Notes under the pieces: generated by a model
What the model was told of the DNA's origin: nothing
Databases searched by the model: none
What the model saw: the letters and a program-made list of their open reading frames with translations, nothing else
Shown: one piece after another, positions 1 to 32,356 of the stretch
Layout: each line of letters opens with the position of its first letter
How positions within the stretch are numbered: the first letter of the stretch is position 1
NCBI GenBank assembly: GCA_013115145.1
Contig: JAAPAO010000404.1
Location: forward strand, 1-32,356
Source: Perkinsus chesapeaki ATCC PRA-425
Taxonomy: Eukaryota; Protista; Perkinsozoa
Direction: 5' to 3'
DNA length: 32,356 nucleotides
Made by a program: the position numbers and the translations under genes

Positions 1-72
1 GCCGGTTTAGCTTAGTGGTAGAGCGTCAGTCTTGTAAACTGAAGGTCGGCGGTTCGATCCCGCCATCCGGCT
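1..72 (+). tRNA. tRNA-Thr(UGU), no encoded CCA
   Basis: Cloverleaf: acceptor GCCGGTT/ATCCGGC with one mismatch; D arm GCTTAGTGGTAGAGC; anticodon arm TCAGT-CTTGTAA-ACTGA with anticodon TGT; T arm GGCGG-TTCGATC-CCGCC. Confidence 0.95.
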
Positions 73-79
73 TCGCTAT

Positions 80-2531
80 ATGAAGTGAATGGTATCAACT
101 CCGCTGCCCTGGGGAACTCCTGTCCAATTTTCCCGAACTCCGGCTTGAATATAAGCTTACAGTGAATGTTTTGTATCAGGCACAGTTCTCCTCGAAACCG
201 CTCGACCATCCGTCGTACATCCCGAACTGAAGAAGCATGATGCTAAACGAGCTCAGCAGCTGGCGAACATGAAACCTATGTGAGGTCTCTTCCGCTGTTT
301 CGAAATCCAGGGGAATTTGCCTCTATCATCGCCTACTTGAAGACAGTATTACGTCGTCGATTTATACCGTAGTCTGTAGATTACAGGTGTATGGTGATCT
401 GAAACAGCGACGTTGTAGGTACGATAGGCTTGGAGGCGAACCAGCGATCACGAAGCTAATAGATATCGTATATGATAAAGCAGTTGTTGACACCACTTTA
501 CGCAGCTTTTTTGATAAGAACAAAGCCAAGATAACCTCGATCAAGAAAAAGATGGTCCAATTCCTATGTGGAATTACTGGTAGCCTAGTACTCAGCTATT
601 CGGGGGATTTCCTGGGCAATTTTTGTTACCTTGCAGGAGGCCCAACCAGCTACGACTCCAACGATATGCGTCCGGCGCACTATAACATGAATATTACCGA
701 CTACCATTTTGATGTAATGCTTGGTCTCATAAAGGAGACCGTTTTGAGAGAGCTGGATCTAAAGAGAAGTAGTCCCTAGTCTCCTAGGCTATCCGTTGGT
801 ATGGGTCCTATCCTAGGTGACGCACGAGACCTTGCTAAGCTGCTACAGCCTGTGCGACCAATGGTCACAACAGGGTATGGAGTAAGAAAGGAAGTCGCGC
901 TCAAGAACCTATCCCTCGGCAAGGACCAACTTTATAGAAAGTAGGTAGCGGCCACACCTTCCTGTGATATTCCCTCCCCGTATGAGCGGCGTACGATCTG
1001 CCCCAGTAACACAGGGTTCATCTAGCTCGTTCCGCTCGACTCATCGGGCATGACTCATGGTCGTCCTTTATCGACCGCTTCTTTGCTCAGGCTTGGCGGG
1101 GAGAAAGGCATAAGAGAGACATTGAACGTGCTCTATCAGATCGTGAGCACCGATGCTCGGATAAAGGAGTACTTCGACAGCAAAAGAATTGACAAAATTA
1201 AGGAAGGCCAAACGAAATATTTCATTGAGATGTTTGGTGGGCCTAAAAAGTTCTCCGGCCGAGAGCTCTACGCTATTCATGAGAACCTGAGGGTAAATGA
1301 TTTCCACTTCGACGCATTCCTGGCCGACTTTCAACGTGCCATGTTGGGAACCGGAGTTGACGAAGCTGTGATGGACGAGGTTCTTATTACCATTGAGGAG
1401 GTGCGTTCTCAAGTCATGGGACGGAAACATGTCGAAGGTAACCAATAGTGCCGCATCATCGTTCATCTCGCTATCCGTCTGCTCAGCACCCGGGGTAATG
1501 AAGAACGGTAAGACTTTGCTAGCTCGACTGGGTGGTGATATGAACTTGGAGTCCCTTGTTGAGAATATGTGAGTCACCCTGGCATGGCTCGTGTAGCGGT
1601 CTGGTGGTAGGTACGACCGCTGCGTGCTCGACTCTCGAGTACAGTTCTTCTTCAACCGGGACAAAGCAACACAAAGAAGGATACGCATGAAGATGTAACC
1701 AAGATTCTCCTCCCTGTCGTCCCCCTCCGGACCGCCCACCCGTGCATAGGTACCAGTATTTGAGTGGGGCATTTGGAGGCCCGATCCAATATGACCCTAC
1801 CCACCTTAAGCCCGCACATTACCGCATGAACATTACAAGCTACCATTTCGACGCAGTATTAGAGATTCTCGCTAGATCCGCCAAAGAAATGAACATAGAC
1901 GCGGACACAATGGACGATATGGCGCAGGCATGGCCACGAGTCATCTATGCTCATCTATGCACAATCGTTATCAGGTTGTTAATGGTTGCCGCTCCGACAT
2001 TACGATTGGCTGTACGGTGCGGATGGAAGCTGCCAAGAAGAAGAATGATACCGAAGGCTTAGATCAGCTCTTCATGAAATTAGGAGGCCACGAGGGGCTC
2101 GCCAATTTCATAAGTCACCTGTAGGACCGTTTAGCCCAGCTCGCTTGGTAGTATGATGAACTGCTCCAGGTACGAATTTGTGGAGCGAGATTCCAGGATT
2201 AACATGTTCTTTGAAGGCTCTAAACTTGAGCTCATCAAGAAGGCCCAGGGAGACTATATCAGCACACTGCTCGGAGGTGCTACGGCGCCTTAAGTGGCTA
2301 CTCGACTATCTTGGCTCAGGCTCGGCGGAGTACCACGGCAGAAGCCTCGAGGAAGTTCATCAAACGCTTGCCATGACCGATTTCCATCTGGACTGCTTCC
2401 TACAATGTGCCCAGAGGTCACTTAAGGATTTAGGTGCCGAGGAGGATACCATTGATGAAGTTTTCGTTCGACTAGAATCAGTTCGAAAAGCGCTTTTGCA
2501 TGCCCACTACTCCGACTCGCATTACGGCTGA
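80..2531 (+). CDS. Multi-exon protein with four tandem group I truncated (2/2) haemoglobin domains; start codon uncertain
   Basis: Four repeats of RLGG...Y(B10)...F(CD1)...GG(P/S)...H(F8)...H(F/L)D: YDRLGGEPA..GGPTSY..PAHYNMNIT; LGGEKGI..GGPKKFSGRELYAIH; ARLGGDMN..GGPIQY..PAHYRMNIT; KLGGHEG..GGSAEYHGRSLEEVH. Joined by short introns, e.g. 941-1090 and 1928-1974. Stop TGA at 2529-2531. A start at ATG 80 requires intron 85-162. Confidence 0.9.
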
Positions 2532-2712
2532 GAATCCGCCATCTGGCTTTGTGCCAACACTACCATTTTTCTCTTTTGTCCATGCTTTTCGCCATGCTAC
2601 TTTGTTTATCCAGGAGATGTTGTCGCCCAACACAGTCGGAGTTGTGTATTACTTGTCGTCGTGAGTGTCCGTCCGTTCGGAACACTCGGCGGGTTTCTAG
2701 GTTTTCTCTGGA

Positions 2713-3795
2713 ATGTCGTTGTCCGGTCAAAAGCGGCGGCGGCGCCTCCGATGCTTCGCATGTTTCTTCGGCAGCCATACCAGCCGGGCGCGAGTTCATG
2801 CTGTGGATGATCATCGGACTGCGGATTGCGGCCATAAAGAGCTTACAAGCGTCATGACTCAGACAGATGAGACGACCGTTGGTGGTAGCGGCGGTCGAAA
2901 GCTATCGGTAGCCATACCTGTACCGTGGTCTGGAGACCAACCAACAACACCGATGTCAGCCAGAGGAGACAAGACCCCAGGTAGCTAGGCCATGAACTAT
3001 CAGGATCACAAGTCTGCAGGTCAATTCTTCGGAGGAGCCTCTGATCAGGCTTCAGATGCTGGTGGAGTTGTAAGCATGTCGGGGCGATCATCGATACGGG
3101 AGGACGACGGCGATCACATAGTGTTTCTCGGGGATACTGAATCGGTAGCACGACAGCTTAGAAACCTTCGATGTCGCTAGTTTTCACTCTAACTGCCGAC
3201 TGGCTATGTTGACAGATATCCGACTCTTCCTCGAGTGCTCTATCGTCGGTATCGTCCGGGAAGCAATCTACGGATGGGAACGAGCGGGCGGTCTCAAGGG
3301 CAGGCAGCACAGGGGTAAGGAGACCCTCCGCGTTTCTCTTGCGTGCTCAATGGGAATGTCGATATAAAAATGTAGACCACATTTTTACTCTTGCTCTCAC
3401 CGGCGGACTACCGAATACACACCCACACGATGTCCGCATTTCCCGCGGGTCTAGGCACTCTTTGTATTTACTGGCCCGACGTCACCCGTCACCAAGGGTT
3501 TGCGTTTTATTCAGTGTGCCCCGACCGCAGATGGTCAAGGCGACCTACCGGATCTGCATCAACAACTGAAAGACTGTGAGAACCAAACACAGGCCCTGCT
3601 TCAGCGGTGGAGAACTTATGTACGTGGCGGAGCGCTGCACGATGTTAGCCGTATTTTGGCGATGAACATTGAGCCATCGCCGAGAAGCCTTTGCCAAGAA
3701 GCCCCGAGTTAATTCTTCCGGCTCATCTGCGTTCACGTATAATACCAATCTTGATGTTGTTCCGCGGTCGATCGTTGAGTTAAGTCGTCGAATGA
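2713..3795 (+). CDS. Hypothetical multi-exon region, probably the N-terminal part of the downstream PIH1 gene
   Basis: Spliceable exons (MNYQDHKSAG..., YIRLFLECSIVGIVREAIYGW, NVDHIFTLALTGGLP, DLHQQLKDCENQ, AFAKKPRVNSSG). A phase-1 GTGGGT donor near 3796 with the AG at 3831-3832 would join it in frame to the next ORF. No family recognised. Confidence 0.45.
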
Positions 3796-3846
3796 GTGGG
3801 TAGTGTTCAGCAGGGCGCTTTTTGTCGGACAGTAGCATTATCTGAC

Positions 3847-5007
3847 ATGACTCGGCGACAGCACTCTTCGGCTTTGTTGGGCCTGGAGGATGCAGACAGC
3901 CTAATCCCTGGCCTACTGAAGCTGAACTTGGCGGCAGATGAAGAGAGGGCGAGGGATCAGAGAACGACAAAGGTGGACGACACCGACCTGTCCCCTCCGA
4001 AGGGAACGCCGGAGTTCGTCCCTAAACCTGGTATGGTGCGAATTTATGGGAAGCCTCATATATATCATTTTAGGCTTCGTCATTAAGACCGTTCTGGAGA
4101 AGCTTGCAAATGGAGGGGACTTGCAGGCGAGGAATGAAAAGGGCATTCCTTTGGCGGAGTTCTATGTGAATGTGTGCTACGACTACAGGTAGGAAGATAC
4201 CGTGCCTCAATCGAGTCCATTCAATTTGAAGGGTGCGTCCTCCACATACTCGTGACGGCAAACCGACGAAGGAGCTCGAGACGGCATTGATACCGGTTTC
4301 TATAGGACAGCGACGAGAGGATTTGAAGGCTTCCGATAAGTCCATTAAAAAGCGAGTGTGGTCACTTCCACTGTATACTTATTAGTTCAATGTCCTTCAG
4401 GTCATTGTTGATGTTGTGGTCCATACGGATGTGATGGTTAAGGCAAAGGATGACGCGCAGTTCAAGAGGTGAGATGCTTTAGGGCAGTCTTGTAAACCAA
4501 TAGAAACAGGTTTGTTGGTGTCCTGTGTCTGGACCAGCTGATTGGTTTGGAGAGGATGATGGAGGCATACAACAGAGAGTTCGAGGCCCCCTCGGTCGAG
4601 CAGCAGAAGGCAATCCACACCACTATGTCGGGAGTCCACGGAGTGCGGGGATCGGAGAACGCATTCATGCGCCATTTGCAGTCGTTCTCAGGCATCTGTT
4701 GCTGCCCTACGGTTCCGAGAGTCGGCGTTGGAGCTTCCCAAGATTTCGTAAGGCGCGCGTGTTCTCATTTTGATTCATACCAGCAATGCTCAGATATAAG
4801 GCTGGCAAGAACCCCCTGTCGCATGTTCTTCAAGCCGACGCCGATCCCAAGCTGGTGAACGCTCAGCGCGTGGAGAAGCACGAGGGGTCTGTAGAGAAGA
4901 AGGATGTTGCCCAACTGCACCCAGAACCTCTCATTCTGCCTCATGTGAGCGCGGCTGAGAATGGTGAATTTTTATTGCGTGAACGAAAGACTGTGAGACT
5001 AAACTAG
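3847..5007 (+). CDS. PIH1-domain protein (R2TP / dynein axonemal assembly factor, DNAAF2/PIH1D-like)
   Basis: Spliced translation FVPKP|GFVIKT...FYVNVCYD..VRPP...LIPVSIGQRRED...VIVDVVVHTDV...QFKR.LI matches the PIH1 N-domain pattern PxPGFxIKT / FINIC / IPxSxG / VxDVxxH. It is followed by LRYKAGK. Confidence 0.7.
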
Positions 5008-5101
5008 TATAGATGAAGCATCTCTTGCGTTGGAAGTATTCGGCTGTTAACAAAACACTCCAACACAACACTATAAGAGATAACACTTCAAAAGCATAAT
5101 A

Positions 5102-6091
5102 TCAAGAAGGGGTCTGCCGCCGAATTGAAGCCCTCTTGCGACCGGATTTCGCTCCCATTCCACGTCGCACAGTCGCCGTAGCGTCGAATAACCGCTGAAA
5201 GGCCGATGATAGGCCGGTGCTAAGTGACCATGGGGCCGCATCTGAGTCACTATTTAGCATCGGAGGAGGGGGTCTTCGTCTGACTCGGCGCTCTGGCAGG
5301 ACTATCCACTTGGTCTTGTCGACAACCGATGGCTTAGATCGTCGAGATCGTGGTACTGGTTGAGGCAATACAATCCCTCGTACAGACATCTTTTCATCAG
5401 CATCATAGCTCCCTATCGACACGTCAGAACTCATGGATGCCACTTCGTCGCTGCTGCTGCTGTCTGTGGGGCTCACGCCAGCGGCTGCGAGCATTGAGGC
5501 GATTAAAAAGCTCGCTCGCTCTTTAGAGGCCGCACTGATGTCTCGGTAGTGCCCCGCAATTTTCGTATCATATACCGAACTAGATCCCGCGACCGAGTCG
5601 GCCTCACCAGTTTCTTCAGAATATAGCCCGGCGGTAAGGAGCTCCTCCGAAGAATCTGTTGATCTTAAATAAGGACCACCTAGGGAAGCGATCTGGATTC
5701 GGCAGCTGGGGCAAGTAATAGGTGATGTTTGAACACCCATGTCGGTGCTCAGCGGCACGTAATCCTCACTAGGCTCAAAAGGAAACCGTGGAGGCGGGGG
5801 AGTGTTAATAGCGAACACCCGTCCCTGGAATGGAGGGGGTATCGGTGGAAGGGTCGAGTCGACAGGCTCTGGCTTCTGGCCCTCCCAGTCGGCTATCAAC
5901 TTCGCCACTTGAGTCGGTCTTTTCTGTACAACTGGCGATTCGGGCACACTGGCGAGGAAAGATTCTATGGAGGTAAAGTCTGAGGGAACGGTTCACATTG
6001 AAGAAGATCAGGCTCTCCTACCTCGAGTCTTCGGCGGAGAGAGAGGCGCTCCGTGTTGGGCGTCGCTGAATGCGGTACTTGTGGTCGACAT
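5102..6091 (-). CDS. Hypothetical Ser/Pro-rich disordered protein, 2 exons (intron 5980-6021)
   Basis: ATG at 6091 (MSTTSTAFSD...KTR|DFTSIESFLASVPESP) splices via a 42-nt GT-AG intron into the 281-aa ORF. Contains GVQTSP and CPSC. Confidence 0.6.
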
Positions 6092-6188
6092 TTAGCAGGG
6101 GAAGGGGCCTCGGGGACTCGACTCTTTGACAAAACGCAATACCAGCAGAAGGGCACTAGTAAATTATGGGGCAGCAAGTATTCATGCT

Positions 6189-7634
6189 TCATTGTCTGTT
6201 TCTCCGACGACGAATCGGGGAGGACGGCAATGGCACATATGCGACCGAAAGGGCGGAGCTAATATCAGGAGATGCTTGCTGTTGGCTCGGCCGTCGAGAG
6301 CTCCTATAACTGAAGCGACTCTCACTCTTGGTCGTCGATGTTGAGGGGCGACGCTCAGCTGGAGTTTCACCCCCTTCAGCAGCCCAAAGAGAGTTGAACC
6401 ATGCCGTGGCTGTGTCGAGGTAGCTCTCGGATTGGGCAATGCCGTCTTCACCCGTAATCTCCTGGTCACTGACGCTGGGCATCTGTCTCGGAGGCTGCTC
6501 AGTTGGTTCGATAGCCTCCGCTATGCTGTTTTGTTCCCGCTCCTCACCGTTATATCGCGGGCTGCTGTTCTCCTCCCTATATTCGGGGGAGGAGTTGTCT
6601 ACGAACCCGAGTGTCTCAGTCTTTTGCGGACTCGCAGGAAGCCGCTCGAGGCTAGCATCTTCGGACTGACTCAATCGTCCTGCACTACGCTCTGCAACTT
6701 CACTCGACGGGAGGCCACTGATATTCTCGTATACGTAGTCGCCGTCAGCTCCCTCGGTAATCGAATTGCGGTGCGAGTGCTCATCTATATCAGCGGCGTT
6801 TGACGATTCACCGTCATCTGCTCGAAGGTCATCGCCCATGGCCTCGACAAACCAGACCGGAGGGACATCAGGCGCATCCAGTCCGTCCAGTATGGTGCAA
6901 GACACCGACGCGTTTATCCGAACGATCTCATCCGTCTGGACGCTAACCTTCCTGGTGGGGTAACGGCGAGCTGGTGAAGGCATGGTCGCGTCGTACGCCA
7001 CGTCGCCCCACACTAGTGTCTGAGTTCGCCTATCTGTCCTCGATAAAGCCACCCCTGGACTCTCCCCCATCGGCACACCCACCCCATCTCGCCTGAATCT
7101 CATGAGGCGTGGAAGGTTCAGGTCCAGCGATGAATCCCGCGCAGTTGGGATGGTTTTGTCGCGAGGCGCCGGCTGCGGTGTGCTGACCGATTCGCTTTGA
7201 ACGCCCCTTGTAGTGGTGGCTATTGGAAGCGTGCTCTCGGAAGTTTGCACAGATACCGCACACGTCTTTGCGTAGGGTCGTTGGGATTCACGTTTCGCCA
7301 GAAGAGCGATCTCGTCCACTATACACTTGATGACGTTGGGAAAGACATCCCACTGGGCCTGAAAAGATCTGATGATAATGATTCTCGTCTGAGCTGCCCG
7401 ACTCACCGCCGTGTCACAGCCCATTTGATCGATGTAGCTCAGTTGGTGTTCTGCTAGCTTGTTGGCGATTACTAGTATTCGCAGGACCAGGGTGCACAGA
7501 GGCGGCGAAATTGGCGAGAGGACTTGAGGTATGTACTGAGATAGCTGCTCCCAGTCTCGGACCTCCGATGGGGGGCCCATCTGGTCCGGCAACCCCGATG
7601 CGGAGTAAAACAGCGAAGGTGTCGTCGAGGGCAT
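6189..7634 (-). CDS. Hypothetical disordered protein, tandem paralog B (in-frame 48-nt intron 7359-7406)
   Basis: 481-aa ORF. N-terminal block DWEQLSQYIP..SPPLCTLVLRIL..LAEHQLSYI..TA|AQWDVFPNVIKCIVDE is homologous to paralog A. Late motif WFNSLW. Confidence 0.7.
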   Translation of the reverse strand: MPSTTPSLFYSASGLPDQMGPPSEVRDWEQLSQYIPQVLSPISPPLCTLVLRILVIANKLAEHQLSYIDQMGCDTAVSRAAQTRIIIIRSFQAQWDVFPNVIKCIVDEIALLAKRESQRPYAKTCAVSVQTSESTLPIATTTRGVQSESVSTPQPAPRDKTIPTARDSSLDLNLPRLMRFRRDGVGVPMGESPGVALSRTDRRTQTLVWGDVAYDATMPSPARRYPTRKVSVQTDEIVRINASVSCTILDGLDAPDVPPVWFVEAMGDDLRADDGESSNAADIDEHSHRNSITEGADGDYVYENISGLPSSEVAERSAGRLSQSEDASLERLPASPQKTETLGFVDNSSPEYREENSSPRYNGEEREQNSIAEAIEPTEQPPRQMPSVSDQEITGEDGIAQSESYLDTATAWFNSLWAAEGGETPAERRPSTSTTKSESRFSYRSSRRPSQQQASPDISSALSVAYVPLPSSPIRRRRNRQ

Positions 7635-9632
7635 GTGAACACACTGAAGATGCGAGCTAGGAGAGGGTGTGCCATTGAGAGCTCAACAGGATGATGAGGA
7701 TCCAACGACAGATCATGGTGCATGGTGGGGCAAAGGCCCGCTGGTGTTAAATAACGTGAAAGTGCTCTCGCTACTTGCCAAGTCGTTTTCGATGAAGGGA
7801 TGACACCGAATTGGGAAGAACAATTGGCTCTTGGATATACGCTCCTGAACCGAACATTAAACCGAACAGCAACTCGCGAGAGTGTCTTACCCATTTCGGA
7901 GGACTCAGACCTTTGCTCTTTCACCGAAGCCAAATATCGGGAAACCGCTGACGTGACACGTGTCACTGCAGGGCTGTCAGATTCTTCACCGCGTCGCTTG
8001 TCTTGATTCGCTTGAGCACTGGCTTTCCGTTGGTAAGACCTCCTCCTTCTTGCTGCGGGTGAGTCCCCCCACAGCCCCGACACCCAGCTGGTGACCATCT
8101 TAGCATACTTTTCCATGCTCTCTTCGTTCATGCCTTCCGCGTCATCAACACCCTCATGCCACGATGATACATCGGAGGCTCGGTCTGCAGAGACGGCACC
8201 AGTGCAGGGTGGCAACGAGGGATCAGTGAGCCGCACGCTATGGGCCTCAAGATGAGATGAACGTCTGCGCCTCGGAACAACAGGCCCGATTTTGTTTTCA
8301 GTGTCTTCATGGAGAGTTCCCACTGAGCTGCTCACTGGTGCATAATCCTTCGTTTCTTCAATCGCGTCCCTCGGGCTTCTTTTGGATTCCTCTGATATTA
8401 GCGCTTCTGTAGGGTCTTTAGGCAGTGCTATTGTCTCGCTGATATCCCTACTTTTTTCATAGTAGCTATCGTCATCCAGCAGCTGCAGATGGGAGTCCTC
8501 CGCAACACCCTCGGACAGATAGCATTCCGGTTCCTTTGATGATGTCATCTCGTCGGGTTGCTGCAACCTGTCGTCTGTTGGCCGGAAACTGTCGCGTGGC
8601 GCCCTCACAGTCGACGAAGCACTGTTTGCGAATTCTGTAGAGTTTTCTGGGGTTTCCTGTCTTCCGGCTATGTCAGCCGTCCCAGGTCTAGGTACCCTAT
8701 TTTCCGACGCAGTCGTATAAACTCGATCAAGGGAACTACTCACACTGTATTGAAGGGTGAACCGCCTCGTCGGCTTTTCTTGCGGGCGAAGTCCCGCATC
8801 GTGCTCATCCCCGAAGCCGCTGTGAAGCCGAGTTAGATCCCGCTCTTCTTCAGTTTGCATCGCCGCACTGCGCAGATGGGGCCCAGGCGGGGTAGTCGTC
8901 GCTCTCTCTTCCACTCGTGCCACGGCAACAATGCCTACACTTCGTGCGGCCAACACTGAGGAAGTACCAACACTCCTAGAAAGTCTCCTCGTCGCTGACC
9001 GCCGTCGCACGCATGCAGGGCACGGAAGATTCGCCTGAGCGGCGGCCATTTGCCTTGACATGATCTGCTTGGAAGTATTAGTTGCTCGACTGACAGCTCG
9101 GTTGGCCAACTCAGCAGTTACAGGCGACGGCGTTTCCGACCCAGCGGCGTTGGTTTGTGTACCGAAGTCTATGGAAGAATCTCTGGGCCTCGATACAACG
9201 ACTTTGGGTTCGAATTTAGAAGCCTTGATAGTCCTCCTTGAGAGTGACCGAGACTCTGCTGATGCACGATCAGTGGCAAGCCCCATCATAGCCTTTTTGG
9301 CCGCCTCAGTTGCGGTCTTTCGGTGACGACACACAACCACTACTTCATCCACTATGCACTTTAGAACGCAGGGAAATATCTCCCATTGGGCCTGAAGAGA
9401 TCGTATACCACAGCAGAAAACACAACCCTACCGCAGTCGCCTTATCGAGGGCCTTTATATGATTAAGTTGATGCCACGCCAGCCTCTCCACCACCTCCAA
9501 CAGTCGAAGCATAAGCGCACAAAGCGCCGGTGATCGCTTGCCTAATGCGTGAGGTATATACCGAGCAAGGGAGCTCCAATCCTCTGGATCATTATCACGC
9601 AACGGAGACATTAACTGGATCAATCTGGTCAT
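7472..9632 (-). CDS. Hypothetical disordered protein, tandem paralog A (40-nt intron 9392-9431); 3' end uncertain, ORF runs into paralog B
   Basis: MTRLIQL..DWSSLARYIP..SPALCALMLRLL..LAWHQLNHI..TA|AQWEIFPCVLKCIVDE splices into the 626-aa ORF. Late motif WVSGLW. Confidence 0.7.
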
Positions 9633-9895
9633 CGATGCTCGCCGTTTCACCTCTGATTGACAACACAAAAGGATAGAAATTGATGGAAATACGTCGCAAT
9701 GGTCCACGAACATTGATAAGTAAAAACTGGTCGCCGCCGGCAGGAGGCATGAACAGCCCCATCACGATGGACGACGCTGCGGGAAACGGAAAGCCAGGAC
9801 GGGTGATATCGCTGCCGCGCCGCGGACATTCCACCACCTGCGGGAAAGTTCTCTCGGTATCAGGTCATCAAGCAGTTCTTACGAAGAGGACTCAA

Positions 9896-10520
9896 TTAAA
9901 ATCGCTGAGCGAGTGGAGCAGAAACTGTACCGCTAAAAGACAGATGAGTAGGACCCGACCCCACCAGTGCTGCCATCGAAGCCAACTGAGACGGAGGATA
10001 TTTAACGAAAGTGAGCGGAATCTGGCAGCTTACATCTGTCTTCGTCGCTTCCCAAAGATGCGAAGTCGTCGTTGAGATCATCACCGAACACCCAGTATGG
10101 GGAGGCACTCATAATGGGAGAACTGGGTCCTGATATTGGACAAGCGTTGGGGTTGAAACCATACCTGAAGACAGCCACGTGCATGGCGGAGCGAATAAGG
10201 GTGGACAGCAAGGCACGTACACAGAACAATCAGTGATATCTCCAATGGTGACCTGCCAGCCCGAGTGATGCCCGTGTACCCAGCTCCTGACATGTTGGGC
10301 CTCCACGTTGGTGTTTAAGCGTAGGAACCACTGAAGAGCAGTTGCACTTGAAGGACCGCTACCAGATCCATCCGTGATCGGAGTGACATACATCTGAAGT
10401 AAGCATCACCGCAACTGGAAGAATGACCCACGTACCTCGAAGAGCCTTCCACCTACAGAGTTAACCAACGCCTGCCTCTGCCATTCACAGTCCATATCCA
10501 GAGGACATCGAACCATCACA
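9896..10520 (-). CDS. Hypothetical multi-exon protein
   Basis: Exon-like segments (MDCEWQRQALVNSVGGRLFE|MYVTPITDG...WQVTIGDITDCS..YGFNPNACP..DDFASLGSDEDR|LASMAALVG) separated by GT-AG intron candidates. No family recognised. Confidence 0.35.
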
Positions 10521-10559
10521 CACGCTCCTTCTCCTTCCTAATGAAAAACCACATAGGCT

Positions 10560-13500
10560 TCAAAAAGTGGGGTACCGTAATCCCCTCACCTCAGCGGCAG
10601 AAACGAATAGTTTGTCGGCGGGCAGGGCGAATCGGCGGATCTCCGGCATGAGGTTCTTCACTCGAACTTGGAACATCGTACTCGGTGACTCATCCGTGGG
10701 AGGCGGGCTGGTGTGCCGTCCGTGGAGCAGCGTGTCGTAGCCCTCGTCCATGCCAACACTGTAGGTACGCGGATCGTAGGATGCGAAGGACCCCAATGGG
10801 GAAGAACTGCCGATGTAAGGCTGAGCACTGCGGGCGCTGCCAGTTGCCGAGGCTGCTGAGGGCGTCGCCGGCTGCTGCTGTTGCTGATAGGCTGGCTGAC
10901 CTCCGAAGGTAGTGCCTCTGAAGCTGGCGGTGGAAGGTGGACCCCACACGCTGCCTCTATCTGCCAGACCGTGGGACCACACAGATGCATCTGTGTTAGG
11001 GAAGGGAGCATAGGAGGCATGCTCTGGACTTGGCATTGGTTCCCATACGCTTCGAGTGGGCGATATATCGGAAGACACTCCAGCAGAGGTAACAGACGGT
11101 GGCCTAGCAGGTTGAGGAGCTGTTGCCGGGGGTTCTCGGACATGTTGAGCTAATGGTGTGGTGGGAAGAGTTGCGGCAGCACTCACCCTTGGCGTCGAAA
11201 CGCGAACCGGCGGGCGCTGCGGTGGTAGTGGAGGAAGTGATGGAGGAGGCGGAACAGCTGGTTGCTTCGGTTGCGGGGCTGGTCGTCGGGAGGATGATGC
11301 TGTCTCGGGCCTATCTACCTGCTCCGCGGGTGACCGGTCGGCCTTCACCTTCACCGGGGCCTTCTTCTTATCTACAGCAGTTTCGGTTACAACCTTCTGC
11401 GTAGAGGCCGGTGTCGTCGTGATCGGTGGGGGCACCTTTTTGGCCGGAGCTTTCTCGGGAGTCCGACCTGCAACTGCTGCAGGAGGTACCGCGGCCTTCG
11501 CAACGGGCTTTGCGGCTTCCTTCTGCTGTGCCTTCGCCGCTGCCTTCTTAAGCTCTGCTTGCTTGGCTTTTTGCTCCGCCAGAATCTGTTGATGCCTCTT
11601 CTTCTTGCTTTGGACTGCACACCAAGCCATGTCAGCGGACCGCTGAGCAGCCTCAGTGGGGCTAATGGATGCCGCTGGAGGTTCTACAGCCGGTGGTGGC
11701 TGCAACAGCGAGGCTGCTCTCTCCGCGGCGGTCTGCTTGTACTTGCCACTATGAACTATAAGTTCTAGTTCACTATCATCTTCCTCTTCGCTGCCAGCCA
11801 AGTCCGTGCCCTTTCCTGAAGCAGTGTCAACATGCCCACTAGTGGCCTGTGAAGCGTCATCTTCATCTTCAGTTGCCGCAACCTCTGCTGTTGCAGGAGT
11901 CTTCTTCTTCTTGGCTGCCTTCCGTGCTTGTGGCTGCTGTACCGTCTGATGTTTTCCTCCAACGGTTCCTGCGGCCAACTCCAAAGCCCGTTTGCGGTCC
12001 CTCTCAGCAATGCGCGTTTCAAGTACCAACAACCACTGAGCATAGATAGACTTCGCCCTACTAACAGTGTTTTGTTGCCACTGTTTGGCATCAGGCTCCG
12101 ACGAGGCACAGTAGGCGGCCATCCACTTGTTCAAGTCATCAACGCTTCCCCAAGCTTGGATGCATGCATGCCACCAGAGCTGGTCCTTCGGTATGGTGAG
12201 GGTCGCAGGCTGCTCTCCATGCTGGGAGGAGGAGCCCTTCTTCTTCGACCCCTTCTTCCTGTTACCCTTCTTGGAGAAACCAGCAAGACTGCCCGCCCAC
12301 GCCTGCTCGATTTGGGCCGGCAATGGTGGGGCGTTAGAGACCGCTCCTGATGCTGCCATAACTTGCGGCGTCGGCAAGACTGTGGTGAACTTCTGCTTCA
12401 GCACGTTCATGGACAACCTCGCGTCCTTCTTCACCAGTCCGGTAACCACATGGCGTGGAGTGCAAACTAGTTTACCGCTGCAGCCATTGGTGTAGACACA
12501 GTTCTCATTTTGGCGATCTCGGACCAGGTTTTGGATGCACATGTCGTGGAACGCCCTCTCAGGATGGCAGCCTTCGCTGCAGCGTACCCTGGCTGGATGG
12601 AGCGCCGTGCCCAGAGGCATATCGCACTTGAAGCATCGGGGACCTTGAACCACCCTTCGCACGTGCTCTTGGATGGTTTCCACCGATGCCGAGTCAATTA
12701 GCTGCTCCGGAGTGAGCTGCCTGCCCATGGGACCCGTGAGAACGCTGCCTTCGGACGTTCTGGTGACATGCCAGCCGGAGTCGATTATCTTACTCTTTGC
12801 AGGAGGTCCAGCCTTGGCCTGAATTTCCACACTCACTTGCGCACTGAGCACAATGCCTACCTTATCACTAGCAGGAGCAGGGTTGCTGGCAGGCGCATTC
12901 TTTTCCGTTGCCGCTTTCTTTGGCGCTTTATGGGGAACCTGAACGATGTACGATAACATCGAGGTGATCCATTCACTGCATCCACCTGTAGCTTTGGAGG
13001 GATCAGCTGCCTCTGATGTTCTTTGCAGAGACCTTCCATGGCGTCATCAAGCTTGGCAGCTGCTTCGGCTATATACCTCTCAGCGACTCTAAGTTCTCCG
13101 GGTGTCGCAGCACCCAACGTGGCGGCCAACTGAAAGCACGGACCAGCTCAGAAGGAGGATGTATAGGAGCAATACCTGCGAGGCCGACAAGGTGCCGCTG
13201 GACGTAGTCGCTGCTACCAACGATGCCGTCCTAGGTACGAGAATCTGAGCAAAGAAGACTCTCATCAAGCCGGCCATGGCGATGGACTGGTACCTTCCTC
13301 TTAGCAGCAGTTCTAGTGCTCACCGTATCAGGCACGGCGGCTTCTGGTGGTGGCGCTGGTGTCTCCTCATGGACGCTGTCTTGCTGTATTGTGCCTGAGT
13401 ATTAAATTAGCCATTTTCCGCTTCACTGTGAAAGCTACTACCTGGAGACATAAAAATAAGTATGTCTCCGTCTATAATTTTTTCCTCTTTCACTGTTCGA

Positions 13501-16500
13501 TTCACATCTCGCTTCACCGACTCTCGAACGTTGACCTCCTCCCAAACCTGAACGGCTTCATCCATACTAGGTGGAATATGTTCAACGAATACCTCCACAG
13601 CGTCAGCATCTGTGCTCTCGGCGATGGTGGCGCCATCAGGAGTGTGGCTGGCTATTTTGGCTCGCACAGCGGGAAAGTAGTCCCTAAGCTTTTGGCGGAC
13701 ATCAAAGGTCATCAGACCGATGGATACCAATCTTAGACTCTGAGAAGCAGTCCTTAAGCCACCGAAAGCAACCAGCAGCCCACCTTGGGATGAACGAATT
13801 TGACCCACACAGTAGCCTCCTCAGAGACCATAGGAGGACTCTGCTGTGCTCCCTTCTTAGCGACCGGCTGTTGTTGCTTCGTTGCCGTTGGCCTCTTCAT
13901 CATACACAGGACCTAGAAAGGGAGTCTGTGAGCCTGACAAGTGACATTCACCCTTACCACAACGTGCCCTATGATGTTTGAGTTGGCCCGCTGTTTGTGG
14001 CGGTCACTCCGAGTAGACTGTCGCCGCTGCTCTGACGCATCATTCGACTGTTGTTGTTTCTGTTGTTTGCTGCCTTGCTGTTGATTCGCCAGAGCTGCTT
14101 GATGGGCTGCTGCTTGCACCGTTGATGGCATATACGATGCAATCTGATATAGAGGTAATTGCGCCCAAGCTGGAGAGTTTCCGGGCCCTACCATCCTTGA
14201 CGGCGTCATCAGTTCGAATCTCTCCTGATGAGTATCAGCGTAATAGCGCAGCGCGAAGAGCCTCTGCAGATGCTTAGGAATCTTGAAATGCTCCTCCACC
14301 TGCAAACCAAGAACATCTCCGCGAGCCCATCGCGCCTGTTGAAGTCTCACAGCCTTCATTAGCCTCTCCACGGGGATATCCTTTCTCACCAGGAATTTCC
14401 GGCCCTTGTGGGGAAACATGCCATTGAGATAATATCCGTCAACCTATGCCAAGAAGACTCGTAATAGTCAAAGCGACCGCTGGTAGCCTACATTAGTGAG
14501 TTGCCCCTCAGTGACCAATGTCACCTCGATCTGCATCGACGCTGAAGCCGCTGCCGCCAAAGCAGCAGCTTGAACTGCTACATTGATAGGTGGGTGCAAG
14601 TGAACCTCCTCAAGGTCTCTTACTTTCCTGACTCGACTGGCCGTTCTGTTCTGCTCTAGCCTGTGCCAAAGAAAGCTGGTCATATAAGAGAGGGGAGTGC
14701 CCTGATGGATGCAAGGCATGCTCTCTGGCCACCAGCTGATGACACTGCAGATGTATAGGCTAAATTGAGAGGGGAGTTACCGTACAGAAGTAAGTTGGCA
14801 GTGATGACGTTACTTTGTGAATAACTGGTCCTCTCGGTAAAGTCGCATTGACATCAGCAAATAAGCTAGGTCTAATATGCCTGAGACGATGATGATAATA
14901 GTAACCGCCATCTCAGTAACGATGAGCAACTGACCTGAAGTCGACTCCACGTTCATAGAGGCGGTCCTCTTGATCCTCCCTCACATAGCAGAGCCCAACG
15001 CATGCCCAGTCAGGCGAGAATACCCATTCAGAGCAGTGGAAACCATCCTGCAGGACCTGAGGCAAACCCAGTTCTCCACGCTAGATGACTTAACTACCTC
15101 TCTAAAGCCGTCATCAATCCTGCACCATCTCCCTCTGCGGCTCTGACGGACAAGCACGTAGTAGTGGCCCACCGAGAGATCGTCAGTGTCTGCGGCTCCG
15201 CAGACGTTCGTGCAGAATGTGACAGAGTGGAGACGATAGCGGAACTCAGAGGTTCGACAAGGGTCCTGAAAAGGCCACGTTGCTCTGTCGCGATAATCAT
15301 CGGGTGCCATGGAACCCACCGCGGCTTTGGCCGATAGTGCAGCTGCTGGACTGTCGTCACTGCTCGAACCACTAAGGCTTGCCTTATCCTCAGAAGCATC
15401 GTCCCCTTCAACCCTGCCAACCACAATGTGCAGTTTTTTTCGCATAAGCACGACTCTTACTTCTTTTTGTCATCGACTTTTCCAGTCGCTCCTCCTCGCG
15501 AAGGTACCTGACGATCGGTGATAAGCCACTCATCCCCCGATAGCTACTCTACCTGTTTCTGCCGCTGTCCTGCCGCCTCCACCACTACTGGGTCCATATA
15601 TGGACTGAAGTCCAGCTGCTCAGAAATATCAAGCCTACACCGGTAGAGTCTCCTCGGTATCACACAGGCTCCTCAGCCTACCGTTCCTTGATTTTGTTAA
15701 TGAACTGCAGATGCAGGATTGGAGGTATGCTGATGAACTGACAGCTCCGTTTATTTCCGGACCCGTCATCTGAAAGCCGAGGACGGTCTTTCCACTACGG
15801 CTCTTCTAACTTACCTTCGCCACCAGTCGCGACCACGTCTCCATGGTTGCCGCAGCAGGTACCCCCGACGTTGCCACATTCCACAGTACTAGCGAGGTTC
15901 TGGGTCCAACAGGACAGATGCTTCTCGATGGAGCCTGCTGTAACACGTCCGACACAACGATGCCGCGAAGTTCGTTGCTTACTGCTCTTTCCGTTGTTAA
16001 AACGCAGATGGCTGAAAGAGTAAGCTTCGCTAGTCGGCGAGTCACGATCCTGAGCATAGCGAAGATCCAACGCCACCGCGCACTCTGGATAAGTACTACA
16101 GGATGGTTGTGATGGTGATTGTTACCGCGGCCAGTAGTGGAGGATTTAGACTCATCATCCTGAAGGTCAGGAGTACTAAGGCGAACCGAAGCCAAACGGA
16201 AACCGACCTGATTCGCTGCCGAGTAAACCGCCCACCCCTGGAGAAGATCAGCGAGCCTCTCCCATGCAGACTTTGATATCAAACTAAGACAGCAGCACCA
16301 ATCCACTTCGTCCCTTTGGTCACTTTACCTTGCATGCTTCTGCAGCTTGTCAAAAAAGCTGGAATATATTCTCTCGGGCGACACACTGCAGTTTGGCCCG
16401 TTGAGACCGAGGGCTTTGATGACACCCGATGTGTCAATTACTTGGCACGTGCATGGTATGGGAAAATCACTTTCGGGTGGATCCTCGTCCGGGCCCCTTT

Positions 16501-19076
16501 CCTGCACCATAGACCATTTTCTTGGCGCGCGACTTATTATCCTACTTTTGCTCCATGGTCTTTTATATTTGATCCCTCGCATATGCGACAGATGCCGCTC
16601 GCATCTTGCTGCATCTCCATTCGAGCGAACAGCAGTTGGAGCTCTCGAATGAGGCAAGGCTGCGGTGGTGCTGGAGGGGTGTCATCGGGATCATCTAATC
16701 GAACGTACGATCCTCGTCCGTGCATCGCTCCGCTGAGTTTTACCACCTTCATCTTTGTCCGACTCTTCCTCTTCCCCACCGCTAAGCCCTTCATCCTTCT
16801 TCCTTAGAAAGGCAGCAATTTCGTCTCGTAGAAGTTGCTGTTGTTGTAGCATATAGTCGACACACTGCGTAGAATCCATTTAGTCATCCCAGATACCATA
16901 ACCATCAACTCACCTTGTTTAATTTCCTCATAACACTCCTCAGCATCAGCTGATGCTTCTGCAGCTCGCCAAATCTGGGATGCGAAATCCTTCTCTTTTC
17001 ACAAGACAGAAGCTCGTCCACGATTTCCATCAGCTGCTCAATCACCACTCGAGACTACAACCACGACGACAGGATCACCAACGCACGGGTCTGCTGCCAA
17101 CACACCTTTCTGAACCTCCCGAGGAGATGCCTCTCCATCTCGTCAAACCTCTTGGCCGCAGCGGCACCTAGAGTAATCTGTACTGTCAGGCTGTCAGAAT
17201 CATCTCCTACCTCTGCGGTTCGATTCTGATCCGCTGCGTGGTTCTGAAGCCGGTGGCGTTGCCGGCCTCCTCTGCGATGACAGTAACTCCCTCTCAGCCA
17301 CTCTGGCGTACTCGGACCTAGCCATCAGTCTTTAAACCTTCTCGCGGTAGAGATTCCTCACTTTCCAGTAACCAATTCCATGATCATTCTCAAGTCACCA
17401 CAAACTCCCTCCAAATCATCCTCGATAGACTGCAGTGCCTCCATACGCTCCTCAATGCACGCGGCGGCCTCCGCATCGACGCTGCCTAGGTCGGGGATTC
17501 TGAGGTATCTCAGATATCCTACAGTGATGTAGTCTAGTACTACCCGTCCCCGAACGTAGTGTAAAGATCAGGGCCATGAGTGGGCTTCGTCTCGATCCCA
17601 TATATCACCTGCGACGCGAATTCCCCAGAGACGAAATCCCACCGTCCTACCTTCCGAACAGCTGGGATATAAAAAAGACTTTGCAAGAGGGAGTTGATGT
17701 GATCCGTAGCCAGGACGTTGGAGAGCAGCGGGCCTCCAAGCGTTCCTCCTTTCGTAATCAAATCGCAGTCACAATCCGCTTTGCTGCAGCTCGAGCTGCT
17801 ACTCTCCTCATCGCCTATCGATCACTAAGTGACCCTTTGACCCATAATGCTTTACCTTCGTATTCGCCCTCATCGCATTCATCAACACCATCCTCTTCCT
17901 CCTCTTCTTCCATCCTAGCTATGGCCCACAATGCCTCCCTGTACTCTGGTGACAGCGGTTGGCGAGACCATGTATCGTGCGTCATAGACCGGGTGAGGGG
18001 GCCGACACTCAGGGGATGTGCAAATCTAGGGTACCTACCGAAAGAGCTCCCAACAGCCGCCGCTGAACCATTGGTCACTTACACACTGGCTCGGATTACT
18101 AGTGTACCGTCAGAGCTCAAATATCCATCACGACGATTAACAAACCTAGTAGGAAAGATGCCCCTCGCAGCGTGAGAAATCGCACCTTGTGTCGAGTAGA
18201 GTATGCCACCCTCGATCGGGGCAGACGTAGCTGAAGGTCCAGGTATCGGTTTTGGTGTATGGCCACTTGTGCTTAGTATTCATAACCGATATCTTATAGT
18301 ACACACACGGGCAACACCTAGCAATACCAAACTCGACCTCTTGGCGATGATGATCGTCCCCTCACAGTACCAGTCCGGTGGGTAGGGCTCCAACGGCTCT
18401 TTATCTTCCGGTTCCACTGAGTTAGTGGTTACTACCGGTTTGCCAGCTTCTATATCATCCTCGTCTTCATCCGAGCTGCTATAGTCGTCAACGGGATCGA
18501 TGTCCTCCACTTTGGCTCGCTTCCCTCTGGACGCGGTATCTGTCGAGTCCACACTGGATCAGTGCACGCCCAGCATCTACACTACTGTCGACATCGCTGC
18601 TGTCATCTGAGCCATCGGCAGGCTCGTCACTTCCAGTGGTCGAATTTGAAGTTTGGGGCGGTACAACTTCGACGAAGGCCGATAAGTGATTGTGAGAAGA
18701 TTTTGACCTGAGCGACCGGTGCGAGGAGGTGGGATCAGGATCGGCGTACTACCCTTGGGGCCAAACAAGAAGCCTGAAATTAAATCCGCGAACGTTCTTT
18801 ACATCACTACGGACACACACGCGAGGTCGTGTGTCCCTCCAGAAACGCTTGATTACGAGTTCAACCTACCACAGGAAGGAAATGCGACACGACCCGACCT
18901 CGTTCGTATCTTGCAAGGTTGAACCTAAGATATCCTACCTCGTTCTCTCGAAGAGGTGCGAACCCGTTTTGCTCTGCTCCAGCCTGAGGACGGCCATTGG
19001 CCGCTGCTGCTGAGTTCTTCGTGGAAGTAACACTACTGCTCACGGCGTTGGCGGAAGAAGCAATGGTGCCGCTCAT
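10560..19076 (-). CDS. USP7/UBP12-like protein: MATH + USP domain (catalytic Cys replaced by Asp) + two UBL domains + C4HC3 zinc finger + long disordered tail
   Basis: MATH: VELVIKRF..VRGFNFRLLVWPQG..HLSAFVEVV..WTFSYVCPDRGW..DGYLSSDGTLVIRASV. Cys box: SNVLATDHINSLLQSLFYIPAVRK. Also RELQLLFARM; His box YRLHSV..GHYYVLVR..RWCRIDD..LCYVRE. UBL1: MQIEVTLVTEGQ..FLVRKD..LQRLFAL. UBL2: VWVKFVHPK..VWEEV..IIDGDILIF. Canonical introns join 13400-12940 in frame to the 799-aa last exon. One junction near 17519-17574 needs a GC donor or a frameshift. Confidence 0.85.
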
Positions 19077-19220
19077 TCAAAGTGCTGAAGCAGGTAAGAT
19101 TCGAACCACCTCAGGAGCGACTACCGCCGTAAACCACCACACGACGTCGCTCCTCGAAATGCGTTTCGCGCGCGCCCAGACTCTCAAACATTTTCCTCGT
19201 GGGCCATCACCATCTTGCCA

Positions 19221-20494
19221 ATGCTGACGGACTCGCAGCTTGTTCAGCCTCTAGTCAAGGACCTATTTGTTCGGTAAGATATTTTACGAGGTCGCTTGGC
19301 GACTCCCACAGGTTTTGAGCGGTTTTGCTCTGCGGTACAATTACATTTTTCCTGTTGTCGGGAAATTTTGGGAGCTTAGTCGGGTCCTATTAGTGGTGCA
19401 GGTTGAAGAGGGCTTCCTGGGGTCGTATCTTGAGCTTAACCATACATTTTATACTCGCCAAGGATACTTCGAGGTCGGTAGGTTCTTCCAGGATTTACAA
19501 GCAGCGGAAGATTACCGATCTACGGAGACCCGAGCTGCTACGGATATTCAACGGATATTCCGCGGTGCCATTATAAGGTTCCAATACGAGAGGGTAGTAG
19601 GAGGGTGTCTAAAATCTATCGGGTGCGAAAAGATACCAATGCGGTGCCCTCAGACTCGACGGGCAATAAAACTGATACAGCGCGTGTTCCGAGGTCACGT
19701 GGGGAGGACTAAGGCGGCAGCGGCCAGGGTAGCCAACAAACCCAATTGAGTTGTTTCCGGAACACATCAACTAGACGAAGGAGAACGGCAGGCGACAGCT
19801 CGCGTTTTTCCATGCACAAGCGGAGACGATCCAGCGGTTCTTCAAGGGCTTTTGGTCGAGAAAGTACATGCATGACTTTTATGCGATGAAGAGGTGGTCT
19901 AAGGGGGCGTATCTGTAGAGGAGCCGGCAGTGTAGGTACCTCGCTGCGGTGGCGGAGAGAGGCGAGCAGTCACGGAGCTATCTGCAGGAGCAGGCCGAGG
20001 TTAAATTAAAATCCGAAGAAGAGGTAGGTAAGCTGTGAGGATGAATAGGGGTATGGAGGAGCCTCAGGAGACCACGCGGATGCAGGAGGCTGCAATAAGG
20101 AAGATTTTGTCGGAATGCGGCCACTTGGTCTCTACTAACTCGGTACCTTTTGCTGTGGAGTTGGCAGCCAATCAGTTAGTGCTGCATTTAGTGTCCCGGA
20201 GTCTACAATCCTCCCTACGGAAAGGCGCTGCCACATGTGCTCGGCGAGGTAGAGTGCAGCACTTCTCCGGCGTTATTCGGATGCGTTTCAGCCTGTGGAG
20301 GCACAGATTAGGAAGTACTCGAAGCCAAAGGTTGTCAAGAGCATTCGAAGACCGAAGCCTTTTGAGAAATCCCCGCCGCGAATGAAGGTTAAACTTTCCG
20401 CACTGGGGCGTGGGATTGCGGGCATCAGGTGGTAGCGGAACGAGCACAAGAGGAGGAGAAGCCCGAAAGGGATGAAGCGGCAGATTTGGTATAG
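19221..20494 (+). CDS. SPATA17: IQ-motif protein, SPATA17-like (flagellar); 3' end approximate
   Basis: Three IQ motifs (AATDIQRIFRG, IKLIQRVFRG, ETIQRFFKG), then RKYMHDFYAMKR|YLAAV..HLVSTNS|VPGVYNPPY, matching the SPATA17 pattern RKYxFNYY..HYLLST.QIPGIYN.P. Confidence 0.75.
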
Positions 20495-20517
20495 TTCGCT
20501 TATAGGGGAGCTACCAG

Positions 20518-21253
20518 CTATCTGTAGGCATTTCGAAAGTTCTCGCTTTCGACAGTGACAGCAAATGTGGGGAGGCGGCAGCCGGTCCAGGGACCCTTTA
20601 GGACAAGGCAACAGGTGATAAGGGAAGGGACAAGGGATGGGTGGATGGGGAAGGGACTTGACTGCAGATCACATTGTCGAACTCGAGAGCAGAGAATAAC
20701 TTCCGGTCCTTGACGAGCTCGGTGAGCTACGATAAGGTCGAACAGGAAATTAGAATGCAGAAGAAGATTTCTAAGCTCACTCATAAGGGCCCGGGATTCA
20801 GAGTAGGCGGTGGATGCGCGGAATCCGAGCTTAAAAGAATCTTATAGGTCATGAAGCCTCACGTATCGCGGTATGGCCCAACCGTCCAGTCGGATAGTTT
20901 ATATTCGGCACCGGTGAGATAGTAGTACGCGAATGGCGGGAGGAGCGCTGTTAGGCGGAGTTTCGGAGTGACTACCGGGAGCTTCCCAGAATACCTGGAA
21001 AGGAGAAGTTCTACGTTGCTCTGGAATCCGGCAAAAGCTTTCAGGTGTCCCTGGAGATCGTTGGTCGGGACAGCCTGTACGATCAGGACTATACCACCGA
21101 CTTTGGCCCAGATAAAGCCTGCAGCTCTGCTGCATCTGTGCCTGTATTGCCTTCGGAGGTTGCCCCTCCTAAATGATGACATGCTACTATTACAGTGTTG
21201 ATATTATGGACAATAGTCTGTTGCGTTAAGTACGACAATAGTAGTACCGACAT
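20518..21253 (-). CDS. Hypothetical multi-exon protein
   Basis: Exons such as AFAGFQSNVELLLSRY..PPFAYYYLTGAEY..GPYRD|ILLSSDSAHPPP..PYE|LTELVKDRKLFSALEFDN| with GT-AG introns. 5' exons ambiguous. Confidence 0.4.
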
Positions 21254-21418
21254 TGCCTTTTTCGCGAATAAGCTTGTGGAGCTTACCAGACACGGATTGA
21301 AATCAAGTTGGTGATAGACTAAGTTTCAAACGTTGACTGCATTCAAGAGCATTGTCTGCACACGGCACATGGAGTTCTGTTCAATACGGAGCTGCCAGGG
21401 TTGTGCCTTCGCCTCTCT

Positions 21419-24411
21419 ATGTCATCTCGATCGAGCACGGCGGCCAGCAGCGGTGGAGGCTCCAGCCGATCGGGGGAGAAGAGCACTTCTACTCACCGCA
21501 GTCGGCATCAAATCCGAGAGCGAAACAGGTCAGTCTGCTCTTTGAAACTTGCGTGCAGTTCTGTTGCTGTAGGGAGGTCGCCGCCCGTGCCAATGCCGAG
21601 CTACGGAATGAGAAGTTGAAGACGCTGGATAAAGATGCTCTTAACAAGCTGGGTATCCTCCGTAACATGAACATGATTCAAGCGGTAGGGCTGCTGCTGC
21701 TGAGGCTTCTTGCTGTTATCGAGTATTGACTGACTTTAGACTTTGGCGGTGGATTATCATTTCCATGTGGATACTCCTGTGCCGAATGCTGGTATGAAGG
21801 TGGCTCCAATGGAGGTGAGGCAGCTCCAATGAGGACGTGGGTTCAAGGATCATTCAAATAGGATTCTATAAACGGTCATATAAGTGTTTTTCGTACTAGT
21901 GCCATCAAATGTTAAACCTTTAAGGGATGCTTTCCCGTTTAGCTAGGTATTGGTAAACCTTCCTCGTCTTCCGATACAGTTCTCGACTTTTCGAACACGG
22001 CTTGGGTATAAGTGTCCAACTTGTGCACCATGCAGGTATCGACCCAAGAGCTGTCGAAGTTCCGTTATACCCCTCGGACGTTGGAGCCGATCTCGTCAAT
22101 AGTGGACGAGGCTAGGCTTGGGTTCATCGATCTCATCGACCCTACTATGTAACAAACTACTGTGGAGAGCCAACAGGGTCTCGCACAGGTATGCCGCATG
22201 CAAGCCTCTGTCGGGGTCGGAGCGGGCGCAGTTGGACCCCGAGGATCTTGCATTGCTCTCCTCGAAGCCTCCAGAGGGTATCTCAGCGAACCCCCTAGCT
22301 ACCAATCCTCCAGGTTAGTTGGAGGAGTTGGTATGAACGCGACACGTATTTCAGATATGCCGAACGTTAAGCTACCAGCTGGGAAGATACCTGAGGACGA
22401 GGCTCCGGCACAGGAGACAAGCCCAGGTGAGACAGTCTTACCCCAGAATCTGCTTTTTCTATCAAATTCGCTGCTTAGCTGCGAGTGCTGTCTACACTGC
22501 TCACTTCCTAAGACGTCCCAAGATCATGGCCAATGATATCTTCCTGGATACCGACAATAGGGTGACAGAAGTACTTAAGAAACAGAAGGAACAAAAGAAG
22601 AAGGCTGATAAAATAGAGGGTAGTTGATGCTGCCGCCATGGGTGATGGGCAAAACCGCCACCATGTTGTTCCTGTTCCGACTTCACACCCTAGAATTCAC
22701 CCGCGGCCAGTTGCAGTTCCAATCTGCAACTGTTTGCTGCTGCCTGTTCGCTGTTCCCGTGCATCCCGTCCAACTTCCTCCGTCGGTTTCGGAGAGGTTC
22801 TTGTCAGTCCCTACTGAGCATGAGGTTGTCGACATTGCCGAGAAATCATTCGAAGAGGCCAAGGAGGTGGACGCCGAGGTGATTTCGTATCTTCCTTTTC
22901 AACTCGCTTATTTCTATCATCAGTTCGCTAAAACACGTCTATTATACCACCCCACATTCAAGAGGAAGAAGCATGTGAAAAGAGTGTTGCCATTGTTGCC
23001 TAACACGCAGCTTTATCTCAATCACGACTACATACAAGTACGCCGCGCTCTCCAGAGAAAGAATCTAAATCGAGTCACCAGGTTAAGTTCGACGAGCCTC
23101 CAGAGAGCCTCATGCCCGGCCGAGGCACCCATCGGAGGCGGGCGAGCTCGATGGGCGGGGCAGCGGGCAGCGGTGGGGCGGCTCCGGAATGGACTGGAGC
23201 AGTGCTGAGGCGAGAAGGCAATAGAGAGAGCGACTCGGAGGACGAAGACGTCGAGTTTGGGTGTAAGCCGGTGGTTACTGCATGATTAAAGAGAAATGTG
23301 GTATGACCGCAGGCCCGCAATTTGGGTACTACCAGAAACCGGAGGCTGATGACGCTAGTGCCGCCACTACTGATGGTCTCCTACAGAAGGTGAGAATAGT
23401 CTTGTTATACTTGCATGGAGCGTTCTTGACTAGCCATCTACTGTAGTTGGTATAGGATTCTCAGCTGCGGGCTTAGGCTACCTGAGCTAGTATGGTGAAA
23501 TCAATGGTGTACCCTGCCAGACGAGTGAGGGACCCGAAAGAGTCACGCCTATTGAAAATATAACCTAATAAGATAACTAATGCTATTTCAAATGCATATG
23601 TTATATTGATATTAGCCTACTCTGCATTAATCATAGAGATTCAATATCGCTGAGCTTCAACTCGGGATGGCCTCAGGGACATGCTCTACCCTTCTCAGGG
23701 CCGATCATTCGTCTGGACTAATGAAGGCCAAATACGGCAGAAGGACGATGAGGATACTGAGGTGCGTTTGCGGTGGTGGCCACTGTCATTTCTCTCTTGT
23801 CTAGTTCCTCTTCCATGTGCCCTCTGGTAAGGACCAGCCAGCAGTGTACGGCCCGATAGGGCCAAAGATGCTGTTGAGGAAGAAACAGAGCTCCAGCTTC
23901 GGCGCCAATAAAAAGTGACACCAGCCGGTCGGACCAGAATTCATAATTGCTGTTGTTAGGAGGCAGTCTACTGTCCGAGTGGAGTCCGTACCAAGTCAGA
24001 CGCCCGAATCAGCTCCGACGGAAGATAAGAATCTGAGCGTGTGGTTTGAGCGGCCAATAACGGTGGAGGAGGTCCAGGTGAGATTGAGCTCAGAGGCAGC
24101 AGGCAGGTCAGCACGACCTCAGGCCTACGTGGCGAAGCCGAAGGAATCGACGGATGACGGGGAGACTGAGGGAGATGGCAAAAAGAGAAAATCTAGTGAG
24201 GTAATAAAATAAGGTCGATGAACTTTCGAAAGGCGAAAGCTTGCAGGGCTCCCCTACGGACAAGAAGCGCCGACGTAGTAGCAGGGAGGAGGATGAGGAG
24301 GAGGAGAGCTCATCTGAAGGGTCTGACAGCGAGGAGAGCTCCTCTGATGGCAGTAGTAGTAGTAGTAGTGGTGACGATACCAGCAGTAGTGATGGATCCG
24401 ACACCGACTGA
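21419..24411 (+). CDS. PAF1: RNA polymerase II-associated factor 1 (Paf1 complex subunit), many introns
   Basis: Spliced segments align by eye to Paf1: LGFIDLIDPTMY..LDPEDLALL (cf. LGxxIDLIxPxxY..LDPxDxxLL); HFLRRPKIM (cf. WMRKTEYI); DIAEKSFEEAK..VKRVLPLLPN..IQ|VKFD; GYYQKP; RSFVW..FLFHV..KMLLRKK..ERPITVEE. Ends in an acidic Ser/Asp/Glu tail with TGA at 24409-24411. Confidence 0.75.
24351..24370 (+). repeat. (AGT)n microsatellite encoding poly-Ser in the PAF1 tail
   Basis: Six tandem AGT units read directly. Confidence 0.7.
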
Positions 24412-24502
24412 TGAATGTACCTTTACTTTCAATAAGACCAGTTTGGGTTGTTATTCAGTGTGCGTCTCTGAGCATATTTGTTTCGAAGTTGTTGGGCCGA
24501 TA

Positions 24503-25853
24503 ATGTCTACAGCAGAGACTGTGTCAGCTGCTGTCCCGCCCACAGTGGAGGCTCTTAAGGTCCCTGACAATGATGTTAGCTTAACAGATGAACCAAGTCC
24601 TCCACCAACGAAGAGGGTCCGAGTGTCTACTGAGGAGGCTAAGACAGTACTCTATCCGAGTAGATGGAGACCAACCGGGATGCTGCTTCACTCAGGTATC
24701 AGAGGAAGAGCCTCTGGCGCCGACTCGACCGTCATCACCCATGAACGCAGCTGTGGATTTGCCAATCAAATTTGGTTCCACTTTGCCGGACGGCACACCA
24801 GTGTACATTGAAGCCACGGAAGGATGGTGTATGTGCGTGGTTCCTGGAAGGGATCATTGGACGTAGTGGTTGGGAGGCTCGGCCTTGGTATGTATTACTA
24901 AGTCCCGTACAGGTTCAATCCTAGCCTCGGCTCATATTTCAATGCCCGGACGCAGGAGCTCACTACCGAGTCTGTTGAATTAATGACACCTAATGAAGCT
25001 GTGCAACCATCTACGCCTCCTCAAATGGAGGCAAGTGAACCCCCTAACGAACCAATCAAAGGAAAGATTAAATTGTAATGTTTGGGACCACGTCACTCTG
25101 ACTACTATTGGATTGATCACCAGGACTGCTATATTCTAGTGGTCTGGGCAAGGTCGATGGACTGCTTCGTTTTAGCGCCCCAGTCCCCTTGTCGAGGGCT
25201 TAGTGGGATCCTGTTCAGGCAGTTGCATGGCACTAGTTTAGTTACTCGCCCAAGCGTCATTTCGGCTACATCACAGTAGATGCATCCTCCTCCTCTCCGG
25301 ACGCAGCAGCAGCAGATGAGGAGGAGGATGATGATGATGGATCGGCTGCTTATGAGGACGTCTATTTCAACCGAAGGGATGTTGCTGATGCTGTTGAGAT
25401 GTACCAGTGCCTACTGGGCCAACTGTGGCCTCACAACTGTTTCGATTTGCTCAGTGAAAGCCTCGCGGAAGGAGTTGCTGTTACGTTTGACATCACAGAA
25501 GACAATGGTCAATTCAATGCAGTTAATGTGAAGATAGAGGTGATACGGAGGGACCTGAGTGACATAAGACATTCTTGGTATATCGGCTGCTCTCGAAAGT
25601 TATGGTGCACTTTCAGCCTCCATTCGAAACGGTAACCGGGGAGTCGCCTGGCTCCAAGTCACTGGCGACCACCACTGGTGATGTGAGCATGGCTGCTGCC
25701 AGTAGCGATACGAAGGATAATGAAGAAGACGAAGAGACAGAAGAAGATGATGATGATATAGAGATCGATGTATGGCAGAACATACAGGCCCACTACGGCC
25801 AGAAACCAAACCCACAGAAAGGTACTGCACGGACTCTTGGAATCAGAGATTAG
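24503..25853 (+). CDS. Cold-shock-domain protein with an upstream aromatic (OCRE-like) segment and acidic tracts
   Basis: IKGKIKF|YSPKRHFGYI...EDVYFNRRDV..|ESLAEGVAVTFDITEDNGQFNAVNVKI follows the CSD pattern GxVKWF..KGFGFI..DVFVH..LxEGxxVxF..AxNV. Intron 25075-25241. Confidence 0.75.
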
Positions 25854-26150
25854 GCAGGCGAAAATAAAATCTGGGCAAGTATAGCGAGCTTCGAGCTAGC
25901 TAGTTTATCACTAGTCCTCTTTACTCGACTAACTCCGAGTCTTGCTTGCGCAGTGGCAGCCCGTCGACGAGCTAGTATTGACCAGTGTTGCGGCGTAGCG
26001 CCAGCGTAGTGTCACCAGCGGGGTTATGTGCAGTTCTGAGTTCGGCTTTTCATACCTCCGATTGAGTAATTGAAACTGCTTCTAGAAGCAAATTTCTATT
26101 TTAATCAAGAGCTTCTAGGCACTGTTCGTCAGTCAGAACTGATTGGCTCT

Positions 26151-27752
26151 ATGTCTTACACTGTCATGATCACTTTACGAAGTAGCTGGTATACGCCCTG
26201 ACCGTCGACATATCGACATTCTGTGGCTCTTAGGTGTGGCTCTATGTGAGGATAAGTACCTCGAGAAGAAGCGTCTTCCCGTTGCCTCCCTTCTACCAGA
26301 AGGAGCTGATGTGAGTTTGCTCCAGTATAGAAGCTATTCTATTTCTATACTCTCAGGAGACCTACGCCTGCGGTATCATAGGTGGGGTGCTGGATGGCCA
26401 TGGAGGGCAGTGCTGCGTAGAGTAGGGCTAGCCACAGGTCGATTCCGCGATAGAATGGGCTTTTGTCAGATACGTATCTCAGCATCTATTCCGCAATATC
26501 GCGGCGCAGCTCCAGAACACTCCGAGGCAGCGGAAGAAGGGCGGCCTGAATGAGACGAAAAAATTAGAGAAGTTCTTGGTGAGTGCAGCGAATCAGTGGC
26601 GCTTGGAAAGCCTGGATTCTTAGAGGAAAGGATTTGAGGTCACTGAGCATAACTTCACAAGTATCTTCGGGAAGAAACGGAAAGATACGAGCGGATGTAG
26701 GAAATGCCTTACTCGATAACCTATAGAGTGCGGTGTCAGGCACGGCATGCGTTGTAGTCTTCTATGGTCCCAATGTGGATGGGGAGCTTAATCTCATCAC
26801 GGCTCATTTAGGGGACACTCGAGCGGTAGGGTCGTCAGGTGGTATATGGTATCATTGTAGTGGGCGCCTGTAAGGTACTTTGTCGAAGTGGGCGGGCGGT
26901 TCAGCTTACTGAAGACCACAAGCCGGACAACAAGAAGGAAAGGCAAAGAATAGAGGCCCTCCCGAAGGGTAAGGCTGAACCAGAGGGCAGTTGATGAAAC
27001 TACTGTTAGGATTGGTGTGCCTAGTACAAGGCATTTGGCGAGTAGTGAAGGTAGACTTGCGCGGCGTACAGGGGCTAGCAGTCTCGAGAGCGTTCGGTGA
27101 TCAGCAGCTTAAGACACCGGAACCGTAGGCGACAGTAGAATGAGGGAATCGCCAGTACAGTACTGTTTGATAGATACGTCAGCGCTGAGCCAGAGATCGG
27201 TGTCACGCAGATTGACTTCGATCAAGACGAGTTCGTTGTTGTGGCCACTGATGGTATCTGGGATAAAATTGAGAACCAGGAGGTGAGTTGGACGGCACCA
27301 ATTGAGGAGGGACTGCTTGCTTGGTAGGCTGTGAATCACCTTCGGAAGTACCGGGGATTGGGCAAGTTGGATGAGGGCATCAAGGAGCTGATGGATATAG
27401 CGGAGAAGGTGGGGGCCATCAGTTCGGCAACACTGGAGATTCTTTGGTTCAGAGAGGTAGCGAGGACGACAAGACTGTTATGGTCTTCACAATGGACTGG
27501 CGACCCTCGCCCGAGCCGGCAGAGGAGGAATCTGAGGCCGATTCTGCAGAAGACTTGGAGCTGCCACCAATGACACAGGATGCTATACCGGCCATGACGC
27601 CGGACGAAGATGTGACTCCGGATGTCGACGTGAGGGTATCCCTACTAGGTCGATGGTATTGATGGTATTTTTGTTAGTCGCTGCCCAAGGAGACCCCATC
27701 AAACGCCGGTGGGCTCGATGATATAGACGACATAGATGATATGTTCGCTTAA
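26151..27752 (+). CDS. PP2C (PPM) protein phosphatase; start approximate
   Basis: CEDKY, VLDGHGG..YVSQHL, SGTAC..AHLGDTRA, LTEDHKPD..ERQRIE, LAVSRAFGD, SAEPEI, VATDGIWD, GSEDDKTV. Acidic tail ends at TAA 27750-27752. Confidence 0.92.
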
Positions 27753-27909
27753 CGTACAATGCACGATAATGACGGTTCCTGGCATCCAAGGTCCGTCACC
27801 CAAAACGATACCATTTCTCACACACGAGGGGTCGTGCTTTGAGTTGTTGCAGTGCGGCGCGACACGGTAACGTAACTCAGTGAAACAAGCTTGATTCGGC
27901 TACTCGGAT

Positions 27910-29674
27910 ATGACCTGTCCCTTGCCTAAGCGATCGAAGACGAATTCCGAGGTCAGATACCATCCTGTGCTGTATAAAAAGTTTAGCCGATTAGGTCCGA
28001 GGACGAGTCCTGGGGGCGGCCCATCCAGAACCAGACTCCCTTTGCGACTTAAATGCGATGATGGGGTCCGCGCACGATTATGTGGCAACCGAGAAGCAAT
28101 TCTCTCAGTGGGCCAGCGAACCACAGAATGTCTCGAAAATAGGAGAGATACGTCTTGTCGCGTCTGAGTTGAAAAACAGTCGACTTGTGTCGGCGCTGGG
28201 GTTGAAGCCTGTGAGTCGACCTGGTTGGCAAGTAGGACAATTCAAACAAGGTTTTCTTAGGTAGGAGAGAAGGCGGACGAAGTCAGCAGCGCCTTATGCC
28301 CGTCGTTCGTTGTGAATACAGGAATCGCTGTGAAGGAAACGGAAGCTGCTGGACGGGGTGTGGTTGCTACTAGAGACCTCGGAGCCGGTACGGTGTGCAG
28401 TCGGACTCATTAAGCTGATTAAGAATTATGAACTCAGGAACGCTAATACTGATGGGCCGGCCGCTGGTATCTGTTATGGACCAGAAGCTGCTGTCGGAAG
28501 GCCTTGGTGATACAGAGGCCGTGACTGCAGCTTTGACTGGGTGAGCTTCTGTCGGCCGATATACTGTCGCCGGAATAGTAAGTTATATTCTGCTATTTAG
28601 TAAATATCCATCCCTCGAAGAGCTGCCACCGGAAGTTAAGAATCTGCATCCTCTTTGCGACCTCCAAGATGCCTCCAAATGGCGAGAAGCATTGACTGAT
28701 GCCGCACGACTGAACTCTATGGGATTCTACACTTTCCCGGAGCTAGTAGGACCTTTGGTTTTTCTAGGGAAACTTCATCGAGTGTATTGCAGGTCAACTC
28801 CTATGAGGACCACAACCGGTATCTTACTGGCACTGCTGTTTACCCTGTTGCCTCAATGTTCAACCACTCATGCACACCGAACGTATCACGCGCCTCGCTA
28901 GGCGACCTCACCTGGTTCCGCACTACAACGAAGATTAAGTGCGGTGAGGATCTCACTATCTCGTAGTATTCAAACATTTTGCTACTAACACAAACGCTGA
29001 CTTATACAGACTTCCAGATATATCGGCACGGACTTGCTCTGTGAGCCGAAAGCCGTGCGACAAAAACACTTGGCAAGAGACTTTTGCTGCCAGTGTCCAG
29101 CGTGCCGTTCCGAGGGTGAAGACTCAACCGAAATCATGCAGTTTAGCTTACAAGACCGTCTCGAATTGAAGATGCTCGAACCGATCGAGCGACTTGACCA
29201 AACAGCGAAGTTGCTAGGTAGGTCCGAACGCACGCCCGGATTGTTGATACCAATTACCTGTCAGAATCTCAAGATGAAGGCCAGCGATTCCTTGCCAAAG
29301 ACTGCACGTATATCATGACCGAGCGGTGTCGAAGTTTTACGGACATCGGCGAGTATCAAGCCGCCGCTGACCAATGGGGTAGCGTACTTGCATTCTGTCA
29401 ACAGCATTTACCAGCCCGTGACCCATACTTGGCCGAAGTGGCGATGAACTACGTATTCAGTCAAATCCTGGTTATAGCAACAAGTGATGAGAAGCATGAG
29501 TCGGAGATTAAATGCCCCATAGATATTAGGAATTGCCTCGAGTTGGCCTTCGGACCGTTCAGTGCTATTAAACCATTTGTTATTGATGAAATCAGGTCGA
29601 TGGTATGCCCAGTCGTAGGTGATGATAACACTGATGACTGGGTACGGCAAATAATAGAGATAATAGAATCTTAG
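27910..29674 (+). CDS. SET-domain lysine methyltransferase, SMYD/Set5-like; start approximate
   Basis: GRGVVATRDLGAG; AVYPVASMFNHSCTPNV; GEDLTISY|IG; post-SET FCCQCPAC; helical TPR-like C-terminus. Confidence 0.88.
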
Positions 29675-29985
29675 AGTCTGTATTGTTCGAGTTGGGTCAA
29701 TCAGTTGACTCTGTTTACTAGCCACACAGCTCAGCTGTGACAGCTGGGTCCTTGGTGGATAGGCGAATACGGCCTGTATAGAACCTGAGAATAATCAGAG
29801 TGCAAGTTGTACTCTGAACTTGTCTTCTCGTCGAACGAGAAGCATCGGTACATTCCCGGCAGGAGTCCTGACGCAGGCTAGATATCAATCAAATCAAATC
29901 TACGAGTTCCGCAGAATCGCACGAACCTGCGAACGCTTGAAATATCGCTGCATTCGGGTTTGGTAAACCGCTAAGATTCCTCCGG

Positions 29986-30294
29986 TTGATACGGCAACAT
30001 ACACCAGACGTGTTGCCGACAATAAGAGAAGTACTCCGAAGTAGAACGCAAGATGCACCACGAGCCATGGCCTACGACATATCCACTCAAGTACTCTTCA
30101 TAGCAACAAGTGATGGCCACCACGAATCGAAGATTAAGTGCTCCATAAATATTATAACTCGCCTTGATTGGCCTTCGGACCATTCAATGCTACAAAGCCA
30201 CTCGGTATTGATTGGAGGGATGGTGTGCCCAGTCGTATGTGATGAATATACTGACGACTGGGTACGGCGAATGACGGGGATGATAGGACCGTAG
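29986..30294 (+). pseudogene. Degenerate partial duplicate of the SET gene 3' exon
   Basis: 30087-30300 aligns at DNA and protein level to 29461-29680 (IATSDGHHESKIKCSINI vs IATSDEKHESEIKCPIDI; MVCPVVCDEYTDDWVR vs MVCPVVGDDNTDDWVR), with 1-nt and 5-nt deletions. No SET core upstream of the copy. Confidence 0.75.
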
Positions 30295-30359
30295 AGTTTG
30301 TGTTAGCTCGTCTTAGTTCAGTGGTCGATGCGCACGGTAACGATTCACTGGAGTCTACC

Positions 30360-32356
30360 AAGTAGACTCTACTTTACAACGCAAACATGTGGACTCAACG
30401 ATTGGTAAAATGTCACATGGCGACAAGCATGTGGCAATCAACTCGTGCTATAATCGGATGGGTCGTTGTGAAGTGTTCTTGCCGCCTAAGAGTCTTCCTG
30501 GTAGAGAAGTGTCGTTATGTAGCCTCATCCTGCCCGGAGCTGCGTTCGAAGTTTTATGACGAAAGCCAGAGGAAGAACGCTCCCTAGCTGAGGGCTTCTT
30601 GGCTTGTCCTCGATTAGTATGACTGCGCGATCTCTGAGGACAACTCTGGTACTCTACACACCGAATTCGCCGGAGCGTTGAGAGTGATATCAGGGAAAAC
30701 TTACGAGTGTGCCGATAGCGGACCGCTTGGAGGCGGAGTCCTGCCTCGCGACGCTCCGATAAGTTGCGCCTGCGGGAGAAGTACGGGATGAAGGGGCACT
30801 CGAGAAAACTACCAGTGGTGTCGATGCGTGGTATTAACCCAGATGCTGCGTACTTCTCGAAATACGGAGAATGCACCAGGGCTTCTGCCTGAGGGAATAT
30901 TGCGCCATTAAAGCGCGTTCACTTTGAGTCTTACCTCTGCTTGCCTTCGAGAGCATTCCTCGGCAACGCTCGACAAGAACGCCTGCGTACTTTGTCCCGG
31001 TTGAGGCCCTTCATCGTACAAATGGTGATGATGGTGTATATGAAAATGATCAATAACAATGACCTGAACATCAACACGAGCAATCAACTCCAATATTGGG
31101 CCTCGTTAGCTACCTCCTTGGCTCTGTTGACAATACGAGATAACTTCGTCATCATTGGACGACCCGAGGACGACTTCTGGAATTACCAATTCGACAGCGA
31201 CTTCAGAATCTCTCTTACGATCGATTCTGCACTTCTCCTACTCTTTCGTTGAGTGCTGATCTGGGACGACGGAGACTTGAAGCTCCGTGAAGAATACTGA
31301 AGAAGGTTCATCTTATATTCAAGCACAAGGCTGAGCTGTGAGACAAGCTCACCTGCTTCGGTGGCTCCGTCACCAGACCAGGCGCCTCGGCACCAAGGGT
31401 CCTACTGCTGTCGCGCAACAAAGCGTATACAGACGTGGTCGAGGCGAGGGACGGAGAAATCGACTGCGTGGGGGTCGGGAAGGTAGTGCGTCTCTCCTAG
31501 TAGAACAACAAGCGTCAAGTTCATACTATCATGATGATGATTCAGTTGTTCCTGTTGGGCTTACTGAATCTGAAACAATCGTGGTTTGAGATTCTCGGCT
31601 TGATACACCTTCGTCCATGAAGCTCGGCTGCCCTGAAACCGAAAGAGTCTCTTGCCGGCGTGCGTCCAGGCCGGTTACCGTATGAAATAGCAAACCTCGC
31701 AACTTCATCTGCAAGTTCGTGAGCAAGAGCTTCAGTCAGCGATGCCTATGACAGCTCTGTCAAAGCCTAACTGAATGTCGGATAATTACCCTTGTTGGAG
31801 TAACTTCGCGTATTGACTCATCAGTGGCATGACTCATAGCGATTGAACACGAGTCACTACCGCTGTCGAATTCCAGTGATGTCGCCAGGACAGAGGCTAC
31901 CATGTCGTCAGCAACCGTGTTTATTAGGGATTCCTAGATTCTCAAGTTGATAATTTGACCAACTCACACTCGTCCTACTTCTTCCTGCATCATTCCGAGT
32001 GAATCTTGTGGAGGTGAAATGGATGCGGCCATTATTAAGTTCGTCGCATACTGCAGGCGAATCTCAATACCCTCCAGATGACCGCACTAGTAGTCCATAC
32101 AGTGCCTTGAGAACTCGACAGCGAAGCAAGGTAACAACACATGTTTGTCGTCATCATATATATACATTTCATGCGACTCGTCACAAACATTTCCGATTTT
32201 GTTCGCACTAAACCCTTTGATAAACCTTCTCAGCTAGATTGGGGAAGTAACGCTTCGAAAGCAGACATATCTTCACTCTCCAAAGCTTGCTCCATCTGGA
32301 CGATCTTCGAGCATCCCGATATCATAATGTTGACAAGCTCAACTTCAGACTTGCCG
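30360..32356 (-). CDS. Hypothetical multi-exon protein, 5' part outside the window; 3' end approximate
   Basis: Exon chain: GKSEVELVNIMISGC.., ESLINTVADDMVASVL..EVTPTR|, ERRTTFPTP..EPPKQ|MNLLQYSSRS..ILKSLSNW|, LVHSPYFEKYAASGLIPRIDTTGSFLECPFIPYF, with GT-AG introns. No family recognised. Confidence 0.5.

Follow-up and report, generated by a model that had tools for sequence, protein, structure and literature searches.

An intact USP7-type gene of Perkinsus with aspartate at the catalytic cysteine position, probably maintained as a non-catalytic scaffold

The window analyzed here, a stretch of 32,356 nucleotides from Perkinsus chesapeaki ATCC PRA-425 (contig JAAPAO010000404.1), contains an intact gene, FOL47_007056, whose 2368-residue product (KAF4660688.1) has an aspartate, Asp343, where ubiquitin-specific proteases (USPs) carry their catalytic cysteine. 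This aspartate is the hallmark of a conserved family found in two Perkinsus species and in six lineages known only from metagenomes, and KAF4660688.1 is a third USP7-type paralogue beside two canonical, Cys-bearing genes that the species carries on contigs C299 and C3282. We consider it probable, at roughly 0.8, that the locus encodes a USP7-derived, maintained dead paralogue with a scaffold role, most likely in binding substrates or ubiquitin; as the catalytic thiol is missing, isopeptidase activity has most probably been given up. This reading, first proposed from the sequence alone, is supported by the invariant aspartate, the intact gene, a non-synonymous change far below the synonymous, the profile match to USP7 and the presence of the canonical paralogues. 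We found no published description of a dead USP7-type paralogue family.

The chain of 44 exons reproduces the database protein (P0013, identical to KAF4660688.1) exactly. Every exon is in frame with canonical splice sites, all 43 introns are GT-AG and measure 40-73 nt (median 47), and the longest exon, exon 40, spans 2.2 kb (10590-12818). An earlier description of the frame as open over about 8.5 kb does not hold: stop codons are abundant in all frames of the region, and the coding sequence runs from 19076 to 9933 through these exons and introns. From N to C terminus the product comprises a MATH-like domain, a USP fold and UBL1-2 and then, beyond a linker, a C4HC3 zinc finger and an extended C-terminal stretch; the features discussed below are as follows.

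9933..19076, minus strand: whole coding region of FOL47_007056 / KAF4660688.1, with ATG at 19076 and stop TAG at 9935-9933
18022..18944, minus strand: MATH/TRAF-like domain, residues about 45-250, exons 1-7, interrupted by an acidic low-complexity insert
17651..17814, minus strand: Cys-box exon (exon 8), ...LLSNVLATDHINSLLQSLFYIPAVRK, from the sequence read and the exon chain
17702..17704, minus strand: GAT codon of Asp343 (D343) at the catalytic-Cys position (human USP7 Cys223), from the sequence and the HMMER alignment to USP7
14841..17725, minus strand: USP (peptidase C19) fold domain, residues 336 to about 1000, from Pfam UCH, the Cys box being followed by a long helical insertion
16373..16381, minus strand: SP[D/E] motif, S662-P663-E664, replacing the QHD/QQD box, from the family alignment and the paralogue exon alignment
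15098..15265, minus strand: His-box exon (exon 25), YRLHSV...VGHYYVLVRQSRRGRWCRIDDG, with the H924 codon at 15166-15164 and D941 and D942 at 15115-15110
13387..14557, minus strand: UBL1-UBL2 region of USP7 type, residues about 1065-1345, from Pfam USP7_ICP0_bdg and the profile alignment
12438..12632, minus strand: conserved C4HC3 cross-brace zinc finger within exon 40, from the family alignment

On the minus strand the Cys box reads ...GGPLLSNVLATDHINSLLQSLFYIPAVRK, with a GT donor after it, and the GAT codon at 17704-17702 lies within ...LLSNVLATDHINSLLQ...; the HMMER alignment to human USP7 places D343 on Cys223, which bears out the proposed replacement of the catalytic cysteine by aspartate. 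Taken alone, exon 8 gives no Pfam UCH match at E<=1, and the single Cys-box exons of the canonical C299 and C3282 genes reach 33-37 bits. Aspartate occupies the Cys-box position of the catalytic cysteine in every relative, namely the P. chesapeaki protein, four P. olseni copies and six metagenomic lineages (P0014/P0021, P0015, P0016, P0018, P0019/P0025 and P0024), the last on contigs from unidentified eukaryotes and with 28-34% identity. The family extends beyond Perkinsus. The residue that follows is histidine in nearly all members.

The His box is preserved, as the sequence-only reading had noted: GHYY and WCRIDD are both present, exon 25 by itself matches Pfam UCH at E 4.5e-4, and the profile alignment sets H924 on His464 of USP7 and D941/D942 on Asp481/482, the spacing from H924 to this pair being 17 residues, like that of His464 and Asp481 in the human enzyme. 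The catalytic His and Asp/Asn expected of a USP His box are accordingly found in KAF4660688.1. H924, D941 and D942 are invariant in an eight-row family alignment, and a nine-row alignment shows no variation at the Asp of the Cys position, the His or the Asp-Asp pair. With overall identity down to about 30%, a dead site would not usually keep His and Asp-Asp invariant, and some residual or altered chemistry is conceivable.

The QHD box, by comparison, had been called unrecognizable, which is correct for its Gln and His but not for the site as a whole. The position reads SVSPERIY in KAF4660688.1 and belongs to an SP[D/E] motif that the family conserves, with P663 invariant; exon fragments of the canonical C3282 paralogue align their QQD on the SPD/SPE of the dead family, so that the acidic residue alone of the QHD/QQD box has been kept.

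It is improbable, in our judgment, that the domain is still an enzyme, in which Asp-His-Asp or a relocated cysteine such as C965 would hydrolyze ubiquitin or a ubiquitin-like protein, or else some different substrate, by non-thiol or re-wired chemistry. Asp343, His924 and Asp941/942 are invariant among homologues whose USP cores share no more than 28-45% identity, and the histidine that nearly always follows the aspartate and the surviving acidic residue of the QHD box also fit continued activity. USP39, which likewise has Asp for Cys, and USP52 have both been claimed to be active (PMC10919355), and USP53 and USP54 have been re-classified as active, K63-directed enzymes (PMC12037411). Against this, the Gln and His of the QHD box are gone, and the asparagine five residues upstream of the aspartate, equivalent to USP7 Asn218 in the alignments, is Gly in homologue P0016. 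We take Asn218 to be the oxyanion-hole asparagine of USP7, and we know of no precedent for an aspartate nucleophile in a papain-fold deubiquitinase. Pfam USP7_C2 (PF14533, UBL4-5), whose counterpart in human USP7 activates the catalytic domain, was detected neither in the genome scan nor in five full-length family proteins at E<=0.01. C965 is invariant within a WVFSPEWxC motif of the dead family, but we take its human USP7 counterpart to be Ala513, the neighbor of Tyr514, and it probably points away from the cleft. A more specific version, that the invariant Asp-His-Asp site is a re-tooled, thiol-free active center with, for example, water activation or an Asp nucleophile, is less probable still; were it true, the family would be the first USP-fold hydrolase to dispense with cysteine and might tolerate oxidation and escape thiol-directed probes, and its fusion to a RING-like finger would make a single-chain ubiquitin editor.

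The preferred reading, a dead derivative of USP7, rests in turn on the assignment to USP7. MATH and UBL1/2 had been reported as retained, and MATH_2, UCH and USP7_ICP0_bdg matches are collinear, the first and last being below their cut-offs in P0013. Pfam UCH (PF00443) passes its cut-off of 23.9 with 48.7 bits (E 1e-12, profile 3-233/254) and scores 34.8-55.6 bits in homologues. MATH_2 matches are collinear in all family members and lie below the 32-bit cut-off in each (20.3 bits in P0013; at best 26.9 bits with E 6e-6, in homologue P0016, where profile 6-136/136 is covered); at E 1e-7 the MATH-like region of the dead family aligns with the MATH exons of both canonical genes. USP7_ICP0_bdg (PF12436) scores 22.8 bits in P0013, below the cut-off of 27, and reaches it only in two homologues, P0016 (31.1 bits) and P0025 (34.5 bits); the family profile also aligns to the UBL2 stretch of USP7, ...DGDIIVF. 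Conservation within the family is highest in the MATH-like domain, whose core is about 80% identical to metagenomic homologues as against about 36% for the USP core.

Searched against the PDB, the family profile returned human USP7 as its top 25 matches (best E 8e-10), ahead of USP47 (1.9e-7), USP9X and USP28/25 (USP28 7e-5), and its alignment to USP7 pairs Asp with Cys223, His with His464 and the Asp-Asp pair with Asp481/482, with the UBL2 stretch as a third collinear match. USP7 is therefore the closest characterized USP by profile and single-sequence similarity. For the fold itself we used an AF2 model of a homologue's USP domain (L024:10583-12160; pTM 0.63, mean pLDDT 61.5). Foldseek with this model gave 155 PDB matches at E<=0.001, headed by the catalytic domains of USP28 and then USP7 (E about 1e-6), consistent with the fingers, palm and thumb of a USP; since the model is of a homologue and its pLDDT falls below 50 around the His box, active-site geometry cannot be read from it. 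Descent from another USP lineage (USP47, USP9X or USP28-like) with independent gain of a MATH-like domain is very unlikely. The sub-cut-off MATH_2 scores, the USP28 match at the head of the Foldseek results and the weakness of the single-sequence similarity, which found USP7 only and at 12-13 bits, would agree with it, but the profile E-values, the collinear UBL2 match and the two above-cut-off USP7_ICP0_bdg matches favor USP7, as do the WC[KR][FI]DD and RKAVY motifs common to both and the nearest ESM Atlas clusters, which are of USP7 type (score 0.92) and all carry MATH_2, UCH and USP7_ICP0_bdg.

A search of the other USP loci of the P. chesapeaki genome with the family HMM found MATH-like and Cys-box exons on C299 and C3282. 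The C299 gene reads GLRNHGATCYLNGLLQ, FTQHD, GHYYAF and WFRFDDD, and the C3282 gene GLENLGATCYLNGLLQ, FTQQD and GGHYYAF; their exons have human USP7 as best PDB match (E about 1e-6). As in the dead family, MATH-like exons lie upstream of the USP domain in both genes, and C3282 shares the MATH motif RLLVxPxG...AFxEIVPP; unlike the dead family, they keep GATCY, QHD/QQD and GGHYYAF. Because two Cys-bearing USP7-type genes are present, KAF4660688.1 is a paralogue, the third copy. That it might instead be the sole USP7 orthologue of a lineage that lost USP7 activity, with no extra dead copy, is highly unlikely. Scans of the whole genome with the Pfam profiles USP7_ICP0_bdg, USP7_C2 and MATH gave nothing away from the KAF4660688.1 locus, and exon pieces of its gene used as queries recovered no paralogue; these scans, however, ran exon by exon and were insensitive, the PF00443 scan missing even the KAF4660688.1 locus, and the intact motifs on C299 and C3282 speak against a sole orthologue.

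Maintenance of the dead paralogue under purifying selection is indicated by comparison with P. olseni, in which pN is 0.118 and pS 0.720 over 983 alignable codons, and 0.134 and 0.704 for the USP part alone; these values come from well-aligned blocks only and pS is saturated, so the contrast is qualitative. Loss of the essential thiol residue thus goes together with an intact gene and pN far below pS, as expected of a pseudo-deubiquitinase. Only one contig covers the locus in the P. chesapeaki assembly and single-exon searches found no matches, but a sequencing or assembly error, or a decaying, untranscribed relic of a USP7 duplication, is barely credible because independent P. olseni assemblies (GCA_013115135.1 and GCA_013115125.1 among them) and contigs of ENA, JGI, Logan and NCBI origin carry the same Asp, none of the 44 exons breaks the frame, and pN is much lower than pS. 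The judgment that a sequencing error was unlikely at this codon is borne out by its form in the relatives: P. olseni has GAT and the metagenomic homologues have GAC, with flanking codons that differ synonymously.

KAF4660688.1 shares with USP7/HAUSP (yeast Ubp15, plant UBP12/13) the order MATH-like domain, USP fold, UBL1-2, the best sequence-profile match in the PDB, strong structural matches (from the predicted model of the homologue) and the motifs NSLLQxLF, RKAVY, YxLHxV, GHY(17 residues)DD and DGDIxxF. It differs in the change of nucleophile from Cys to Asp and of QHD to SP[D/E], in about 200 helical residues inserted after the Cys box, in that UBL4-5 (USP7_C2) and the C-terminal activating tail are undetected, in about 1000 additional C-terminal residues with the conserved C4HC3 zinc finger, and in sharing its genome with two canonical USP7-type genes. 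In this finger C1553, C1557, H1564, C1567, C1580 and C1586 are invariant across eight aligned sequences, seven of which also have the first Cys pair. It has no significant structural or HMM match: its AF2 model gives weak ZZ/RING matches (E 0.2-1), Pfam zf-RING-like scores E 0.29, and Atlas leads point to RING/FANCL_C at 0.75-0.78.

A scaffold of this architecture might work through several parts. The very strongly conserved MATH-like domain would bind specific partner peptides, the dead USP fold and UBL1-2 would form a non-hydrolyzing ubiquitin- or partner-binding scaffold, and the cross-brace zinc finger may contribute a module that acts as a reader or resembles an E3. The protein could then act on clients that it shares with the active USP7 paralogues, either in competition with them or as their complement.

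USP39/Sad1, a conserved scaffold in the spliceosomal tri-snRNP, is classed as a pseudo-deubiquitinase, and its inactivity is debated. Like KAF4660688.1, it combines a USP fold with Asp in place of the catalytic Cys (PMC10919355). In USP39 the catalytic His is absent and a ZnF-UBP domain stands at the N terminus, whereas KAF4660688.1 retains both His and Asp and carries MATH-like and USP7-type UBL domains. Orthology with USP39/Sad1 was rejected, given that a Pfam scan of the family proteins found no ZnF-UBP match, His924 is retained and the architecture is of USP7 type. PAN2/USP52 and USP53/USP54 offer a second parallel, as USP domains that were initially considered inactive and that serve structural or regulatory roles; PAN2 differs from KAF4660688.1 in lacking the entire triad and in its fusion to an exonuclease, and neither PAN2 nor USP53/USP54 is USP7-like.

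The P. chesapeaki protein P0013 (KAF4660688.1, locus FOL47_007056; 2368 aa) is encoded exactly by the window, as seen when the protein is mapped back on the DNA. The sequence-only reading had described a single open frame here; all three frames of the region are in fact rich in stops, and the gene is instead split into 44 exons. Its 43 introns are all of GT-AG type and 40-73 nt long (median 47), with GTAGG, GTAAG or GTAGT starts in about half of them. As several introns are in frame and stop-free, a naive ORF reading passes through them. P. olseni proteins were reached through an 827-residue open exon (10563-13043), and a region search with a P. olseni orthologue returned P0013 together with distant homologues; exact look-up of a 799-aa ORF of the window gave no match. 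The database label of P0013 is only 'hypothetical protein / Peptidase C19 domain-containing protein'. Whole-protein analyses were run on this database protein, against which the splice sites were checked by local two-exon joins.

Features of the gene in the window
19076 to 9935-9933 (TAG), minus strand: whole coding region, 44 exons, reproducing P0013 exactly
17814-17651, minus strand: exon 8, with the Cys box, from the mapping of P0013
15265-15098, minus strand: exon 25, with the His box, from the mapping of P0013
12438-12632, minus strand: C4HC3 zinc finger within exon 40 (10590-12818), from conservation in the family

The Cys-box exon near 17700 on the minus strand reads ...GGPLLSNVLATDHINSLLQSLFYIPAVRK and then meets a GT donor. 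The codon at the position of the nucleophile (17704-17702) is GAT, for Asp, just as had been read from the DNA; in P0013 this residue is D343, with the catalytic His at H924 and the Asp pair at D941/D942. Downstream on the minus strand lie the motif LIRELQLLFARME, the stretch at the QHD position (IDTSGVIKALGL..CSVSPERIY), IPPILHLQF, the His-box stretch YRLHSV...VGHYYVLVRQSRRGRWCRIDDG and CYVREDQEDRLYERGVD. The QHD box, earlier called unrecognisable, is indeed gone, but an SP[D/E] motif that is conserved in the family of USP7-like proteins with Asp for Cys stands where it would be. The QQD of a canonical paralogue aligns on this SPD/SPE, and the acidic residue of the box therefore survives. The USP fold of P0013 retains many of its structural motifs and is missing the thiol.

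With exons of only about 20-60 residues, exon-by-exon searches of the window were mostly empty: Pfam matches were confined to the His-box exon (UCH, E 4.5e-4) and a UBL exon (USP7_ICP0_bdg, E 2.4e-4), and the Cys-box exon alone found none in Pfam, in the PDB, among 1.84 billion representative proteins or in a homologous-protein search. The whole of P0013 matches Pfam UCH with 48.7 bits (E 1e-12) over profile positions 3-233 of 254. Its scores for USP7_ICP0_bdg (22.8 bits) and MATH_2 (20.3 bits) fall under the Pfam cut-offs of 27 and 32 bits; two family homologues pass the first of these, with 31.1 and 34.5 bits, and one homologue matches the full MATH_2 profile (E 6e-6). USP7_C2, the UBL4-5 module, was detectable neither in a genome scan with PF14533 nor in the whole family proteins, and an activating tail is not detectable either. 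A single-sequence phmmer search of the PDB gave weak matches, all of them to USP7, and placed the Asp on Cys223. With an eight-member family profile the same database yielded 42 matches at E<=0.001; human USP7 takes the first 25 places (best E 8e-10), ahead of USP47, USP9X and USP28/25, an order that contradicts an origin from outside USP7. The profile and USP7 share three collinear stretches, the Cys box, the His box and UBL2 (...DGDIxxF), in which Asp pairs with Cys223, His with His464 and the DD pair with Asp481/482. For an intron-less homologue, an AlphaFold2 model of the catalytic domain (metagenome contig L024:10583-12160; nine-row alignment) has pTM 0.63 and pLDDT 61.5, falling under 50 around the His box, and Foldseek matched it to the catalytic domains of USP28 and USP7 at E about 1e-6. 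In each of the closest ESM Atlas clusters (score 0.92), UCH occurs together with USP7_ICP0_bdg and MATH_2.

Scans of the P. chesapeaki genome with PF12436, PF14533, PF00917 and PF22486 recovered no second USP7-like locus, and those with exon pieces or DNA of the window gene no paralogue; these scans were insensitive to short exons, and missed the window locus itself for PF00443 as well as both canonical USP7 genes. A family HMM run over the other USP loci singled out genes on two contigs, each with MATH-like exons upstream of the Cys-box exon.

Canonical USP7-type genes elsewhere in the genome, from the family HMM and motifs
Contig C299, 13000-21000 (region L012), minus strand: canonical USP7-type gene, Cys-box exon at L012:3946-4158
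Contig C3282, 53000-61500 (region L004), minus strand: second canonical USP7-type gene, Cys-box exon at L004:4494-4631

The C299 gene carries FVGLRNHGATCYLNGLLQ (also given as GLRNHGATCYLNGLLQ), AFGWDSMDAFTQHDV with FTQHD, GHYYAF and WFRFDDD, and the best PDB match of its Cys-box exon is human USP7 (E 6e-7); by these motifs it is apparently of the canonical, active type. The C3282 gene carries GLENLGATCYLNGLLQ, AFGWDTADLFTQQDAQEL with FTQQD, and GGHYYAF. Single exons of both genes find human USP7 first in the PDB (E about 1e-6), and both Cys-box exons match Pfam UCH with 33-37 bits. The MATH exon of C3282 (GYRLLVYPCG...LGAFLEIVPP) is closer to that of the dead family than is the C299 copy's, and the C3282 gene may be the nearer relative of the two. 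The search for a separate Cys-bearing USP7 in the same genome, proposed in the sequence-only reading, thus found two, which contradicts the view of the window gene as the sole USP7 orthologue and makes it a third, divergent copy. A tandem pair of USP genes on contig C875 (118000-127999, region L006, minus strand) was rejected as USP7, lacking MATH and having a DUSP-like C-terminus; with NLGATCY Cys boxes, long Cys-rich C-termini and, in one gene, a weak DUSP match, the pair looks USP48-like rather than USP7-like.

The Asp is conserved among relatives. Every P. olseni copy that extends over this region reads LLSNVLATDHINSLLQ and VGHYYVLVRQSRRGRWCRIDDG, and these copies stem from several assemblies. 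Six further lineages (P0014/P0021, P0015, P0016, P0017/P0024, P0018 and P0019/P0025), drawn from metagenome-type assemblies in ENA, JGI, Logan and NCBI (source assemblies ERZ28593858, JGI 3300032250, ERR14822394 and GCA_041443045.1), are 28-34% identical, with E-values of 1e-45 to 1e-57, and on the evidence of these homologues the family extends beyond Perkinsus. In all six the Cys position is taken by Asp, within ATDH, ATDN or GLDH; Perkinsus encodes this Asp with GAT and the metagenomic contigs with GAC, and the adjoining codons show synonymous differences. Throughout the family alignments no member departs from this Asp, from the catalytic His or from the Asp-Asp pair. Compared with P. olseni, pN is 0.118 and pS 0.720 over 983 codons (0.134 and 0.704 for the USP part); the saturation of pS and the restriction to well-aligned blocks make this a qualitative contrast, yet a clear one. 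The recurrence of Asp across assemblies and lineages, the two codons and a pN far below pS contradict both sequencing error and pseudogene decay, and hence the reading of the Asp as an artefact. No P. marinus orthologue was recovered, and metagenome scans with family alignments gave no match.

Constraint is uneven along the protein. Identity of the window protein to its metagenomic homologues is about 80% in the MATH core, 34-45% in the USP core, 37-42% in UBL1-2, 28-39% in the zinc finger and about 20% in both the helical insert after the Cys box and the C-terminal tail, so that MATH is the most strongly constrained domain. The MATH domain of USP7 is a binding site for short client peptides; the DxGW segment of the family is presumably the counterpart of the USP7 DWGF groove. 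UBL2 is followed by a conserved cross-brace zinc finger of C4HC3 type (CFxC...C..GC...H..C...C..T..C.G), with a conserved LWWNACLxAFGG motif downstream; the AlphaFold2 model of the finger gave only weak ZZ/RING matches (E 0.2-1), and in the ESM Atlas RING/FANCL_C clusters came up below threshold. Model m6433c45839c6 (L024:10583-12160) contains four long helices (residues 66-93, 95-111, 130-158 and 165-192) that separate the Cys-box helix from the ELQLLFARME helix; this modelled stretch (about 66-192) has the appearance of a helical thumb insertion particular to the family, and the insertion is still longer in Perkinsus.

USP7 is among the most studied deubiquitinases, and USP-fold pseudo-deubiquitinases such as USP39/Sad1 and PAN2 are already known; the window family is derived from USP7, keeps His and Asp, and is fused to a conserved zinc finger. 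The literature searched contained no description of a naturally occurring, conserved dead USP7 paralogue, and nothing relevant on Perkinsus deubiquitinases.

The main live alternative is that the site has been re-wired and is still active. An Asp-His-Asp set that is invariant at about 30% identity is unusual for a dead site, and the activity of USP-fold pseudoenzymes has been re-opened for USP39, which also carries Asp for the catalytic Cys (PMC10919355), and for USP52 and USP53/54 (PMC10919355; PMC12037411). The USP domain of the family has a sole invariant Cys, C965, in WVFSPEWxC. We take this residue to align beside Tyr514 of USP7, where it is probably directed away from the cleft, which argues against a substitute nucleophile; we regard continued activity as improbable. 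Our preferred reading is that the window protein acts as a non-catalytic scaffold. The MATH domain would pick partners, the dead USP domain and UBL1-2 would grip ubiquitin or a partner without cleavage, the zinc finger could contribute a reader or E3-like function, and the whole might compete or cooperate with the active USP7 paralogues. What is established for the family is its residue states, its conservation, its paralogy and its architecture; of the maintained non-catalytic scaffold proposed from the DNA, conservation, the Asp state and an architecture of MATH-like and UBL1-2 domains are borne out, while the binding roles of MATH, USP and UBL1-2 are ones we infer. With its constrained MATH domain, Asp-His-Asp 'fossil' site, UBL1-2 and conserved zinc finger, the family would represent a natural experiment in which a ubiquitin eraser was turned into a binder or scaffold. 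Two current debates are concerned: which roles pseudo-deubiquitinases have, and whether an Asp in place of the catalytic Cys, as in USP39, really leaves a USP domain without activity. For work on Perkinsus, which parasitises shellfish, the family is also a defined target.

The homologue loci in metagenome assemblies (four places, three contigs with DNA) are crowded with single-ORF genes, and the context of P0017/P0024, the sole lineage seen in several assemblies, is the same each time. The three contigs (L024, L025 and L026) are very compact eukaryotic DNA, apparently intron-less, with intergenic gaps of about 50-150 bp and a conserved order of MT-A70, RFC, Josephin, histone, PI4K, two unknown genes and the dead USP7; for two genes that neighbour the homologue on a metagenomic contig, no Perkinsus counterpart was detectable. 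On L026 (10001-15306; Logan ERR14822394) the homologue is called as two ORFs of 1372 and 396 aa with a 4-nt overlap, and a 90%-identical cluster member on another contig is a single ORF of 1768 aa, a sign that one of the two sequences contains a frameshift or an assembly error. The P. olseni protein KAF4673880.1 (3817 aa; region L023, JABANN010000040.1) covers what is annotated in the other P. olseni assembly (L022, JABANP010000026.1) as three genes, of 2413, 1025 and 331 aa, and is probably an over-merged gene model. P. olseni and the window are syntenic here, and a Bac_globin gene follows downstream.
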